NCBI GenBank assembly: GCA_041674945.1
Contig: JBAYUT010000001.1
Span: 1-54,342 of the forward strand
Length of the DNA: 54,342 nt
Source of the DNA: Minisyncoccota bacterium
GTDB taxonomy: Bacteria; Patescibacteriota; Minisyncoccia; Phycocordibacterales; Phycocordibacteraceae
Direction of reading: 5' to 3'
Shown: positions 1-54,342 of the stretch, in pieces
Position numbering within the stretch: position 1 is the stretch's first letter
Layout: the number at the start of each line of letters is the position of its first letter
Translations under genes and position numbers: made by a program
The notes under the pieces: model-generated
Database searches by the model: none
The model's input: the letters and a program-made list of their open reading frames with translations, nothing else
Told to the model about the DNA's origin: nothing

Positions 1-63
1 AGCTGGTAGAGCACCTCATTTGCAATGAGGGGGTCAGGAGTTCGAATCTCCTAGGGTCCACCA
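1..63 (+). tRNA. tRNA-Ala(UGC), 5' end cut by window edge
   Basis: Anticodon stem CCTCA/TGAGG with loop TTTGCAA (anticodon TGC). T-arm GGAGTTCGAATCTCC. The acceptor 3' strand has T at position 70 (G3:U70 Ala identity). CCA is encoded at 61-63. Confidence 0.8.
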
Positions 64-91
64 CACTTTTGAATACCCAGACATACCTCGC

Positions 92-922
92 ATGGAACGC
101 TTTGACACCACTCTACTCGCACGCACAGAGACAATCCCCGCGAGCGCAGAGGACTCCCACGAGGCCGCAGTAGGTACGGCAGGCCCCCACATCTCGATAC
201 GCCCTGAGGTCATTTTTAACATTGGCCAGGTGCCCGTCACCAACTCTATGTTCATGGGCACGCTCACCGCGATAGTGCTGGTAGTCATCGGTCTCGCCAT
301 TCGCCGCTCGATGCGCGAGGTGCCGGGCAAGCTCCAGGGGTGGTTTGAGCTCATCACGGAGTTTGCTCTCGACACCATGGATGCGGTGCTCGGATCGCGA
401 CAGAAGTCGCTGCAGTATTTTCCACTCATCATTACCATTTTCCTCTTCATACTCGCCTCAAACTGGATGGGGCTCTTGCCGATTAGCGGTATCCTAATGG
501 GAGACACGCACCTCTTCCGCGCTGCCACCACGGACCTCAACTTCACCATTGCGTTAGCGGTACTCTCGGTACTCGCAATAAACGTGCTCGGCGCGGCGGC
601 TATTGGTATCGGACCCCATTTGAGCAAGTTCTTTATCAACCCCCTACGAGACCCTATCGGGGCCTTTGTAGGCTTGTTGGAACTTGTGTCAGAGTTTGTT
701 AAAATTATCTCGTTCTCGTTTAGGTTGTTCGGCAATGTGTTCGCGGGCGAGGTACTGCTCACTATCGTGGCATTCTTGGTGCCGTACGGAGTGCCGCTGC
801 CTTTTTTGTTTCTCGAGATCTTCGTGGGTCTCATTCAGGCCTTCATCTTCTCGATGCTCACCCTCGTCTTCCTCGGAATGTCGACCGTGGCGCACGGCGA
901 ACACGCTGAGGCCCACGGTTGA
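92..922 (+). CDS. atpB: F0F1 ATP synthase subunit a
   Basis: 276-aa polytopic membrane ORF, first gene of an atp operon. C-terminal [11 protein letters not shown] motif is typical of subunit a. Confidence 0.93.
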
Positions 923-957
923 CCGCATTTGTAAATTTATACATAAAAACACAGATT

Positions 958-1185
958 ATGGAACTTGAGACTATGAAATTCTTGGCGATTGCCATTGTAA
1001 TCACCTTGGGCACCCTCGCTCCTGCGTTCGCAATTGGCAAAATTGGCTCTTCTGCGGTCGACGGTATCGCTCGCAATCCTGAGGCAGCTCCGAAGATTCA
1101 GACCGCAATGATTCTTTCGCTCGCCTTCGCCGAGGCGGTTGCTATCTACGCACTCGTGATTGCGCTCATTCTTAAGTTCGTCTAG
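958..1185 (+). CDS. atpE: F0F1 ATP synthase subunit c
   Basis: 75-aa hairpin proteolipid ([12 protein letters not shown] loop, [11 protein letters not shown] helix 2). The ATG at 958 is preferred over the TTG at 919 of the ORF track. Confidence 0.9.
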
Positions 1186-1200
1186 TTCGAAGTTCCTTGT

Positions 1201-1722
1201 ATGGGTCAGCTCTTCTCTCAGCTCGGCATTGCGCCCGCAGCACTCCTCTGGCAGACACTCAACTTTCTTGTGGTGCTGGTGGTGCTCTATTGGTACGTCT
1301 ACAAACCACTAGCAGTACTGGTGGCCGAGAGGAGCAGAAAGATTGAGCAGGGCCTTGCCGATGCAGCGCGAGCGGCAGGAGAGCTCGCACGCGCAGAGGA
1401 GATGTACCAGCAGCGCATGAGCGACGCCGAGGGCGAGGCCGTGGGCGTCATGCGCAAAGCGGAACAGGACGCACAAACTCAGGCGCAGAGGATAATCACC
1501 AAAGGCGAGGAGCGCGATGCTGCGATGCTCGCGGAGGCACGCACTCTCGCGGAGCGTGTGCGCGAGGAGGAGATGTTGCGCCTGGAAAGCGAGGCGAAGG
1601 ACTTTGTGCAGGCCGTCCTACAAAAGACGGTCGAGCTCGACCCAAAGCATATAGACAACGCCCTCATCGAGCAGGCGGCCGCGATGGTGCGCGCCCATCA
1701 CCACGCCCACAAGACGGTATGA
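1201..1722 (+). CDS. atpF: F0F1 ATP synthase subunit b
   Basis: One N-terminal TM helix followed by a long charged coiled coil. Sits in the operon position of atpF. Confidence 0.85.
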   Translation: MGQLFSQLGIAPAALLWQTLNFLVVLVVLYWYVYKPLAVLVAERSRKIEQGLADAARAAGELARAEEMYQQRMSDAEGEAVGVMRKAEQDAQTQAQRIITKGEERDAAMLAEARTLAERVREEEMLRLESEAKDFVQAVLQKTVELDPKHIDNALIEQAAAMVRAHHHAHKTV

Positions 1723-2093
1723 GGCCCCGCCCAAGCCACTATGCACGCGCATTTATAGACTCGCTGCATGCTGGCACTCCATACGAGTCCGCTCAGACTG
1801 GTCTGCTCAAGGCGCTGGCCAAGAACGGCGACGCTCACCGCCTCCCTCAAGTCGCGCACGAGATCGAGAAGATTGAGACCGCAGCACATGGGGGTCATAT
1901 GGTACAGATTGAGTTTGCGCGAACGCCTGATCCCGCGCATGAGAAGCGGCTGCTCAGTGCGCTTGGAGATACAGATCATGTCGAGGCGCGCATGAACCCA
2001 GCACTTATAGCTGGCACGCGTATCACATTCGACGATGCGCTGGAGCTCGACCTCTCATTCGCGGGCAAGATGCGCGCCTTGTTCCATTACTAA
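1719..2093 (+). CDS. atpH: F0F1 ATP synthase subunit delta (short, 124 aa)
   Basis: ATGA start/stop overlap with atpF. Position between atpF and atpA. Much shorter than typical delta subunits. Confidence 0.7.
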   Translation: MRPRPSHYARAFIDSLHAGTPYESAQTGLLKALAKNGDAHRLPQVAHEIEKIETAAHGGHMVQIEFARTPDPAHEKRLLSALGDTDHVEARMNPALIAGTRITFDDALELDLSFAGKMRALFHY

Positions 2094-2110
2094 CCTTCAA
2101 TTCCCTCACC

Positions 2111-3633
2111 ATGTCCTACGAAGTCATCGAAAAACTCAAGCGTGAGATCGCCGGATTCAAAGACGATCCGCAATTCCATGCCATAGGCACGGTGGTAGAG
2201 GTAGGCGACGGTATCGCGCGCATCTCGGGTCTCACCAAGGCCGTGAGTCAGGAACTCCTTTCTATACAGACAAAAGTGGGCGATATTCCGGCGATTGCCT
2301 TCTCGCTTGAAGAAGAGTTTATCGGTGCGATTATCCTCGCCCCTGTTTCCGGCGTGCGCGTGGGCGACCGTGTGAGCGGCTCGGGCCGCGTACTCTCGAT
2401 ACCCGTAGGCGACGAAATACTCGGCCGCGTCGTTACCTCGCTAGGCGCACCGGCCGATGGCAAAGGGACCATTGGCACTGCCGATACGACAAAGCAGTAT
2501 CCACTCGAGCGGGCCGCCCCTGACGTGGTCTCGCGGGAGAGCGTCAGTGTACCGCTCCACACAGGGATCAAGGCCGTGGACGCCATGATCCCCATAGGCC
2601 GTGGCCAGCGCGAGCTGATCATCGGCGACCGTGGCACCGGCAAAACAGCGGTTGCGCTCGACGCTATTTTGAATCAGCTCAACGATACGGGCCGCCCCCA
2701 GGTGTACTGCGTGTACGTCGCCATTGGTCAGAAGCAGTCGAAGGTAGCGCAGATAGTGCGCAAGCTCGCTGACGCCGGCGCGATGGCCTACACGACAGTC
2801 GTGTCGGCGCCTGCCGGCAGTCCCGCACCACTTCTGTACCTCGCTCCTTTCGCCGGCGCCGCTATAGCCGAGTACTTCATGGACCAGGGCAAGGACGTGC
2901 TTGTGGTTTATGACGACCTTTCCAAACACGCCGACGCCTATCGCGAAATGTCGCTCCTTTTGCGCCGCAGCCCTGGCCGCGAAGCATACCCAGGCGACAT
3001 CTTCTACCTCCACTCACGCCTGCTCGAGCGCGCAGCACGCCTCGACAAGGCGCATGGTGGCGGCTCAATGACCGCACTACCGATTATCGAGACTAAGCTT
3101 GGTGACGTCGCGGCGTACATCCCTACCAACGTGATCTCTATTACCGACGGCCAGATCTACCTTGAGTCGAGCCTCTTCAACCAGGGTATTCGCCCCGCCG
3201 TAAACGTAGGCCTCTCGGTCTCTCGCGTCGGCTCCTCTGCACAAACTAAGGCCATGAAGAAAGTGGCGGGAAAGCTGCGGCTCGAGCTCGCGCAGTTCCG
3301 CGAGCTTGCAGCCTTTGTACAGTTTGCGAGCGACCTCGACGAGGGCACGCGCCAGAAGATTGCCCGCGGCGAACTCCTTACCGAGCTCCTCAAGCAACCC
3401 GATGGCGCACCGCAGGGCTACTTCTACACAGTGCCAGTACTCTACGCGGCACTGAACGGGTACCTGAGCGACGTGCCGAAGGACGAGCTACTCGCGTTCC
3501 AGGACCGTCTTGTTGAGTATCTTGAGTCCCGCCACCGAGCGGATGTTATTGAGCCGATAGAAAAGACTGGCAACCTCGATGAGATTGCAGAGGCAGCACT
3601 TAAGGCAGCGCTCGAGCAGTTTAAAAAACTCTA

Positions 3634-3634
<1 letters not shown>
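2111..3634 (+). CDS. atpA: F0F1 ATP synthase subunit alpha
   Basis: 507 aa with Walker A GDRGTGKT and a full-length conserved alpha-subunit sequence. Confidence 0.97.
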
Positions 3635-6020
<2,386 letters not shown>

Positions 6021-6022
6021 CC

Positions 6023-6265
6023 ATGCAAACGAAGGTCGTCACACTCAGCGGGGTAGTCTTCGAGGGCGAGGCAAAGGCCGTGCACGCTCGCACCCAATCA
6101 GGCGACATAACCTTGCTCGACCACCACCGACCGCTCATCTCAGTGCTCGCACCCCAAACGCGTATACGAATAGAGACGCTTGAGGGTACCGACGTGGCGT
6201 TCCCCGCGGCGAACGGGTTCCTGCACATGGACGGGAACAACGTACTGACCATATTGGTTGATTAG
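6023..6265 (+). CDS. atpC: F0F1 ATP synthase subunit epsilon (beta-sandwich domain only, 80 aa)
   Basis: Last gene of the operon. The sequence covers only the N-terminal domain and has no C-terminal helical hairpin. Confidence 0.75.
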   Translation: MQTKVVTLSGVVFEGEAKAVHARTQSGDITLLDHHRPLISVLAPQTRIRIETLEGTDVAFPAANGFLHMDGNNVLTILVD

Positions 6266-6283
6266 TTTACGAAAGGGTGTATC

Positions 6284-7438
6284 GTGCCAAGCGGACCGCA
6301 GTCTAAGATTTGCAACGATCGAATCGGTATTCACACCAAGGGAAGAGGAGGAGGGGTCAAGGTGGCACTGAGTCTTGTTGAAGAAGTACTGGAACACAAC
6401 CGAGAGCAGTCTGCTCTCTTTTCAAGTCGAGAGGCACGGGACGAGCGAGAGGACTACCGAACCAAGCACTCTACGGAAATTGGGGTGTTGAAGTGCATGG
6501 ACGGGCGAATGAGCCTTGCCGTCTTCACGGAGACACCGCTTGGCATCATTCAGCCTTTCCGCGATCTCGGTGCGCGGTTCGAGTTTGGCTCGCCTCACTT
6601 CGATCATGTGATGAAGCGGTGGGTGTACCGCGCCCGGCGGAAAAACCGTTGCGTCATACCGCTTGTCTGCGACCACTGGTCGCAGGGAGACCGGGGCCGT
6701 TGCTGCAAAGGGCACGGATACGACACAGCAAAGGCCAGGGCGTATGCAAGTGAACTGCGCGACCGCTTTGCGTGGCACTTTGCAGAGCACCACCCCTTCG
6801 TCTATCCGATCCACATCAGGATCGAGACAGACGAGGACGCGCTGACCTTCTACGGTGCGCGGGACGGTAACGACCTCAACCTGTCGCAGACACCCACAAC
6901 GACGCCCGCAAGCGTGATTGACCTGCGTCTACGCGAGATGTACCCAGACATGAGGGAGGAGATGCTACTCGATCTCGTACCACTGGTGATGGGCAACCTT
7001 CGCCATGTGGCAAAGATGCGTGAGCAGCCGCGACGACCAGAGGATATGCAGCACCGTGAGCAGGTGTTTGCCCTCGGCCGCGACTTCGATTGGATGAGGC
7101 GTTCGAACTGGGCCGTCATTGTCGGCCCGTATTCTATGGACATCGCCGCATCGATCAAGACCGGCGCGGAGCTGATTCTTGAGAATTTGAGGGAAGGACG
7201 GATTGCGCCCAGTGAGGGCGTTGTCCTCATGACCTCAGGCATCTACAAGAAGCGTGACCTTACCAGCCAACGGTTCGCCGAGTCACGTTCACGCCGGCTC
7301 GAGCACATTGCAACGTCAATCATTCGCGCCCAGGTGCCCAAGCTCGGACCGTACGTGACGGTACTGCCTGGGGTTACCGACATGAAAACGCGACGGTTCA
7401 CACCCCTCGATGGCGGCGCGTACCGTCTCATCGCATGA
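6284..7438 (+). CDS. hypothetical protein with a beta/CsoSCA-like carbonic anhydrase metal-site pattern
   Basis: 384-aa ORF with a GTG start. Carries Cys71-x-Asp73-x-Arg75 (KCMDGR), then His131 and Cys140/Cys141 (CDHWSQGDRGRCC). Followed by a hairpin plus T-run terminator. Confidence 0.6.
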   Translation: MPSGPQSKICNDRIGIHTKGRGGGVKVALSLVEEVLEHNREQSALFSSREARDEREDYRTKHSTEIGVLKCMDGRMSLAVFTETPLGIIQPFRDLGARFEFGSPHFDHVMKRWVYRARRKNRCVIPLVCDHWSQGDRGRCCKGHGYDTAKARAYASELRDRFAWHFAEHHPFVYPIHIRIETDEDALTFYGARDGNDLNLSQTPTTTPASVIDLRLREMYPDMREEMLLDLVPLVMGNLRHVAKMREQPRRPEDMQHREQVFALGRDFDWMRRSNWAVIVGPYSMDIAASIKTGAELILENLREGRIAPSEGVVLMTSGIYKKRDLTSQRFAESRSRRLEHIATSIIRAQVPKLGPYVTVLPGVTDMKTRRFTPLDGGAYRLIA

Positions 7439-7461
7439 TCTGAAAACAATAGACAACGAGC

Positions 7462-7495
7462 GCGCCGGCCCAGGAGGACCGGCGCACTTTTCTTT
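7462..7495 (+). terminator. intrinsic terminator after the CA-like gene
   Basis: GCGCCGG...CCGGCGC stem followed by the T-rich run TTTTCTTT. Confidence 0.6.
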
Positions 7496-7627
7496 GTTGA
7501 TAGGCGAGTTGAATTCCTTATAAGGACTGCTAAACTCTCCTGGTGCAGACAGCTACGGCGTGATGTGGCAACACATCGACCCGTTTTTTTATTTCAAATT
7601 TTTACCCCTTAACCGCACAGGCACTTT

Positions 7628-9259
7628 ATGGTCCTAGATAACATCAAGCAAAATCTCACCTCGGGCCTCACGGTCTCCCTTATTTCCATACCCCTCTCCG
7701 TCTCTCTTGCGGTCTCCTCCGGCGCCACACCGACCATCGGCATCATTACCGCCATCTGGGCGGGCCTTATCGCGGCACTCTTCGGCGGGAGCAACTTCAA
7801 TATCGTTGGTCCCACGGGCGCACTCTCGGGAGTCATCATGACCTACGTGATTTTGCACGGCATGGGCAGCCTGCCGATGCTGGCGATTACGGCCGGAGTC
7901 ATCATCATGCTAGCGTACGCATTCCGCCTGGAGCGCTATATCATTCTCATTCCGTCGAGCGTAATACACGGCTTTACGCTGGGCGTTGCCTTTATCATCG
8001 GCCTCGGGCAGCTCAATTTTGCCCTCGGTCTCAAGGACCTTCCCGCCCACGAGACCTTGTTTGCCAATCTTATCGAGTCGTTCCGCCATCTGCCCGCTAC
8101 CTCGCTCGAGACCTTCTGGGTCTTCGTGCTCTTCCTCATCGGCCTACTGTTGTTTAAGAGGTATGCACCGCGCGTGCCAGGCGCCATCGTCCTTGCACCG
8201 GTCGGTATCGTGCTCGGCTGGGCAAGCGAGGCGCAGCTCGTGCCTATTGCGCTACAGACACTCGGATCTAAGTTCGGTCAAATAAGTTTCCATTTCTTTG
8301 AGGTCCCCCAATTCGGTCTTTCTCTCGCTCTGGTTGAGACGGCGGCCGTCGTGGCCCTCATCGCCATCCTCGAGACCATGCTCTCTGCAAAGATTGCTGA
8401 CGGGATGACGCACACCAAGCACAACGAACGCAAAGAGGTCTTTGGTCTCGGGCTCGCCAACATCGTAGTCGGCCTCTTCGGCGGCATGCCTGCCACCGCG
8501 GCTCTTGCGCGGACTTCGCTCAATGTGAAGACCGGTGCCACGCACAGCACCTCGGCCGTCATCAACACCGTCAGCATCGCCGTTATATCCTTCTTGCTCT
8601 TGAGCTACTTCACGTATATCCCCTTGGCGGTGATCGCATCGATCCTCGTCTACGTCGCTATTCAAATGGTCGGGACCGAGCATTTCGGCAAACTCTGGCA
8701 GTATGACCGAGCGGGCTTTTACGTCTCACTCCTCGTCGCGCTGGTGACCATTGTCATCGACCCTATCGTGGGCATACTGCTTGGCGTGTCGGTGTCGCTC
8801 CTCATGTTCGTAAACAGGATGTCCCACGGACACTTTGACCTCACGGTGAATCGCTTTGACGAAGGGATTGTCGACTCAGACTCCGGCGTAAAGCTCGGTG
8901 CGCTTGAGGAAAATGGGGATGTCTTGCTCTACTCGATCAAGGGTAAGCTCTGCTACATCAACAGCCGCGCTCACGTGCAGCGCTTCGAGGACAACCTAGT
9001 GAAGTATAAGACAATCATCCTACGGCTACGCGAGGTCTACTTTATTGACCCAGACGGTGTAGAGGCACTCGATGAGATTATAGGGACCATAGAGGCACGT
9101 GGACAGCAAGTGCTGCTGACTGGCATCGACCAGAGCACGCTCGACCTGCTCGAACAGCTATCGCACGGATACAAGCATCTCAAGGAGAAGGGGCTCATCT
9201 ATGCCAAATCAGAGCAGGCGCTCAACTTTCTCGGCGTGCCAACACGGGGCAAGTCCTAG
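7628..9259 (+). CDS. SulP family inorganic anion transporter with C-terminal STAS domain
   Basis: 543 aa. N-terminal polytopic region with SulP-like GIITAIWAGLIAALFGGSNFNIVGPTGA. C-terminal soluble roughly 130-aa STAS-like domain. Confidence 0.9.
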   Translation: MVLDNIKQNLTSGLTVSLISIPLSVSLAVSSGATPTIGIITAIWAGLIAALFGGSNFNIVGPTGALSGVIMTYVILHGMGSLPMLAITAGVIIMLAYAFRLERYIILIPSSVIHGFTLGVAFIIGLGQLNFALGLKDLPAHETLFANLIESFRHLPATSLETFWVFVLFLIGLLLFKRYAPRVPGAIVLAPVGIVLGWASEAQLVPIALQTLGSKFGQISFHFFEVPQFGLSLALVETAAVVALIAILETMLSAKIADGMTHTKHNERKEVFGLGLANIVVGLFGGMPATAALARTSLNVKTGATHSTSAVINTVSIAVISFLLLSYFTYIPLAVIASILVYVAIQMVGTEHFGKLWQYDRAGFYVSLLVALVTIVIDPIVGILLGVSVSLLMFVNRMSHGHFDLTVNRFDEGIVDSDSGVKLGALEENGDVLLYSIKGKLCYINSRAHVQRFEDNLVKYKTIILRLREVYFIDPDGVEALDEIIGTIEARGQQVLLTGIDQSTLDLLEQLSHGYKHLKEKGLIYAKSEQALNFLGVPTRGKS

Positions 9260-9312
9260 CACGAGCGCATCGCTGCCAAGCTCGCCGCGCACTGCTGGAC
9301 ACATCTATTAGG

Positions 9313-9828
9313 GTGTGGGATACTAAGACTATCATGAGAGAGAGAACTATCGTTGAGCGTATTACGACCTGGATCGGCTCCGGGTCGTCGCTTGTGCTCC
9401 ACACCCTCATCTTTGGTGGTGCTTTTCTCCTGTCGGCAACAAGCTACCTGGCATGGGAGACAATGCTCCTCGTCCTCACCACAATTGTTTCTCTCGAGGC
9501 GATCTATCTCTCGATATTTATCCAGATGACGGTGAATCGCCACACCCAAGACCTGGCCGAGGTTAGCGAAGACGTTGAGGAGATCCAAGAAGACATTGAG
9601 GAGATTAGTCACGATGTCGATGAGATTCAGAAAGATGTGGATGAAATTCAGGAGGATGTGGACGAGATTCAGGAAGACGTTGAGGAAATTAGTGAGGATG
9701 TCGAAGAGATAACCGAAGAAGACTCCGAGGCGGAGCAACACGAGCACCGCCAGGTAGTGGCCATTGAGCAGCTCACTCAAGACGTGAAGCGCCTCCTCGC
9801 CGACCTTGAGCAGTTGAAGAAGGGGTAG
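9313..9828 (+). CDS. DUF1003-like membrane protein with an acidic heptad-repeat tail
   Basis: Two TM helices with SLEAIYLSIFIQMTVNR (DUF1003-type motif), followed by (E/D)D(V/I)(E/D)EI(Q/S) repeats. Confidence 0.75.
   Translation: MWDTKTIMRERTIVERITTWIGSGSSLVLHTLIFGGAFLLSATSYLAWETMLLVLTTIVSLEAIYLSIFIQMTVNRHTQDLAEVSEDVEEIQEDIEEISHDVDEIQKDVDEIQEDVDEIQEDVEEISEDVEEITEEDSEAEQHEHRQVVAIEQLTQDVKRLLADLEQLKKG
9568..9714 (+). repeat. 7 x 21-bp in-frame tandem repeat
   Basis: Units GAAGACGTTGAGGAGATCCAA, GAAGACATTGAGGAGATTAGT, CACGATGTCGATGAGATTCAG and so on. Each encodes xDVxEIx. Confidence 0.9.
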
Positions 9829-9829
9829 C

Positions 9830-10780
9830 GTGCCCAGAAGCTCACGGACAAGACCGATGGGCTTGCAATCCTTCGAAGCATTGACGGACTATCGTTTACA
9901 TGGTACCTTGCATTCGGGAGCACTCAGCTCTACCAAAGCCGCAGAGCCGCAACATCAAGACATAACCACACAGGAGGGAGCCCCCGTGAAGCAATCTTTC
10001 CCCATTAGTCGAGAACAGCTGACGACCATTGCATATCGCGCTGGTCACATCATGCGTGACCACTTCACCCACTTCGGAATGGCCCGTGACGTCAAGGGTG
10101 ACAAAACACCCGTAACGCTCGCGGATACGTTGATCAACACGATGTTCATCGAACGAGTCCGCGAAATCGCACCCCACATCGACGTGGTCGGCGAGGAGGA
10201 GAGCTGTCGCAAGGAAAGCCCATGGCAACTGGTCGTCGACCCCGTCGACGGCACGTTCCCCTTTACCTGGGGGATGCCCGTGGCCACATTCATGGCTGCA
10301 TTGCTTTTCGAGGGAGTACCGGTGATTGGCGTGATTTACGATCCATTCACAGATCGCATGTTCAGCGCCGAACGGGGCAAGGGTGCCCACATGAACGGTC
10401 GCAGCCTGCGCGTCTCGCAAGCAGCAACCCGTGGTGAGCGTCCGATCGTTGGCTACGTGTCATGGCCTGACAGCCCGTACAACGTACTCAAAGTGATGCA
10501 CTACCTCGAAGAGAGGGGCATCACCTCGATCAACTTGTGTAGCATCGGCTACATCGAGGTTGCGGTGGCGACGGGCGAGCTCGCGGGGACGGTCTTCCCA
10601 GGCACCGCTCATCACGACACGGCCCCGGGGCACATCATCGTCGACGAGGCGGGCGGCCGCGTGACGGATGTTCACGGGAAGTTGCTCACCTACGAGGGCG
10701 GCAAAATTGCCGGCCACGTCATGAGCAACGGACGGATCCACGAGCTATTGATGGAAGCTCTCGCGGCCTGCAATCCGTAG
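9830..10780 (+). CDS. inositol monophosphatase family protein
   Basis: VVGEEE, VVDPVDGT and HHDTAPGHIIVDEAGG motifs. The roughly 60-aa N-terminal extension suggests the true start may be downstream of the GTG at 9830. Confidence 0.8.
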   Translation: MPRSSRTRPMGLQSFEALTDYRLHGTLHSGALSSTKAAEPQHQDITTQEGAPVKQSFPISREQLTTIAYRAGHIMRDHFTHFGMARDVKGDKTPVTLADTLINTMFIERVREIAPHIDVVGEEESCRKESPWQLVVDPVDGTFPFTWGMPVATFMAALLFEGVPVIGVIYDPFTDRMFSAERGKGAHMNGRSLRVSQAATRGERPIVGYVSWPDSPYNVLKVMHYLEERGITSINLCSIGYIEVAVATGELAGTVFPGTAHHDTAPGHIIVDEAGGRVTDVHGKLLTYEGGKIAGHVMSNGRIHELLMEALAACNP

Positions 10781-10868
10781 GGGAGGGCCACACCGAGGTG
10801 CGGGCGCTGGAGAATGGTCTCCGGCGTCCGCGCTTTCTTTTTGCTGCGAGCCTTGCTATTCTCGGGTC

Positions 10869-11885
10869 ATGTCGTATTCCCAGGAGCCGCTTCGACGCCT
10901 TCTCATGTCAGGCAAAATAGCGGGCGGCGGGGCGTCCCCAGAACACATCGAGACGGTCATGTCAGATGTGTACCTCTTCGACGACGTAGTATACAAGCTG
11001 TACAAAAACGACAACGAGTTTTTTAATACCAACTTTCGCGACTTGTCTAGGCGCGAGACCCGCATCGCTTTTACCCGCAGCGACTTCGCATGGAACCACG
11101 CCCTTAGCCCTTCTATCTACCTTGAGCTGCAGGGGGTCTCTGTAGCCAATGACCAGATACGCTTCCTCGCCTTTGATGACGCCCCGGAGGAGTTCTTGAT
11201 TGTCATGCGCCGCATCGCACGCGAGCACCTCTTGTTTGAGAGGATTGTAAGCAACGGTATCTCTCGAGAGGATTGCTTCTCCCTTGGCTCACAGCTTGCA
11301 GACAGTCTTACAAAGGCCCGGACGCAAAGATTTTCTGGATACAACTACTTCGAAACTTTTAAGGCAAATATCGTCGACGTTCACAATTTCATTAAGGACG
11401 TGGCCGAGTACGTCCCCTTCGAAGAGGTGCAAGCCTATATCGATTTCCTCGAAACGTTCCGGCTCAACAACCGGTCGCTGTTCGAGTCGACGTTAAGTCT
11501 TGAACTCGATCGCGGAGGAGATACGCATAGCCACAATGTCGTCGTCACCGATGGACAACTCCTTCTGATGGACACGTATCCTCCCAAAGATGCCTGGCTG
11601 ATAGAGCACCACTTGCTCCCTCTGTATCGGATAGGTACTGATATATGGGGCTTAAGCGGCAACAAGGAGCTCTTTGAGGCGTTCGTTGCGGGATACGAAG
11701 AAACTGCGGCAATCAAGGTAGACCGCTCGCTGGACGCACTGTTCGTGACGTATTCTGCCCTTATTGCAGTTTCGTATCACTACATGCTACAGCGGACCGA
11801 CAAATCAAAAGCTCTTGCCGCAACACGCTTTCATAGTTTCCTCCGCACATATTTCAAAGAAATTACCGCTAGCGCAGTAAAGTGA
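10869..11885 (+). CDS. kinase-like (APH/choline kinase fold) phosphotransferase, putative
   Basis: 338 aa. GGDTHSHNVVVTDGQLLLMDTY resembles the HxDxxxxN...D catalytic loop of aminoglycoside phosphotransferase-like kinases. Confidence 0.55.
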   Translation: MSYSQEPLRRLLMSGKIAGGGASPEHIETVMSDVYLFDDVVYKLYKNDNEFFNTNFRDLSRRETRIAFTRSDFAWNHALSPSIYLELQGVSVANDQIRFLAFDDAPEEFLIVMRRIAREHLLFERIVSNGISREDCFSLGSQLADSLTKARTQRFSGYNYFETFKANIVDVHNFIKDVAEYVPFEEVQAYIDFLETFRLNNRSLFESTLSLELDRGGDTHSHNVVVTDGQLLLMDTYPPKDAWLIEHHLLPLYRIGTDIWGLSGNKELFEAFVAGYEETAAIKVDRSLDALFVTYSALIAVSYHYMLQRTDKSKALAATRFHSFLRTYFKEITASAVK

Positions 11886-11954
11886 TACAGACAGGTTCCA
11901 GTCGTCCTCTAGACTTAGATTTTCTGATGCTTATCTGGTATCGTTGGCGAGTAC

Positions 11955-12028
11955 GCGCTCTTAGCTCAGCTGGTTAGAGCGTCCGCCTCACACGCGGAAG
12001 GTCGGAGGTTCGAATCCTCCAGAGCGCA
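11955..12028 (+). tRNA. tRNA-Val(CAC)
   Basis: Clean cloverleaf. Acceptor GCGCTCT/AGAGCGC, anticodon stem TCCGC/GCGGA with loop CTCACAC, T-arm GGAGGTTCGAATCCTCC. Confidence 0.9.
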
Positions 12029-12048
12029 CAAGCCCGTATCCACATACT

Positions 12049-12119
12049 CGGGCTGGAGTATGCCGGCAGTACGAGCGATTCGGGTTAGTTAAGACCGGTT
12101 CCGATTCCCGGCAGCCCGA
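12049..12119 (+). pseudogene. tRNA-Pro(CGG)-like sequence with a degenerate D- and T-arm
   Basis: 71 nt. Acceptor CGGGCTG/CAGCCCG (C1:G72, A73). Anticodon loop TTCGGGT. The T-loop TCCGATT and positions 8, 14 and 53 deviate from invariant tRNA nucleotides. Confidence 0.3.
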
Positions 12120-12386
12120 CTGAACGAAGTGACGGCGACTGAAGACGCGGCGCGTCTGGCCAGGAATCGAATGCCACAGCGATGTTTTGCAAGCATGCAA
12201 AACCGCGAGGCGGGGTAGCGGAAATCCACAAGCGACGGCGAGTGGATTATCCGTGACCGATTCCCGGCAGCCCGACGGACAGTGTGGGCCAAAAAAGAGG
12301 AAATAGGTGCAAAAAATACGGCGCACGGCCCACGGACGCGCTATACTGCAAGCAGGACCAGATCTTTATATTGGAATAATTTTTTT

Positions 12387-12797
12387 ATGTCGATTCATTT
12401 TGAGTGGAATACAGACTTGTCAGTGGGGGAAGCAACGATAGACACACAGCACCAGCAGCTGCTTGCCCAGGTCAATAAGCTCATAGACGCAATGGTCTAT
12501 GGAGCAGGGTCAGAGGAGGTTGCTTCAGCGGTAGCGTTTCTGGGTCAGTACGCCAACGAGCATTTAGATTACGAGGAGGCTTACATGGAGCGACTAGGAT
12601 TTAAGGACCTCGCACATCACAAGACGATTCACGACGATTTTCGTAAAAAGTACATCGATTTTAAGACACAACTTGAGGCTGGCATGACCGCTGAGAGCGT
12701 CCTCATCGAGATGGAGAAGTTCTTGGGTCAGTGGTGGTTGGGCCATATCGGCTACGAGGACAGAAAGTACCACGAGGCGCTCGGTGCACCAGCATAG
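12387..12797 (+). CDS. bacteriohemerythrin
   Basis: 136 aa from the ATG at 12387. N-terminal FEWNTDLSVGEATIDTQHQQL plus downstream His/Glu ligands (HLDYEE, HHKTIHDDF, WWLGHI). Confidence 0.88.
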   Translation: MSIHFEWNTDLSVGEATIDTQHQQLLAQVNKLIDAMVYGAGSEEVASAVAFLGQYANEHLDYEEAYMERLGFKDLAHHKTIHDDFRKKYIDFKTQLEAGMTAESVLIEMEKFLGQWWLGHIGYEDRKYHEALGAPA

Positions 12798-12839
12798 TCA
12801 GAGGAAGACAGCCTCGCACGCGTATGTAAGAATGGGTAA

Positions 12840-14225
12840 GTGACCCAGAACCGCTCACCGTGGATACAGCAGCTCAATCGCACGCGCCCAGTGGTTCCCG
12901 TAACTCGGGACCTCGACACGGATGTTGTCATTGTTGGAGGAGGCATTGCGGGAATCACCACCGCCTTTTTTACACTCCGCAACACTGATGCCTCAGTAGT
13001 GTTGGTAGAGGCGGACAAAGTGGCACATGGAGCGACCGGACACAACGCCGGTCAAGTAACCACGTACTTCGAACGCCCACTTTCCGAGCTGGTCCAGGAG
13101 TTTGGCCTCGACCTGGCCGTCGACGCACAACGCGCCGTGGAGTCTGGGTGGGGCCTCCTTGACCAGATCATCACCGAGGCACGGCTCACCACGCCTCTGT
13201 ATCGTTTTACTGGGTATGCGGGCCTTTCTACCTACGAGCAGGTACTTCAACACCTACAGGATAATGCGTATCGAACCCAAGGCGGTATGCCCGCAGAGAC
13301 AATGCTTGTAGCCGAGGAGTGGCGAGAGCAAGCAGCGCTCCCCACTGAGCACCGCGCCCTCTACGCCACGGCGCCGCAGAGCGAGATCCTCTCCAAACTT
13401 GAAACCGATAACACGGACTACATTGCATTACTCGCCTATCAAAAAGGCTGTACGAATAGCGCCCTCTTCTCAGAGGAGTTGCTGGCGTACCTTGTAGCGA
13501 CCTATCCTGGCCGCTTCTCTCTGTACGAGGGCAGCCCCGTCCGTACGGTCGCGCTCGCGGCAAGTGCGGCCGAACTCAAGGTGCATGAGCACACCTTGCG
13601 AGCAGCACACGTTGTGTTGTGTACCAACGGATTCGAAAACTTCTCAATTACGAACGAAGGGGGAGTTGAGATCGACACCTCCTTTCACCACATGGTCACC
13701 GGCCGTGTGGGGTATATGTCGGGCTATCTCGAGGCCGACCATCATGCGCCCATCGCTGTTAGCTACTTTTCGAAACACCATGCGCCGAGCAACGACCCGA
13801 CCGGCGAGAGCTACTACTACCTCACGCGCCGACCTCATGACCCGGGAGACGGCAAAGCATACAATCTGCTGTGCACGGGTGGGCCTGACCGACTCCTCCC
13901 CGAGGGTACGCCGTACTCACGCCACGACACCTGTTCCGAAGAGATGCGCGAGGCCATTGACACCTTCCTCCGCGCAAATTATCACCAGCACCCTCAAGGG
14001 AACGTGTCTTACGACTATTGCTGGCACGGGCTTATGGGCTACACCCCCAACGGCATTCGACGCATCGGTCCTGAGCCTTGCAACCCGGTGCTACTCTACA
14101 ATCTCGGATGCAACGGGGTCGGTATCCTTCCCTCGGTCTATGGGGGCGAACGCATTGCGCGCTGGCTCAGAGGAGAGACGCCGCCGCCCTCGATATTTGA
14201 TCCCGAAGACCAACGGGCACAGTGA
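12840..14225 (+). CDS. FAD-dependent oxidoreductase (DAO family)
   Basis: N-terminal dinucleotide-binding DVVIVGGGIAGITTAF. 461 aa. Confidence 0.8.
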   Translation: MTQNRSPWIQQLNRTRPVVPVTRDLDTDVVIVGGGIAGITTAFFTLRNTDASVVLVEADKVAHGATGHNAGQVTTYFERPLSELVQEFGLDLAVDAQRAVESGWGLLDQIITEARLTTPLYRFTGYAGLSTYEQVLQHLQDNAYRTQGGMPAETMLVAEEWREQAALPTEHRALYATAPQSEILSKLETDNTDYIALLAYQKGCTNSALFSEELLAYLVATYPGRFSLYEGSPVRTVALAASAAELKVHEHTLRAAHVVLCTNGFENFSITNEGGVEIDTSFHHMVTGRVGYMSGYLEADHHAPIAVSYFSKHHAPSNDPTGESYYYLTRRPHDPGDGKAYNLLCTGGPDRLLPEGTPYSRHDTCSEEMREAIDTFLRANYHQHPQGNVSYDYCWHGLMGYTPNGIRRIGPEPCNPVLLYNLGCNGVGILPSVYGGERIARWLRGETPPPSIFDPEDQRAQ

Positions 14226-14312
14226 TGTACCGATCGCGAGCTTGAGGATTACGTCACAGCCGGTTACAATGCAAAATTACTGCAACACAATGCTTACGAG
14301 CACATTACACGT

Positions 14313-14942
14313 ATGGGAAAATTAATACTCGCCCGACATCATCAGTCTGAATGGAATAAGCTTGGTAAGTGGACCGGGCTCTATGACAGCCCTCTCGACC
14401 CGTACGGGGTAGAAAAAGCCAGTGACATGGGCACGCTGATTCAAGACCTCTCCATTGATCAGGCACTCACCTCGGCACTCACTCGCACCAAAGAAACCCT
14501 CGCTCACATGCTCACTGCGTCTGATAAACACAACGTGCCTACCGAACACGCCGCCGCACTCAACGAGCGCGACTACGGCGACTACACTGGCAAGAACAAA
14601 TTTGAAATGCAGGCAATCCTGGGAGACGAGGAGTACAAGAAACTTCGCCGTAGCTGGGACTACCTCGTCCCCAATGGCGAGACGCTCAAGATGGTATACG
14701 ACCGCGTCGTGCCATTCTACAAAGAGGAGATACTGCCGCAGGTGCACGCCGACAAGAACGTCCTTGCCGTTGCCCACGGCAACTCGCTGCGTGCCTTGAT
14801 CAAGTACATCGAGGGTATCTCAGACGAAGGCATCGCTGATGTTGAGATGCCCTTCGGTGCCATACTTATTTACGAGGTCGACCACGATGGACGTATCTTG
14901 AGCAAGGAGGTTCGTCAGACAGAATCGCACGTGCACGCATAA
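14313..14942 (+). CDS. gpmA: 2,3-bisphosphoglycerate-dependent phosphoglycerate mutase
   Basis: LILARHHQSEWN (RHG-type motif) and AHGNSLRALIKY. Lies next to eno. Confidence 0.88.
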   Translation: MGKLILARHHQSEWNKLGKWTGLYDSPLDPYGVEKASDMGTLIQDLSIDQALTSALTRTKETLAHMLTASDKHNVPTEHAAALNERDYGDYTGKNKFEMQAILGDEEYKKLRRSWDYLVPNGETLKMVYDRVVPFYKEEILPQVHADKNVLAVAHGNSLRALIKYIEGISDEGIADVEMPFGAILIYEVDHDGRILSKEVRQTESHVHA

Positions 14943-14969
14943 TTACTATTCAACTAGCAACCCCTATTT

Positions 14970-16241
14970 ATGACAAAGATCAGCTCAGTGAGTGCTCGCG
15001 AGATTATTGATTCGCGCGGTAAGCCGACCGTCGAAGTGACCTGCGCTCTCGCGAGTGGGGTAGTGGCCACCGCCTCGGTGCCCTCAGGGGCTAGTACGGG
15101 CGTGCACGAGGCCCTTGAGCTACGTGATGGCGACGCGGCGCGCTACGGCGGACAAGGCGTACTCAACGCAGTCGAGCATGTTAACCAAGACATCAATCAA
15201 CTCGTGCAAGGTCAGGACTTCGATCAGTCCACACTCGATGCGGCCTTGATCGAGGCCGACGGTACGGAGAACAAGTCACGCTTTGGTGCTAACGCAATAC
15301 TCGGCGTCTCGCTCGCCTTTGCACGCGCCGCTGCAACAGAGCAAGGGGTTGAGCTGTATCAATACTTAGGCGGTCTCGCGGGCAATACGGACTTCACCTT
15401 GCCTGAGCCCATGTTAAACGTTATTAACGGCGGACAACACGCTGACAGTGGTCTCGATATTCAAGAATTTATGCTCGGGCCTATTGGTTTTGACACCTTT
15501 AGCCGCAAGATACAGGCTGGCGCTGAGGTTATCACTGCGCTCAAGAAAATATTGAGCAAGAAGGGATACTCGATAGGCGTAGGCGACGAAGGCGGCTTCG
15601 CACCCAAGCTTACGTCCAACGAGGAGGCCTTTGAGTACCTCGAACAAGCCATTATTGATGCAGGATACACCTTCGACCAGATCAAGATTGCGCTTGATGC
15701 AGCTGCTTCGAGCTTTTACGAGAATGGCGCCTACCAAGTAAAGATCGCAGGAGAGCAGGGGAGCCGGACGAGCGACGAGATGATCGCATGGTACCAAGAC
15801 CTCGTAGATAAGCATCCCATTATCTCAATTGAAGACGCGCTCGCTGAGGACGATTGGGCGGGTTTTGCTTCGTTGACGGCCAAGCTCGGTGACACAATCC
15901 AGATTGTGGGTGACGACCTTACCGTAACCAATCCAAAACGCATCGAGACGGCTATCGCGGAGCGGTCTATCAACTCCGTGCTCATTAAGCTGAACCAAAT
16001 CGGCTCACTTTCTGAGACGATACGCGCTATTCAGATGACCAAGGCGGCTGACTGGACACCCTTTGTCTCGCACCGTTCGGGCGAAACCACGGACACCTTT
16101 ATCGCCGACCTCGCGGTCGGGCTCTCCTGTAAGTACCTCAAGTCCGGTTCGCTCACGAGAGGTGAGCGCGTCTGTAAGTACAACCGCCTGCTCGAGATCG
16201 AAGCGACGCTTGTACACACGAACGCAAAGAAGTTGAGCTAG
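14970..16241 (+). CDS. eno: enolase
   Basis: 423 aa with SHRSGETTDTFIADLAV and IKLNQIGSLSET motifs. Confidence 0.97.
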   Translation: MTKISSVSAREIIDSRGKPTVEVTCALASGVVATASVPSGASTGVHEALELRDGDAARYGGQGVLNAVEHVNQDINQLVQGQDFDQSTLDAALIEADGTENKSRFGANAILGVSLAFARAAATEQGVELYQYLGGLAGNTDFTLPEPMLNVINGGQHADSGLDIQEFMLGPIGFDTFSRKIQAGAEVITALKKILSKKGYSIGVGDEGGFAPKLTSNEEAFEYLEQAIIDAGYTFDQIKIALDAAASSFYENGAYQVKIAGEQGSRTSDEMIAWYQDLVDKHPIISIEDALAEDDWAGFASLTAKLGDTIQIVGDDLTVTNPKRIETAIAERSINSVLIKLNQIGSLSETIRAIQMTKAADWTPFVSHRSGETTDTFIADLAVGLSCKYLKSGSLTRGERVCKYNRLLEIEATLVHTNAKKLS

Positions 16242-16255
16242 TACCACCGCGTAGT

Positions 16256-16326
16256 GGGCCTATGGCGTAGTGGTAACGTGCGTCCATGGCATGGACGAGT
16301 CGGGAGTTCGACTCTCCCTAGGTCCA
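16256..16326 (+). tRNA. tRNA-Ala(GGC)
   Basis: Acceptor GGGCCTA/TAGGTCC with G3:U70. Anticodon stem CGTCC/GGACG with loop ATGGCAT. T-arm GGGAGTTCGACTCTCCC. Confidence 0.88.
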
Positions 16327-17560
16327 CATTCACAGAGCCAGTGTGCTCTATTTCCTCACAAACCCTTTTAAGGACTGTGTATTTTGGTGTTCGATAGCCC
16401 TCAATTTTGCTATACACCAAATTAGTCTCAAAAGGAACGAGAAGAACTTTTGTTGCTCAAACACATTCAATTCTGACCAAGTATCATAAGGTTCTTTTAG
16501 TACACCCAACACTTTGTTGAGGGCTGTTCGATAAGGAACGGCGTAGTCATATTTTGGTGCACTATCGGCTTCGGTAGTGATTTTGAAGCATCGGAAACAT
16601 TTATTTGTGCGTGGTAAAGATGTGTTTTCATATTGTTATTTCTGGTATTTTGTCTCTTGGTATGATGCGAACTTTCACTTTTTTCATCCCTAGGATTGAT
16701 GCTTTCATCAAGCGATGCAATCCATCGAGAATAAGCCACCGTCCTTTATTTTCCATAATATCAATCGGATGTACGAGGTCTGCTTTCATTGTTCTTTCGT
16801 ACTCGCTGATATGCCTCTCTTTATCATCAATTACATCCTGTGGAGTGAGATTATAAATACCGCCACCTTCCCATAAAAAGGGAATATCGAAGTGCCATAT
16901 AAGTTCAGTAATATCCATCTCTGTAACAGGAATATCAAGTTGCCACACTTTCTTTTCATCCCAACTAAAATCAAAGCCGACTTCTTTTATGGTTTTTGGG
17001 ATTTCCTTTTTTATTACCACTTGCCACTCATCTTCATAAACAACATTGCCTATTTTTTGAGGGTCAATTTCCTCACATTCAAAATTAGAAAGGTATTTCT
17101 GATGCACTTTGAAAAGTGTCCGCTCATATTGATTTTTGCCTTTTTCTGTAAGAAAAAATCTATAATCTCCTTCTGGTAACTGAGGTTTCGGCATCCATTT
17201 TCTTGCTTCGAGAGCTTCATCTCCTAACGATTCGGGAAGCAATCTTTTACCCGCAGAAAATACACCTTCTTTGTTTGATGTATAGCGATATAACTTCTTG
17301 TGCTCCATAAATGAAATTATAACAAAAAATTGGCAAAAACGCCTTTGTTGCGACCTCAACATCAGATACTCATCTAATACTCTTGTTGTGGTAGTTCTGT
17401 TTACGTTGCGACTTGTTTTTGCAGTATGTTTTGCCTATTTCCCAAGCCATTCAAAAATGCATACCACTCAAAAACAAAGTCTTGTATGGTGTTCGATGTT
17501 TTTCGGTCAATGTCCACAAACTTGCGCTCCCACCAAGGGGCACGTACAATGCGCTTACTA
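16327..17560. mobile_element. AT-rich island immediately 3' of tRNA-Ala(GGC)
   Basis: The sequence changes abruptly to AT-rich composition right after the tRNA and returns to flank composition before greA. The 11-bp direct repeat TGGTGTTCGAT occurs at 16385-16395 and 17487-17497. Confidence 0.4.
16628..17308 (-). CDS. ParB/Srx-fold (ParB-like nuclease domain) protein
   Basis: 226 aa from the ATG at 17308. C-terminal RWLILDGLHRLMKA is a DGxHR ParB/sulfiredoxin motif. TGTTATAAT lies 7 nt upstream of the ATG and there is no SD. Confidence 0.7.
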   Translation of the reverse strand: MEHKKLYRYTSNKEGVFSAGKRLLPESLGDEALEARKWMPKPQLPEGDYRFFLTEKGKNQYERTLFKVHQKYLSNFECEEIDPQKIGNVVYEDEWQVVIKKEIPKTIKEVGFDFSWDEKKVWQLDIPVTEMDITELIWHFDIPFLWEGGGIYNLTPQDVIDDKERHISEYERTMKADLVHPIDIMENKGRWLILDGLHRLMKASILGMKKVKVRIIPRDKIPEITI

Positions 17561-17577
17561 CGTTCTAAAAATTAAAC

Positions 17578-18051
17578 ATGACTGATGCACAAACCGCCGT
17601 TGTTTCGCAGGAGAAGTTTGACGAGATGGTTAAAGAGCTCGAACACTTGAAGACCGTACGCCGTACCGAGATCGCCAAGAACCTTGAGTACGCACGTGCG
17701 CTCGGCGACCTCTCCGAGAATGCTGAGTACCAAGAGGCGCGCGACCTGCAGGCAGCCACCGAGGAGCGCATCAAGAAGCTTGAGGACATGGTGAAGAACA
17801 CCAAGATTATCACCGATGGCAAGAAGAAAGACGAGGTAAGCTTCAATTCAAAAGTATCGATCAAGAAAGAAGGGAACTCTGAAGTACACGAATACACTAT
17901 CGTGGGCAGCGAGGAGGCTGACATGCGCGTGAAGAAGCTCTCGCACGTCTCACCACTTGGCGCGGCACTCATGGGCAAGAAAAAGGGGGACACCTTCACC
18001 TTTGAGACTCCGGGCGGCAAGCAGACCTACACCATAGAGAAGGTGGCCTAA
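17578..18051 (+). CDS. greA: transcription elongation factor GreA
   Basis: 157 aa. ARALGDLSENAEYQEAR coiled-coil tip and a C-terminal FKBP-like domain. Confidence 0.95.
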   Translation: MTDAQTAVVSQEKFDEMVKELEHLKTVRRTEIAKNLEYARALGDLSENAEYQEARDLQAATEERIKKLEDMVKNTKIITDGKKKDEVSFNSKVSIKKEGNSEVHEYTIVGSEEADMRVKKLSHVSPLGAALMGKKKGDTFTFETPGGKQTYTIEKVA

Positions 18052-18075
18052 CGGGCCGCATGGTACGATACGCTC

Positions 18076-19644
18076 ATGCTGTGGGCAGACCGCATTGCGA
18101 GCGAGATACGTGAGACAAGAAAGCCTAAAAACGGCACGTCTTTTCTTATACGCGACGAGAAGACCCTCTCGGGGCGCGTGCATGTGGGCTCAATGCGTAG
18201 CGTTGCCGTGCACGGCATGGTCGCTGAAGCCCTTTCCGAGCTAAATACTCCCAATGAATTCCAATTCGAGTTAAACGATTTTGACCCATTTGATTCAATA
18301 CCAGGCTACCTCGACGCGGAAAAATTCAGAGAACATTTGGGAAAGCCTCTTTACACCGTCCCGAGCCCAGAGCCAGGGTTTAAAAATTATGCCGAATACT
18401 TTGGCGAAGAGTTTATGGACGTACACAAGCAGGCCGGTTTTACTCCTACGTACTATCGCGCTACAGAGCTCTACCAGTCGGGACGTATGGACGGGCTTAT
18501 AAAGACGGCTCTCGAACGGGCGGACGAGGTGCGCAGTATTTTGAAGGCCGTCTCAGGGTCTGAAAAGGATTCGACCTGGCTACCGCTCTCAGTAGTCTGT
18601 GAGGACTGCGGAAAGATGATGACGACACGCGCTTTTGATTTCGATGGCGAGACGGTGGGCTACGCCTGCGATAGAAATCCGGACGATGCAAAAAGCTGCG
18701 GCCACACGGGCCGAGTAGCCCCATATAGCGGCACTGCAAAGCTCTTCTGGAAGGTTGATTGGGCTGCCAAGTGGATAGCGGTTGGAGTGGACGTAGAGGG
18801 CGGGGGCAAAGACCATTCGACCAAGGGCGGCTCGCGTGACGTCTCTAACCACATAAGTAAAGAGATTTTCGATACCGAGCCCCCGTTTGACACGCCTTAT
18901 GAATTTTTCCTAGTCGGCGGCAAAAAGATGGCTTCGTCAAAAGGTCGAGGAGCCTCCGCAAGAGAGATGTCCGACCTTTTTCCCCCCGAAGTGTTTCGTC
19001 TTGTCCTTATCGGTAAAGATATCCGTGAACAAATTGATGTCGACCCCGCGGGCGAATCGGTGCCGCGACTCTATGATTGGTACGACGATCTTGCCGAAAG
19101 CGTACGTACCGGCGCAGCCGACGATTACGCTCGGCTCTACACACTCTGTCAGTTGCGAGAGAACCGTGCTGGACTAGTGGCCCCATGGCAGATGCGTTTT
19201 CGCGAAGTGGCGTTTATCGTACAAATGGCGCACCTTTCATTGCTCGACGAAGCCATACGAACAAAGGGCAGCGAACTTACTGCAGACGAAGAGCAAGCAC
19301 TTGAAGAGCGTGCACGTTATGCGAAATACTGGCTTGCAAATTACGCTCCAGAAGAATTTAAGTACTCGCTGCAGGAATCACTACCAGCTGTCAATCTTAG
19401 CGACACACAAAAGAAAGCGCTTGGGGCGCTCGCAGGATATCTAGAGAGTAACGAACGCAATGGCGATGACATTCATCTGCGTTTGCACGAGCTTAAAGAA
19501 GAAATTCCTATTCAGCCAAAAGAACTCTTTCAAGCTATATATCGCGTGTTCCTCAACCGTGACTCCGGCCCCAAAGCGGGGTGGTTCCTCGCCGGTCTCG
19601 ATCGAGATTTTGTAATAAAGCGCCTGAAGGAGGCGGTTGTGTAG
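18076..19644 (+). CDS. lysK: lysine--tRNA ligase, class I
   Basis: 522 aa. GRVHVGSMRS (HIGH-like) and KMASSKG (KMSKS-like). Overall layout matches archaeal-type class I LysRS. Confidence 0.85.
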   Translation: MLWADRIASEIRETRKPKNGTSFLIRDEKTLSGRVHVGSMRSVAVHGMVAEALSELNTPNEFQFELNDFDPFDSIPGYLDAEKFREHLGKPLYTVPSPEPGFKNYAEYFGEEFMDVHKQAGFTPTYYRATELYQSGRMDGLIKTALERADEVRSILKAVSGSEKDSTWLPLSVVCEDCGKMMTTRAFDFDGETVGYACDRNPDDAKSCGHTGRVAPYSGTAKLFWKVDWAAKWIAVGVDVEGGGKDHSTKGGSRDVSNHISKEIFDTEPPFDTPYEFFLVGGKKMASSKGRGASAREMSDLFPPEVFRLVLIGKDIREQIDVDPAGESVPRLYDWYDDLAESVRTGAADDYARLYTLCQLRENRAGLVAPWQMRFREVAFIVQMAHLSLLDEAIRTKGSELTADEEQALEERARYAKYWLANYAPEEFKYSLQESLPAVNLSDTQKKALGALAGYLESNERNGDDIHLRLHELKEEIPIQPKELFQAIYRVFLNRDSGPKAGWFLAGLDRDFVIKRLKEAVV

Positions 19645-19659
19645 CCCGTGCAAAAAGGC

Positions 19660-19686
19660 GGCCCGGACCCTTTCGGGTTCCGGGCC
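19660..19686. terminator. convergent terminator hairpin between lysK and the 19709-20017 gene
   Basis: GGCCCGGACCC-TTTC-GGGTTCCGGGCC. On the minus strand it is followed by a TTTTT run. Confidence 0.65.
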
Positions 19687-19708
19687 ATTATGCGAGTCTG
19701 TCCGTCCG

Positions 19709-20017
19709 TTATCGACGACCGACCCCGTGGGGAGTGTCCGCCGAATGGATGTTCGCGACGCTCACGGTCGCGACACCATCCACTCCTGGCGGGAGGACGC
19801 AGCACTCCACGTAGGACTCGATCGTGGAGTCGCCCTCACCGTGCCAGACACGCCCATCGACCGTGCACTGCCTCGACTTGGGGTTGCTGACGCGTACCCC
19901 GGTCCAGACGGACCGAATGCCGCGGTCATCGAAATGCCTTTCGACGGCCGCAACGGCTTCAACCTGCAAAAAGGACTTTTGCTCTTCCGCTAGTTCCTCG
20001 TTCATACCCTGGCTCAT
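19709..20017 (-). CDS. hypothetical protein (102 aa)
   Basis: Strong SD (GAAGGAGAATCAATG) and an upstream TTGACT-N16-TATTGT promoter. Followed by a terminator hairpin. Confidence 0.65.
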   Translation of the reverse strand: MSQGMNEELAEEQKSFLQVEAVAAVERHFDDRGIRSVWTGVRVSNPKSRQCTVDGRVWHGEGDSTIESYVECCVLPPGVDGVATVSVANIHSADTPHGVGRR

Positions 20018-20112
20018 TGATTCTCCTTCAGGAACAGTTGCGTACCCGTCTCACTCTCACATCTTACACAATACAATCTTACTAGCCTGAGTCAAGTGTT
20101 CATAACTTACGC

Positions 20113-20166
20113 TAGGGTGGTGGGGTGGAGTGGGATATAATCCTATACAGGTTAGTGAAGTGGGAA
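20113..20166 (+). promoter_or_regulatory. putative mraZ promoter with G-rich GTGG(GA) direct repeats
   Basis: TATAAT at 20136-20141 is embedded in GGGTGGTGGGGTGGAGTGGGA. GTGGGA recurs at 20130, 20160 and 20222. MraZ proteins bind GTG-containing direct repeats in their own promoters. Confidence 0.4.
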
Positions 20167-20321
20167 GCGGGGTCATGGCCGTTCTCCACACAATTAGCCT
20201 TAACGAGCGCAGCGAGTGTTTGTGGGAGAACCCTGTTAAATACAGCTTCGCTGTCCTCTGCAGCAGAGGATTTAACAGGGTAAGTATTTCCTAGATCGCT
20301 AGCGCTCACAACGAAATACCT

Positions 20322-20750
20322 ATGTTCCTCGGAGAATACCTACACACCTTTGATACTAAGAACCGTATTTCGGTCCCTTCACGATTTCGTAAGGACCTAG
20401 GCCGCGTTGTCGTTGTGACACGCGGCCTTGATCGTTGTATCTACGTCTATGCTCGCAAGGCGTGGGAGAAACAGGCAGCGCAGTATGCGGCAGCAAGCAC
20501 TGGTACCGCAGCAGAGCGCGGCCTTGCGCGCCTCTTTCTCGCAGGCTCATTTGAGGCCGAGGTCGATAGCTCAGGCCGCGTGCTCATACCAGAGAACCTA
20601 AAAGCCTTTGCGGGGATTAATGAGAAGGCCGTGATGGCAGGCGTTGCCGACCGCGTCGAGATCTGGGAGGAGAAGGCATGGAAGCAGTACACCGAGCAGA
20701 TAGAGCGCGACGCAGACGCCTTCGCCGAGAAGGTGGGCGTTTCAAAATAG
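20322..20750 (+). CDS. mraZ: transcriptional regulator MraZ
   Basis: 142 aa with two DxxxR repeats (DTKNRISVP and DSSGRVLIP). Confidence 0.95.
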   Translation: MFLGEYLHTFDTKNRISVPSRFRKDLGRVVVVTRGLDRCIYVYARKAWEKQAAQYAAASTGTAAERGLARLFLAGSFEAEVDSSGRVLIPENLKAFAGINEKAVMAGVADRVEIWEEKAWKQYTEQIERDADAFAEKVGVSK

Positions 20751-20751
20751 T

Positions 20752-21705
20752 ATGGAAGCCAGGCACGACAGCGTCTTGATGAAGGAGACCCTCGAGGCAC
20801 TCAAGGTGCAGCCGAGCGATACGGTCGTGGACGCAACGCTCGGCGGGGCAGGGCACTTCGCCGCTCTGCTCGCCGAGCTTGGCGCAGGTGGCGTGATGGT
20901 GGGCATTGACGCCGACTCGGCCGCGGTTGAGCGAGCACGCGAGGCCTATGCGCTCGACCGCAGGCCCGACCGCCCTGCTGCACATCTCATCAATGACAAC
21001 TTCCGCAACGTCGCACACATCCTTGAACGCCTCGGCATCGGCTCAGTCGACGCGATACTCTTCGACCTTGGGTGGAGCGGATATCAGATTGCCTCACCAC
21101 GCGGCTTCTCCTTCCAGGCCGACGAACCACTTCTCATGAGCTATAGCGAGGGGGGAGAGACCGCAGCAGATATCGTGAACTCCTCGTCCGAAGAGGACCT
21201 GGCGAACCTTATCTTCACCTACGGGGAGGAGACCTTCTCGCGCGGCATTGCGCGCGCCATCGTGGCCGCACGTGCCGAGGCACGCATCCTCACCACGGGA
21301 GCGCTCGTCAACGCCGTGCTGCAGGGCACACCCTCCTGGTACCACAAGCGCAAGACCCACCCAGCCACCAAGACGTTCCAGGCGCTGCGCATTGCCGTTA
21401 ACGACGAGATTGGCAGCCTGCACGAGGGTCTTGCGGCCGCTCTCTCCGTGCTTGCGCCAGACGGCCGCCTCGCTGTGATTACCTTCCACAGCATCGAGGA
21501 TCGGATTGTGAAGAACCTCCTCCGCGATGCGGTGGAGACGGGTCTTGGCGCGCTCACTCCTAAGAAGGCGATCGCACCAGGCCGCGCCGAGCTGCTTGCG
21601 AATCGTCGCGCGCGCAGCGCCAAGCTCCGCGTGTTTACGCGGGCAGCAGCACGCACGCTGCCAGAAACAATTAATGCACTAACCAATTCTTTGACCTATG
21701 TATAA
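20752..21705 (+). CDS. rsmH: 16S rRNA (cytosine1402-N4)-methyltransferase
   Basis: DATLGGAGH and DLGWSGYQI motifs. Lies directly after mraZ. Confidence 0.95.
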   Translation: MEARHDSVLMKETLEALKVQPSDTVVDATLGGAGHFAALLAELGAGGVMVGIDADSAAVERAREAYALDRRPDRPAAHLINDNFRNVAHILERLGIGSVDAILFDLGWSGYQIASPRGFSFQADEPLLMSYSEGGETAADIVNSSSEEDLANLIFTYGEETFSRGIARAIVAARAEARILTTGALVNAVLQGTPSWYHKRKTHPATKTFQALRIAVNDEIGSLHEGLAAALSVLAPDGRLAVITFHSIEDRIVKNLLRDAVETGLGALTPKKAIAPGRAELLANRRARSAKLRVFTRAAARTLPETINALTNSLTYV

Positions 21706-21991
21706 GCACCCACTCATGTTTAAGTACTCGGCCGTCGCACTTGGATACGGCATGGTCGCGACGCTTGCGGTGATATACATTGGTCTCATTGCGGTGGTGG
21801 TGAGCTACGCGGCGCTCACCGTGGAGTACTCGCAGTCGGTCCGTAACGACGAGGCAGCGGTCGCCCAGCTCGAGGCGCGCTATCTGGCGACCGTCTCCAA
21901 GATTACGAAGACCGACTACGCGAGCGCGGGCTACGCAAAGCCGGTCGCCAAGACCTTTGTTGCCACTCAGAGCGCGACGGCCCTCCGCTAA
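21698..21991 (+). CDS. FtsL-like small bitopic cell division protein
   Basis: 97 aa with a single TM helix. Sits between rsmH and ftsI. Confidence 0.6.
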   Translation: MYKHPLMFKYSAVALGYGMVATLAVIYIGLIAVVVSYAALTVEYSQSVRNDEAAVAQLEARYLATVSKITKTDYASAGYAKPVAKTFVATQSATALR

Positions 21992-21997
21992 GGAATC

Positions 21998-23752
21998 ATG
22001 CGGGCCCAGTTTCGCACTCGCATCCGCATCGTGCTCGTCGGTATCGTCCTGGTGGCGGTGCTTATCGTGGTGCGACTCTATTTCATACAGATAGTCTACG
22101 GGCAGGACTACTCAGACAAGGCCGATCGGCAGTTCGCCTCGGGCAGTAGCGGGCTATTTGATCGCGGCTCGATCTACTTCACCCGCAAGGACGGCACGCT
22201 CATCTCTGCAGCCACGCTTGTCACCGGATTTCTCGTTGCCATCAATCCTCAGACCTTGCGCGACCCAGAAGGGGTGTATCGAGAAATAGCCCCACTCTCC
22301 TCGACCACCCTGTCCCACGATGCGTTTCTTGCGGCCGCAAAGAAGAAGGGCCAGGTCTACATCGAGGTGGCGCACCGCCTCTCCGCAGAAGACGGCCAGG
22401 CCCTGGCAGCCAAGGAGCTGCCCGGCGTCCAAGTACTCAAACAGCGCTGGCGCTACTACCCAGGTGGTACGCTCGCCTCGCAATCCATCGGTATTGTGAG
22501 CTACGGCTCGGGCGACACCCTCTCGGGCAGGACCGGTCTTGAGAAGGTGTACGATGAGACCCTTTCTCGTTCAGGCGACTCGCTCTATAAGAATTTCTTC
22601 GCACAACTCTTTTCAAACATAGGCGATCTGCTCGTAAACTCCCGCGACGCGCACGAGGGCGACATCATCACCACCATTGAGCCTGAGGTGCAGACTCGTC
22701 TTGCCGACAATCTCGCAAAGGTCAATCAAAAGTACTCAAGCAAGGAATCCGGCGGCATCATCATGGACCCCGCCACGGGCGCTATCATCGCTATTGCGAG
22801 CTTTCCCACCTACGACGCCAACCACTTAAAGAGCGTTAACCCGGCCCTACTGAATAATCCCCTCGTTGAGCGCGTCCACGAGTTTGGCTCTATCGTCAAG
22901 CCGCTCACCATGGCGTCCGGCCTCGACGCTGGCGTTATCACGCCGCAGAGTACCTACAATGATACCGGGTGTATCACCGTCAACAAGGCGACTATTTGTA
23001 ACTGGGACCTGAAGGCGCGAGGCGTGATCCCCATGAAGGAAGTGATCATGCAGTCACTGAACATGGGCGTCGCGTGGATCGCGGGCCAGCTCGGGCAGGA
23101 GCAGTTTCGCACGTACTTCACCAAGCTGCTCAGCGAGAAGACGGGCGTCGATCTCCCGAGCGAAGGGCGCTCGCTCATGAGCAACCTGCAGAAGCCCCAG
23201 CAGATCGGCTATAGTACCGCCTCATTTGGGCAAGGCATTGCTGTGAATGCCGTGCAGATGATCCGCGCCGAAGGCGCGCTCGCCAATGGCGGCGTCATGG
23301 TCGTGCCACACCTCGCCCGGGCCGTCCGCCTCAACACGGGTATCGAGCGCCCCATCGATTGGGACAAGAAGGTGCGCGTGTTCTCGCCTGAGGCGGCCCG
23401 CGCCACCGCCGCAATGATGACCGAGATGGTCGACGTCAAGCTCGATAACGGCAAGGCCAAGATCCCCACCATGTCGGTCGCCGCCAAGACGGGTACGGCC
23501 CAGCTCACCGACGGGGAAGGGGGCTACTACAAGGACCGCTACTTCCACTCCTTCGTAGGCTTCTTTCCATCGTACGCGCCACGCTTTATAATCCTTCTCT
23601 ACACCAATGACCCGCGTGGTGTACAGTACGCCTCAGAGACGCTCGACCAGAGCTTCCTCGACCTCGTCCACTTCCTTATCGAGTACTATGAGGTACCGCC
23701 AGACCGTGGCGTCCCCACACAAGCAGGAGCCGTAACCACCCCCACACCATGA
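21998..23752 (+). CDS. ftsI: penicillin-binding protein 2/FtsI-type transpeptidase
   Basis: N-terminal TM anchor, then the SxxK (SIVKP), SxN (SLN) and KTG (KTGTA) motifs. Confidence 0.9.
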   Translation: MRAQFRTRIRIVLVGIVLVAVLIVVRLYFIQIVYGQDYSDKADRQFASGSSGLFDRGSIYFTRKDGTLISAATLVTGFLVAINPQTLRDPEGVYREIAPLSSTTLSHDAFLAAAKKKGQVYIEVAHRLSAEDGQALAAKELPGVQVLKQRWRYYPGGTLASQSIGIVSYGSGDTLSGRTGLEKVYDETLSRSGDSLYKNFFAQLFSNIGDLLVNSRDAHEGDIITTIEPEVQTRLADNLAKVNQKYSSKESGGIIMDPATGAIIAIASFPTYDANHLKSVNPALLNNPLVERVHEFGSIVKPLTMASGLDAGVITPQSTYNDTGCITVNKATICNWDLKARGVIPMKEVIMQSLNMGVAWIAGQLGQEQFRTYFTKLLSEKTGVDLPSEGRSLMSNLQKPQQIGYSTASFGQGIAVNAVQMIRAEGALANGGVMVVPHLARAVRLNTGIERPIDWDKKVRVFSPEAARATAAMMTEMVDVKLDNGKAKIPTMSVAAKTGTAQLTDGEGGYYKDRYFHSFVGFFPSYAPRFIILLYTNDPRGVQYASETLDQSFLDLVHFLIEYYEVPPDRGVPTQAGAVTTPTP

Positions 23753-25023
23753 AAGACCTACTCAAAGCTATTGTCGCCTTCTTCCTCGGACTTTTTGCTC
23801 GCGCCGTATTGCACAAATATCGCCCCACGATTGTCATGATCACTGGCTCGGTGGGTAAGACCTCTACCAAGGACGCTGTAGGCGAGGTGCTCACCGCGCG
23901 CTTCTTGGTGCGCAAGAGCGACAAAAGCTTCAACAGCGAGTTTGGCGTACCCTTTACCATCTTGAATGTGGGCAACCCGTGGGGCAACCCCTTCGCCTGG
24001 TTTTCAGTACTTAAAAACGGTCTCGCCCTTCTTTTCTTACCCAATCATTATCCCAACATGCTCGTGCTTGAGACCGGCGCCGACAAGCCGGGCGACCTCG
24101 CGCGCATATTACGCATCGCCACACCCGACGCAGTGGTAGTGACCCGTCTGCCTGATATCCCGGTGCATGTCGAGGCCTACACCTCACCCGAGGCAGTACA
24201 AGAGGAGGAGTTCTCGCCAGCATACGCCCTACGAGGAGCGGCACCGCTCATCATCCCCTCCGACAAGCCACACCTGCGTGAGATGGCTGAGCGCACGCCC
24301 GCCCGCATTCTCTCCTACGGCCCAACACCCGGAGCATTTGTACACACTAGCGACGCTGGCTTTTATCAGAATGAGGAGGGTGCCGTCGAGGGCATGACTG
24401 CCCGCGTAACCGTCGGCGGCGAGGAGGGGACGATTATCGTGCGCGGCTCGGTGGGTGCGGTACAGATACTGCCCATTGCAGCAGCACTCGCCACTGCCCA
24501 GGCTTTTGACATATCGCTTACGGACGCACTCAGAACGCTCGAGTCCTATGTGCCACCGCCGGGTCGTGGCCGCCTCCTGAGAGGAAAGCACGGCAGCACG
24601 CTTATCGACGACACCTACAACTCCTCTCCAGTGGCTGTTGAGGAGGCGCTCGCCACGCTCAAGAGCTTCCCCGGGGCAAAGCGGCGTATCGCCGTGCTCG
24701 GCGACATGCTCGAGCTCGGCCGCTACTCGGTACAAGAGCATGAGCGCATCGCGACGCTCGCGCGAGAATCGGTAGATCTAGTGGTGGCCGTAGGCATCCG
24801 CTCACGAGTATTTGCGCATGCTAAAGGGAAGGCGCCCGTGACACTCTTCGACGATGCACACATCGCCGCGCGCGAACTCATCGACCTCATACAGCCAGGT
24901 GATGTTGTGGTTATAAAGGGCTCACAGTCTATCCGCATGGAGCGCGTCGTCGAGGCATTGCTCGCCGACTCGGCCGACTCTGCAAAGCTAGTACGACAGG
25001 AGCAGCAGTGGAAGAAGCGGTAA
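23749..25023 (+). CDS. murF: UDP-N-acetylmuramoyl-tripeptide--D-alanyl-D-alanine ligase
   Basis: ITGSVGKTSTK P-loop and DDTYNSSP. ATGA overlap with ftsI. Confidence 0.88.
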   Translation: MKDLLKAIVAFFLGLFARAVLHKYRPTIVMITGSVGKTSTKDAVGEVLTARFLVRKSDKSFNSEFGVPFTILNVGNPWGNPFAWFSVLKNGLALLFLPNHYPNMLVLETGADKPGDLARILRIATPDAVVVTRLPDIPVHVEAYTSPEAVQEEEFSPAYALRGAAPLIIPSDKPHLREMAERTPARILSYGPTPGAFVHTSDAGFYQNEEGAVEGMTARVTVGGEEGTIIVRGSVGAVQILPIAAALATAQAFDISLTDALRTLESYVPPPGRGRLLRGKHGSTLIDDTYNSSPVAVEEALATLKSFPGAKRRIAVLGDMLELGRYSVQEHERIATLARESVDLVVAVGIRSRVFAHAKGKAPVTLFDDAHIAARELIDLIQPGDVVVIKGSQSIRMERVVEALLADSADSAKLVRQEQQWKKR

Positions 25024-25027
25024 TCCG

Positions 25028-25330
25028 CTACGGATACATTGTATTCTTGAGCGCCTCAAGCTCGGCGATAACGTTCTCGTCGGTGACTTTTTGAAAACGC
25101 GGAGACGTAGTGTCGCCCTTGGCGACCTCCTCCAGAAACATCTCAAGTGGGCGCGAGCAGTACTCTGCGGGCTTGAGCCAGAGGTTTATATAGAGCGGGC
25201 GGTACAGCACCACCAGTGTCTCGAGCTCGGTGTTGCGCCCGACGCCGATCACCTCATAGGTGTAATTACCCAGCGGGCCCGCTGGGTCGTGCTTGTAGTG
25301 GTAGTAGAAGCCTTTAGTGGGGAGATTCAT
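25028..25330 (-). CDS. DUF1653 domain protein
   Basis: YYHYKH...YEVIGV...VVLYRPLY...W..RPLEMF pattern. The ATG at 25330 is preferred over the longer ORF. Confidence 0.7.
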   Translation of the reverse strand: MNLPTKGFYYHYKHDPAGPLGNYTYEVIGVGRNTELETLVVLYRPLYINLWLKPAEYCSRPLEMFLEEVAKGDTTSPRFQKVTDENVIAELEALKNTMYP

Positions 25331-25408
25331 AATCTCGTTATTATATGTTAACTTTCGGGAGGATGCGAACAAAGCTGTTCTTTCTGTCTCAACCAGAGGA
25401 AGCATCTG

Positions 25409-26029
25409 ATGAAGAGAATTCTAGTCCTCGATGCCTTCACAAATGGGCACGAGGCGGCAATAGCTTTTATGAGAAGGCAGGGTTGGCTTGACGCGGAGTG
25501 CGTGCTCTTGTTTTGCGGCTCCTTCGACAAGCTGCTAGCTCGGCTTGCGCGTGAGTCGGTCTACGCCGTAGTCCCTGTGCGCAACTCCACCATCGAGGGA
25601 TCTGAGATCACGGAAGTAACCAGACCTCTCGCAGCACTTCGCGCGAAGGGTCTGCATCTCGCAGAGCTTGACCGTGTTGTTTTGCCGGTCGAGCACCATC
25701 TGCTGGTTCAGGCGTGCGTAGAGAGCGCAGCCGAGCTCGAGTGCGTCCTGACGTACCGCAGGGCTTTCGAGCAATGTCAGAGGTATCTCGACAACCTTGG
25801 CATACCGCATGATCGGCGCCTGCGTCGAAACTCCACTGCTGGAGCAGCAAAGATTGTCTCACAACTGGGAGATCAGGCAAGGTTTGCGGCGATCGCCTCG
25901 AGGCTTGCGGCAGAGGCCTACGGACTTCGAATTCTGGCCCAGGGTATCCAGGACGATCCAGACAACAAGACGACCTTTGTGCTACTCAAGCACGTAGCCA
26001 ACGGTCACTGCGAAGGGGCACGGCGTTGA
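25409..26029 (+). CDS. pheA: prephenate dehydratase domain protein without an ACT domain
   Basis: YAVVPVRNSTIEGS, VLTYRRAFEQCQRYL and NKTTFVLL match the PDT domain. The protein ends right after the catalytic domain. Confidence 0.7.
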   Translation: MKRILVLDAFTNGHEAAIAFMRRQGWLDAECVLLFCGSFDKLLARLARESVYAVVPVRNSTIEGSEITEVTRPLAALRAKGLHLAELDRVVLPVEHHLLVQACVESAAELECVLTYRRAFEQCQRYLDNLGIPHDRRLRRNSTAGAAKIVSQLGDQARFAAIASRLAAEAYGLRILAQGIQDDPDNKTTFVLLKHVANGHCEGARR

Positions 26030-26156
26030 ATACGTCGGCCCTTTTCTTTTGTGTTTGGTAGGGGACTGAAGGCGAGGCTCTTGGGCCTTAGGATGTTTTA
26101 TGGCGACGTTTCATTTCTCGAACGGAGTCTTTAAAACTAGCAACAAGAACTAAGAA

Positions 26157-26183
26157 AGCCTCGTACCGCAATGGTACGAGGCT
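26157..26183 (-). terminator. intrinsic terminator of the 26227-26832 gene
   Basis: 11-bp stem AGCCTCGTACC/GGTACGAGGCT. On the minus strand it is followed by TTCTTAGTTCTTGTT. Confidence 0.7.
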
Positions 26184-26226
26184 CCCGAGACGAAATCGGG
26201 CTGAGTCTATGCACCCGCGTAGCGCC

Positions 26227-26832
26227 CTACCACTTCGGCTCGGCATTCAATCCCTCCACCGGGCGGTATTCGGTCTCGTCGTTGAGAACGACGAAGGCCC
26301 AGGGGCCGAGCTTCAGGAGCTCCTGGTCAGGGGCCAGTCCATCTCTGACGAACTGGTCGTATAGGAGTCTCGTATCGTCCGTGATGCGCCTCCAGCGAGG
26401 TTCTTCATCCTTGCGAATATTTCCCCGGTACGCTTTCGCCCAGTCCGCCTCCTTTTTGAGACGCGCCATGGTCAGCGTGGGGCAGCCGAAGTTGCTCGTG
26501 TAGACGATGACCCTCTTGCCGATGAACCGTACCTCTCGGCCGCTCGTCTGACTGTCGTGAGACCACGTGCGCCGATCGTCCTGGATGAACTCGATGTCGA
26601 CAAGTCGGTACGCGAGCATGATCAGATCATCGCAATTCCACCCCTGGAAGTGCCGAATGACCTGCTCCTGACTCGGATTCTGTTCGACGTCCTCGGAGAG
26701 CAGCAGGTCGTGATAATAGCTTTCGGTATCCACCAGAAACCCCGGGGCCATCTGCGTGGAGTAACACGTCCAGACCCTGATGAAGCGCTGGCGGTAGCGC
26801 ACCGCCGGAATAAGTATCTCTTCAGATTTCAT
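26227..26832 (-). CDS. hypothetical protein (island gene A, 201 aa)
   Basis: AGGAGG SD 7 nt before the ATG at 26832. Promoter TTGACG (26913-26908) -N17- TATGAT (26890-26885). Has its own terminator. Confidence 0.7.
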   Translation of the reverse strand: MKSEEILIPAVRYRQRFIRVWTCYSTQMAPGFLVDTESYYHDLLLSEDVEQNPSQEQVIRHFQGWNCDDLIMLAYRLVDIEFIQDDRRTWSHDSQTSGREVRFIGKRVIVYTSNFGCPTLTMARLKKEADWAKAYRGNIRKDEEPRWRRITDDTRLLYDQFVRDGLAPDQELLKLGPWAFVVLNDETEYRPVEGLNAEPKW

Positions 26833-26940
26833 TTGCGGATCTCCTCCTGCAAATTGTGAAAGGAGAGGGATTGCTCTATCTGTAATCATACAATTTATCA
26901 AAGCTCCCGTCAACACTCGCGCGTCTCTCAGCGCGGCATT

Positions 26941-27114
26941 CCACGCTTGCTTAGGCTCACAAATGCAAAAGCCGCCTTTCGGCGGTTTGCATTTGTGACC
27001 CAATTAGTCGTAATTGAAGCCACTTATCAGAGAGCTTAATAGCTGGTTTGTATCTGGTCGCTCCCTCGAACAGGAACGCTCCTCCGTGTAGGCCTACTGC
27101 CTTTCGGGATTAGA
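26941..27114. repeat. island repeat family, copy 1
   Basis: Contains the 42-nt hairpin 26957-26998, the conserved short frame 27014-27091 (+), and ends ACTGCCTTTCGGGATTAGA. Homologous to 28411-28576. Confidence 0.85.
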
Positions 27115-27125
27115 GCTGAAAGAGG

Positions 27126-28244
27126 CTACACGTTGCCATCGACTTGACCTCGCACGAACAGATCGAATTGAACCATGTTGTACCAGTAGCCGTATGGATC
27201 TTTCCAGAAGACTACAGGGTGTGCGGCGAGAAACTCGGCATATGATGGCGCATCGGACTTTGTCATGTCGACAAGACTATACAGACACTGGTGTACGGCA
27301 CTATTCTTCTGTGAGTCAATTTCGTATACCGTAGAGTCTTTATGAGTTGTGCCGGTCTGCACAAATAACACCTCCAAAGCATGCATAGTCTTGAAGTCTT
27401 TATAGCACTGCTCTTTGGCATATAGAGCCCCGCCGTCGTATTGAGCAATGGCGGAAGACCCATCCTTCCACGCAATACCAGGGACTTCCATATGCAGTAC
27501 TTTCTCTGAAAAATCAGTTACAAGATTTGCGCCATACCAAATGCCTATCGGTGTCTGAATGACATAGGTGGGGCGCGATCCCATATATCCATATTCAACA
27601 AAGTGCTCCTCAATATCATCAGCATCGTAGTCCGGTGTGTCCGCGTCTGGACGTGCCAGGGTGCTTCCCGACACAGTAGTGGTCGGCGTAACGGGAGTGA
27701 CCTTTCCCCAATCGCTCGCATACAGATCGGTTGCCCATACTTGGAAGCGGTGACCGTTTGAATCGGTTACGTATCTCGCCTCGCTTTGTGTTCCAGGGAG
27801 GTAAAGTTGCGTCGGAAAAGTATCCGCGGGAGCCAGGGGGAGGTTTAGGAGTCCCAGGGCTTCAATGTCGCCCTTGGGTCCGCGACGCCATCCCAAGTCG
27901 CCCCACCACGCAATGGGATTCCCTCCCGCGTCACCAATAAAGTATCCGTACGTTATGCGATTCGTGCCTCGTGCGTAATAGAGGTGAGATCCGGCGTATG
28001 GGCCGGAGTGAAATGTGGCAACATCGTGGACCGCCATAATCGGTGCGGGACCATACGAAGGAGCAAAGGGCGACTTCACTGTTTTGAAAGGTTTTGAAGC
28101 ATCGATGACTCGCCACTCAATCTGTCCTGTAGAAGAGGTCTGCGGCTCTTGCGTAGTACCATTGTGCGTGCAGTAAGCTAACCCGCCCGCCACAATGAGT
28201 ACGAGTACAACAATACAGCTGTGCATCATTCTGCTGCGATTCAT
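27126..28244 (-). CDS. hypothetical membrane-anchored/secreted protein (island gene B)
   Basis: N-terminal hydrophobic anchor SCIVVLVLIVAGGLAY. TTGACA (28281-28276) -N16- TATAGA (28259-28254) lies 9 nt upstream of the ATG at 28244. The start could also be 28262. Confidence 0.7.
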   Translation of the reverse strand: MNRSRMMHSCIVVLVLIVAGGLAYCTHNGTTQEPQTSSTGQIEWRVIDASKPFKTVKSPFAPSYGPAPIMAVHDVATFHSGPYAGSHLYYARGTNRITYGYFIGDAGGNPIAWWGDLGWRRGPKGDIEALGLLNLPLAPADTFPTQLYLPGTQSEARYVTDSNGHRFQVWATDLYASDWGKVTPVTPTTTVSGSTLARPDADTPDYDADDIEEHFVEYGYMGSRPTYVIQTPIGIWYGANLVTDFSEKVLHMEVPGIAWKDGSSAIAQYDGGALYAKEQCYKDFKTMHALEVLFVQTGTTHKDSTVYEIDSQKNSAVHQCLYSLVDMTKSDAPSYAEFLAAHPVVFWKDPYGYWYNMVQFDLFVRGQVDGNV

Positions 28245-28283
28245 GTACACGTATCTATACATTACAGCCGGTATATGTCAATT

Positions 28284-28300
28284 TTGTGACCCTACCGGGA
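28284..28300. repeat. direct repeat of the tRNA-Glu 3' end (att-like)
   Basis: TTGTGACCCTACCGGGA is identical to 31256-31272, which is the last 14 nt of tRNA-Glu plus 3 flanking nt. Followed by the imperfect palindrome GGATCGCGATTACGCGTATCGATCC. Confidence 0.6.
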
Positions 28301-28410
28301 TCGCGATTACGCGTATCGATCCTTACAGGATCAGTACACCTTGTGGAGATTTTGCTTCAGGAAATCGCATAATCTGCTCACAAGGTTTTCGATTCCCGGG
28401 CGCAAAGCGT

Positions 28411-28576
28411 CCCACGCTTTGCTTAGGGTCACAAATGCAAAAGCCGCCTTTCGGCGGTTTGCATTTGTGACCCCAGTTAGTCGTAATTGGAACCAGCTTA
28501 TCATAGAGCTTAACAGCTGGCTTGTGTTCGGAAGGGATCTAGAAGGCGTCCGCAATACTGCCTTTAGGGATTAGAA
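28411..28576. repeat. island repeat family, copy 2
   Basis: Hairpin 28429-28470 is identical in stem to copy 1. Conserved frame ends at 28574. Ends ACTGCCTTTAGGGATTAGA. Confidence 0.85.
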
Positions 28577-28601
28577 ACGGCAGAGCATGTAAGAAACAGA
28601 A

Positions 28602-28629
28602 GAGGCCCGCAGCTTGCGCTACGGGCCTC
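28602..28629 (-). terminator. intrinsic terminator of island gene C
   Basis: GAGGCCCG...CGGGCCTC stem. On the minus strand it is followed by TTCTGTTTCTT. Confidence 0.7.
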
Positions 28630-28633
28630 GACC

Positions 28634-29044
28634 TCAGCAATACTTGAACCAGGCGATCGTCGCGACGACCCAGCTCAGACAGTTCGCGATCTCACTGATA
28701 GCCGACCCGCGCCTGTTGCGCTCGTTCGCGGCCTCTCTCACTGTGAAGGCGAGTTGGAGGAGGCGGAGACTGATGGTCAGGTGACCCATCAGTACCATCT
28801 CCCACGTCAGCTTCCCTTGGTGCATCACGTACATGTTGTAGGCCAACATGAGTTGTGGTAATGCCTTGAAGAAGATCGCCAGGACACCCTTCACGATCGG
28901 GTCTTTGTACGACAAGCCGCGAAGCCGGGCCGCACCAAGCGTCAGTACGATACCGACTGACGCAAGAACCGTCGTGAGCGTATCCCGCTCGTTCCACTGA
29001 CCCGTCCCTTTCCAGAACATCACGGCGAGGAAAGACGTCACCAT
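28634..29044 (-). CDS. hypothetical multi-pass membrane protein (island gene C), weak PQ-loop-like motif
   Basis: 136 aa with about 4 hydrophobic helices and ALPQLMLAYNMY. Its start overlaps the gene D stop (ATGGTGA). Confidence 0.6.
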   Translation of the reverse strand: MVTSFLAVMFWKGTGQWNERDTLTTVLASVGIVLTLGAARLRGLSYKDPIVKGVLAIFFKALPQLMLAYNMYVMHQGKLTWEMVLMGHLTISLRLLQLAFTVREAANERNRRGSAISEIANCLSWVVATIAWFKYC

Positions 29045-29286
29045 CCAAAAGACAGTCGGTAGCTCCAGATCGTTTGCCGCATGACACGGCTAGGCTGGAT
29101 CCGATCCGCCTGTTTAACGAGACGTAGGTTGATTGCCAAGAAGATGAGCCAGAACACAAGCCAGCTGACGCTGACTCCTGCTGCTGACGTCGTCATCTGG
29201 ACGAGTTGGCCGTGGGTGGACCACGCCACGAGAAAGAATTGACTCCCGAAAAGGAAGTCTGCGAGTCGTTGCTTTCGATTCGACAT
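29038..29286 (-). CDS. hypothetical small membrane protein (island gene D), weak PQ-loop/SemiSWEET-like motif
   Basis: AAGGAGG SD before the ATG at 29286. Promoter TTGACA (29385-29380) -N17- TATGAT (29362-29357). GQLVQMTTSAAGVSVSWLVFW resembles a PQ-loop. Confidence 0.6.
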   Translation of the reverse strand: MSNRKQRLADFLFGSQFFLVAWSTHGQLVQMTTSAAGVSVSWLVFWLIFLAINLRLVKQADRIQPSRVMRQTIWSYRLSFGW

Positions 29287-29383
29287 CACGCCCTCCTTTA
29301 GGGTCGGTTGAGATCTTGTTGAGGTAAAAGAGCAGAGCCACCTATGGCTCTAAGCCATCATAGCATGTTCTGGCCCGCGTGTC

Positions 29384-29510
29384 AAGTCGTTATGCTAAAA
29401 TGAGACAAAATCGGAACCAACTTATCCTGGAGCTTAATCGCCAGCTCGACTTTGGGCGCTCGCTAGAACAAGAGAGAACAGGGTCGTAATACTGCCTTTA
29501 GGGATTAGAA
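29384..29510. repeat. island repeat family, copy 3 (no hairpin)
   Basis: Shares GTCGT.A...GGAACCA.CTTATC..GAGCTTAA...ACTGCCTTTAGGGATTAGA with copies 1 and 2. Contains the 29-codon ORF 29400-29489 (+). Confidence 0.8.
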
Positions 29511-29656
29511 CTAACCGAAAGCGCATCTTTTGTAAGCCTTGACAGAACGTATGTTCTGTGTAGTATACACAACGGAAGGGGAATTCTCCCAAAACCTGGG
29601 GGATGTCCCCAAAACTGACGGATTGACAACTGAAACGCGCAAGGAGGTTCGAGGAA

Positions 29657-31078
29657 ATGACCGACATCACCAACGGAACCGCAGACGGAGTGGAAGAAGA
29701 ACCCCGGGGCGATGCCCTGCACAAAAACGAGACCAGCGACGATGGCCAGACGGCCGAGACCGCCGACCTCAAAGACGAAACCGAGGACGATGAGGAAGAA
29801 AAAGAAGAGCCTCTCGACCCCGACGACGTCGAGGGAGAAGGACTCATCAAAATCCTCCTCCCGCACATCGGCCTGCAGGAACCCAACCTGCCGGTGCAGT
29901 GGTGCGTCGCGCCCAAGCTGATTGCGGCCCTCAAGCGGCGATGGCTGGCAGACGACGCACATGTGCTCTTCTGCATCACGGATGAAAACGGGTGGGAAGT
30001 TCCTGGCATGCGCCAGATCGTCCCCCTCATGCAGGTGCAGACGTGGATCCCGTTCCGCAAACCCGGTGCCTTCACCATCCACGCTCGTGTCGTCTCCGGC
30101 GACTACGACAGGTCGCTCATGAAGTACCTGGTACGTGACAACGGTTCTGCGAGTGCTCGATACGACACCGACATTCTGCATGCCGACCGCATTCCGCGGA
30201 TCATGGATGAACAAGGCGTCGACGAGGCTGAGGCCCGCCGGCGACTGAGCATCCACAAGGGTACTGTCAGTGGGTTCGGACTCTCGAAGAAGGAGATCAT
30301 GATCGATGAGAAGCTCTTCGCTCCTCCTCCTTCGCCATGGCTCGCATGGTGGATCATGTTCCCCAACAGCGACGAGTTCCGGCCCGACGACGAGTGCCAC
30401 TTCCGCAAGCAGGTGCTCTGGGCGATCCCCAAGATCGCCTACATCGGCCCGTGGGCACTGAGCATCGTGCTCTGGCGAGCGCTTCTCGCGTTCGGCTGGC
30501 GCATCCTGCTCCTCGGCTCGTTGCAGGCGTGGAAACCTCTGCTCCATCCGTTCGCGATGCGAACGGCGAGCATGTTCCTGCCGGAAAAGGAGGCCCTCCC
30601 CACGATCGCTCGTGGATGGCTTCTCAGATTGCAGGAGAAGGAAGGGGACGAAGGACAGCACTACGATGAGCTCGACGTGGGCTGGTGGACGCCGATCGGC
30701 ATCCTCCAGATGCCGCTAACGTGGCTCGTGCTGCTGGTGCTGGGGACAATTCCCGGTCTGTTCATGGAGTACGGCTTCACCTTCTGGAACCTGCTCATCG
30801 CAGGTCTCGGTACGGTGGTGGCAATCGCCAGCATCATCGCGGCGGGAGTCGGACTGTTCATGGGCAAGGAGAAGCTCGAGGAGAGGTATCCCAACGCGGG
30901 CTACCACTTCAGCAAGTGGCTCCGAAGCTATTTCGGCCGAGAGAAGGATGAGTTCGCCGATATCGTCTGCGAAGACGGTAAGGCGGCGTTCAAGCCCTTC
31001 TCTGCGGTGCCGAAGAACCGCCAGCTCATCTTCAACGCGATCAAGCACGAAGTCTGCAAGATCTACGCTCGCTCGTAA
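29657..31078 (+). CDS. hypothetical membrane protein with an acidic N-terminus (island gene E)
   Basis: AAGGAGG SD. Promoter TTGACA at 29539-29544 with a TG-extended -10 near 29561-29567. Several C-terminal TM helices and a long terminator hairpin downstream. Confidence 0.75.
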   Translation: MTDITNGTADGVEEEPRGDALHKNETSDDGQTAETADLKDETEDDEEEKEEPLDPDDVEGEGLIKILLPHIGLQEPNLPVQWCVAPKLIAALKRRWLADDAHVLFCITDENGWEVPGMRQIVPLMQVQTWIPFRKPGAFTIHARVVSGDYDRSLMKYLVRDNGSASARYDTDILHADRIPRIMDEQGVDEAEARRRLSIHKGTVSGFGLSKKEIMIDEKLFAPPPSPWLAWWIMFPNSDEFRPDDECHFRKQVLWAIPKIAYIGPWALSIVLWRALLAFGWRILLLGSLQAWKPLLHPFAMRTASMFLPEKEALPTIARGWLLRLQEKEGDEGQHYDELDVGWWTPIGILQMPLTWLVLLVLGTIPGLFMEYGFTFWNLLIAGLGTVVAIASIIAAGVGLFMGKEKLEERYPNAGYHFSKWLRSYFGREKDEFADIVCEDGKAAFKPFSAVPKNRQLIFNAIKHEVCKIYARS

Positions 31079-31125
31079 CGGGAGCGTACGCCAACCGGCT
31101 TGTGCGAAGGCCGTCAGGTTCGTTC

Positions 31126-31173
31126 AACACTCATTCGTATACTCGACCTCCAGTCGAGATACGGGTGAGTGTT
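31126..31173 (+). terminator. intrinsic terminator of island gene E
   Basis: Long hairpin AACACTCA...TCGAC-CTCCA-GTCGA...TGAGTGTT followed by TTTTAATTT. Confidence 0.7.
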
Positions 31174-31258
31174 TTAATTTATGCTGACGCAAAGTATTGG
31201 TTCGATCGTCCCGTTTGGATACTCCGCACGAGCCCGTAAAATAAGCACAAAATAGTTG

Positions 31259-31330
31259 TGACCCTACCGGGAATCGAACCCGGATTTAAAGCTTGAGAAG
31301 CTTCCGTCCTAACCGTTAGACGATAGGGCC
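31259..31330 (-). tRNA. tRNA-Glu(CUC)
   Basis: Reverse complement is GGCCCTATCGTCTAACGGTTAGGACGGAAGCTTCTCAAGCTTTAAATCCGGGTTCGATTCCCGGTAGGGTCA. Anticodon loop TTCTCAA. Canonical T-arm. Confidence 0.85.
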
Positions 31331-31470
31331 GTGTTGTGCACCCGGCCATACACCCGGCGCTTCGCTCGGAACAAATTAGGATTTGTTCTCTCGCTCCGCT
31401 TGGTTGTAGGGCCCGACTGCGCACGCCCTTGTTTTATAACAAAAAAATCCCTGGGAGGGAAGCATGGAAA

Positions 31471-31519
31471 AATCCGTAACTGTGCGGGAAGCTGGCGTGC
31501 TCCCGTGCAGTTACGGATT
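31471..31519 (-). terminator. intrinsic terminator overlapping the stop of the 31511-31822 gene
   Basis: AATCCGTAACTG...CAGTTACGGATT long stem with an inner CGGGA/TCCCG. On the minus strand it is followed by TTTTCC. Confidence 0.6.
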
Positions 31520-31822
31520 CTTGCGTCGCGACGTCTCGGGATGCGTCATCTCGAAGTCGCTGGCGATCTTCAGCTTTACGCCCGTATCAGGCGCAACAAC
31601 CTCGCCGTCTTCAGTCTCTACGTAGAACGGGTCACGTTCACTGGCAGCCTGCGTTGCAAGCCTTCTCAGTTTTTGTCGGCGCTTCTCTTCTGCGGCGAGC
31701 GCGTCCCTCGCCACGACCTTCGCCTGCAACCTGTCGAGCACCGCACGCGTCGCCTCGATATTGGCCTCACGCGAGGCGCTTGCAGCCTCGGGCTGTGTAT
31801 GGGGTATACGCTCTCTGTTCAT
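31511..31822 (-). CDS. hypothetical protein (103 aa)
   Basis: GGAGG SD upstream of the ATG. Charged, coiled-coil-like sequence followed by a terminator. Confidence 0.6.
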   Translation of the reverse strand: MNRERIPHTQPEAASASREANIEATRAVLDRLQAKVVARDALAAEEKRRQKLRRLATQAASERDPFYVETEDGEVVAPDTGVKLKIASDFEMTHPETSRRKNP

Positions 31823-31858
31823 ACGTGTGCCTCCAAGCTTAATTAAACCCTAAATATT

Positions 31859-32317
31859 CTACTGTAGCAAGTTATCCACAACGGCCTTCACGTCGTTGCC
31901 ATCGGCCCTGCCCTTAAGATCGCGCATCAGCGCGCCGATGAGCTTGTTGGCGTCTGCCTTGGTTGCGGCCCCAAGCTCGGCAGCCTTCGCGGCCGCAATG
32001 ATCTCTATCTCGCCAATACTGATGAGGGCAGGGAGGTAGGTGTTGATTATTGCGAGCTCCTCTTGCTCGGGCCCGACGAGGTCCTGCCGAGCAGCCTTCT
32101 CGAACTGCTCGATAGAGTCTTTGCGCTGGTTGGCAGCACGCTTCAATGCGGCCAATGCCTCATCGTCGGTGAGGAATTCGGTAGGGAGGCGCTTTTTGGT
32201 CATAACCTCATTCGTCATCGCGGTTACGAGCGAGCGTAGCGTACGCAGCTTTACTTCATCACGAGCGCGGAGGGCGTCTGGAATGGCTTTCTTTAAATCT
32301 TCGTGGATCATATGCAT
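31859..32317 (-). CDS. GatB/YqeY domain protein
   Basis: IHEDLKKAIPDALRARDEVKLRTLRSL and the rest match the YqeY family. The start could be 32311. Confidence 0.85.
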   Translation of the reverse strand: MHMIHEDLKKAIPDALRARDEVKLRTLRSLVTAMTNEVMTKKRLPTEFLTDDEALAALKRAANQRKDSIEQFEKAARQDLVGPEQEELAIINTYLPALISIGEIEIIAAAKAAELGAATKADANKLIGALMRDLKGRADGNDVKAVVDNLLQ

Positions 32318-33013
32318 CTACTTTACCACGCTAAGCCTTTTTTCTGCTTCGATAAGATCTTCTGGCGAGGTCACTTGGTGCCAGAAGCGTGTCTCTATGG
32401 CGTGGAAGGGTATTGCCTCTGCCGTGCTTATCATCACTGCTGTTTGCGGCAGGCCGTACTCCTCGCTGCCGGGAGCCTTGGGCACGGGCGGCATGTCAAA
32501 GAAGCGCGTGTCGAGCACAAAAAGGTTGGTACCCACAAGGCCGGGCCGGCCCTCATGGTCGCCCTCCTCTATTCCCGTTATCACGCCGCGCTGGTCCACC
32601 TCGACACGCCCTCCGGCACCCATAGCGCCCACCGGCGCGACAACCATACTCCAGTCGGGCGTTAGGATGCAGCACTCCATGTCTTCGCGACAATACAGAT
32701 CGTCACCCATGAGCACCAAGAAACGATCGTGGAGCACATCCTTCGCGGCCCACACGCCCTTTGCGGTACCGTCAAGTATTTCCTGCTGGACATAGACGAT
32801 ACGGCGCCCATGTGACTCGTCTCGAAAGCACTCTTTAATGGCGTCGCCTTGGTACCCGACCACCACGACTACCTCGTCTACTGCCGAGGGCAAGGCTTCG
32901 AGCTTGTGCTCAATGAGCGACTTGCCCGCAACCTGGAGCAGAGGTTTAGGAGTGTCACTAGTGAGCTCGCCCATGCGAGTGCCGCGACCAGAGGCAAGAA
33001 TAAGTGCTTGCAT
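32318..33013 (-). CDS. sugar-phosphate nucleotidyltransferase
   Basis: N-terminal MQALILASGRGTRMGELTSDTPKPLL (GxGxR NTP_transferase motif). The ORF track start at 33022 is also possible. Confidence 0.82.
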   Translation of the reverse strand: MQALILASGRGTRMGELTSDTPKPLLQVAGKSLIEHKLEALPSAVDEVVVVVGYQGDAIKECFRDESHGRRIVYVQQEILDGTAKGVWAAKDVLHDRFLVLMGDDLYCREDMECCILTPDWSMVVAPVGAMGAGGRVEVDQRGVITGIEEGDHEGRPGLVGTNLFVLDTRFFDMPPVPKAPGSEEYGLPQTAVMISTAEAIPFHAIETRFWHQVTSPEDLIEAEKRLSVVK

Positions 33014-33057
33014 AGGCCCCATAGTACCGCAGAGTTGATATAGGCTATAATCAACTC

Positions 33058-34116
33058 ATGTCTGCACTCACCATTGTTCTCGTCGTCGCAGTTATCGTCC
33101 TCGTGCAGGGGATAGGCTTCTACCTTGTGATCAAGAAGCGTGAGGAGCCGAAGGAAGATGGCAACGGACTCTTGCTCCTCCAGCAGCAACTCCAGTCGCT
33201 CGAGCGCTCGCTCAACTCGCAGGTATCAGAATCTTCTCGCACTATGCAAGAGAGCTCGCACCGACAGTTCTCAGAGTCAAACAAGCTCATAAAAGAGATC
33301 ACGCAGGAGATAACCTCGGTCAAGGAGATAGGCCGGCAGACCCAGAGCTTCGCCGAGCAGCTGCAGAGCCTCCAAGACCTGCTCAAGAACCCGAAGCAGC
33401 GTGGAATCCTCGGCGAGTACTACCTCGAGACCGTGCTCAAGAATGTCATGTCGCCACAGGATTATCGTATACAGTATCCCTTTAAAAACGGCGAGATAGT
33501 CGACGCGGTGGTGATCATCAATAAAAAGCTCGTACCCATAGACTCTAAGTTCTCGCTCGACAACTACAACCGCTTCGTAAGTACGCAGGTGGGGAGCGCC
33601 GAGCGTACGGTGGCCGAGAAGGCTTTTGTAAACGATCTGAAGCTGCGCATCACCGAAACGGCCAAGTATATCCGGCCTGAAGAGGGCACTATGGACTTCG
33701 CTTTTATGTTTATCCCGAGCGAAGGTATCTACTACGACCTCTTGACCAACCAAGTGGGTGGGGGAGAAGAGGAGAACCTGATACAGCGCGCCGCAGGGAA
33801 GTACAAAGTGATTATCGTCTCCCCAACCTCGTTCCTCGCGTACTTGCAGACGGTGATGCAAGGCCTCAAGGCACTGCAGATAGAGGAGCGCGCTGAAGAG
33901 ATACAGAAGAGAGTAGGGGAGCTCGGCAAACACATTGCCTCATGGCAAGAATTTTATAAAAAACTCGGCAACTCACTTGGCACGAGCGTCTCGCACTACA
34001 ACTCCGGATATAAAGAGCTGGGCAAAATTGACAAGGACGTCTACCGCATCGCTGAGACAAAGATCGGTATTGAGCCTGAGCTCCTGGAGAAGCCCTCTGA
34101 TAACGAGCTTGACTAA
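33058..34116 (+). CDS. rmuC: DNA recombination protein RmuC
   Basis: N-terminal TM helix, coiled coil, and a conserved RmuC nuclease-like core (VDAVVIINKKLVPIDSKFSLDNY, MFIPSEGIYY). Confidence 0.9.
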   Translation: MSALTIVLVVAVIVLVQGIGFYLVIKKREEPKEDGNGLLLLQQQLQSLERSLNSQVSESSRTMQESSHRQFSESNKLIKEITQEITSVKEIGRQTQSFAEQLQSLQDLLKNPKQRGILGEYYLETVLKNVMSPQDYRIQYPFKNGEIVDAVVIINKKLVPIDSKFSLDNYNRFVSTQVGSAERTVAEKAFVNDLKLRITETAKYIRPEEGTMDFAFMFIPSEGIYYDLLTNQVGGGEEENLIQRAAGKYKVIIVSPTSFLAYLQTVMQGLKALQIEERAEEIQKRVGELGKHIASWQEFYKKLGNSLGTSVSHYNSGYKELGKIDKDVYRIAETKIGIEPELLEKPSDNELD

Positions 34117-34183
34117 TTCATAGCATTGTGCTATGATAGATATGTTACGAATAAACGCTCTTTGATGTGGAGGAGGTGGTGCT

Positions 34184-34357
34184 GTGGGATTCGAAGCACT
34201 GAATCACATATACCAGGTAAAGCTGTTCGCGGTCCTACTTGCTCTGGGACTGGTGTTCTTTGGGGGGCGCAGCGTCGAGAAGCCGGGAATGGAAGCTTGT
34301 GCGGCTATTCTGACGCTCACAGGCTTCGCGATGATCTTCGTCGCCTGGGTCAAGTGA
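34184..34357 (+). CDS. possible small two-TM membrane protein (57 aa)
   Basis: AGGAGG lies 7 nt upstream of the GTG at 34184. Two hydrophobic segments (LFAVLLALGLVFFGG and ACAAILTLTGFAMIFVAWV). Followed by a very stable hairpin. Below the ORF-track length cutoff. Confidence 0.35.
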   Translation: MGFEALNHIYQVKLFAVLLALGLVFFGGRSVEKPGMEACAAILTLTGFAMIFVAWVK

Positions 34358-34443
34358 CTTTTCGGGGTCGGGTTGGGCTCTCCTTCGGGAGACGCCCCAC
34401 CCGGCCCTTGTCATTTCTAGAGAAGAATGCTACATTGCCCCCA

Positions 34444-34761
34444 ATGGAAGTGGCCGTAATCAAGACCGGTGGGAAGCAATATGTCGTCTCAAAAGGCGAC
34501 ACTATCTCTATTGAGAAGCTCCCTGGGGACTTGAAATCTGGTGACACAATCGTATTTGATGAGGTACTCCTCGTCGACAACGGCTCGGACACGACCATCG
34601 GTGCACCTACTATTAAGGGTGCTGAGGTCAAGGGTACGGTCGTCCTCGCCGGGAAAGCAAAGAAAATCGAAGTGGTGAAGTACAAGCCTAAGAGCCGTTA
34701 CTTCAAGCGCGTTGGCCATCGCCAGCCGGTACTCCAAGTGAAGATCGATTCGATTTCTTAA
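34444..34761 (+). CDS. rplU: 50S ribosomal protein L21
   Basis: MEVAVIKTGGKQYVVSKGDTI is a typical L21 N-terminus. The longer ORF from 34126 is an artefactual extension. Confidence 0.93.
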   Translation: MEVAVIKTGGKQYVVSKGDTISIEKLPGDLKSGDTIVFDEVLLVDNGSDTTIGAPTIKGAEVKGTVVLAGKAKKIEVVKYKPKSRYFKRVGHRQPVLQVKIDSIS

Positions 34762-34838
34762 TCTAATCATTTGATAACGCTTTTCCCCTTAGGCTCGTGA
34801 GAGTCGGTGCTTTTTATTTATCTTATACAATACACATT

Positions 34839-36194
34839 ATGCAGGTAGGGCGCTGGAATCATCAATCAACAACCGGTTCAGGTTCGTCTCACGGACCATC
34901 GAGGCCATCGCGCGATACGCGTGGCGGCTCGAGCTCTTATTCGTCTCGACCACCCGCACGTGGCGGTAGTAGCTATGGCCGTGGACGCCCCGCACAGGGT
35001 GGCGGATACGGCGGCTCTCGTGGCGGTGGCTACGGCGGTGGACGTGCCCCTTCTCGCGGGCGTGGCTTCGGCGTGTTCGGCGAGGCTGAGCACGAGATCG
35101 CAAAGTTTACCAACAAGTCCGTCGTAACCACCTCAGAGCCGGTTTTCGTGCCTGAGCACAAGTTCGCCGACTTCGACATCAACGCGAACCTCAAGGCGAA
35201 CATTCTTGCCAAGGGGTACGACCTCCCGACACCTATTCAAGACAAGTCTATTCCTCATGCACTTCTCGGCCAAGACGTGGTGGGCCTCGCCGCTACCGGT
35301 ACCGGCAAGACCGCAGCCTTCCTCATCCCGCTCATCGACAAAGTGATGAAGCAGAAAGGGGAGCGCATCTTGATCATGGCACCTACCCGTGAGCTCGCTG
35401 TACAGATAGAGAAGGAGCTCGCCGGCTTCGCCAAAGGCCTCGGGTTCCGCGGTATGGTAGCGGTGGGTGGTGCCAGCATTGGCCCCCAGATCTCACAGCT
35501 GCGTCACGATCCAGCATTCGTTATCGGTACTCCGGGACGCTTGAAGGACCTCATGGAGCGCAAGGCGCTTGTCCTCACTGAGTTTGGCACCGTCGTACTC
35601 GACGAGGCTGACCGCATGCTCGACATGGGCTTTATCGACGACATGAAAGCCATCATGAGCAAGATGCGCGCGGAGCGCCACACCCTCTTCTTCTCGGCGA
35701 CTATGTCACGTGAGATTGAGAAGCTTGTCGGCGACTTCCTCGATAACCCAGTGGTGATCTCGGTCAAGACGACCGACACACCGTCGAGCATCGATCAAGA
35801 CGTTGTGCGCATCGAGCGTGGCCAGGACAAGTTCCAGGTACTGGTGAATCTCTTGCGTGAGCCAGAGTTTAGCCGCGCACTGGTCTTCGGTCGTACTAAG
35901 CACGGCGTAGAGCGGATTGCCAAGGACCTCTCGCGCCTCCATATCCACGCGGAGAGCATCCACGGCAACAAGACCCACGGCGCACGTATCCGCGCACTTG
36001 AGGCCTTCAAAGCAGGGAAGGTGAGCGTGCTCGTGGCGACCGACGTCGCCGCTCGTGGCCTCGACATCCCTGCAGTCTCGCACGTCATCAATTATGACCT
36101 ACCCTCGACCTACGAGGACTACGTGCACCGCATCGGCCGTACCGGCCGTGCCGCACACAAGGGCAAGGCACTGACCTTCGTTCAAGGTCGCTAA
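34839..36194 (+). CDS. DEAD-box ATP-dependent RNA helicase with an N-terminal RGG/GY-rich region
   Basis: AATGTGKT, DEAD, SAT and HRIGRTGRA motifs. Low-complexity Arg/Gly/Ser N-terminus. Confidence 0.92.
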   Translation: MQVGRWNHQSTTGSGSSHGPSRPSRDTRGGSSSYSSRPPARGGSSYGRGRPAQGGGYGGSRGGGYGGGRAPSRGRGFGVFGEAEHEIAKFTNKSVVTTSEPVFVPEHKFADFDINANLKANILAKGYDLPTPIQDKSIPHALLGQDVVGLAATGTGKTAAFLIPLIDKVMKQKGERILIMAPTRELAVQIEKELAGFAKGLGFRGMVAVGGASIGPQISQLRHDPAFVIGTPGRLKDLMERKALVLTEFGTVVLDEADRMLDMGFIDDMKAIMSKMRAERHTLFFSATMSREIEKLVGDFLDNPVVISVKTTDTPSSIDQDVVRIERGQDKFQVLVNLLREPEFSRALVFGRTKHGVERIAKDLSRLHIHAESIHGNKTHGARIRALEAFKAGKVSVLVATDVAARGLDIPAVSHVINYDLPSTYEDYVHRIGRTGRAAHKGKALTFVQGR

Positions 36195-36210
36195 AGATTT
36201 TACAATTAAA

Positions 36211-36237
36211 AGCACAGCGCCCGAAGGGCGCTGTGCT
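36211..36237. terminator. bidirectional terminator between the helicase and the recR region
   Basis: AGCACAGCGCCC-GAA-GGGCGCTGTGCT flanked by AAAA and TTTT. Confidence 0.8.
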
Positions 36238-36238
36238 T

Positions 36239-36327
36239 TTATGCTTCGTTACGATTAGATAGCACGGCGCGCAAGGTCTCTGCATCCGAGTACTCAAGCT
36301 CGCTGCCCGTGGCGAGGCCACGACTAG
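36239..36327 (-). pseudogene. displaced copy of the recR 3' coding end
   Basis: About 83% identical to 37381-37470. Encodes RGLATGSELEYSDAETLRAVLSNRNEA-stop, against ...RAALSNRKEA-stop in recR. Abuts the terminator hairpin. Confidence 0.8.
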
Positions 36328-36332
36328 AGCTT

Positions 36333-37355
36333 CTATTTTGCTGCACGCCAAAATGGAGTTACGTTCGAATACTGCGCGTACGTCTCGTACGTCTCTTCAT
36401 CAGTAATCTCCTTCTCTAGATCCAATTCTTTAGCAAGTCGGATCTCACGGTCGAGCACTTCAGCCGCCTCCGCTCTAAATATAAAATCTGTCTCCTCCGA
36501 TAAATAGTGGAGCGCCTCAACGGGACTTTGAATTGTTGAGGGTAACAGTTCTCGCGCGATTAACGCGTCAACGTACTCCTCAGCCACCGCTTCGCTCTGC
36601 TCAAAAGACCGATTTAAATGTAGTGCGATATGCCAATAATCTATCCCCATCTCTACCGCTCGGTCAGTCTCTTCACTGAGCGCCATTTTATTGTTGCCGT
36701 GGGCACGTGCCGCAGCTACAAACCGCACTGCTTTTGCGAGCAATTTTGGTTTTACATAGAAGGCCTGGCCGCTATATGATTCTCGCTTTTCATAGTCACT
36801 GACGCGCACGACATTCCTCACCGTATCCAGTAGACACTGCTTTGTGCACACGATGTGTCCATCTACGTATAAAACCTCATTCCACGTAAAGTCACGACTC
36901 AAAAAATAATCTTTCTCAAGCGTCTCGACGCCGTACCCAGACGCGAAATCGTCAGGCATGTACGTCTCCGCTAATTTTCGAGACATTTCTGTGTCTTGCT
37001 CATTCTTTCCGACATACACTAAGTCAATATCGCGAGGCGGTTCCGCTTCGATTTTAAGAACTGATCTGAGCACGGCCCTAGCTCCACCACCCTTTACTCC
37101 ATATCCTGCGGGTAAGTCTGGAATACCATTTGGCATAGCATCTACGCCTATATTTAACGTGCCCTCTGGGTTTTCCTTTATCGCAACGTCTAAACGATAG
37201 AAAAGTTTCAACCAACGAGTCAGCAGCTCCTCATTCCAGGAAACTTGTTTAAACGTATGTTCAATGGCATGCACTGTACCTTGCTCTTGATTGAGTGCGT
37301 CTGCGTCAATAGGAATCTTTTCTCCTTTATTTGTCGCCGACGGGAATCGTTCCAT
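36333..37355 (-). CDS. pol-beta-superfamily nucleotidyltransferase-like protein
   Basis: 340 aa. GYGVKGGGARAVLRSVL...PPRDIDLVYVG fits the G[GS]-x(10-20)-DxD NTase head. TGTTATACT lies 8 nt upstream of the ATG and there is no SD. Confidence 0.6.
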   Translation of the reverse strand: MERFPSATNKGEKIPIDADALNQEQGTVHAIEHTFKQVSWNEELLTRWLKLFYRLDVAIKENPEGTLNIGVDAMPNGIPDLPAGYGVKGGGARAVLRSVLKIEAEPPRDIDLVYVGKNEQDTEMSRKLAETYMPDDFASGYGVETLEKDYFLSRDFTWNEVLYVDGHIVCTKQCLLDTVRNVVRVSDYEKRESYSGQAFYVKPKLLAKAVRFVAAARAHGNNKMALSEETDRAVEMGIDYWHIALHLNRSFEQSEAVAEEYVDALIARELLPSTIQSPVEALHYLSEETDFIFRAEAAEVLDREIRLAKELDLEKEITDEETYETYAQYSNVTPFWRAAK

Positions 37356-37380
37356 GAGTACAAAGTATAACAAAAGCGCC

Positions 37381-37983
37381 TCACGCCTCCTTACGGTTGG
37401 AGAGCGCGGCGCGCAGAGTCTCAGCATCCGAGTACTCAAGCTCGCTACCAGTGGCGAGGCCGCGACCAAGCACCGAGGTCTTTACGAGGTCGCGATAGGG
37501 CGCGAGCATAAGGCGTATGTGGTCTGCGGTATGCTCGCCCTCGCTCGTGGCCGAGAGCGCAAGCACGATCTCTTGCAACCCATTTTGGATGCGCCGCTCA
37601 AGTGCAGAGATGAGCTCTTTCTCACGAATACCACCCTTGCCCGTGAGCGTGAGCACGCCACCGAGTACGAAGTAACGACCCTTGTAGGTACCTGCGCGCT
37701 CTATGGCGGAAAGGTCCTGATCTTTCTCGACGAGCATCAGGAGCGAGTCATCACGACGCGCGTCGCCACAGTAGCTACAGACGAGCGCGCTCGAGCCATT
37801 GTAGAAGCGTAGGCAGTCGGGGCACTGGCGAACGTTTTTTCCTAAATCGGCAATAAGCTCAGCGAGCTTGGTGCGCTCGCTCGGCGGTATAGAAAGGAGG
37901 TGAAAGACAAAACGCTTACCCTGGCGAGGCCCAATGCCCGGTAGTCGCGCGAGCGCTTGAGCAAGTTCGTCGATTTTATCCAT
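37381..37983 (-). CDS. recR: recombination protein RecR
   Basis: HhH N-terminus (LARLPGIGPRQGKR), C4 zinc finger (CPDC...CSYC) and a Toprim domain. Confidence 0.95.
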   Translation of the reverse strand: MDKIDELAQALARLPGIGPRQGKRFVFHLLSIPPSERTKLAELIADLGKNVRQCPDCLRFYNGSSALVCSYCGDARRDDSLLMLVEKDQDLSAIERAGTYKGRYFVLGGVLTLTGKGGIREKELISALERRIQNGLQEIVLALSATSEGEHTADHIRLMLAPYRDLVKTSVLGRGLATGSELEYSDAETLRAALSNRKEA

Positions 37984-37991
37984 GCGTGCTT

Positions 37992-39377
37992 TTAAAATTC
38001 TGCCGCGAGGCCACCGTAGGCATTGTCGACCGACTGGAAGCTGGTGCGCTTATCGTCGAAGAAGAGCTCCACCGAGCCGGTGGGGCCGTTGCGGTGCTTC
38101 TCTATGAGTATCTCGGCAATGCCCGTACGGTCGGCCTCCTTAGCCGAATTAGCCTTATCATCGCGATGAATAAACATCACCACGTCGGCGTCCTGCTCGA
38201 TAGAGCCCGAGTCACGAAGGTCTGAGAGGCGTGGCTTCCCACCGCGCTTCTCCACATCACGCGAGAGCTGCGAGAGGGCAATCACCGGCACCTCAAGCTC
38301 ACGAGCGAGATTCTTGAGCGAGCGCGAGATCTCGGTGACCTGCTGCACCATCGAATCAGAGGCCTTGGTGTTGGTGGGCGTCATGAGCTGGAGGTAGTCG
38401 ACAATGATAAGCCCAATGCCGCGTTCACGCTTCAGGCGGCGTGCCACGGCACGCATGGCGAGGATGTTGTTGCCCGGCTTGTCGTCTATGTAGATGGGCG
38501 CCTTCGAGAGCGTCTCGAGCGCGTCGCGGATACGACCGAAGTCTTCCTCCTCCTTCACCTGGCCAGTGCGGAGCTTCCATGAGTTTACGAACGACTCTGC
38601 CGAGAGCATGCGGTCAATGATTTGCTCAGAGCTCATCTCGAGTGAGAAGATACCGACCGGCACGTTGTGACGCACGGCAGCATTGCGCGCTATATCGAGC
38701 GCGAGCGAGGTCTTACCAACCGAAGGACGCGCCGCAAGGATAACAAGGTCGGAGGGATGAAAACCGGAGAGCAGATTGTCGAGAACAGGGAAGCCAGAGG
38801 GGACGCCGCGGATACCGTCTTCACGCTTAGAGAGCGCCTCGATACGATCCCACGCGAGGTGAATCGTGTCGGCAATAGCGACGAACTTGTGCGCGGCCGA
38901 GGCGTTACCAATGGCGTACACACTCTTCTCTGCTTCATCGAGCACCTCCATGGTCTCTCGTGAGTCGTCATAGGCCGACTCACTAATGCCGTAGGCGGCG
39001 TCGATAAGCGCGCGCATGAGGTACTTGCGCGAGACCAGTTCGGCATAGTGCGAGAAGTTGCCGGGCGCTGGTGCTGCGCTCGCGAGCTCTGCCAAATAGC
39101 TGCGGCCACCCGCGCGCTCCAGGAGCCCCTGGTTCTGCAAACGCTCTGAGAGCGTGAGCTGGTCGATAGGCTCGCCCCGCTCAGAGAGTTCGCGCATCGC
39201 GCTGAAGATAATCCGGTGCTTCTCGGCATAAAAGGAGTCCCCGTGAATAAGGTCAGAGACGTCGTGAATAGCATCGGGCTTGAGGAGGAGCGCTCCGAGC
39301 AAGGCCCGCTCAGACTCGAGCGACTGGGGCGGCACTCGAGTGGCAGAGTTCTGAGGAGAGGTTTTCGCGGTAGCCAT
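37992..39377 (-). CDS. dnaB: replicative DNA helicase DnaB
   Basis: PPQSLESERALLGALL N-terminus and Walker A ARPSVGKTSLAL. 461 aa. Confidence 0.96.
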   Translation of the reverse strand: MATAKTSPQNSATRVPPQSLESERALLGALLLKPDAIHDVSDLIHGDSFYAEKHRIIFSAMRELSERGEPIDQLTLSERLQNQGLLERAGGRSYLAELASAAPAPGNFSHYAELVSRKYLMRALIDAAYGISESAYDDSRETMEVLDEAEKSVYAIGNASAAHKFVAIADTIHLAWDRIEALSKREDGIRGVPSGFPVLDNLLSGFHPSDLVILAARPSVGKTSLALDIARNAAVRHNVPVGIFSLEMSSEQIIDRMLSAESFVNSWKLRTGQVKEEEDFGRIRDALETLSKAPIYIDDKPGNNILAMRAVARRLKRERGIGLIIVDYLQLMTPTNTKASDSMVQQVTEISRSLKNLARELEVPVIALSQLSRDVEKRGGKPRLSDLRDSGSIEQDADVVMFIHRDDKANSAKEADRTGIAEILIEKHRNGPTGSVELFFDDKRTSFQSVDNAYGGLAAEF

Positions 39378-39390
39378 TGCTACCAGTGTA

Positions 39391-40863
39391 TCAAAGAGTG
39401 GTCTTGGTCAACACCGCCCCAGAGGGCCCGTCGTCCACACGATATCCCCGTTGCGCTATCTCGCCTCGGAGACGGTCCGCCTCTTCAAAGTCTTTGCCGG
39501 AGCGCGCAGTGTTGCGCTCCCGCAGAAGAGCGCGTACCTCCTCAGGAATCTCGCTCTCCGGGACAGCGCCCGCTCGTGGCGGATTGATCAGAGAGAGCCC
39601 CAGGTGCGCCTCAGCATCCTCAATGAGGCCCCATTTCTCCTCAGGGGCGTAGTCCTCAGACCTAAGCGCTTCCCAGAGGACGCCGAGCGCCTGAGGCGTG
39701 GAGAGGTCATCGCGCAGCAATGCAAGGAAATTGACCCGTGCCTCGGAGGGGTGGCTCACCCGCTTAGACTCCTCTGCGATACGCTGTGCCGTAGCCCAAA
39801 GACGGTCGAGTCCTGCAGCAGCACCAGCAAGCGCCTCCCACGAGAAGGAGAGGGGAGAGCGATAATGCGCCTGGAGGAAGAAGTAACGAAGGGCGAGCGG
39901 ATGGAAGCCTCTCTCAATAAGGTCGGCGAGCACAAAACCGTTACCGAGTGACTTTGAGATCTTCTCGCCGCCTACCGTGAGAAACGCGTTGTGGAGCCAG
40001 TACCGCGCAAAAGGTCGCCCGCTCGCCGCCTCTGACTGCGCGATCTCGTTGTTATGGTGCACCGCGATATGATCCTCGCCGCCGGTGTGTATATCGATCT
40101 CTTGGCCCAACAACGAGCGCACCATGGCAGAACACTCGATATGCCAGCCAGGGAAGCCCATACCCCACGGGCTTTGCCACCCCAGTTTTGTATCTGGCTT
40201 CCATAACACAAAGTCGGCGGGGCTGCGCTTCTCACTGTTGGTCTGAGCGCGCGAACCTTGTACCTGTGCGTCTACGTTAATGCCGCCCAACTTGCCATAG
40301 CCATGGAAACGCGCCGTATCGAAGTAGACACCTTGTTTGGTTCTATACGCATACCCTTTTTGTTCGAGCGTGCGTATGAGCGCTATCTGTTCGGGAATGT
40401 AGTCACTTGCCCGCGGGAAACGAATCGACTCAGTGTCCACATTCAGCGCTTCAAGGTCGCTCATAAAGAGCGCGGCGTACTGCTCAGCAAGCACGCGCAT
40501 ATTAGCCATCGTAAGCTCGAGCCCTTCACGTTTAAGCCCTTTCGTCATCTTGTCCTCACCCTCGTCACCATCGGAAACGAGGTGGCCAAAGTCAGTGATA
40601 TTAATCACGCGGTTCACTCGATACTGCGCACCCGCAAGCACTCGGGCCAACGTATCAGAGAATACATACGACCGGAGGTTACCTATTTGGGCCGGGCCAT
40701 AGACGGTTGGCCCACACGAGTACAACAAGACCACACCTGGCTTCTGCGAAATGAACACCTCGCGCTCGCCCGAGAGCGTATTGCTTAGAAAAACGCGCGC
40801 CGCACGCTCACTTACCGGCGCCGTACGACCAGCGAAAAATCTGTTAATCCACTTCATACGCAA
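39391..40863 (-). CDS. cysS: cysteine--tRNA ligase
   Basis: [15 protein letters not shown] (HIGH region) and KISKSLGN (KMSKS). The start is uncertain (TTG at 40863). Confidence 0.93.
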
Positions 40864-40955
40864 GACAACGAGGCAGGGAAGGGGAGAGTGTCATAGGAGC
40901 AGAATACCATGAGCCCCTTGGCCTCATGGGGCGCGTGGTACAATGAGCAAAACCT

Positions 40956-42197
40956 ATGCCGACCACCCTCTACAAAAGTCTTGTTGCCCGCGGCATCTCC
41001 TTTGCTCTCATCGCATCGGTAGCCTTCGGGGCAGGCATACTGGTGGGGAACACGGGTTCTGCCGCCGCCGTCATTACGCATATACCACTCGTCGGAGACG
41101 GTCTCGACGCGAGCCCCGACCACACCGTCGACCTCACCGCGTTTTGGAAGGCCTGGAACGCACTCCGTGCCAACTACGTCATCACGCACGCTTCTTCAAC
41201 TCTTCCCACCAACAAGGAGATGCTGTACGGCGCAATCAAGGGCCTCGCGAGCTCGTATAACGATCCCTATACCGTCTTCATGCCACCAGCAGAGGCAAAG
41301 AGCTTTGCAGAGAGCATTTCAGGAAGCTTTGGCGGCGTGGGCATGGAGATCGATGTGAAAGACGGCGTCCTCACGGTTATTGCACCACTCAAGGGCACGC
41401 CGGCAGAGGCCGCTGGCATTACTGCGGGCGACCAGGTTGTCGCTATCGATGGCAAAACGACTGACGGCCTCTCCACTGAGGCTGCCGTGAGCAAGATTCG
41501 CGGACCACTCGGCTCAACCGTGACTCTCACCATTGTACGCAACGGGGCTCTGCAGGAGGTGAAGATTGTCCGCGCGACAATCCAAGTGCCCGAGACTGAG
41601 GACGAGCTCGACACCAGCAACGGCGTGTACCGCATTGCGCTCTTTGAGTTTAGCGGCAACTCGGCCGAGCACTTCGAAGAAGCCCTCACTCGGTTCAAGA
41701 ACTCAGGTGCCAACAAGCTCATCATCGACTTGCGCGGCAACCCAGGCGGGTACCTCGACGCCTCGGTCGATATCGCGAGCCACTTCCTCCCCAAGGGAGC
41801 CACCGTTGTGACCGAAGACTTCGATGGTAAGGAGAAGAATCAAGTGCACACCAGCGCGGGCTATGGTGGCGTGCCGCGCACCGCGAAGATTGTCGTGCTT
41901 ATCGACGGCGGGTCAGCCTCTGCGTCTGAGATACTTGCAGGGGCTCTGCAAGACGCTCGGCTCGCAACCCTCATAGGCACCAAGTCGTTCGGCAAGGGTT
42001 CCGTGCAGCAGCTTATCCCGCTCGATGGCGGCTCGCTCAAGGTCACCGTCGCGCGGTGGATTACACCATCGGGGCACTGGATCATGGGTAACGGCATAAC
42101 CCCCGATATCATCGTGCCGTTCACCAAGAAAGACGCCGACACTAAGCAGGACCCACAAATGGCTCGTGCCGTGCAGTTTTTGACGACAGGCAAATAG
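40956..42197 (+). CDS. S41 family carboxyl-terminal processing protease
   Basis: N-terminal anchor, PDZ domain (AGITAGDQVVAIDG), catalytic GGSASASEILAGAL and SFGKGSVQ. Confidence 0.9.
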   Translation: MPTTLYKSLVARGISFALIASVAFGAGILVGNTGSAAAVITHIPLVGDGLDASPDHTVDLTAFWKAWNALRANYVITHASSTLPTNKEMLYGAIKGLASSYNDPYTVFMPPAEAKSFAESISGSFGGVGMEIDVKDGVLTVIAPLKGTPAEAAGITAGDQVVAIDGKTTDGLSTEAAVSKIRGPLGSTVTLTIVRNGALQEVKIVRATIQVPETEDELDTSNGVYRIALFEFSGNSAEHFEEALTRFKNSGANKLIIDLRGNPGGYLDASVDIASHFLPKGATVVTEDFDGKEKNQVHTSAGYGGVPRTAKIVVLIDGGSASASEILAGALQDARLATLIGTKSFGKGSVQQLIPLDGGSLKVTVARWITPSGHWIMGNGITPDIIVPFTKKDADTKQDPQMARAVQFLTTGK

Positions 42198-42216
42198 TCA
42201 GGTACAGTGGCAGGAT

Positions 42217-42660
42217 ATGAAAGTAATTTTAACGAAGGACGTGAAGGGCATTGGGCGCAAGCACGAGACGGTCGTCACCGCCGACGGCTACGCGCTGAAC
42301 TATCTTATTCCTGGCAAATACGCGGTCGCTGCCACCCTTGGTGCTACCAATGGAGCTGCTATACACCTCAAGAAGGCGGCCGATCGCAGAGCGATCGATG
42401 CGAAGCTCCTCGAGCAGAATTTTGCCTCTCTCGCTGAAGCTAAGATTGTCATCAAAGCCAAGGCAAATGAAAAGGGTCACCTCTACGACGGTATAGGTGC
42501 TACAGAGCTCGCGCAAGCTGCCAAGGAGCAGGCAGGTATCGACCTCCCAGAAGATGCCATCAAGCTTGAAAAGCCAATCAAGGAGCTCGGGACTTTTGAG
42601 ATAGCCATTGCAGAGGGTGAACTGTTCGGAAAGTTCTCAGTCACTATCGAGGCAGAGTAG
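42217..42660 (+). CDS. rplI: 50S ribosomal protein L9
   Basis: MKVILTKDVKGIGRKHETVVTADGYALNYLIP is a typical L9 N-domain. Confidence 0.93.
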   Translation: MKVILTKDVKGIGRKHETVVTADGYALNYLIPGKYAVAATLGATNGAAIHLKKAADRRAIDAKLLEQNFASLAEAKIVIKAKANEKGHLYDGIGATELAQAAKEQAGIDLPEDAIKLEKPIKELGTFEIAIAEGELFGKFSVTIEAE

Positions 42661-42674
42661 CCGGCTGCAAAAGC

Positions 42675-42710
42675 AAAGACCCCTGCGGCCCATGGGCCGC
42701 AGGGGTCTTT
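42675..42710. terminator. bidirectional terminator between rplI and rpmA
   Basis: 16-bp perfect palindromic stem AAAGACCCCTGCGGCC-CATG-GGCCGCAGGGGTCTTT. Confidence 0.8.
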
Positions 42711-42716
42711 GATTAT

Positions 42717-42989
42717 TTAGACTACGTCAACTACTTTCTTCTGTGAGATGCGGCCCGTAAACGAGGTCTTGCGCATAGTACGGAATGCCACCTTGCCCGC
42801 AGTCATTGCAAAGAGTGTGTGGTCGCGGCCCACCTTTACATTCTTGCCTGCCTCTATCTTAGTGCCGCGCTGGCGCACAATGACCATGCCCGGGCGCGCA
42901 GAAGAACCGTCCGCAAGCTTTACGCCGAGGTATTTAGGATTTGATGTATTGAGGTTTTTTGCTGAGCCGCCAGCCTTTGTTGATGCCAT
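42717..42989 (-). CDS. rpmA: 50S ribosomal protein L27
   Basis: [20 protein letters not shown]...VRQRGTK matches the L27 signature. Confidence 0.95.
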
Positions 42990-43008
42990 AGTGCTATAGT
43001 TTTACCTG

Positions 43009-43362
43009 ATGAATATAGCAGATATACGGGAAAAGTGCAAAAAGACCCTCGCTGCCATCCCTCGAGACATTCTCATTATCAGCATCCTCCTACTTGCCTC
43101 TATAACAAGCTTTTGCCTAGGGTTCTTGGCCGGCCGAGACTACAAATTGTTGGGGCAGGGGAGTGGCTTCTCCACAGAAGGGGCTCGCAGCCCGACAAAC
43201 ACTTCGGAGGAGGTCGTCGCCTCGAAGGCGGGCACCAAGTACTACCCGCCTACCTGCGCGGGTGCTAAAAGAATATCTAAGGAGAACAGAATCTACTTCG
43301 CCTCACCTTATCTTGCGCGCGCGCAAGGCTACGAACCAGCGGATAATTGCACCGGTCTGTAA
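43009..43362 (+). CDS. hypothetical membrane-anchored protein
   Basis: 117 aa with one TM helix. The C-terminal KYYPPTCAGAKRI...FASPYLARAQGYEPADNC has two Cys-containing segments. Confidence 0.6.
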   Translation: MNIADIREKCKKTLAAIPRDILIISILLLASITSFCLGFLAGRDYKLLGQGSGFSTEGARSPTNTSEEVVASKAGTKYYPPTCAGAKRISKENRIYFASPYLARAQGYEPADNCTGL

Positions 43363-43386
43363 ATTTCGTCTGCTACAATAAACGCA

Positions 43387-44109
43387 ATGATGGACGATGC
43401 ACAGATGGGCGAGCACCTTGCCAAGGCAATACACGAAGGGCAGCGCACCATGCCCGAGACTCGTCCGCTCCTCGTGTGCAAGCCACGCACTATGGAGCCG
43501 TGGCGCATCTTCCGGATTATGTCGGAGTTTGTCGAGGGATTTGACATACTAAGGAAATATGGTTTGGCAGCTACTTTCTTCGGCAGCGCTCGCTTGGAGC
43601 CCAGCGACCCTGAGTACAAGCAAGTGCAAGAACTTGCGGGCCGTCTTGCCGAGAGAGGCTTCGCGGTAATTACGGGCGGCAGTGCTGGCGTCATGCGGGC
43701 GGCCAACCAAGGCGCTTTTGAAAAAGGCGGTGGCTCAGTCGGTCTCAATATCGAGCTACCAATAGCGCAGGCCGACAACCCGTACCTTACCGAGAAGTAC
43801 GCCTTCCATCACTTCTTTGTACGTAAAGTGATGCTGACCTATGCTTCGGAGGTCTACGTGTATTTCCCGGGCGGCTTCGGGACACTCGACGAGTTTTTTG
43901 AGATCATCACCCTCATACAGACCAAAAAGATTCGGCGCGTACCGATCGTATTGTTTGATAGAGAGTACTGGAATCCATTGTTGACCTTTTTTAAGGAAAA
44001 GATGTTGGAAGAGCGCGGCGCAATTGATGAGAAAGATTTGGAGCTCTATAAGGTCGTAGACAGCGTTGACGAGGCGTTTGAGTACATTAGTACAAACGTG
44101 ACCTGCTAG
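43387..44109 (+). CDS. LOG family (TIGR00730) nucleotide phosphoribohydrolase-like protein
   Basis: ITGGSAGVMRAANQGA and PGGFGTLDEFFE motifs. Confidence 0.88.
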   Translation: MMDDAQMGEHLAKAIHEGQRTMPETRPLLVCKPRTMEPWRIFRIMSEFVEGFDILRKYGLAATFFGSARLEPSDPEYKQVQELAGRLAERGFAVITGGSAGVMRAANQGAFEKGGGSVGLNIELPIAQADNPYLTEKYAFHHFFVRKVMLTYASEVYVYFPGGFGTLDEFFEIITLIQTKKIRRVPIVLFDREYWNPLLTFFKEKMLEERGAIDEKDLELYKVVDSVDEAFEYISTNVTC

Positions 44110-44440
44110 GGCTGTGCAGAGGGGCAGAGCAGCCCCTCTCTTGCCGTAGCCGAAGTGCGCACAATATACCTTTTGCGCACTTATATCTGGCCAAGCCAAG
44201 CCCCTCTTGGGCCGCAGCGGTTTCTGCTCCCGGCTCGCACATGCCTACTTTTGGTCCTGCACCACATTGTGCGCCGTTACGGAGAACTCTCAGACCATTT
44301 TCTGCGTCCGCGCGGTGAGCATTGTCTGAAAATTGACACAGGGCAAATGACGTGACATTCTGCACGACAGAGGGGGAGTCTCCCCTTCCCCACGATTGGC
44401 GGTTGGGTGTACGAGCGCATAGGCGCAGAGGAGTAGCACA

Positions 44441-45004
44441 TTGGAACATAATCAAATGATATTTATCATCGTCCGAGCGGGCGCTGCAGAGCACGTTACA
44501 CTCGACGACAAATCGCGTCTGCTCACACCAGTCGGGATCGCGAAGGTTGGAGGGCTGCGTACGGCAGTGCACAAGGAGCTTTCCGGGCGCGCCACGCAGG
44601 TGATCACTTCGCCGGCAAATCGCGCACTCCATACAGCCGGAATCCTTGCGCCACCGAAGGTCGCTGGGCTCTCGGCCATCGATGAGCTGTACTATCCTGA
44701 CTGTGCGGAGGATCGCGGAGCAATACGCCGAGTGTGCAACCGAGCCTGCACGCCGCTTCTGAGGTGCCTCGAGGAGATCCCTGGGCCGATGCTGAAGCTG
44801 GGCTTCTCGGCAGTTAAGGGCATCACGAGCATCATCGGGCGCCAGACGAGCGCAGTGATCATCGTGACCCACAACCCTTTCACCGGAATCGTGGGCATCG
44901 GGCTGAGCGGGACCCACACCGACCGCCTATTGCATGTGGGTCTGAATCCAGGCGAAGGGTTCCTCCTCGACGGCGAGCGCTTCGAGATTCTCAACCACCA
45001 CTGA
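44441..45004 (+). CDS. histidine-phosphatase-superfamily-like protein lacking the catalytic His (RAG instead of RHG)
   Basis: IFIIVRAGAAEH, LTPVGI and SPANRALHTAG mirror the SixA/PGM-family layout. TTG start with AGAGGAG 7 nt upstream. Confidence 0.55.
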   Translation: MEHNQMIFIIVRAGAAEHVTLDDKSRLLTPVGIAKVGGLRTAVHKELSGRATQVITSPANRALHTAGILAPPKVAGLSAIDELYYPDCAEDRGAIRRVCNRACTPLLRCLEEIPGPMLKLGFSAVKGITSIIGRQTSAVIIVTHNPFTGIVGIGLSGTHTDRLLHVGLNPGEGFLLDGERFEILNHH

Positions 45005-45207
45005 GCAGCCCCCACGGGGCCGTCAGAAACAAGAGAGACCGTTTCTCGTCCCGCACATACCAAGCAGGTACTGTGCAGGGACGGGACGGTCTCTTAGATT
45101 TTGTATCGAGAGATGTTTGACATGAGACGTTCGCGTGTTATCGTACACACAGGTAGGGAGGGTCCCCTTCCCTTTTGATCTTGACGTTACTTGTAGAAGG
45201 AGGAGAT

Positions 45208-45774
45208 ATGCGAATAGTAGCGATACACTGCGCAGAGGCAGTGCAAGGACTGGGCGGTGACGGGAACTGCGGCCTAACCCCCGCAGGAATCCGGCAGTCC
45301 AGGCTTTGTCTGACCAGGCTCACGGGCCTTGACTTCGCGCCAAGCTTGGGGCTTATGCCCCCGTATCGACGGGCAGTCGAGACGGCAGGGCAGATCCTGC
45401 CGGCAACCTTCCAAAAGATCCTCGAGCTCACCGAGCTCGGCTACCCCACGGGGGAGGACTACTCGAGGATGAAAATTGCCGCGCGCGGACTCTCGGGAGC
45501 GACGGCGCTCCGCTACCTCGAGGAGCAGGGACAGCACAGCTGGCTCGCCAGCTGGGGAGCCCTCGGCGCCTCCGCTGTCTGGGAGGCTGTTGAGGAAGCT
45601 GGCGGCGAGAACACTCTGAGTGACGTGCTCATCGTCGGCCTCGACCGGGTCCTGCTCACGGCACTCGGGAGCGTGCTGTTCACCCAACACGCGAGTGATC
45701 TTCTGCACGCTGGGTTCGGCGAAGCCGAGGGGTTCGTCGTCGACAACCGTACTCTGGTACAAATCCGGATCTGA
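45208..45774 (+). CDS. paralogue of 44441-45004, also without the RHG histidine
   Basis: RIVAIHCAEAV, LTPAGI and PYRRAVETAG. AGGAGG SD before the ATG at 45208, with a terminator downstream. Confidence 0.55.
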   Translation: MRIVAIHCAEAVQGLGGDGNCGLTPAGIRQSRLCLTRLTGLDFAPSLGLMPPYRRAVETAGQILPATFQKILELTELGYPTGEDYSRMKIAARGLSGATALRYLEEQGQHSWLASWGALGASAVWEAVEEAGGENTLSDVLIVGLDRVLLTALGSVLFTQHASDLLHAGFGEAEGFVVDNRTLVQIRI

Positions 45775-45861
45775 GGCTCGCACCGACAAAAGAGACCGCT
45801 TCCGTTCTCGCGTACGCACATTGGTGCGACGCAAGGCGGGGACGGCTCTTTTCTTTTTATA

Positions 45862-46068
45862 CTAGTTCGAGAAGAGGGCGATGAGCCAATGCCAGATACC
45901 TAGAATGAAGTTCCAAATTTGCAATGCAATCTGATAGGCGAACCCAAAATTCTCCTGTCCCGTGGGCGAGTTTATAATCGCCTGTATAGAAATACCGAAG
46001 AATGACAGCGCAAGCAGCAACACCGCAATCCAGAAAATGAGTCGTAGCATATTGTTCTTATTATACAC
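45862..46068 (-). CDS. small two-TM membrane protein
   Basis: 68-aa ORF directly downstream of the PEP-utilising enzyme gene, with two clear hydrophobic helices. Confidence 0.5.
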   Translation of the reverse strand: MYNKNNMLRLIFWIAVLLLALSFFGISIQAIINSPTGQENFGFAYQIALQIWNFILGIWHWLIALFSN

Positions 46069-46083
46069 TCGCCTACCCTGTCG

Positions 46084-49000
46084 TTAGGCCCTTTTCAAAA
46101 TAGTTACCACCCCCCTGTCAGCATCAACCTCAATGAGATCGCCGTCCTTGAGGACTTTGGATCCAATGCTCGTGCCAACGATGCATGGGATATTGAGCTC
46201 TCGTGAGACAATTGCAGCGTGCGACATAAGGCCTCCCATATCAGTAACGATAGCTCCCGCTTTTTTGCACGCAAACAACAGCTCGGGAGCCGTTGTCTCT
46301 GCAACTAATATGTCTCCTTGGCTCATAGCTTCAATCGTGGCCCGGACGTCAGACAGGGTGCTGTAGTCGACAAGAACCGTTCTTACCTTTCCCCTTGCCT
46401 TTCCCTTGTTTGCAGTCTGCCCAACAACTTCACCGGCACTAACAGCAACCCGCTCTTCGAAGAGAGCCACCGTCTCTTGTGCTTCCTGACCGTCGAGCGG
46501 CAATTCCTCATTGTAAAAAACAACAAAAGCGCCTGTCTGACGCGACACTATTTGCCCGCCTACGCTCTGCCCTGCAAATAGACCGAGCAACTCTCGCTGT
46601 GTAAGGTTTGCAAAAACGTTTGCCGGCAGGGCAAATTGTCCGGACAAAATCGCTGAAATGCTACTGACATATCCCCGCTCGTCAAAGAAAACTTCATTCA
46701 TAAATGCGCGCACTTCGTCCTTAAAGCTAGTAACAACCTCCAAGTTTTTGGCTATCACTGGGTCGCTGTCTTGTTGAAGAAAAGCCTTGTTAGTATACTC
46801 ATAGTTCATCTTATTGTATTCACCGAACAGTGTCGTGCTGTATGCAAGAAAAGTTTTGATGGATTCTACAGAAAGAGAATCAGCGTCTCGTATCACTGTA
46901 TCAAAAAAGTTTTGAAACGTGCAGCAATGAGCGCGGAGTCCGATTTGATACTCCGTTGGAGCATTCTCATCTGCATAGAACGCTAGGCCCTCATTTAAGA
47001 CTTCTGTATAAGCGCTCTTCTTAAAGTATTGCTTGAAAAGTCCGTGATCTAGCATGCATAGCGCTTCGAGTCGCGCGTATGCTCTCGTATTGATATCAAC
47101 AACCAGAGGACTCACACCGCGAGCCCAAAAAGTAAGAATGTAGTCCTCCTTATTAAGGGCAACTTCCTCTTTATTCATCGTTTTCAAGATCCTCACAATC
47201 CCATTATCGGCATCAACCTCAACGAGATCGCCTGTCTGCAGGCGTTCAGAGGCGTTCTTGGTACCTACAACGCACGGGAGGCCAAGTTCACGCGAGGTAA
47301 TTGCGGCGTGCGAAAGAAGACCACCAATGTCAGTAACCACGGCCGAGGCCTTATAAAAAGCCGGCATGAGCTCTGGTGCGGTGGTTTGCGACACGAGTAC
47401 GTCACCCGATTCCATCGCCGCCATATCAGCAGCCATCCTCTCGAGGTTTGCGTAGTCGGTTTTTATAAGACACACTTTCCCTCGAACAATCTGCCCCGTC
47501 GCGTGCCCGGTAATACCAGTAATAACATCTTCGGCGCCCTTATTTTCATAAAGTCGTTTGAGAAGCTCGATGACTGGTGTACCAGTCACAAACGAGAGCT
47601 GCTTGCCACGACCTTCCTTAATAAAGCCGTAGCCCTGCTTTCTCTCCTCTTGTGCTTGCGGTGGCAGAGTCGCGTGCCCATCAAGCAAAGCAAGGATTTC
47701 CTCATTGCGATGCCAATCAAGATTTCCCTTGACTACGCCTAACTGCCGCTCGATATCCCGCAGCATCGTTGGGTATACCAAGCAACCAGTAAAAAATGTG
47801 TCGTTTGCGTGTTCTCTCGCAATGTTCTTCCAGGTGCCCACCTTCTGAGTAACTTCGGCACTTGCACGCAGAGAAAGTGTGTCGAGATACGCATTATTAA
47901 AGTAGCCAAAGTGCGCGCATAGGTGGGCGATAGTATCTAGCGCCTCTTGATAATCTTTCCTTGTCGCTCTCGCGGCAATCGCTTCTCCAAGCACCGACAA
48001 TCGACTGCAGGCCTCCGCAACTTCGCCTGCTGCAGTTTCTAGAATACTGACGAAGTCGTCCTCAGACGCTCTTTGCGACATCTGCCGTTCGTCCTGCAGG
48101 CTATAGAACGAGTAATAATCGCCCGCGCCATCAACGAGAGCTAGCACCTTACTGGGGTCATAGTGTGCAGTGATAAGCTCAACAAACGGTAGGCTGTATC
48201 CGCCAACTTTAAAGTTTAGGTAGTAGTCATCCGCGTCAATTTTCGGCGTGCGACCACTACGATCGGTCGGAGCGCCGAGGGTCGTAATAGGCCTGCTCTG
48301 CGTTATGTAGAAGCCGCCATTTTCATACGCCCACTCAATGTCACACGGGAATCCATAGAGCCTTTCTATTCGCATAACAATGTCGGCAAGCCTGAGGATC
48401 TGATCCGTCGACAAAACCCGCGAGGAGGACTTAGGTTCTGTGATTGTCCTCCAGGTGTTCCCTGCCCCGCCTTCAGTACGATGGAGCGCTCGAGTCTGCG
48501 TATTAATACACACCTCGACTATTCGTCGTGGCACCTTTTCTACGACATAACTGTCTGGAGTAACGGCTCCCGAGACAATTGCTTCGCCCAAGCCGTAGCC
48601 CGCTTCAACAATGAGTTGATTCGAATCTTCTGTCACAGGATGCACTGAGAATGCAATACCAGACGTCTCGCTCTCAACCATTTTCTGCACCACTACTGCC
48701 ACACCAATCTTTTGCGTTTGCAGTCCCTTTTCAAACCGATAGAAGATGGCCCGCGGTGTAAAAAGTGAGGCCCAGCAGCGCTGCACATTCTGAAGCAATG
48801 TTGCTTCAGTTGTATTGAGAAAAGTATCGAGCTGGCCAGCCCACGCTGCCGTCACTGAGTCTTCTGCCGTGGCGCTAGACCGTACTGCGACGTATGGCGC
48901 ATCCAACTCCTCAAACTGTTTCATAATCTGCGACACGATGTCCGCGGGCATTGCTGCCGCAAGCACGAGAGCCTGAATCTTTTCAGATGCTTGCTCGATT

Positions 49001-49218
49001 GTATGCATCGCGTTTGGGTCAACAGAGTCGAGAGAGGCGTCGATCTCTGCGCGCAGCTTCGTCTCCTCTAAAAATAGCTCGAAGGCGTCCGCCAACACCA
49101 CATAGCCATTCGGCACGGGAATCCCCGCCCGCATCATCTCGCCTAACGAGGCACCCTTACCTCCTGCCAATGCCGTGTCTTTTTTTGATATCTCTGAAAA
49201 ACGTCTAACAAAATCCAT
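46084..49218 (-). CDS. PEP-utilising enzyme (PPDK_N ATP-grasp) with two phosphohistidine swivel domains and no TIM-barrel
   Basis: N-terminal GGKGASLGEM...ITQSRPITT ATP-grasp domain. Two mobile domains, TDIGGLLSHAAITSRELGLPCVVGT and TDMGGLMSHAAIVSRELNIPCIVGT. The ATG at 49218 is preferred. Confidence 0.85.
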   Translation of the reverse strand: MDFVRRFSEISKKDTALAGGKGASLGEMMRAGIPVPNGYVVLADAFELFLEETKLRAEIDASLDSVDPNAMHTIEQASEKIQALVLAAAMPADIVSQIMKQFEELDAPYVAVRSSATAEDSVTAAWAGQLDTFLNTTEATLLQNVQRCWASLFTPRAIFYRFEKGLQTQKIGVAVVVQKMVESETSGIAFSVHPVTEDSNQLIVEAGYGLGEAIVSGAVTPDSYVVEKVPRRIVEVCINTQTRALHRTEGGAGNTWRTITEPKSSSRVLSTDQILRLADIVMRIERLYGFPCDIEWAYENGGFYITQSRPITTLGAPTDRSGRTPKIDADDYYLNFKVGGYSLPFVELITAHYDPSKVLALVDGAGDYYSFYSLQDERQMSQRASEDDFVSILETAAGEVAEACSRLSVLGEAIAARATRKDYQEALDTIAHLCAHFGYFNNAYLDTLSLRASAEVTQKVGTWKNIAREHANDTFFTGCLVYPTMLRDIERQLGVVKGNLDWHRNEEILALLDGHATLPPQAQEERKQGYGFIKEGRGKQLSFVTGTPVIELLKRLYENKGAEDVITGITGHATGQIVRGKVCLIKTDYANLERMAADMAAMESGDVLVSQTTAPELMPAFYKASAVVTDIGGLLSHAAITSRELGLPCVVGTKNASERLQTGDLVEVDADNGIVRILKTMNKEEVALNKEDYILTFWARGVSPLVVDINTRAYARLEALCMLDHGLFKQYFKKSAYTEVLNEGLAFYADENAPTEYQIGLRAHCCTFQNFFDTVIRDADSLSVESIKTFLAYSTTLFGEYNKMNYEYTNKAFLQQDSDPVIAKNLEVVTSFKDEVRAFMNEVFFDERGYVSSISAILSGQFALPANVFANLTQRELLGLFAGQSVGGQIVSRQTGAFVVFYNEELPLDGQEAQETVALFEERVAVSAGEVVGQTANKGKARGKVRTVLVDYSTLSDVRATIEAMSQGDILVAETTAPELLFACKKAGAIVTDMGGLMSHAAIVSRELNIPCIVGTSIGSKVLKDGDLIEVDADRGVVTILKRA

Positions 49219-49393
49219 ATGAAGACTGTCACTTAGCGGGAGACTCAATGACCACTTCGCCGCCAAAGGACTTGTCAGTTACCGTACAAATGGCCGAGAA
49301 CGGCAGAGTAATTGTTGTGCCCGAAATCGTAAACGGTATGGAAAGCGTTGTAAGCATGTCTATAAATTATACTACATTCATGAGTAAATACAA

Positions 49394-50737
49394 CTAAAGA
49401 TACGACAACGGGTTCAGGTAGGCCGTCAGGGTGGCCACCGGCATGCTCGCACTGGCGCATGGGCTTGTGGCGCCGCGGTACTGCTGTAGAGTCTGAATCT
49501 TCGTACCCTCGGTGGCGTACACCCCGAAGTGAAGGTGCGGGCCCGTGGCGTAGCCGGTCATGCCCGAGAGCCCTATCACCTGCCCCGCCCCCACCTGTTG
49601 CCCGCGCGTAACGTCTATTGTGGAGAGGTGCGAGTAGAGCGTATTGAGACCGTTGTTGTGCTGGATCATTACCCACTTACCAAAGGAGTAGCAGCCGCGC
49701 ACCAGGTCGGTGTTGCCCGTGCCGAGCACCGTACCTGCGGCAGCCGCGAGCAGTGGCGTACCGATAGGCGCCCCCACATCGATAGCATTGTGACCGCGGC
49801 CATTGTAGACCTGCGCATTAGCCGTCGAGAACGGCGTGTTGCCAAAGTATTGGGTGATACAGAAGTTATTGCCGAACACCTTGCTCCTGCCTGCACAGTT
49901 GTTCATAAAGGCGGCTGAGAACGGCCACGAGAGTACACCTGAGCCAACTTTCGGCAATGAGCCCGGATTCACAATGAGGTTAAGCTGACTCTGCAGGCTC
50001 ACCAGCTGCTGCTCAAACGCTTTCTCCGCTGCCTGCTTTTGCTTAATCAAGTTCTGGTAGTTTGATTCCTGGTTCTTGGTTTGCGCAAGGAGCTGGCTCT
50101 GGGTGGCCTTGCTCGCATCTACCGAGCGCTTTTGGAGGGCAAGATCTTTTTGGAGGGAGACGAGCTTCGCCTTCTCGGCATTTACTTGGTCGCGGTTTGT
50201 CGACAGGGTGATGCGTGCCGATTGCAAGTCGGCAATGTTGTCTTTAAGTGCACGATTAAACTGGATTGCCGCATCAGCGGCCTTCCATGCGTCACTAAAA
50301 GAGTCCGTGGAAAAAAGTTGTTCGAGGAGCGACTCCTGTTCACCCTGGTCGACACTACGGAGCGCCTTGGCGATAGACGCTTGGTGCCCAAGGATTGCCG
50401 TTTCCTTGTCCCCTATCGACAGCGAGAGCTGTTGTATCTGCTTGTTCGCCCACGCAATGTTGTTTTGCGTCACGGCAATCTTCGACGCAAGCTGTTTCTG
50501 AGAGAGCGTGAGCTGATTGATGGTGGACTGCAGCGTGCTCTTCTGCGAGCCGAGCGAGTCGAGCTGTTTCTGATACGCCGCAATGTCTGCCTCGAGCGTC
50601 GCTATCTGATTATTGTGAGCATCTATCTGCGCCTTAATCTCCGACGCTGCGTCGGCCATGACCGTACGCGGCGCTAACAAGAACCCACTCAATGCACACG
50701 CGAGCAAGAGGAGCAGCAGACGGTGACGAATCATCAA
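49394..50737 (-). CDS. M23 family peptidoglycan metalloendopeptidase with an N-terminal coiled coil (EnvC-like)
   Basis: Signal/anchor sequence, long Q/L-rich coiled coil, and a C-terminal HNAIDVGAP...GPHLHFGVY LytM domain. Confidence 0.9.
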   Translation of the reverse strand: MMIRHRLLLLLLACALSGFLLAPRTVMADAASEIKAQIDAHNNQIATLEADIAAYQKQLDSLGSQKSTLQSTINQLTLSQKQLASKIAVTQNNIAWANKQIQQLSLSIGDKETAILGHQASIAKALRSVDQGEQESLLEQLFSTDSFSDAWKAADAAIQFNRALKDNIADLQSARITLSTNRDQVNAEKAKLVSLQKDLALQKRSVDASKATQSQLLAQTKNQESNYQNLIKQKQAAEKAFEQQLVSLQSQLNLIVNPGSLPKVGSGVLSWPFSAAFMNNCAGRSKVFGNNFCITQYFGNTPFSTANAQVYNGRGHNAIDVGAPIGTPLLAAAAGTVLGTGNTDLVRGCYSFGKWVMIQHNNGLNTLYSHLSTIDVTRGQQVGAGQVIGLSGMTGYATGPHLHFGVYATEGTKIQTLQQYRGATSPCASASMPVATLTAYLNPLSYL

Positions 50738-52068
50738 CTCAGTATAGCAATAGCTTTTTGTATGCGAGACACAGCTTCCTCCCTACCGAGTATTGAAATA
50801 AGGGTGAAGGGGTCGGGTGAACGCTCCTGCCCCGAGAGCGCATAGCGTAGGGGCCAGAGGACCCCTCCCCTGCCCCCTTTGCCCTTTGCCTCCTCAGCAT
50901 CGGCTAGGGGCATAAGCGTATCCTTGACCGCCTCGGCTGAGACGCCGTCTGGGAGGGCCTTTACAGCCTCGAGGACGCCTTCTAGAGCTGTTTTAGTAAG
51001 TCCTGTGCGGTCTGCTGGCTCCTTAGCCACAAGCGCCTTTTGGTCGAGAGCCGGGACTATAAAGAGGCAGGAGAGCTCCCCTGCGAGCATTTCGCGTGCC
51101 TCAGTAAACGTATGGGCGCGCTCCTTCAATAGCGGCACGGCCTTAAGGAGTTTTGCATTATCGAGCCCGGTCAGCTGTCCGCGCTCTATGAACTCCTGGT
51201 CCGAGAGTTTTCGCATCCAGTGCTGATTGACTGAGAGGAGCTTAACTTCGTCAAAAATGGCACTCCCCTTCTGCACGCGAGAAAGGTCAAAAGCGTCCAC
51301 TAACTCTTCTCGCGAAAGATACTCCCGATCGTCTCCAGGGTTCCAGCCAAGCAGAGCTAGGTAGTTCAGCATCGCTTCAGGTAGAATGCCCATGTCTCTG
51401 TAGTGAGTCAGGGCCTTTGCTCCCTTACGCTTGGACATTTTAGTGCGGTCGCTTCCAAGAATAAGCGGCAAGTGTGCGTAGACGGGCACCGAATATCCTA
51501 AAGCCTGTTGAATCAGAATCTGACGTGGTGTGTTGGATATATGATCCTCACCACGAACGACATGGGTAACGCCAGCGTCGCCGTCGTCGACAATAACCGC
51601 AAAATGGAAAAGAGGATCGTCTACTGCGCGAGCCACTACGAAGTCGCCATGCTCTGTTGTATCAAATGTTATGTCGCCGCGTATCTCATCATGAAAGGTT
51701 ACGGTTGTCCCAGGATTGCGAAATCGCACCACGTCCACCATTTGGTCTGCATCATCCTTCTTTGGCTCGTGTGACACATATGCAAAGTCCTCAGCGATAA
51801 GCTTAGTCAGCATCTCCTTATGTCGGTCGATCCGATCGCTCGAGCGAGATATCTCCCTGTCTGACTGAAAATCAAGCCACTGCAGCGTCTCAAAGATGTT
51901 ATCCTCGTACTCTACCTTCGAGCGTGCTCTGTCAGTGTCTTCTATCCTCACGAGAAATTCTCCATCATGTTTCTTGGCAAAAAGGTATGCAAAAACAGCC
52001 GTGCGGTAGTTACCAGAGTGAAGTAGGCCCGTGGGCGAAGGCGCAAAGCGTGTGACGACCTTACTCAT
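50734..52068 (-). CDS. gltX: glutamate--tRNA ligase
   Basis: RFAPSPTGLLHSGNYRTA (HIGH) and KMSKRKG (KMSKS). The ATG at 52068 is preferred and overlaps the murG stop by 8 nt. Confidence 0.93.
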   Translation of the reverse strand: MSKVVTRFAPSPTGLLHSGNYRTAVFAYLFAKKHDGEFLVRIEDTDRARSKVEYEDNIFETLQWLDFQSDREISRSSDRIDRHKEMLTKLIAEDFAYVSHEPKKDDADQMVDVVRFRNPGTTVTFHDEIRGDITFDTTEHGDFVVARAVDDPLFHFAVIVDDGDAGVTHVVRGEDHISNTPRQILIQQALGYSVPVYAHLPLILGSDRTKMSKRKGAKALTHYRDMGILPEAMLNYLALLGWNPGDDREYLSREELVDAFDLSRVQKGSAIFDEVKLLSVNQHWMRKLSDQEFIERGQLTGLDNAKLLKAVPLLKERAHTFTEAREMLAGELSCLFIVPALDQKALVAKEPADRTGLTKTALEGVLEAVKALPDGVSAEAVKDTLMPLADAEEAKGKGGRGGVLWPLRYALSGQERSPDPFTLISILGREEAVSRIQKAIAILS

Positions 52069-53203
52069 ATTCGTGTGAGAGCGCGATGCCAAGCACGGTG
52101 CCGGCGAGTATGCGCGCCGCATCTGGGTCGGTAAAGCCTGCGGCAGAGGCACTCATCCTTGTCGCGACCTCTTTGTCTTTAATAATGCGCTCTATCTCTG
52201 AGGCGAGGAGGTGCGGCGTAAGGTTCCCCTCTTCTATCACCACTGCCGCACCGGTACGCGCGTAGGCGTAGGCATTGCCATGCTGGTCATGGCTCACCGA
52301 TTCTGGGATAGGTATCAATATTGCCGGCTTCTTCCAGGTAGATATCTCCGCGATAGTGCCGGTGCCCGCGCGCGAGACTATCACGTCGGCAATGCCCGCG
52401 GCTCGCTGTAGAGAGATCTGTGAGAGATAGCCAAACGCGTGGTAGCGGCTGGCGTGAGGGTCTTTGTCTAAGATTACCTGCGCGATCGCCTCGCAGCTCT
52501 TCAGATTGTTCTCACCGGTCTGGTGGATGACGTTCGCGAGAGCAACAAGCGCTGGCAGCGCAGTGATAACGGTCTCATTAATCTTTTGTGACCCTTGTGA
52601 CCCTCCCGTGATATATACCGTCGGTAGGCCCTGCTCGAGCTTCAAGTATTCTCGCGCTCCCTCGGGCTCTACGCGCATGAGCGCCTTGCGTATCGGCGTG
52701 CCCGTGCGAGCGATGTTGCCCTGTACCTTTTTTGGAAAGAAGGCCGCAGCACTTTCATATGAAATGGCAATCTTCGCCGCAAACGTAGCGGCAAAGAGGC
52801 TCGCGCGGCCCGGCTTCGAATCTGACTCATGGATAACGACCGGTATCCGCAAGAGGCGTGCCGCCATGAGCGTAGGGATACTACCGTACCCGCCCTTGCT
52901 CACCACCACGTCGGGATACAAGCGAAAGAGCATCGCCAGAGCGCTGAGCGTACCCGCGAGCGTCACAAAGAGATCGCTGTAGTTGCGCAGTGAAAAATAG
53001 CGACGCCACTTCCCTGCCGGTACGCGGATGAACACGATGCCGTTCTCAAAAAGAGCTTCCTTGTCATAGGCGTCCGGCCCCATGAAGTAGAGCTGGGGCT
53101 CAATGAGACGGCGCTCGCGTACCAGATCAGTCATCGCCTCAGCGATCGCGATAATCGGGTAGAAGTGCCCCCCTGTCCCCCCGCCAGTAAATACAATCTT
53201 CAT
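52061..53203 (-). CDS. murG: UDP-N-acetylglucosamine--N-acetylmuramyl-(pentapeptide) pyrophosphoryl-undecaprenol GlcNAc transferase
   Basis: MKIVFTGGGTGGHFYP N-terminus and a C-terminal GT28 domain. Confidence 0.93.
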   Translation of the reverse strand: MKIVFTGGGTGGHFYPIIAIAEAMTDLVRERRLIEPQLYFMGPDAYDKEALFENGIVFIRVPAGKWRRYFSLRNYSDLFVTLAGTLSALAMLFRLYPDVVVSKGGYGSIPTLMAARLLRIPVVIHESDSKPGRASLFAATFAAKIAISYESAAAFFPKKVQGNIARTGTPIRKALMRVEPEGAREYLKLEQGLPTVYITGGSQGSQKINETVITALPALVALANVIHQTGENNLKSCEAIAQVILDKDPHASRYHAFGYLSQISLQRAAGIADVIVSRAGTGTIAEISTWKKPAILIPIPESVSHDQHGNAYAYARTGAAVVIEEGNLTPHLLASEIERIIKDKEVATRMSASAAGFTDPDAARILAGTVLGIALSHEYE

Positions 53204-53231
53204 AGGACTAAGGATATCAGAAGATGACCCT

Positions 53232-54329
53232 TTAAGCCTTTTTGTGGCCGGCCACATTCAAGATTAAGCCACACATGAGCAAGACCGCCATGAGGGCGGT
53301 GCCCCCGTGCGAGACAAAAGGGAGCGGCAGACCCGTAAGAGGGATGATGCCGAGCATGGCAGAGATATTGATAAACACTTGCGTCATGATGAGTGCAGAA
53401 AAGCCAAGAGCTACCAGCCCGCCGAACAAGTCACGTGAGCCGCCCGCAATCACCATACCCCGCGCAACCAGAGCCACCAGAAGGAGCAAGAGCAGTGATG
53501 CCCCAATAAAGCCTGTCTCCTCAGCGTAGACGGCGAAGACCGAGTCGCCCGCTGGCTCGGGCAGATAGTTAAACTTCTCCACGCTCTGGCCAAAGCCGCG
53601 CCCAGCGAGCCCGCCGGAGCCAATAGCGATCATTGACTGCTGTATCTGGTAGCCACTCCCTAATGAGTCATGCGTGGGGTTAACAAAGGTCTTGATGCGG
53701 TCGAGGACATACGGACGGAGCATAACAATAACCAGGAGCGCCACAATCGTGCCCGAAATGAGGATAGCGAAGTCGCGCCACGGAGCCCCTGCGACAAAGT
53801 ACATAATCCCCGCCGTAACCAGGATCAGCATCGTGGTCGAGGTGTTCGGCTGTGCGAGCAGGAGCGCAGCGGGTAGCGCGAGGAATCCAAGGAACGGGAG
53901 TATGCCTTGCTTTGGATCCCGTAGCTCGCGAGCACGTGGCGCAAGCCACCACGCGAGCACCAGCACTACGCCAATCTTCAAAAACTCGGCCGGCTGTACG
54001 GTCGTAAAGCCGAGATTAATCCATCGAGTCGCGCCTCCCGCGCGAAACCCAATCCCCGGGATGAACACGAGAGCCGTAAGGAGCAGTGTGGCGCCGTACA
54101 CATACGGAGCCCCCCTCTTCAACCAGCCAAGTGGTATGGCTCGGGCAAGAAAGAGCACCACGAAGCCCAGCCCCAAACCAAGACCCGCCTGCAGGAAAAT
54201 GTCCTTTGAGACTGAGCTACTCTCGCGCGCAAGCATACCAAGCGCGGCCGAGGAGAAGATGGCAAGGCCCGCAAAGGCGGTCGCAAGCACAAGGAAAAAG
54301 AATATCTTATCACCCGATGCGTACTTCAT
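53232..54329 (-). CDS. ftsW: FtsW/RodA/SpoVE family peptidoglycan glycosyltransferase
   Basis: 365-aa polytopic SEDS protein (GDSVFAVYAEETGFIGA, PLPFVSHGGTAL) upstream of murG. Confidence 0.9.
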   Translation of the reverse strand: MKYASGDKIFFFLVLATAFAGLAIFSSAALGMLARESSSVSKDIFLQAGLGLGLGFVVLFLARAIPLGWLKRGAPYVYGATLLLTALVFIPGIGFRAGGATRWINLGFTTVQPAEFLKIGVVLVLAWWLAPRARELRDPKQGILPFLGFLALPAALLLAQPNTSTTMLILVTAGIMYFVAGAPWRDFAILISGTIVALLVIVMLRPYVLDRIKTFVNPTHDSLGSGYQIQQSMIAIGSGGLAGRGFGQSVEKFNYLPEPAGDSVFAVYAEETGFIGASLLLLLLVALVARGMVIAGGSRDLFGGLVALGFSALIMTQVFINISAMLGIIPLTGLPLPFVSHGGTALMAVLLMCGLILNVAGHKKA

Positions 54330-54342
54330 TTTAGCAGCGCTA

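Follow-up and report, generated by a model that had tools for sequence, protein, structure and literature searches.

Intergenic repeats beside a tRNA-Glu gene of a Minisyncoccota bacterium as probable junction scars carrying a detached serine integrase tail

Three homologous repeats separate the orphan genes downstream of a tRNA-Glu gene in the metagenome-assembled genome of a Minisyncoccota bacterium (Candidatus Paceibacterota, CPR; contig JBAYUT010000001.1, positions 1 to 54,342, the whole of which was analysed and is referred to below as the window). Based on the findings of this study, these repeats are probably attR-type junction scars of small elements that use a large serine recombinase (LSR) to enter the 3' end of tRNA-Glu, and the short conserved reading frame within each repeat is the detached tail of the integrase. 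This reading is built on a repeat family under coding constraint, its linkage to LSR and tRNA genes, a core sequence shared by both element junctions, a frame that continues from the LSR into the repeat, and relics in which the two are still fused.

All three copies are located on the + strand, at 26941-27114, 28411-28576 and approximately 29400-29510, where the first-pass annotation of this DNA had placed them, and re-translation reproduced the three peptides that it quoted. Copies 1 and 2 open with what we assign as a chromosomal arm, at 26941..26994 (+; the B side) in copy 1 and at 28411..28466 (+) in copy 2. This arm consists of a shared flank, 16 nt long in copy 1, followed by a palindromic hairpin at 26957-26998 in copy 1 and with arms at 28426-28441 and 28458-28473 in copy 2. 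The hairpin arms measure 16 nt with a complementarity of 100% and 94%, the 5' 20-mer of the hairpin has exactly two occurrences in the window, and the 55 nt at 26947-27001, which run into the core, are 98% identical between the two copies. The hairpin had been proposed to terminate transcription in either direction, which could not be upheld as the scan called a terminator on the - strand only (26985-26972 in copy 1); on that strand the copy 1 hairpin has the form of an intrinsic terminator that immediately follows GGCTCAC, a sequence resembling a tRNA 3' end. This terminator call, together with the presence of the same 25 nt (TTTCGGCGGTTTGCATTTGTGACCC) upstream of the core in copy 1 and in the syntenic relative L053, indicates that the hairpin belongs to the chromosomal arm, as far as can be judged from sequence.

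Beyond this arm the three copies are in different states. In copy 1 the core GTGACCC (26995-27001) opens what is read as the detached integrase 3' coding segment (26995..27091, +; nhmmer E 6e-20), in which a 1-nt deletion near 27022 (GAAGCCA-CTT versus GGAACCAGCTT) causes a frameshift. The frame opened at the core GTG ends at the stop codon 27037-27039, the conserved frame resumes at 27014-27091, cut off by the deletion from the family start position at 26995, and the protein HMM match is confined to positions 12-34 (40.8 bits). Copy 2 is an intact family member (28467..28574, +) with core GTGACCC at 28467-28473 and 35 codons, VTPVSRNWNQLIIELNSWLVFGRDLEGVRNTAFRD, followed by TAG; it scores 71.7 bits against the family HMM and aligns with 42 other copies, and its codons 1-11 would coincide with the P' half-site of attP as judged by dyad analysis. 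Copy 3, MRQNRNQLILELNRQLDFGRSLEQERTGS (29400..29489, +), is a decayed, 5'-truncated tail segment matching HMM positions 6-34 (51.4 bits), in which the core GTGACC and the hairpin are absent and two family-invariant Trp residues are replaced (W to R and W to Q). The frameshift of copy 1, and the loss of the core and of both invariant Trp residues from copy 3, run counter to the earlier statement that purifying selection acts in every module.

The 19-mer end motif ACTGCCTTTMGGGATTAGA occurs three times in the 54 kb window against 0.01 occurrences expected from shuffles, and CTTATCNNNGAGCTTAA likewise has three mismatch-free occurrences. No similarity was found among the three copies beyond ...GGGATTAGA, in agreement with the total divergence previously claimed for this point. 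The motif is indeed shared by all three copies, as had been proposed, and in copies 1 and 3 it is located after the stop codon: ACTGCCTTTCGGGATTAGAG (27096..27115, +) follows the copy 1 stop codon at 27089-27091 and marks the end of homology, while ACTGCCTTTAGGGATTAGAA begins 2 nt past the stop codon of copy 3 (29491..29510, +). In copy 2 a 10-nt deletion brings ACTGCCTTTAGGGATTAGAA (28557..28576, +) to overlap with the last codons and the stop. Since the motif is post-stop in copies 1 and 3, and a 10-13 nt indel sets these two apart from copy 2 at this position, it is conserved as DNA rather than as codons.

In the window, three modules are arranged head to tail downstream of tRNA-Glu(CUC), the presumed integration target (31258..31330, - strand), whose 3' end reads GTGACCC on the + strand (31258-31264) and is the core common to copies 1 and 2; TTGTGACCC is common to copy 1, copy 2 and the tRNA junction. 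The cargo of module 1 is a 378-aa orphan protein (27126..28262, - strand) with a hydrophobic, by eye signal-peptide-like N-terminus, which has no match in Pfam, NCBIfam or PHROG and a sole homologue of 50% identity in an unrelated context. At the right end of this module, 17 nt that exactly repeat the end of tRNA-Glu on its 3' side (TTGTGACCCTACCGGGA, 28284..28300, +, identical to 31256-31272) are interpreted from their sequence as a displaced tRNA fragment. Module 2 carries a membrane-protein gene present as 83-aa and 136-aa ORFs (28634..29289, - strand) that overlap by 7 nt through an apparent frameshift, with its own predicted terminator (28629-28602) and promoter (29385-29357). Module 3 carries a 473-aa orphan protein (29657..31078, +), the C-terminal half of which contains hydrophobic stretches as judged by eye, and a promoter-like site driving it at 29539-29566; this protein is not a recombinase. 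A tblastn search of the window for an LSR returned nothing at E <= 0.01, and as every module has lost its LSR the three window copies are relics.

The proposal that the frame is under purifying selection was borne out. From the three window copies the coding signal is modest: pairwise differences by codon position are 5/7/11, 6/5/10 and 7/6/12, NG86 dN/dS is approximately 0.20 in the + frame against 0.22-0.40 in the antisense frame (which is open and shares the wobble position), and the observed amino acid identity is reached by 0.02-0.08% of locally constrained column shuffles. In the GRSLEQER segment, copies 1 and 3 differ in six of the eight codons, in every case synonymously, as had been reported. 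The signal becomes decisive with the wider family, for which a gapless alignment of 43 unique copies yielded a pN/pS of 0.36 in frame, compared to 0.44 in the antisense frame with the same wobble position and 0.96-1.76 in the remaining four. Entropy at codon positions 1, 2 and 3 (codons 12-25) is 1.0, 0.73 and 1.59, respectively, and Leu codons alternate between the CTN and TTR families.

Relatives were gathered through exhaustive HMMER searching and a scan of metagenomes. With a profile built from the three peptides, 33 matches were obtained among 1.84 billion proteins, 31 of them genuine, and the matching proteins are nearly all 29-116 aa in length with the match at the C-terminus; in a second search none of the 42 members carried a Pfam domain and the only name attached was 'hypothetical protein'. 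The metagenome scan and HMM together yielded 61 matches, corresponding to approximately 50 distinct copies in approximately 40 loci, with the consensus (V/M)TQVGQNWNQLxxELNxWLxFGRxLE. Copies of one locus are always on the same strand. In the window as well as in about 19 loci, a tRNA-Glu is situated 0.4-4.7 kb downstream on the other strand, its 3' end pointing towards the copy; the partner is tRNA-Lys in L026 and L034 and tRNA-Val in L050, and even short tRNA-to-copy spacings (0.37-0.53 kb; L040, L041, L049 and L023) still hold a copy. An LSR is absent in approximately 30 of the 40 loci, though many of those copies retain an open frame. As the loci were retrieved by peptide pattern, which favours intact copies, open frames in LSR-less loci are possibly over-represented.

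Where relatives possess the recombinase, the copy is located 2.3–5.9 kb upstream of an LSR of approximately 508 aa on the same strand. The LSR ORFs of L022 (8690-10216) and L024 (8734-10260), 508 aa each, contain the Resolvase (PF00239; E 9e-32 and 3e-30), Recombinase (PF07508) and Zn_ribbon_recom (PF13408) domains and end within tRNA antisense. In tblastn searches, L026 harbours a full-length homologue whose end is tRNA-Lys antisense, L016 a near-full homologue, L015, L031 and L033 LSR 5' parts that run off contig ends, and L028 a truncated relic. Wherever the 3' end is readable, the last LSR codons are the antisense of the tRNA-Glu or tRNA-Lys 3' end, with a 12-aa antisense tail (e.g. VTLPGFEPGFQA) in LSR copies at tRNA-Glu. 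A core is common to both junctions in four loci (GGTGACC in L022, GTGACC in L024, TGACCC in L028 and GGTGC in L026), and at the tRNA-Lys target of L026 the copy opens with VL instead of VT. The core GTG is an in-frame Val codon in all five LSRs, and when the LSR 3' end is joined to the repeat at the core the join is in frame and the rebuilt attP-form C-termini are uninterrupted. The fused form, ...NHY-VTQVGQNWNQL..., was found in two relic ORFs, P0032 (L052 8001-8348) and P0023, and the LSR C-terminal region matches L052 at E 3e-7 and 9e-5. The common core, the in-frame join and the fused relics lead us to conclude that attP is situated within the integrase gene, and the suggestion that the frame is the C-terminal relic of a once longer gene thereby proved apt, the longer gene being an LSR whose 3' end crosses its own attP. 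Among the four attP sequences that could be rebuilt, and by match counts uncorrected for multiple testing, the best dyad centre is at the core in L022 (14/24) and L026 (12/24), compared to approximately 6/24 at random; in L028 the core dyad (11/24) ranks third, and in L024 none of the best three is at the core. Recovery of the fused form was limited to the two truncated array relics, with no excised or circular element bearing an intact long-tailed LSR, and a profile search of cluster representatives found no protein of at least 500 aa with a repeat-type tail.

According to the mechanism proposed here, elements of approximately 4-6 kb would be inserted at the tRNA-Glu 3' end by an LSR whose gene contains attP within its 3' end. 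In the excised circle the gene would read ...(K/Q)L-VT-QVGQNWNQLxxELNxWLxFGRxLE...stop, and crossover with the tRNA would occur within the shared core G(G)TGACC, which is complementary to the tRNA acceptor end. In the integrated state the LSR body would adjoin the tRNA, its C-terminal ~30 aa exchanged for a short tRNA-antisense tail, while the last 25-50 codons and the post-stop 20-nt motif would be moved to the far end of the element, an attR-type junction composed of a chromosomal arm and the P' arm of the element. The detached 3' piece would there adjoin the former downstream sequence of the tRNA, which in the window lineage would be the tRNA's own terminator hairpin. Codons 1-11 of the peptide would double as a putative LSR-binding P' half-site, while codons 12-27 would be outside attP and conserved as protein, namely the integrase C-terminal tail. 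Excision would be expected to regenerate the long integrase, and the tail may matter for activity or for the direction of recombination.

Several observations count against this model, the failure to recover an intact long-tailed LSR among them. Tandem arrays would require attP x attL or attP x attR recombination, which canonical serine integrases are not known to perform. The hairpin arm is present on both copies 1 and 2, an outcome that simple serial integration does not predict and that would require the target region to have been duplicated. For a serine integrase a core of 6-9 nt would be expected, a length exceeded by the 17-nt tRNA fragment at 28284, and the open frames in many LSR-less loci could indicate an independent function.

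Such a function is the substance of the first alternative, in which the repeat is a free-standing micro-protein of ~30-45 aa, translated from the core GTG or ATG in the integrated state and acting as a small regulator or recombination directionality factor (RDF). We regard this as unlikely, and it may also hold in addition to the integrase-tail reading. The first-pass annotation had considered a live micro-ORF, a status that the segment loses now that relatives show it to form the 3' end of a longer gene, an outcome named beforehand as refuting it. Nearly all of the ~50 copies have GTG, ATG or TTG at the same alignment column, yet the TG of this start codon is fixed by the tRNA acceptor end as the complement of C72 and the discriminator A73, and with three of the four possible bases before TG a start codon arises automatically. 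Several copies have a terminator hairpin of their own behind them. In the window a terminator hairpin takes in the start codon. No Shine-Dalgarno-like sequence was seen upstream by eye. Open frames are kept in many LSR-less islands; however, approximately half of the secondary array copies, which entered the set independently of the peptide search, are degenerate (copies 1 and 3 of the window, L009_7477, L046_4192 and both L012 copies). The promoter scan placed copy 3 between two divergent promoters, both directed away and neither driving it, and no family, structure or defence-library match hints at a function. The pN/pS of 0.36 would suit a micro-protein, but is equally expected of an integrase tail.

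It is highly improbable that the repeat serves as a structured non-coding RNA or as a cis-regulatory leader common to the orphan genes. Its intergenic position beside promoters and the strong conservation of the non-coding 20-nt motif past the stop would suit such a role, whereas RNAalifold on the 43 copies returned three pairs at -0.05 kcal/mol, which substantiates the lack of covariation noted earlier. Single copies fold no better than shuffles (z-scores -0.4 to +1.8), the repeat copies have no Rfam match, substitutions are three-periodic, and the neighbouring genes vary in identity and orientation between loci. Same-strand repeats between orphan genes recall a cassette array, and the first 7-9 nt of the repeat are identical to the tRNA 3' end, yet integron-like attC sites, diversity-generating retroelement (DGR) template/variable repeats and decayed tRNA-Glu copies are of almost negligible probability: by eye there are no R''/R' core pairs (GTTRRRY/RYYYAAC) and no foldable attC bottom strand, no stable hairpin spans the repeat, the family-linked recombinase is of the serine type and no tyrosine integron integrase was identified in a non-systematic look at the window ORFs; the copies do not differ specifically at adenines and no reverse transcriptase was identified; and repeat-tRNA alignment beyond the core is no better than that of shuffles (mean z 0.67 in the same and 0.03 in the opposite orientation), with no tRNA-model match on the copies even at E <= 10.

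The split integrase gene favoured here has partial counterparts in known systems. In mycobacteriophages with integration-dependent immunity, the attP common core is inside the repressor coding sequence, integration removes the repressor 3' end to leave a shorter prophage protein with host-derived last codons, and tandem prophages form remnant/gene junctions at which the reading frame matters (PMC9934374). The elements described here resemble these in having the attP core in a coding sequence and a 3' remnant at attR; there, however, it is a repressor gene that is split, with an ssrA-like degradation tag encoded at its 3' end, whereas here it is the gene of the LSR itself, the detached piece is a conserved helix-like tail of ~30 aa rather than a degradation tag, and the host is a CPR bacterium. 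The recombinase in the original work on that immunity is reportedly a tyrosine integrase. The SSV-type integrases of Sulfolobus target a tRNA gene and are cut near their 5' part into Int(N) and Int(C), leaving no complete enzyme. Their att site inside the integrase gene has been described as unique to that (fusellovirus) family (PMC5861418). As with these enzymes, integration interrupts the integrase gene via an internal att site, but SSV integrases are archaeal tyrosine recombinases, while the bacterial serine recombinase in this study loses only its last ~30 residues and keeps all three catalytic and DNA-binding domains when integrated.

The Resolvase, Recombinase and Zn_ribbon_recom set is that of the phiC31, Bxb1 and A118/LI integrases. 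Canonical large serine integrases use a short shared core, which the core found here matches, and an attP of ~50 bp with imperfect dyad symmetry. In these model systems attP is outside the int ORF, the known targets are protein-coding genes instead of tRNA 3' ends, and a separate RDF protein sets the direction of recombination, whereas no RDF was identified in the elements described here. Islander-type islands are similarly located downstream of a tRNA 3' end, with a displaced tRNA fragment as direct repeat (here 17 nt, 28284-28300) and several modules accreted in tandem at one tRNA. Islander islands have been described as products of tyrosine integrases that restore the tRNA 3' end via a long identity block in the island (PMC4383910). 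In contrast to such islands, the main repeats here are pieces of the integrase gene and not tRNA fragments.

A conserved 'micro-ORF' between orphan genes would thus be explained as a by-product of site-specific recombination, a caution that dN/dS evidence alone is insufficient for calling such frames small proteins. The repeats point to an unannotated family of minimal serine-integrase elements at tRNA-Glu and tRNA-Lys in Paceibacterota (CPR), a group for which we found no description of such elements in the literature. These elements mark a hypervariable hotspot conserved over many genomes, and islands in metagenome bins may be delimited with two markers, the 20-nt motif and the 26-codon tail profile. 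Serine integrases are widely used genome-engineering tools, the directionality of which normally needs a second protein, and the family offers natural attP/attB pairs together with an integrase architecture, with attP inside int and an exchanged C-terminal tail, that is a candidate for self-regulation. It is conceivable, if rather doubtful, that the C-terminal swap constitutes a built-in directionality or commitment switch of a serine integrase that operates without a separate RDF protein: only the excised circle would encode the full-length tailed enzyme competent for attP x attB integration, while the integrated tail-less enzyme, ending in tRNA-antisense codons, would have altered activity, stability or excision competence. 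If true, such a switch would apply to widespread minimal elements of 4-6 kb that carry orphan surface proteins from one CPR bacterium to another.

The three homologous repeats described in the first-pass annotation are present at their places on the + strand of the window (copy 1, 26941–27114; copy 2, 28411–28576; copy 3, about 29400–29510). As claimed, repeat and inverted-repeat analysis of the window placed a hairpin in copies 1 and 2 only, while the peptides and the synonymous comparison of the GRSLEQER stretch matched their original description. Three occurrences of the terminal 19-mer, ACTGCCTTTMGGGATTAGA, were counted in the window, against 0.01 expected from shuffles. The end motif is indeed shared by all three copies, but in copies 1 and 3 it lies past the stop codon and is therefore conserved as DNA rather than as codons. 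In an independent assembly of the same strain (L005, Logan SRR6484325) a contig end falls inside the hairpin of copy 1, which is the kind of assembly break expected from a repeat.

From the three window copies alone, the proposed coding signal is suggestive without being compelling: the third position differs only about twice as often as the first or second, dN/dS is approximately 0.20 in the proposed frame versus 0.22–0.40 in the antisense frame sharing its wobble position, and the latter frame is also open. A codon-aware test on 43 unique copies among the collected homologues, gap-free over 25 codons, bore the coding claim out, with entropies at codon positions 1/2/3 of 0.54/0.29/0.93 in codons 1–11 and 1.0/0.73/1.59 in codons 12–25, and a pN/pS of 0.36 in the proposed frame, 0.44 in the wobble-sharing antisense frame and 0.96–1.76 in the four others. 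The reported absence of RNA structure was likewise upheld, as RNAalifold returned no structure for the family alignment (−0.05 kcal/mol), single copies fold no better than shuffles and Rfam holds no family matching the copies. Entropy, pN/pS, the absent fold and the absent Rfam match thus indicate that selection on protein shaped the sequence.

When 1.84 billion representative proteins were searched exhaustively with a profile, 33 matched, and 31 of these matches were genuine. Nearly all members of the family are tiny ORFs (29–116 aa) matching at their C-terminus, with the consensus (V/M)TQVGQNWNQL(I/V)xELNxW(L/Y)xFGRxLE followed by a variable tail; a second search employing this alignment gave 42 members, all unnamed or 'hypothetical', including one from a Parcubacteria MAG. 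Contig look-ups and one metagenome scan provided approximately 40 loci, in which a six-frame HMM search obtained 61 matches (about 50 distinct), always on the same strand within any locus and, at several loci, in arrays of two or three copies like that of the window. No match came from a word-indexed protein search queried with the window's three peptides, from Pfam, NCBIfam or PHROGs, or from a PDB sequence search with the family profile. An exact 19-mer scan of 185,579 species genomes produced two matches which, lacking upstream similarity, are attributed to chance, and viral contigs yielded none by exact 19-mer or peptide-pattern scan.

Concerning the genomic setting of the family, a tRNA-Glu gene lies on the opposite strand, 0.4–4.7 kb downstream and with its 3' end towards the copy, at about 19 loci; tRNA-Lys takes its place at two loci and tRNA-Val at one. 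In the relatives L022 and L024, a 508-aa ORF co-oriented with the copy is the final gene ahead of the tRNA; its Resolvase, Recombinase and zinc-ribbon domains identify it as a large serine recombinase (LSR), and its terminal 12 codons read antisense to the tRNA 3' end (...SQL-VTLPGFEPGFQA). Homologues occur in L026, where the gene ends in tRNA-Lys antisense, and in L016, while 5' parts run off contig ends in L015, L031 and L033 and a truncated relic is present in L028; tblastn located no LSR in the entire window. A PDB comparison of the rebuilt long LSR gave catalytic-domain structures only and is uninformative on the tail.

The copy and the tRNA-Glu junction have a core in common (GGTGACC, GTGACC or TGACCC); in the tRNA-Lys case the core is GGTGC and the copy starts VL rather than VT. 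Since the GTG of the core is an in-frame Val codon in all five recombinases with a visible end, joining recombinase to copy at the core gives one continuous ORF. This fused arrangement is directly present in two independent relic ORFs retrieved by the profile search, P0032 (L052, 8001–8348) and P0023, both of which read ...PGFKTAELAPIY...NHY-VTQVGQNWNQL... and are homologous in their upstream part to the recombinase C-terminal region (E-values of 3e-7 and 9e-5). The second option offered by the annotation, the C-terminal relic of a longer gene, is thereby substantiated.

We propose that the element's attachment site, attP, is located within the integrase gene, at its 3' end, such that integration at the tRNA would replace the C-terminal ~30 residues by a short tail of tRNA antisense and would leave the severed 3' segment at the opposite junction (attR), beside whatever came after the tRNA. 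In the lineage of the window this neighbouring sequence would be the tRNA's own terminator, given that the syntenic relative L053 has an identical 25-nt stretch (TTTCGGCGGTTTGCATTTGTGACCC) ahead of the core and that the hairpin is called as a terminator on the − strand. In the rebuilt attP the best dyad centre falls at the core in two of four reconstructions, L022 and L026, and elsewhere in L024 and L028; AATGGTGCCAAT..CCCAATTGG in the P arm is mirrored by CCAAGTGGG..AATTGGAACCA in the P' arm. Based on this mirror symmetry, the stretch encoding NWNQL, the most invariant part of the peptide, doubles as a predicted recombinase-binding motif. No excised element with the long integrase was recovered, and the arrays need non-canonical site pairings or duplications.

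Many islands without a recombinase keep intact frames, which could reflect a second, independent role of the peptide; however, it was the peptide pattern that served to retrieve the loci, and roughly half of the secondary copies have degenerated. The apparent start codon of the copies would be an accident, as its last two bases, TG, complement C72 and A73 of the tRNA, and an NTG triplet is a start codon for three of the four choices of N. In the window, copy 2 is intact (71.7 bits with the family HMM), copy 1 carries a 1-nt deletion (40.8 bits) and copy 3 (51.4 bits) has lost the core along with two invariant Trp residues. The notion that the frame is maintained in every module is therefore not sustained, and the window copies are relics rather than three maintained genes.

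A tRNA-derived origin of the repeat was rejected, as alignment scores outside the GTGACCC core equal those of shuffles and the copies have no tRNA-model match. A tyrosine recombinase tail (..IYTHV..) was dropped because the linked gene is a serine recombinase, and CTTGAA...AATACT inside the repeat was discounted as a promoter because its spacing differs from copy to copy (9 to 21 nt). Neither matching enzymes nor sequence features were identified for an integron attC, a DGR or a RiPP leader, and the BjrC68 Rfam match (28594–28646) falls short of the gathering score and represents no more than a terminator hairpin.

A 20-nt motif (ACTnCC-N3-4-GGGATTAGAA) follows about half of the copies, usually 18–30 nt past the stop; it was rejected as a hairpin, only its 5' side varying and the stem being 3–4 bp with mismatches. 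At L018 (246–563) and L025 (about 113–459) the coding segment and this motif are set apart by an opposite-strand gene for a 98-aa membrane protein. The reverse complement of the motif stands directly upstream of that gene's ATG (TTCTAATCCCTAAGGGCAGTT-ATG), so that the motif is separable from the coding part.

The window, 54,342 nt long, is a contig from a Candidatus Paceibacterota MAG. Its copies lie downstream of tRNA-Glu(CUC) (31258–31330, − strand), with orphan genes standing between them: module 1 comprises copy 1, a 378-aa orphan gene and a 17-nt tRNA fragment; in module 2, copy 2 is accompanied by a membrane-protein gene with an apparent frameshift; and module 3 consists of copy 3, an orphan gene of 473 aa and the tRNA-Glu. 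The orphan cargo genes have zero matches in Pfam, NCBIfam and PHROGs, and the 378-aa protein has a single homologue (50% identity) in an unrelated context. The fragment is an exact direct repeat of the tRNA-Glu 3' end (28284–28300 and 31256–31272); a similar one (15/16 nt) occurs at 8873 in L043. As it exceeds the 6–9 nt core of serine-integrase junctions, the repeat suggests a second element type or a degraded duplicate of the tRNA gene. The presence of the chromosomal arm in both copies 1 and 2, together with the fragment, suggests that the target region was duplicated.

The membrane-protein gene (28634–29289, − strand) appears split into 83-aa and 136-aa ORFs overlapping by 7 nt, representing either a frameshifted pseudogene or a programmed frameshift, and the same split is called in an independent assembly (L001/L004). 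Compared with L008 and L053, the block from repeat to tRNA-Glu (26100–31330) has the opposite orientation with respect to the YqeY/RmuC and MurF/dcw genes on its flanks, the tRNA facing YqeY in the window and MurF in these syntenic relatives. The region 16256–18050, just downstream of tRNA-Ala(GGC), has a GC content of 0.44–0.45 against 0.53–0.61 elsewhere and is probably a second tRNA-linked island; at 1–60, a partial tRNA gene (Rfam RF00005, 43 bits) is cut by the contig start.

Intact elements mostly carry orphan proteins of secreted or membrane type, together with PIN and DndB/HEPN genes; no capsid or replication genes were recognised among their cargo. A recurrent protein with a signal peptide followed by A(A/S)WWNPxSW (L022, 7290–8177, −; L026, 978–1967, +; L031, 2075–2860, +) looks like a secreted family carried by the elements, and the element in L033 (996–5462, −) carries, as part of its cargo, a 692-aa DndB-domain plus HEPN protein and a 792-aa HEAT-repeat protein that may constitute a defence module.

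The literature searched does not describe such an arrangement, either for serine integrases or in CPR bacteria. Two systems are the closest analogues. In mycobacteriophage integration-dependent immunity the attP core lies within the repressor ORF, a 3' remnant of which stays at attR (PMC9934374), while SSV-type archaeal integrase genes are interrupted by their own att site, a feature called unique to that family (PMC5861418). At codons 3–6 of the present family alignment the P' inner motif comes in two sub-types, CAAGTGGGACAG (QVGQ) versus CACGTTAGTGAG or CAAATTAGTC (HVSE/QISR), the window belonging to the second; these sub-types may mark integrase sub-families that differ in site specificity.

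Follow-up and report, generated by a model that had tools for sequence, protein, structure and literature searches.

Do two copies of a tRNA 3' end, lying 3 kb apart, delimit one mobile element, or do they belong to separate insertions that share a target? The question arises at a tRNA-Glu(CUC) gene within a 54,342-nucleotide stretch of DNA (the window) from a Minisyncoccota bacterium. The host genome, a 671-kb assembly, is Kaiserbacteria-like and belongs to the Paceibacteria/Parcubacteria. Patescibacteria have tiny genomes in which few mobile elements have been recognised and which usually encode only one tyrosine recombinase; their gene content is nevertheless very variable among relatives. 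An earlier note on this DNA had read the two repeats as the boundaries of one integrase-less 3-kb module and had also raised the idea that similar modules accreted serially at this tRNA. Our analysis favours accretion: positions 25024-31258 are probably a stack of independent recombinase-less insertions at the tRNA-Glu(CUC) 3' end, comprising two kinds of insert.

The tRNA gene and the repeats derived from it are located as follows.

31259-31330, minus strand: tRNA-Glu(CUC), intact, found by ARAGORN and by Rfam RF00005 (63.7 bits); the seed of the island
31256-31272: tRNA-proximal copy of the 17-mer TTGTGACCCTACCGGGA, the last 14 nt of tRNA-Glu(CUC) plus CAA
28284-28300: inner copy of the 17-mer, exact and in the same orientation; the direct arm of the mini-element listed below
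28465-28473: distal 9-nt repeat TTGTGACCC (GGGTCACAA in tRNA sense), partner of 31256-31264

The 17-mer is composed of the last T-loop base, the 3' strand of the T-stem, the 3' strand of the acceptor stem and the discriminator (together 14 nt), followed by CAA. Its first 9 nt in the proximal copy (31256-31264, TTGTGACCC) double as the proximal repeat of a cassette insertion. The exact, same-orientation repeat described in the earlier note was confirmed as a unique pair, since these are the only 2 copies in the whole 671-kb assembly with up to one mismatch allowed, and the number of matches expected in shuffles is 0. A near-match at 52595 (2 mismatches) lies within a coding gene and was dismissed as chance. 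Classical tRNA islands leave the tRNA gene intact and repeat its 3' end, in the same direction, at the distal boundary of the insert. This arrangement is seen here, and the data support the proposal that the repeat was left by an insertion into the 3' end of the tRNA gene. The imperfect palindrome reported at 28298-28322 is also real and corresponds to the GCG-TAAT-CGC hairpin of the mini-element core.

Synteny with relatives delimits a hypervariable island at 25024-31258, adjoining the tRNA gene; one conserved flank stops at ~25023 and the other begins at ~31859. Between these flanks the content is different in every relative and free of recombinases, in a comparison with nearest relatives whose flanking genes share only ~82-89% protein identity. 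The sequence to the left of 28284 is cargo (gene B) rather than conserved flank, the true flank ending at ~25023. Farthest from the tRNA lie the following genes.

25024-26937: outer part of the island, with the DUF1653 gene, the prephenate dehydratase (PDT) gene and gene A, none of them at the same locus in relatives
25028-25405, minus strand: DUF1653 gene
25409-26029, plus strand: stand-alone PDT gene
26227-26832, minus strand: orphan gene A

The inner 17-mer belongs to a structured, gene-less unit, of which an older remnant lies farther out.

28284-28473, minus strand: mini-element (SE) of ~190 nt, recognised by blastn copies, presence in relatives, covariation and a covariance model
28426-28473: fold-back terminator hairpin of the mini-element
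26938-27001, minus strand: second fold-back hairpin (repeat family D2) with the truncated remnant of an older mini-element, its first ~20 nt

The mini-element comprises a fold-back terminator, an inverted acceptor arm, a TGGGA-loop hairpin, an inverted T-arm (CCGGGAATCGAA), a core and a direct arm. The inverted and direct arms pair and thereby close the conserved three-way junction of the core, which carries TGTAA- and TAAT-loop hairpins. A covariance model matches 28283-28432 on the minus strand with 165 bits (E 4e-42), covering the ~150-nt structured part. RNAalifold yielded 41 pairs, of which 26 show compensatory changes, and none of the pairs in the T-stem-like arm is broken in any of 13 sequences. 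As to the folding strand, G.U versus C.A counts gave no more than one conserved U.G pair in favour of the tRNA-sense strand. The second fold-back hairpin is 98% identical to the first. Rfam 15 contains nothing that matches 28284-28473 or the end modules described below even at E<=5; across 25900-31500 the tRNA alone reaches the gathering score, and the few hits below threshold elsewhere in this region seem to be chance matches. The inner 17-mer is the closing arm of the mini-element, and the two 17-mers do not hold up as attL and attR of a single 2,972-bp element.

The host genome contains 4 copies of the mini-element by blastn, including one behind tRNA-Glu(UUC) on contig C6, one behind tRNA-Arg(UCU) on C43 and a fourth on C4. 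The C6 and C43 copies are bordered by the 3' end of their own tRNA (14 and 24 nt, respectively), starting at the same T-loop position. With the covariance model, mini-elements were found in 29 of the 61 genus genomes, at 0-13 copies per genome. Among 17 extracted units, 10 have a sense tRNA just upstream, representing 8 different tRNA species, and in most of these 10 the direct and inverted arms follow the local tRNA; the core stays ~80% identical while the arms change with the tRNA. Because the arms follow the tRNA, target choice might be programmable. At tRNA-Glu(CUC) itself, one or two mini-elements directly abut the gene in four relatives (G028, G017, G031 and L093), where the same tRNA-end repeat recurs merely 172-190 nt apart. 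The 3' flank of this tRNA lacks a mini-element in L082, L091, L092 and L097 and carries other cores in L095, L117 and L085. Tandem copies occur among relatives, and in G005 cargo sits within the mini-element frame. The ends of the mini-element are target copies rather than terminal inverted repeats of its own, and its repeats (14-24 nt) are tRNA-specific, which separates it from MITEs and IS derivatives; a search for the rve family found no rve transposase in the genome. We also considered the tRNA primer-binding site of a retroelement and rejected it, as the sequence to which the inverted arm corresponds is the genomic trailer (CAA...) and not CCA.

The remaining inserts carry genes. From the tRNA outward they are:

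29513-31255: cargo of cassette 2a, gene E together with a promoter/5'UTR of its own and a terminator hairpin of 21 bp
29657-31078, plus strand: gene E, a 473-aa orphan membrane protein with an acidic N-terminus and three hydrophobic segments
31092-31181, plus strand: 90-nt block after gene E with the terminator hairpin, 96.7% identical in a distant MAG
29400-29512 (repeat copy 29413-29512), plus strand: micro-ORF module R3, which closes cassette 2a; ORF 29400-29489 (MRQNRNQLILELNRQLDFGRSLEQERTGS), junction repeat decayed
28604-29350, minus strand: cargo of cassette 2b, a promoter-D-C-terminator unit
29038-29289, minus strand: gene D, a small membrane protein
28634-29044, minus strand: gene C, a small membrane protein that overlaps D in ATGGTGA
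28474-28576, plus strand: micro-ORF module R2 (R2-right), which closes cassette 2b; ORF 28467-28574 (VTPVSRNWNQLIIELNSWLVFGRDLEGVRNTAFRD), starting at the GTG of TTGTGACCC
27002-28283, minus strand: cassette 1, gene B plus module R1, with GGGTCACAA on both sides
27126-28262, minus strand: gene B, a secreted 378-aa orphan
27002-27118, minus strand: micro-ORF module R1 (R1-right) of cassette 1, frameshifted

The 2.78 kb between mini-element and tRNA (28474-31255) are bounded by merely 9 nt (GGGTCACAA) and hold two cassettes, E and D-C. Their gene content is as the earlier note claimed, with two overlapping small membrane proteins and one large membrane protein with an acidic N-terminus. Neither Pfam, PHROG nor PADLOC returned a match for genes A-E or the micro-ORF, and in phage and plasmid collections the tRNA itself was the sole match. 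Gene E has a single homologue among 5.8e9 proteins, which is likewise convergent to a tRNA-Glu, without D-C beside it. In the distant MAG that shares the 90-nt block, the E proteins are only 35% identical, against 96.7% for the block. The D-C block recurs at 80.6% nucleotide identity in one unrelated contig, as a discrete 750-nt unit with other flanks. This only homologue of D-C lies in another context, without E and without any R module, which raises the possibility that the cargo is not transferred together with the R module.

The three copies of the island repeat given in the earlier note (27002-27118, 28474-28576 and 29413-29512) are genuine. This R module of ~105 nt encodes a conserved micro-ORF of ~30 aa that begins inside the copied tRNA end, its GTG start falling within a copy of the last 8-11 nt of the tRNA. 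We found 18 copies in 16 genomes, with a codon-position entropy of 22.2/14.4/28.3 and a synonymous share of 28% in the micro-ORF frame versus 15% and 8.5% in the other frames. These substitution patterns show coding selection on the micro-ORF; readings of the module as a decayed tRNA or as a CRISPR-like or tracrRNA repeat were discarded in favour of coding. A convergent tRNA-Glu lies within 5 kb of the module in 12 of 19 genomes, and the cargo beside it is different each time, ranging from 327 nt to ~4.8 kb. The distal junction of the cassettes is conserved (...AATTACGACTAAyT/GGGTCACA). Because the GGGTCACA repeat is missing from the R3 junction and the R1 micro-ORF is frameshifted, the boundaries of cassettes 2a/2b and 1 are partly reconstructed. 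In G020, G018 and other genomes, R modules close tRNA-Glu cassettes without any mini-element. A contig of G015 begins with a truncated ORF whose 3' end adjoins an R-module homologue; the C-terminus of this ORF resembles a DDE transposase or integrase core, as judged by eye only.

The island would thus contain two kinds of insert: mini-elements, with arms corresponding to the 3' end of the particular tRNA that precedes them, and "Glu-cassettes", single promoter-gene-terminator cargos with a micro-ORF module at the tRNA-distal end. Each new arrival would push older inserts away from the tRNA. Nearest the tRNA, the first layer would be cassette 2a (gene E with R3) and the second cassette 2b (D-C with R2). 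The third would consist of GGGTCACAA, the fold-back hairpin and the ~150-nt structured mini-element, and the fourth of the inner 17-mer, which would be the original 3' end of the tRNA. The mini-element would have displaced it by entering at the last T-loop base, bringing along a spare 3' end and a terminator. Cassette 1 (gene B with R1) would form the fifth layer, and GGGTCACAA, a hairpin and the stump of the older mini-element the sixth, with gene A, PDT and DUF1653 outermost. At least three separate recombinase-less insertions are bracketed by the tRNA-Glu end. Given a mini-element, two cassettes, the gene B cassette and the older stump, the locus looks like an integron-like stack. Serial accretion, as the earlier note suggested it, fits these data well, with a third cassette (gene B) and the older mini-element stump lying beyond the 17-mer. 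That the inserts are mobile is suggested by comparison of sequences between species only.

A single integrase-less integrative element of 2,972 bp, inserted in one event between the 17-mers as attL and attR and mobilised in trans, would account for the exact 17-nt identity and for its start at a T-loop position typical of integrase crossovers, and G005 does have cargo inside the element frame. We consider it improbable nonetheless. Here the mini-element frame does not enclose the cargo, which is situated between the fold-back hairpin and the tRNA and carries a 9-nt repeat (GGGTCACAA) and an end module of its own; in four relatives the mini-element directly follows the tRNA with no cargo, R modules close cassettes without a mini-element in G020, G018 and other genomes, and the homologues of E and D-C are found separately, in separate contexts. 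Instead of a single 3-kb module, the DNA between the repeats comprises one mini-element and two cassettes, each of the latter having its own homologue and end module. Against the stack counts its 9-nt identity, which is short for a classical att site.

The stack might also be the residue of classical islands, in which integrase-carrying, tycheposon- or P4-like elements at tRNA-Glu later lost their integrases and left the mini-element and the R module as attP arms. Repeated tRNA 3' ends and pushed-out older inserts are indeed the trace that serial integrase-driven integration leaves in tycheposons (doi 10.1101/2020.12.28.424599), and the truncated ORF beside the G015 homologue is DDE/integrase-core-like by eye only. 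However, neither this island nor the corresponding islands of G017, G002, G028 and G005 contain an integrase or a fragment of one, and nearly all genus genomes have a single Xer-like tyrosine recombinase and no other of the class. Moreover, 327-nt cassettes and 190-nt mini-elements recur in many genomes with structures that are intact and covarying, unlike random decay, so that we hold this origin to be quite unlikely. Little probability attaches, too, to a locus that is not mobile at all, made up of a non-coding RNA resident in the genome and transcribed together with tRNAs (serving, for example, in processing or regulation), a resident small gene beside tRNA-Glu, and, at a recombination hot spot, repeats that local duplication and gene conversion would have produced. 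The core is structured and conserved like an RNA gene, with its 26 covarying pairs and conserved U.G pair, the micro-ORF shows coding selection, and the 98% identity of the R1 and R2 hairpin segments suggests conversion. Yet the copies are patchily distributed (half of the genus has 0, other members up to 13), a given tRNA locus is filled in some relatives and empty in others, copies occur in tandem, one island holds three micro-ORF modules, and the arms are rewritten for 8 tRNA species, all of which insertion fits better than a vertically inherited housekeeping RNA.

If the island is a stack of inserts, the enzyme that moved them would have acted in trans. As the earlier note stated, the interval is devoid of recombinases, and no ORF of 25024-31258 has a recombinase domain. 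The note had suggested looking elsewhere in the genome for a tyrosine or serine recombinase able to act in trans; both are present, and the trans role itself we infer. The only Phage_integrase gene, on contig C20, encodes an Xer-like tyrosine recombinase, and two serine recombinases are encoded outside the island, on contigs C9 and C18. Serine recombinases occur in 19 of 29 genomes with the mini-element versus 20 of 32 without it, and were rejected as the mobilising enzyme given this lack of association and their absence from 10 element-bearing genomes. The Xer-like recombinase is the sole universally present candidate for such a role, an assignment that we regard as unlikely.

The locus shares features with several known systems. 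As in the genomic islands and prophages that tyrosine integrases insert into tRNA or tmRNA genes, with attL and attR carrying the tRNA 3' end, insertion is directed to the 3' portion of a tRNA gene and the repeat begins in the T-loop, a spare 3' end rebuilds the tRNA, and older inserts are displaced outward. Unlike those elements, which hold an integrase gene next to an att site, it has no integrase in cis, and its units are small (0.19-1.8 kb); the mini-element adds an inverted target copy and combines variable arms with a ~80% identical core, and the cassettes share merely 8-11 nt with the tRNA. Prochlorococcus tycheposons form tRNA-adjoining islands in which successive integrations push earlier elements inward and partial tRNAs are scattered, in a streamlined host with adaptive cargo (doi 10.1101/2020.12.28.424599). 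Stacked islands seeded by a tRNA, partial tRNAs and a streamlined host genome are common to both, but tycheposons carry their own tyrosine recombinase and replication genes, whereas the island here has no such hallmark, and most genus genomes, too, lack the hallmark genes apart from the Xer-like gene.

Integron cassettes with attC sites are likewise small, mostly single-gene and stacked at one site, with a conserved or structured recombination-type module at the end away from the insertion point; the mini-element arms, which fold into a duplex copy of the target, recall the folded attC strand that forms a recombination site. In contrast to integrons, which are defined by intI, attI and Pc, we found neither IntI nor attI, and the window encodes no tyrosine recombinase; the cassettes have their own promoters and terminators, lie in either orientation, and their end module encodes a peptide. 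Elements of the IMEX type, such as the CTX phage and the gonococcal island, also lack a recombinase of their own and accumulate in tandem at one site, and the setting is similar in that the only ubiquitous tyrosine recombinase of the genome is Xer-like. However, these elements use dif via dif-like sites, and the target here is the tRNA-Glu 3' end, with no sequence resembling dif identified. Patescibacteria may conceivably possess an undescribed cassette-capture system, with tRNA 3' ends as attI, two end modules that encode no protein or only a micro-ORF as attC (the mini-element, its sense and antisense arms rewritten to suit any tRNA, and the tRNA-Glu-specific module, whose 30-aa peptide starts within the att copy), insertion in trans by, for example, the single Xer-like recombinase or an unrecognised enzyme, and a target set by nucleic-acid complementarity instead of a dedicated integrase; we offer this as a tentative idea that is more doubtful than the stack itself.

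The locus provides a concrete route for gene-content variation in an ultra-small Patescibacteria genome, in which small, self-contained cassettes carrying orphan surface and membrane genes are stacked behind a tRNA gene with no integrase in cis. Should the end modules prove to be recombination sites used in trans, this would be integron-like gene capture built on tRNA genes. On the practical side, a direct repeat of a tRNA end does not by itself delimit one element. The cassette junction reads CCCCAGTTAGTCG, which by eye only is a near miss to the attC box GTTRRRY.

The earlier note had read 28284-31330 as a single 3-kb module bounded by a direct repeat of the 3' end of tRNA-Glu(CUC). The 17-mer TTGTGACCCTACCGGGA is duplicated exactly at 28284-28300 and 31256-31272, where chance would predict no match, and the whole 671-kb, 45-contig assembly holds just these two copies at up to one mismatch. 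In the tRNA sense it reads T, CCCGG (3' strand of the T-stem), TAGGGTC (3' strand of the acceptor), A and CAA; its first base is thus the final one of the T-loop. The two copies are not, however, the ends of one element: the interval consists of a gene-less, folded mini-element, whose direct arm is the inner 17-mer, and at least two cassettes with separate homologues. The relevant features, including three R modules (micro-ORF end modules of ~105 nt), are:

27002-27118: R1-right, closing the next unit outward, after gene B
28284-28473, minus strand: mini-element
28474-28576: R2-right, the 'island repeat' at the tRNA-distal end of the extra DNA
29413-29512: R3, between gene E and genes D-C
31259-31330, minus strand: tRNA-Glu(CUC)
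Contig C6: mini-element homologue directly 3' of tRNA-Glu(UUC)
Contig C43: mini-element homologue 3' of tRNA-Arg(UCU)
Contig C4, 32399-32542: mini-element homologue with arms GTAGGA/TCCTAC and GCTCCGCG/CACGGAGC

These homologues in the same genome show that the inner 17-mer is followed on its right by a stretch of ~170 nt (28301-28473) that is not unique. The direct repeat of the adjoining tRNA's own 3' end that flanks the mini-element measures 14 nt on C6 (TGACCCCACGGAGA); on C43 it is 24 nt long, with a single mismatch. Both repeats start at the same T-loop position. ARAGORN detected no tRNA matching the arms near the C4 copy, whose target may be another RNA or gene end, and no tmRNA in the assembly. 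In the tRNA sense, the tRNA is followed by a fold-back hairpin, of which the acceptor 3' strand and trailer form part, an inverted acceptor arm, a TGGGA-loop hairpin, an inverted T-arm (CCGGGAATCGAA, the reverse complement of TTCGATTCCCGG), a conserved core and the direct arm. Within this core, the GCG-TAAT-CGC hairpin is the palindrome reported at 28298-28322.

This genome and its relatives together provided seventeen units. A sense tRNA lies just upstream of ten, spanning eight species (Glu-CUC, Glu-UUC, Trp, Arg-UCG, Arg-UCU, Arg-GCG, Ser-GGA and Met), and in most of these ten both arms match the local tRNA. An alignment of 13 units yielded a three-way-junction consensus of 41 pairs, 26 of them with compensatory changes and none broken in the T-stem-like arm; a single conserved U.G pair speaks for the tRNA-sense strand as the folded one. 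With the covariance model derived from these 13 units, the copy at 28283-28432 (minus strand) reaches 165 bits; the model finds 0-13 copies per genome, with the element present in 29 of 61 genus genomes. Rfam holds no family for it. A mini-element of another core family (CCAGGAATCGAATGCCACAGCGATG...) follows tRNA-Val(CAC) and a tRNA-Pro-like sequence at 12049-12277; its end is formed by a 19-nt direct repeat, CGATTCCCGGCAGCCCGAC (12101-12119 and 12259-12277), and in its core it is similar to the tandem unit that comes second behind tRNA-Glu in the relative G017. An 82-nt direct repeat with 85% identity lies at 36243-36324 and 37385-37466.

In tblastx comparisons, conserved synteny blocks stop at ~25023 and resume at ~31859 (the YqeY gene), and in every relative tRNA-Glu(CUC) lies between them, followed by differing content. 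G028, G017 and L093 have the tRNA, then directly the hairpin, mini-element and repeat, at a spacing of 172-190 nt; in G031 two tandem mini-elements, together ~600 nt, separate the left block from the tRNA. Mini-elements with other cores, or cargo within the frame, occur in L095, L117 and L085, and unrelated sequence free of any element follows the tRNA in L082, L091, L092 and L097. These states mark the mini-element as a unit that can be separated from the rest and normally abuts the tRNA. Cargo in relatives includes an MFS transporter, a thioredoxin-fusion protein, TruB and a 1351-aa surface protein; all islands examined lack a recombinase. In G017, G002 and G028, the tRNA and its downstream island are inverted relative to the conserved flanks, so that the tRNA is on the plus strand beside the left flank (right flank, minus strand in the window).

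In the window the order, in the tRNA sense, is tRNA...TAGGGTCACAA, 2,782 nt, then GGGTCACAA, hairpin and mini-element; thus just 9 identical bases bound the extra DNA (28474-31255). Beyond R1-right, GGGTCACAA recurs, followed by a hairpin of 98% identity and by what remains of a truncated mini-element, its first ~20 nt. Homologues of the R module were found in the genomes G020, G018 and G015, and a sample of 401 genomes of the order yielded them in 16; 12 of 19 genomes have a convergent tRNA-Glu (CUC or UUC) within 5 kb. The cargo between tRNA and R module ranges from 327 nt to about 4.8 kb and differs in each case. The distal junction is conserved (...AATTACGACTAAyT/GGGTCACA, slash at the junction), with an identity to the tRNA of just 8-11 nt.

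Translated antisense to the tRNA, all R copies give (V)TQ(V/I)(G/S)(Q/R)NWNQL(I/V)xELNxWxxFG(R/K)xLE..., with a GTG start inside GTGACCC, the copied tRNA end. Codon-position entropy is 22.2/14.4/28.3 (18 copies, 16 genomes), 28% of differing codons are synonymous in this frame versus 15% and 8.5% in the others, and serine is encoded by AGC in one copy but by TCC in a second. Such a coding signature predicts that the R module encodes a peptide, which matched no family. The R1 micro-ORF is frameshifted, and R3 lacks the junction repeat.

The gene content is as originally described, with D and C overlapping in ATGGTGA and E combining an acidic N-terminus with hydrophobic segments. Among the island ORFs, Pfam, PHROG and PADLOC searches matched only two at the far edge, DUF1653 and a stand-alone prephenate dehydratase (25409-26029). 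In another family of the order (L053), a tRNA-Glu cassette has a prephenate dehydrogenase-like gene as cargo; fragments of aromatic amino-acid pathways are thus recurrent cargo. Among 5.8 billion proteins, gene E has a single homologue, at 35% identity. It is convergent to a tRNA-Glu, separated from it by an insert of 155 nt that a 28-nt tRNA-end repeat bounds, and lies on a contig without a D-C homologue. The D-C unit, from -35 box to terminator (28604-29350), is 80.6% identical in nucleotides to positions 1267-2017 of an unrelated contig (L162, GCA_040384425.1), between unrelated genes, with other neighbours and neither tRNA nor R module. Because homology stops at the -35 box and terminator, D-C is a self-contained portable expression unit; because E and D-C have separate homologues in separate contexts, the 2.78 kb resolves into two or more cassettes, namely E+R3 and D-C+R2. 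Gene B has one homologue (50% identity) in a further different context. R module and cargo may not travel as one unit. Just past gene E, a sharply bounded 90-nt block including a 21-bp terminator hairpin (31092-31181) is 96.7% identical to a distant MAG contig (GCA_013565555.1), beside E proteins just 35% identical and coding DNA about 66% identical, which would reflect either strong constraint or recent exchange.

The locus thus shows a stacked architecture, in keeping with the serial accretion proposed in the earlier note; the order of events and their recombinational mechanism we infer from sequence. In the most economical history, an older mini-element would have stood behind the tRNA when cassette 1 (B+R1) inserted at the extreme 3' end of the tRNA. 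A new mini-element would then have entered at the T-loop, bringing a spare 3' end and terminator and displacing the original 3' end, now the inner 17-mer; the D-C and E cassettes would finally have inserted at GGGTCACAA. Such accretion resembles tycheposon-built islands and integron arrays.

The genome-wide search for a recombinase outside the interval found a single tyrosine recombinase, Xer-like and encoded on C20 (312 aa), and two serine recombinases, on C9 (363 aa, 18596-19057) and C18 (582 aa, 3035-3466); no rve transposase was found. Nearly all of the 61 genus genomes have exactly one Xer-like gene. Serine recombinases are no commoner with the mini-element (19/29 genomes) than without it (20/32), and ten mini-element-bearing genus genomes lack them entirely. 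If a resident enzyme of these classes acts, the Xer-like protein would be the only one always available, a weak, correlative hint. Contigs C9 and C18 have a lower G+C content (0.51-0.53) and are possibly integrated or extrachromosomal mobile elements.

Follow-up and report, generated by a model that had tools for sequence, protein, structure and literature searches.

A one-gene insertion at the 3' end of recR, flanked by two diverged recR ends, in a Kaiserbacteria genome

In a Kaiserbacteria genome (a 0.67-Mb, 45-contig MAG), the recR gene was found to be followed by a single low-GC gene and, behind that gene, by a second recR 3' end. With a probability of about 60%, some 1.1 kb of foreign DNA was put into the last 87 nt of recR by a recombinase-free "insertion with long target duplication". 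The recR footprint is of a known recombination kind, with further cases at other genes in the genome. All coordinates refer to the window, the whole stretch of 54,342 nt that was analysed. The duplicated recR end had been described in an earlier note on this DNA, none of whose points was contradicted, while most gained support.

Structure of the recR locus

Two copies of the recR 3' end were present, copy A (37381-37464) and copy B (36239-36322), with 70 of 84 nt identical in a codon-aligned comparison that included the stops. The codons differed by 11 synonymous and 2 non-synonymous changes, and each copy ended in a stop (TGA in copy A, TAA in copy B), so the counts given in the earlier note were reproduced codon by codon over these 84 nt. 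A repeat search returned a gapless direct repeat of 82 nt (36243-36324 and 37385-37466) with 85% identity, and searches of the whole genome found exactly two copies of the recR tail (E = 1.5e-21 and 8.8e-19). The longest identical stretch between the copies was 23 nt (36281-36303 and 37423-37445), or 22/23 in the codon-aligned comparison. The repeated portion of recR corresponded to the Pfam RecR_C domain (aa 175-198).

The peptide of copy A ended in RGLATGSELEYSDAETLRAALSNRKEA, which agreed with the RAAL(S/T)NRKE(A/T) consensus of 120 homologues, and that of copy B ended in ...RAVLSNRNEA. The recR gene is kept intact by a second copy of its last 27 codons, spelled differently and placed in front of the insert; its product was 64-91% identical to the RecR proteins of relatives. 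The gene now ends in copy A, which is followed directly by the cargo gene's own predicted extended -10. Copy B is now most probably an untranslated 3' UTR of the cargo gene. Membership of copy B in an expressed separate gene would have spoken against an insertion, but only an open frame of 39 codons was seen around it. As had been reported, the recR terminus recurs beside a bidirectional terminator; the hairpin at 36207-36241 (perfect 16-bp stem, -29.7 kcal/mol, z = -7.5) includes the stop codon of copy B in its stem.

Table 1. Features around the 3' end of recR, in window coordinates
Feature	Position	Strand	Basis
DEAD-box RNA helicase gene, convergent	34797..36194	+	Pfam DEAD + Helicase_C; synteny with recR across the genus
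Bidirectional intrinsic terminator, common to the cargo/recR unit and the convergent DEAD-box helicase gene	36207..36241		16-bp perfect inverted repeat
Copy B, displaced recR 3' end (27 codons + TAA), ancestral position	36239..36328	-	Repeat; flank alignment to empty sites
Cargo gene, 340 aa, divergent class II nucleotidyltransferase-like	36333..37355	-	GC 0.47, GC3 0.46
Spacer from recR stop to cargo ATG, with predicted TG-extended -10	37356..37380	-	Read from sequence
Copy A, functional recR 3' end (last 27 codons + TGA)	37381..37467	-	Repeat + consensus peptide
recR, intact, 200 aa (HhH, Zn ribbon, Toprim, RecR_C)	37381..37983	-	ORF; Pfam Toprim_4, RecR_HhH, RecR_C

Cargo gene and its distribution

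The insert of 1.05 kb consisted of exactly one predicted promoter and one ORF, with junctions at most 10 nt from the ORF. The genes next to the cargo had a GC of 0.58-0.60 and a GC3 of 0.65-0.73. The TG-extended -10 predicted 8 nt before the cargo ATG (TG at 37371-37372, TATACT at 37364-37369) was not called by a simple promoter scan which required a -35 box. Upstream of homologues on other contigs (L044, L045, L063 and L064), the motif was conserved, with TTTTGTTATACTTT, 6-9 nt and ATGGA in this order.

The cargo gene was missing from 40 relatives (24 congeners and 16 further genomes) and its family was present in 6 of the 401 genomes of the phylum (Patescibacteria), while 563 cluster representatives were collected for the family as a whole. 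Nine contexts of homologues were inspected; their surroundings were unrelated, none lay at recR, and the donor-like order of recR followed directly by a cargo homologue occurred in none of them. The homologues ended without a RecR_C tail. When the homologue loci and the window from 33 to 41 kb were scanned with Rfam, tRNAs were the only matches.

Uninterrupted order in relatives

Empty sites with conserved flanks were identified in relatives G013, G006, G001, L089, L086 and L083. In L089, L086 and L083, where the uninterrupted arrangement suggested for a check in the earlier note was indeed present, the recR stop was followed by a AAAAGCACCC...GGGTGCTTTT hairpin, by TTGTAAAATC and by the stop of the DEAD gene. 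This stretch could be aligned to copy B together with its flank, which places copy B at the original position of the recR end, as had been proposed. A hairpin homologous to that at 36207-36241 follows recR in relatives, and in G013 the recR and DEAD genes overlapped by 4 nt. The comparison showed the ancestral order to be dnaB, recR, the terminator, and then the convergent DEAD helicase gene.

Each relative had a single recR end, with which both copies aligned, and two recR ends were found in this genome only among the relatives searched. A duplication without the cargo gene, which would have pointed to a local event, appeared in no relative. A search for a same-species genome without the insert gave none; the nearest RecR was 91% identical, with synonymous sites saturated. 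In relatives the recR slot held transposases or an HNH nuclease, and in sister lineages the HNH endonuclease gene stood there without any duplication. A candidate for a decayed recR end behind the HNH gene of the closest relatives (weak tblastn match, E 0.03) had no nucleotide similarity and was rejected.

Origin of the two recR ends

Copies A and B look like the recR ends of two lineages. The identity between them (70/84) was about that between copy A and other species (58-70/84), and the identity of 83-85% with nearly all differences synonymous implies that one repeat arm came from another lineage. A surrogate recR end from a related lineage, as the earlier note had put forward, is well in line with this distance and with the 11:2 synonymous excess.

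The two replacements of copy B (A->V and K->N) occurred in 0 of 120 RecR homologues and struck positions which were invariant or nearly so among them. The V and N states were present in no recR end of two public collections, and no functional recR ending in ...RAVLSNRNEA was found in either, while a relaxed control pattern did match. Because these replacements occur in no other recR searched, copy B appears to be decaying now.

Going by the sequences, either copy could be the foreign one, and both could be chimeras of a single crossover. When the recR ends were compared with those of 16 + 23 relatives and split into left, core and right portions, no native copy was singled out. GC3 of the distal 11 codons was 5/11 in copy B and 10/11 in copy A (host 0.65, cargo 0.46), 11 codons being too few to decide.

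Same footprint at other loci

The same footprint, with an unrelated cargo each time, was found in this genome at ftsH, htpX, a xer-type gene, contig C22 and a tRNA end. The ftsH pair differed at 13 synonymous and 4 conservative positions, and on contig C34 a tRNA 3' end was duplicated 1.57 kb apart. That several loci of a single small genome carry the footprint points to an insertion process that is routine in this lineage; if it is, the uneven spread of accessory genes among Patescibacteria would be accounted for in part. The recR case illustrates how single accessory genes can be gained inside the ends of essential genes, without gene loss, by a streamlined CPR genome that has hardly any mobile-element genes, and displaced gene ends serve as datable scars, recording the former gene end and a rough age of the insertion.

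More tentatively, housekeeping genes and tRNAs of these ultra-small, probably competent bacteria could offer their conserved 3' ends as portable homology arms, which would give a major recombinase-free way of gene gain in Patescibacteria; we consider this less likely than not. A cassette would leave a genome with the stub of the gene it sat behind, and the stub would recombine with the recipient lineage's copy, so that the gene is rebuilt and its old end stranded. If true, recR would be one of at least five footprints (recR, ftsH, htpX, xer and tRNA) in a genome of 0.67 Mb.

Insertion mechanism and alternatives

The incoming DNA would have come from a related Kaiserbacteria lineage, with the recR 3' end of that lineage as homology arm, and would have carried a promoter and one class II nucleotidyltransferase-like gene. 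RecA-type recombination inside the shared recR sequence may have joined the piece to the chromosome, either through a single crossover of a circularised fragment, or through pairing of homologous DNA at one end, with an illegitimate join at the other (homology-facilitated illegitimate recombination, HFIR). By this, recR would be rebuilt with a surrogate end, copy A being wholly or partly supplied by the incoming DNA, and the resident end would be pushed 1.14 kb downstream, where it was no longer translated and could gain its two replacements at conserved positions. The cargo would be transcribed from its own promoter, with transcripts ending at the old recR/DEAD terminator. ComEC, DprA and RecA are encoded in the genome, and the organism is probably competent, judging from gene content.

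Between 33 and 41 kb of the window, which covers the insert and about 3 kb to each side of it, no recombinase or integrase was found, and the recombinases of the genome (one Xer-type tyrosine and two serine recombinases) were located on contigs C20, C9 and C18, which agrees with the earlier statement that no integrase is present. The same note had called the insert a minimal element or a relic. While the missing integrase stood, "element" is probably the wrong word, since the homologues never lay at recR and the footprint surrounded unrelated genes elsewhere; for the same reasons a general recombination route is preferred to an element targeting recR.

Were the insert a relic of a site-specific integrative element, like e14 or phage 21 at icd or a tRNA island, an attP carrying a surrogate recR end would have recombined with an attB inside recR, by an integrase later deleted or acting in trans. 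The surrogate-end architecture would be explained, as would the recR frame restored by the incoming copy (200 aa, consensus C-terminus); serine recombinases elsewhere in the genome, the duplicated tRNA 3' end of contig C34 and the transposases or HNH nuclease in the slot of relatives would also fit. The 23-nt identical core could be an att core, although it was dropped as evidence because its length was not significant by spacing (a difference-free run of that length is not unusual for 14 differences in 84 nt; P about 0.1-0.2, an estimate). We regard such an origin as rather unlikely, given the lack of a recombinase in the insert and its 3-kb surroundings, the reduction of the insert to one promoter and one ORF with close junctions, the absence of cargo homologues from recR in all nine contexts and of a second recR end from any other genome searched, the homology of the copies, which extends over about 87 nt and is broken by differences to the left and right of the core, and the same footprint around unrelated non-mobile cargo at ftsH, htpX and xer. 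A target duplication in situ, for example by a staggered break filled in, is judged still less probable. The copies would at first have been identical, copy B then drifting neutrally and copy A changing only synonymously. It could account for the core codons GAG TAC TCG GAT, common to copies A and B and missing from 16 relatives, for the two unique replacements of copy B, and for its greater distance from relatives (on average about 2.7 nt farther than copy A). Local duplication followed by neutral decay is nevertheless unlikely, as 49-59% non-synonymous differences are expected in a neutral copy and 2 of 14 were observed (P = 0.0008-0.008 across mutation spectra). Copy B had neither indels nor nonsense changes, the ftsH pair followed the same pattern, and about 17% divergence of the repeats would imply a great age, yet the low-GC cargo was not ameliorated.

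The synonymous excess could also be read as selection on an expressed copy B, which would be translated as a C-terminal extension of the cargo protein through a +1 shift at AAA-TAG-A, or as a mini-ORF of 36 codons started by GTG. The frame of copy B is indeed +1 relative to the cargo frame and open from the shift point, but no recognisable shift-stimulating signal was present, the replacements hit almost invariant RecR positions, the cargo homologues have no RecR_C tail, and the other displaced ends in the genome stood in no such frame relation; expression of copy B is judged very improbable. As little credit is given to an assembly artefact, in which the differing recR ends of two strains were placed in tandem, even if the MAG has 45 contigs with many contig-end overlaps of 120-123 nt and, at one contig end (C6:1-121), a third htpX end that is a variant. 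An identity of 23 nt at most is much shorter than the assembler word that the 123-nt overlaps suggest. Past the core, copy B runs on for 21 nt to a unique junction with the cargo stop, so that, whatever the assembly, a real molecule has a recR fragment behind the cargo.

Comparison with known systems

Prophage e14 and phage 21 in icd of E. coli, like tRNA and tmRNA islands, supply a surrogate 3' end to the gene they enter, and possess their own integrase and a constant att site. The recR insert resembles e14 and phage 21 in its position inside the 3' end of a housekeeping gene, in the synonymously diverged surrogate and in the resident pseudo-end left downstream, but differs from them by the lack of a recombinase, by a single cargo gene and by cargo homologues at unrelated sites. 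In mobile ORFs of fungal mitochondria with a carboxy-terminal duplication (e.g. Allomyces atp6), the event is driven by the inserted homing endonuclease. There too the 3' end of the host gene is replaced by a foreign in-frame copy arriving with the ORF and the displaced end decays downstream, whereas the recR cargo is not a nuclease.

Insertion with long target duplication was described by Nobusato et al. (2000) and by Furuta, Abe & Kobayashi (2010, PMC2853133). These insertions are recombinase-free, are flanked by duplications of >30 bp and come for the most part from species with natural competence (PMC2853133). Furuta et al. (2010, PMC2853133) looked for an insert absent in a relative with conserved flanks, repeats of >30 bp on a single-copy target, no other mobile-element gene and an insert of <20 kb; at recR we found empty sites, repeats of 82-87 nt, a single-copy target, 1.05 kb of insert and no mobile-element gene. 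Restriction-modification cargo, which belonged to their screen and not to the mechanism, was absent, with no R-M or defence match. The recR insert is likewise small, low in GC, absent from related genomes and free of integrase and transposase; its target overlaps a gene 3' end, and the host encodes DNA-uptake genes. In the described cases, however, restriction-modification genes lie between nearly identical repeats (e.g. 44/46 and 417/423, PMC2853133), unlike the nucleotidyltransferase-like cargo and the 83-85% identical repeats at recR, which differ almost only synonymously.

In HFIR (abstract of PMC3240628), one homologous anchor and one illegitimate join integrate foreign DNA without mobile-element enzymes, and this was shown by experiment in a few competent species. 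HFIR would yield exactly the recR arrangement had the illegitimate join been made 87 nt ahead of the recR stop, but a duplicated anchor region is not its usual outcome and it is not known from Patescibacteria.

Fold and family of the cargo protein

No usable Pfam, NCBIfam, PADLOC or PHROG match was obtained for the cargo protein. PF01743 (PolyA_pol head) did not match it at E <= 0.1 and gave a weak match in 2 of 53 family members (best E 0.011), and sequence profile searches of the PDB with alignments of 14 and 53 sequences returned nothing. A first AlphaFold model from 14 sequences (pLDDT 68) gave only noise in Foldseek and was discarded; a usable AF2 model came only from the 53-sequence alignment (pLDDT 85.5, pTM 0.79). 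With it, the top six Foldseek matches (6qy6, 6q52, 4wc2_A, 3h3a_B, 3aqm_A and 3h39_B; E 6.6e-6 to 2e-4, prob 1.00) were CCA-adding enzymes or poly(A) polymerase, with TM-scores of only 0.32-0.36. According to this model, the cargo protein folds like the class II tRNA nucleotidyltransferases, and the nucleotidyltransferase head recognised in the earlier note is borne out by the structure prediction it had recommended.

In CCA-adding enzymes we take motif A to be GGxVRD...DxD, motif B to be RRDFTINA, and motif D to be EDxxR, for nucleotide templating. A92, R93, R108, D109, D111, R154, D155 and N159 were invariant in the 53 family sequences. The predicted head and neck are common to the cargo protein and the class II enzymes (CCA-, A- and CC-adding enzymes and bacterial poly(A) polymerase, PF01743), as are GGxxR...DxD (G89, G90 and R93; D109 and D111) and the RDFTxNE motif (R154, D155 and N159). 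RDFTWNE of the cargo was paired by hhalign with RRDFTINA in the CCA enzyme that this genome encodes (E 2e-4 to 4e-4, probability 36-46%). The templating motif EDxxR was absent in this alignment, in which the cargo segment VKPKLLAKAVRF was aligned to NEDALRMLRAVRF; motif D of the genome's CCA enzyme fell on the (L/K)AxRF helix of the cargo, and KPKLLAK stood in place of EDxxR. Unlike class II tRNA nucleotidyltransferases, the cargo protein, with its 340 aa, lacks an HD domain and also a complete body or tail.

The most likely activity predicted for the cargo protein is nucleotide transfer to the 3' end of an RNA, tRNA-like by analogy. Its family may be an undescribed short nucleotidyltransferase acting on tRNA, because members often stand just after tRNA-Ser genes. 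With 563 cluster representatives, it would make up, on the modelled fold, a sizeable uncharacterised branch of the CCA-adding enzyme/poly(A) polymerase superfamily, missed by current family libraries. The host retains a canonical CCA enzyme of 487 aa beside the cargo protein.

Structure of the recR locus

The recR gene of the source genome (0.67 Mb, 45 contigs) was separated from a second copy of its own 3' end by one inserted gene, the cargo (see table). The repeat search of the window gave a gapless repeat of 82 nt with 85% identity, and self-BLAST revealed exactly two copies of the recR end in the entire 671-kb assembly (8.8e-19). A misassembly of the locus is unlikely. In codon register the functional end (copy A) and the displaced end (copy B) were identical at 70 of 84 nt, differing by 11 synonymous codons and two replacements (A to V and K to N), with TGA and TAA as the respective stops. 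The duplicated part of recR was the Pfam RecR_C domain. The cargo had a foreign composition, with GC of 0.47 and GC3 of 0.46 against 0.58-0.60 and 0.65-0.73 in its neighbours. The earlier note's description of the locus was correct in every element when followed by repeat search, self-BLAST, codon alignment, Pfam and GC, and the finding is real.

The open frame of copy B comprised only 39 codons, and it is unlikely that this copy is still expressed. At 36325-36340 of the window its frame was shifted by +1 from that of the cargo, and was open from the last sense codon of the cargo (AAA TAG A read as AAT AGA ...), so a +1 shift at the cargo stop would fuse a RecR_C peptide to the cargo. No supporting signal for such a shift was found in this stretch, and the frame relation is probably a coincidence.

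Features of the recR locus and of related loci (C, contigs of the source genome; G, genomes of relatives; L, contigs or loci from relatives or carrying cargo homologues)
Feature	Position	Strand	Remarks
recR	37983-37381	-	Preceded on the minus strand by cysS and dnaB
Spacer, recR stop to cargo	Between 37381 and 37355	-	25 nt
Cargo ORF	37355-36333	-	340 codons, then 5 nt to the repeated recR end
Repeated recR end	36327-36239	-	27 codons and stop
Hairpin	36241-36207		16-bp stem, 3' of the repeated recR end
Stop of convergent DEAD-box helicase gene	36194
recR/helicase slot, G017	L037:2167-4142		Two rve-type transposase genes
recR/helicase slot, G014 and G005			Two small ORFs
recR/helicase slot, G009	L042:2282-3749		IS200/RAYT-like ORF and Ham1-like ORF, judged by eye
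Slot directly after recR, closest relatives (RecR 91% identical)	L056:5692-6102, L057, L060:1234-1644	Same orientation	136-aa HNH endonuclease gene
tRNA-Ser with cargo homologue	L044:4654-5003, L045:2608-2943, L053:34-210, L055:11-160, L064:1531-2043
ftsH end (last ~40 codons)	C26 8223-8336 and 5679-5792		86%; 13 synonymous versus 4 conservative replacements
htpX end, 140 nt	C41 1995-2134 and 1122-1261		87%; 873 nt apart; 196-aa low-GC membrane ORF between
xer-type recombinase gene end	C20 8086-8156 and 6654-6723		93%; TrmB-family gene and small ORF between
Gene end, 39 nt	C22:503-1641		90%; patatin-like gene between
tRNA 3' end and 35 nt	C34:1097-2725		98%; copies 1.57 kb apart

Empty site in related genomes

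The RecR relatives carried the labels Kaiserbacteria, Paceibacterota or Patescibacteria. In all 30 relatives searched recR was single, and none had a second recR end. Within the genus the gene order was rmuC, rplU, the DEAD-box helicase gene, then convergent recR, dnaB and cysS. The distance between the recR and helicase stops was variable, with an overlap of 4 nt in G013 and genes almost adjoining in G006 and G001. In three named species genomes (L089, L086 and L083) the recR stop was followed by the hairpin AAAAGCACCC...GGGTGCTTTT, then TTGTAAAATC and the helicase stop. This stretch aligned base for base with copy B, the hairpin and the helicase end of the window, so copy B lies at the exact site of the recR end in uninterrupted genomes. 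The uninterrupted order which the earlier note had proposed to look for in relatives was thus found, and it matched the copy B side.

The slot between recR and the helicase gene is an insertion hot spot in other lineages (see table), and the duplication of the recR end was absent at all of these other insertions. Ham1-like genes, one of which was seen in the slot of G009, also occurred close to the cargo homologues of L044 and L047. When L056, from the closest relative, was compared with 37992-40863 of the window, protein identity within one syntenic block was 96% for DnaB, 90.5% for RecR and 64% for CysS, which suggests either mosaic recombination or very different constraints.

Origin of the two recR ends

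If the recR end had been duplicated in situ, with copy A under selection and copy B drifting, 49-59% of the differences would be expected to be non-synonymous, as given by explicit enumeration over transition and GC-to-AT bias. Only two of 14 were, and the probability of two or fewer under this model was 0.0008-0.008, which makes the duplication in place unlikely. The identity between copies A and B (70/84) was not above that between copy A and other species (58-70/84), so the two ends are separated by the distance seen between species of the genus. The two replacements in copy B were unique. At the V site of copy B, A was present in all of the 120 best RecR homologues, and at its N site K was present in 114 of 120, the remainder having R or H. 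A codon-degenerate pattern ending in ETLRAVLSNRNEA and a stop had no match in 241 million metagenome records or 185,579 species genomes, while a relaxed control pattern returned 23 recR ends, each of which had A and K at these sites. On this codon evidence, the divergence would have accrued mostly while both ends were parts of working recR genes, and copy B would have been untranslated only for a short time since.

The earlier reading, that an insertion supplied a surrogate recR end from a related lineage and left copy B as the ancestral one, holds. The similarity of relatives to the left, core and right parts of the copies did not discriminate the foreign copy, and the GC3 of 11-codon segments was inside sampling noise. 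A single crossover would in any case make both copies chimeras. The identical core of 23 nt (36281-36303 and 37423-37445) had codon choices missing in relatives, but a difference-free run of this length is not unusual given 14 differences in 84 nt.

Cargo protein

Direct family scans of the cargo protein with Pfam, NCBIfam, PADLOC and PHROGs gave no usable match. A word-indexed search returned 13 homologues and an exhaustive profile search 563 cluster representatives, of which 261 had E below 1e-30. The family consensus was LPxGYxYKGGAAR...PRDIDIV...YMPDD...TRDFTINEVL...KQCLLDTxRxIIR...KLLAKALRF, with A92, R93, R108, D109, D111, Y150, R154, D155, N159, D177 and R184 invariant. An AlphaFold model from 14 sequences reached a pLDDT of 68 and its Foldseek matches were noise; with 53 sequences pLDDT was 85.5 and pTM 0.79. 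The best six PDB matches of the latter (6qy6, 6q52, 4wc2_A, 3h3a_B, 3aqm_A and 3h39_B) were each a class II tRNA nucleotidyltransferase or poly(A) polymerase, with E of 6.6e-6 to 2e-4, probability 1.00 and TM-scores of only 0.32-0.36, and the seventh was a CCA-enzyme head domain. The resemblance to these enzymes, which the earlier note had proposed to examine by structure prediction, was found. In hhalign against the genome's own CCA-adding enzyme (487 aa, contig C20), RDFTWNE was paired with RRDFTINA and KLLAKAVRFVA with LRMLRAVRFVA (E 2e-4 to 4e-4, probability 36-46%). PF01743 was the sole Pfam family matched by more than one member (2/53, best E 0.011). The pol-beta-type NTase head of the earlier note was right, and is narrowed by Foldseek, hhalign and PF01743 to the class II (CCA/poly(A) polymerase) branch. 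The cargo was not assigned as a CCA-adding enzyme, since it is short, has no HD domain and shows KPKLL in place of the EDxxR of CCA enzymes. It belongs to a branch of the CCA-enzyme superfamily that has not been described before.

The cargo family is rare and patchy. Among 25 genomes from the genus, the source genome alone carried it; 16 additional relatives from the order lacked it, and across the phylum it occurred in 6 of 401 genomes. No recR gene was near cargo homologues on the nine informative contigs. On five of the nine a tRNA-Ser gene stood 60-420 nt upstream of the homologue, with four different ARAGORN anticodons (gct, gga, tga and an odd 'act'), and L044, L045 and L064 had an extra tRNA-3'-end-like stub immediately upstream. 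The proximity, absent from more distant homologues, could reflect a functional link, or the use of tRNA ends as insertion sites or homology arms.

Upstream of the ATG, a promoter-like TTTTGTTATACTTT was conserved between the window and L044, L045, L063 and L064. Homology of the window to these four loci ended just upstream of it, where the next window bases were the recR stop, so the imported segment is essentially a putative promoter and one ORF. In L048 a homologue with 68% identity was flanked by a 57-nt direct repeat (96%, ~1472-1523 and ~2562-2618) containing a terminator hairpin and a TTGTTATA -10 box, which gives a second case, independent of the window, of a gene of this family between repeats.

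Mechanism and similar loci in the source genome

The recR locus matches the pattern of 'insertion with long target duplication' of the Kobayashi group, described mostly in naturally competent species (PMC2853133), and is a clear example of this already known kind of event. Integration by one-sided homology is documented in competent bacteria (PMC3240628). ComEC, DprA and RecA were encoded in the source genome. The simplest account covering recR and the other loci is an insertion that was guided by homology and needed no recombinase. Incoming DNA of a related lineage would have brought its own gene end together with a different downstream gene, and would have recombined inside the shared gene end. 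The second junction could have formed in that crossover if the fragment had circularised (Campbell type), or by an illegitimate join (homology-facilitated illegitimate recombination); by both routes the gene would be rebuilt and the resident end left downstream. The analysis shows the empty site, the place of copy B, the selection signature, the foreign composition and patchy occurrence of the cargo, the absence of a recombinase and the recurrence at further loci; the donor, the crossover, DNA uptake and the enzymology are inferred from these. A serious rival, which we consider rather improbable, is an e14/icd-type origin, with integrase-driven insertion and later loss of the integrase. One tyrosine (Xer type) and two serine recombinases were present in the genome, all on contigs other than that of recR.

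Self-BLAST of the assembly gave about 20 repeat pairs on the same strand, spaced by 0.8-2.5 kb; some were tandem paralogues and several had the recR-type architecture (see table). This kind of insertion appears to be common in the lineage. A scan of the enclosed genes, which covered all but the C34 ORF, gave no match to a recombinase family. The ftsH copies lay 2.5 kb apart with a dihydroorotate dehydrogenase gene and a 400-aa ORF between, and a hairpin followed the displaced copy. On C20 the repeated 3' end belonged to the sole Xer-type recombinase gene of the genome. A third copy of the htpX end, 97% identical, opened contig C6 (C6:1-255), and beyond it C6 resembled, at ~73%, the sequence that follows the displaced copy on C41; it may be an empty-site allele of a co-assembled strain. 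In the window itself, a 110-nt direct repeat (91%) with a terminator hairpin was also observed at 26941-27051 and 28412-28525, around a 378-aa orphan ORF.
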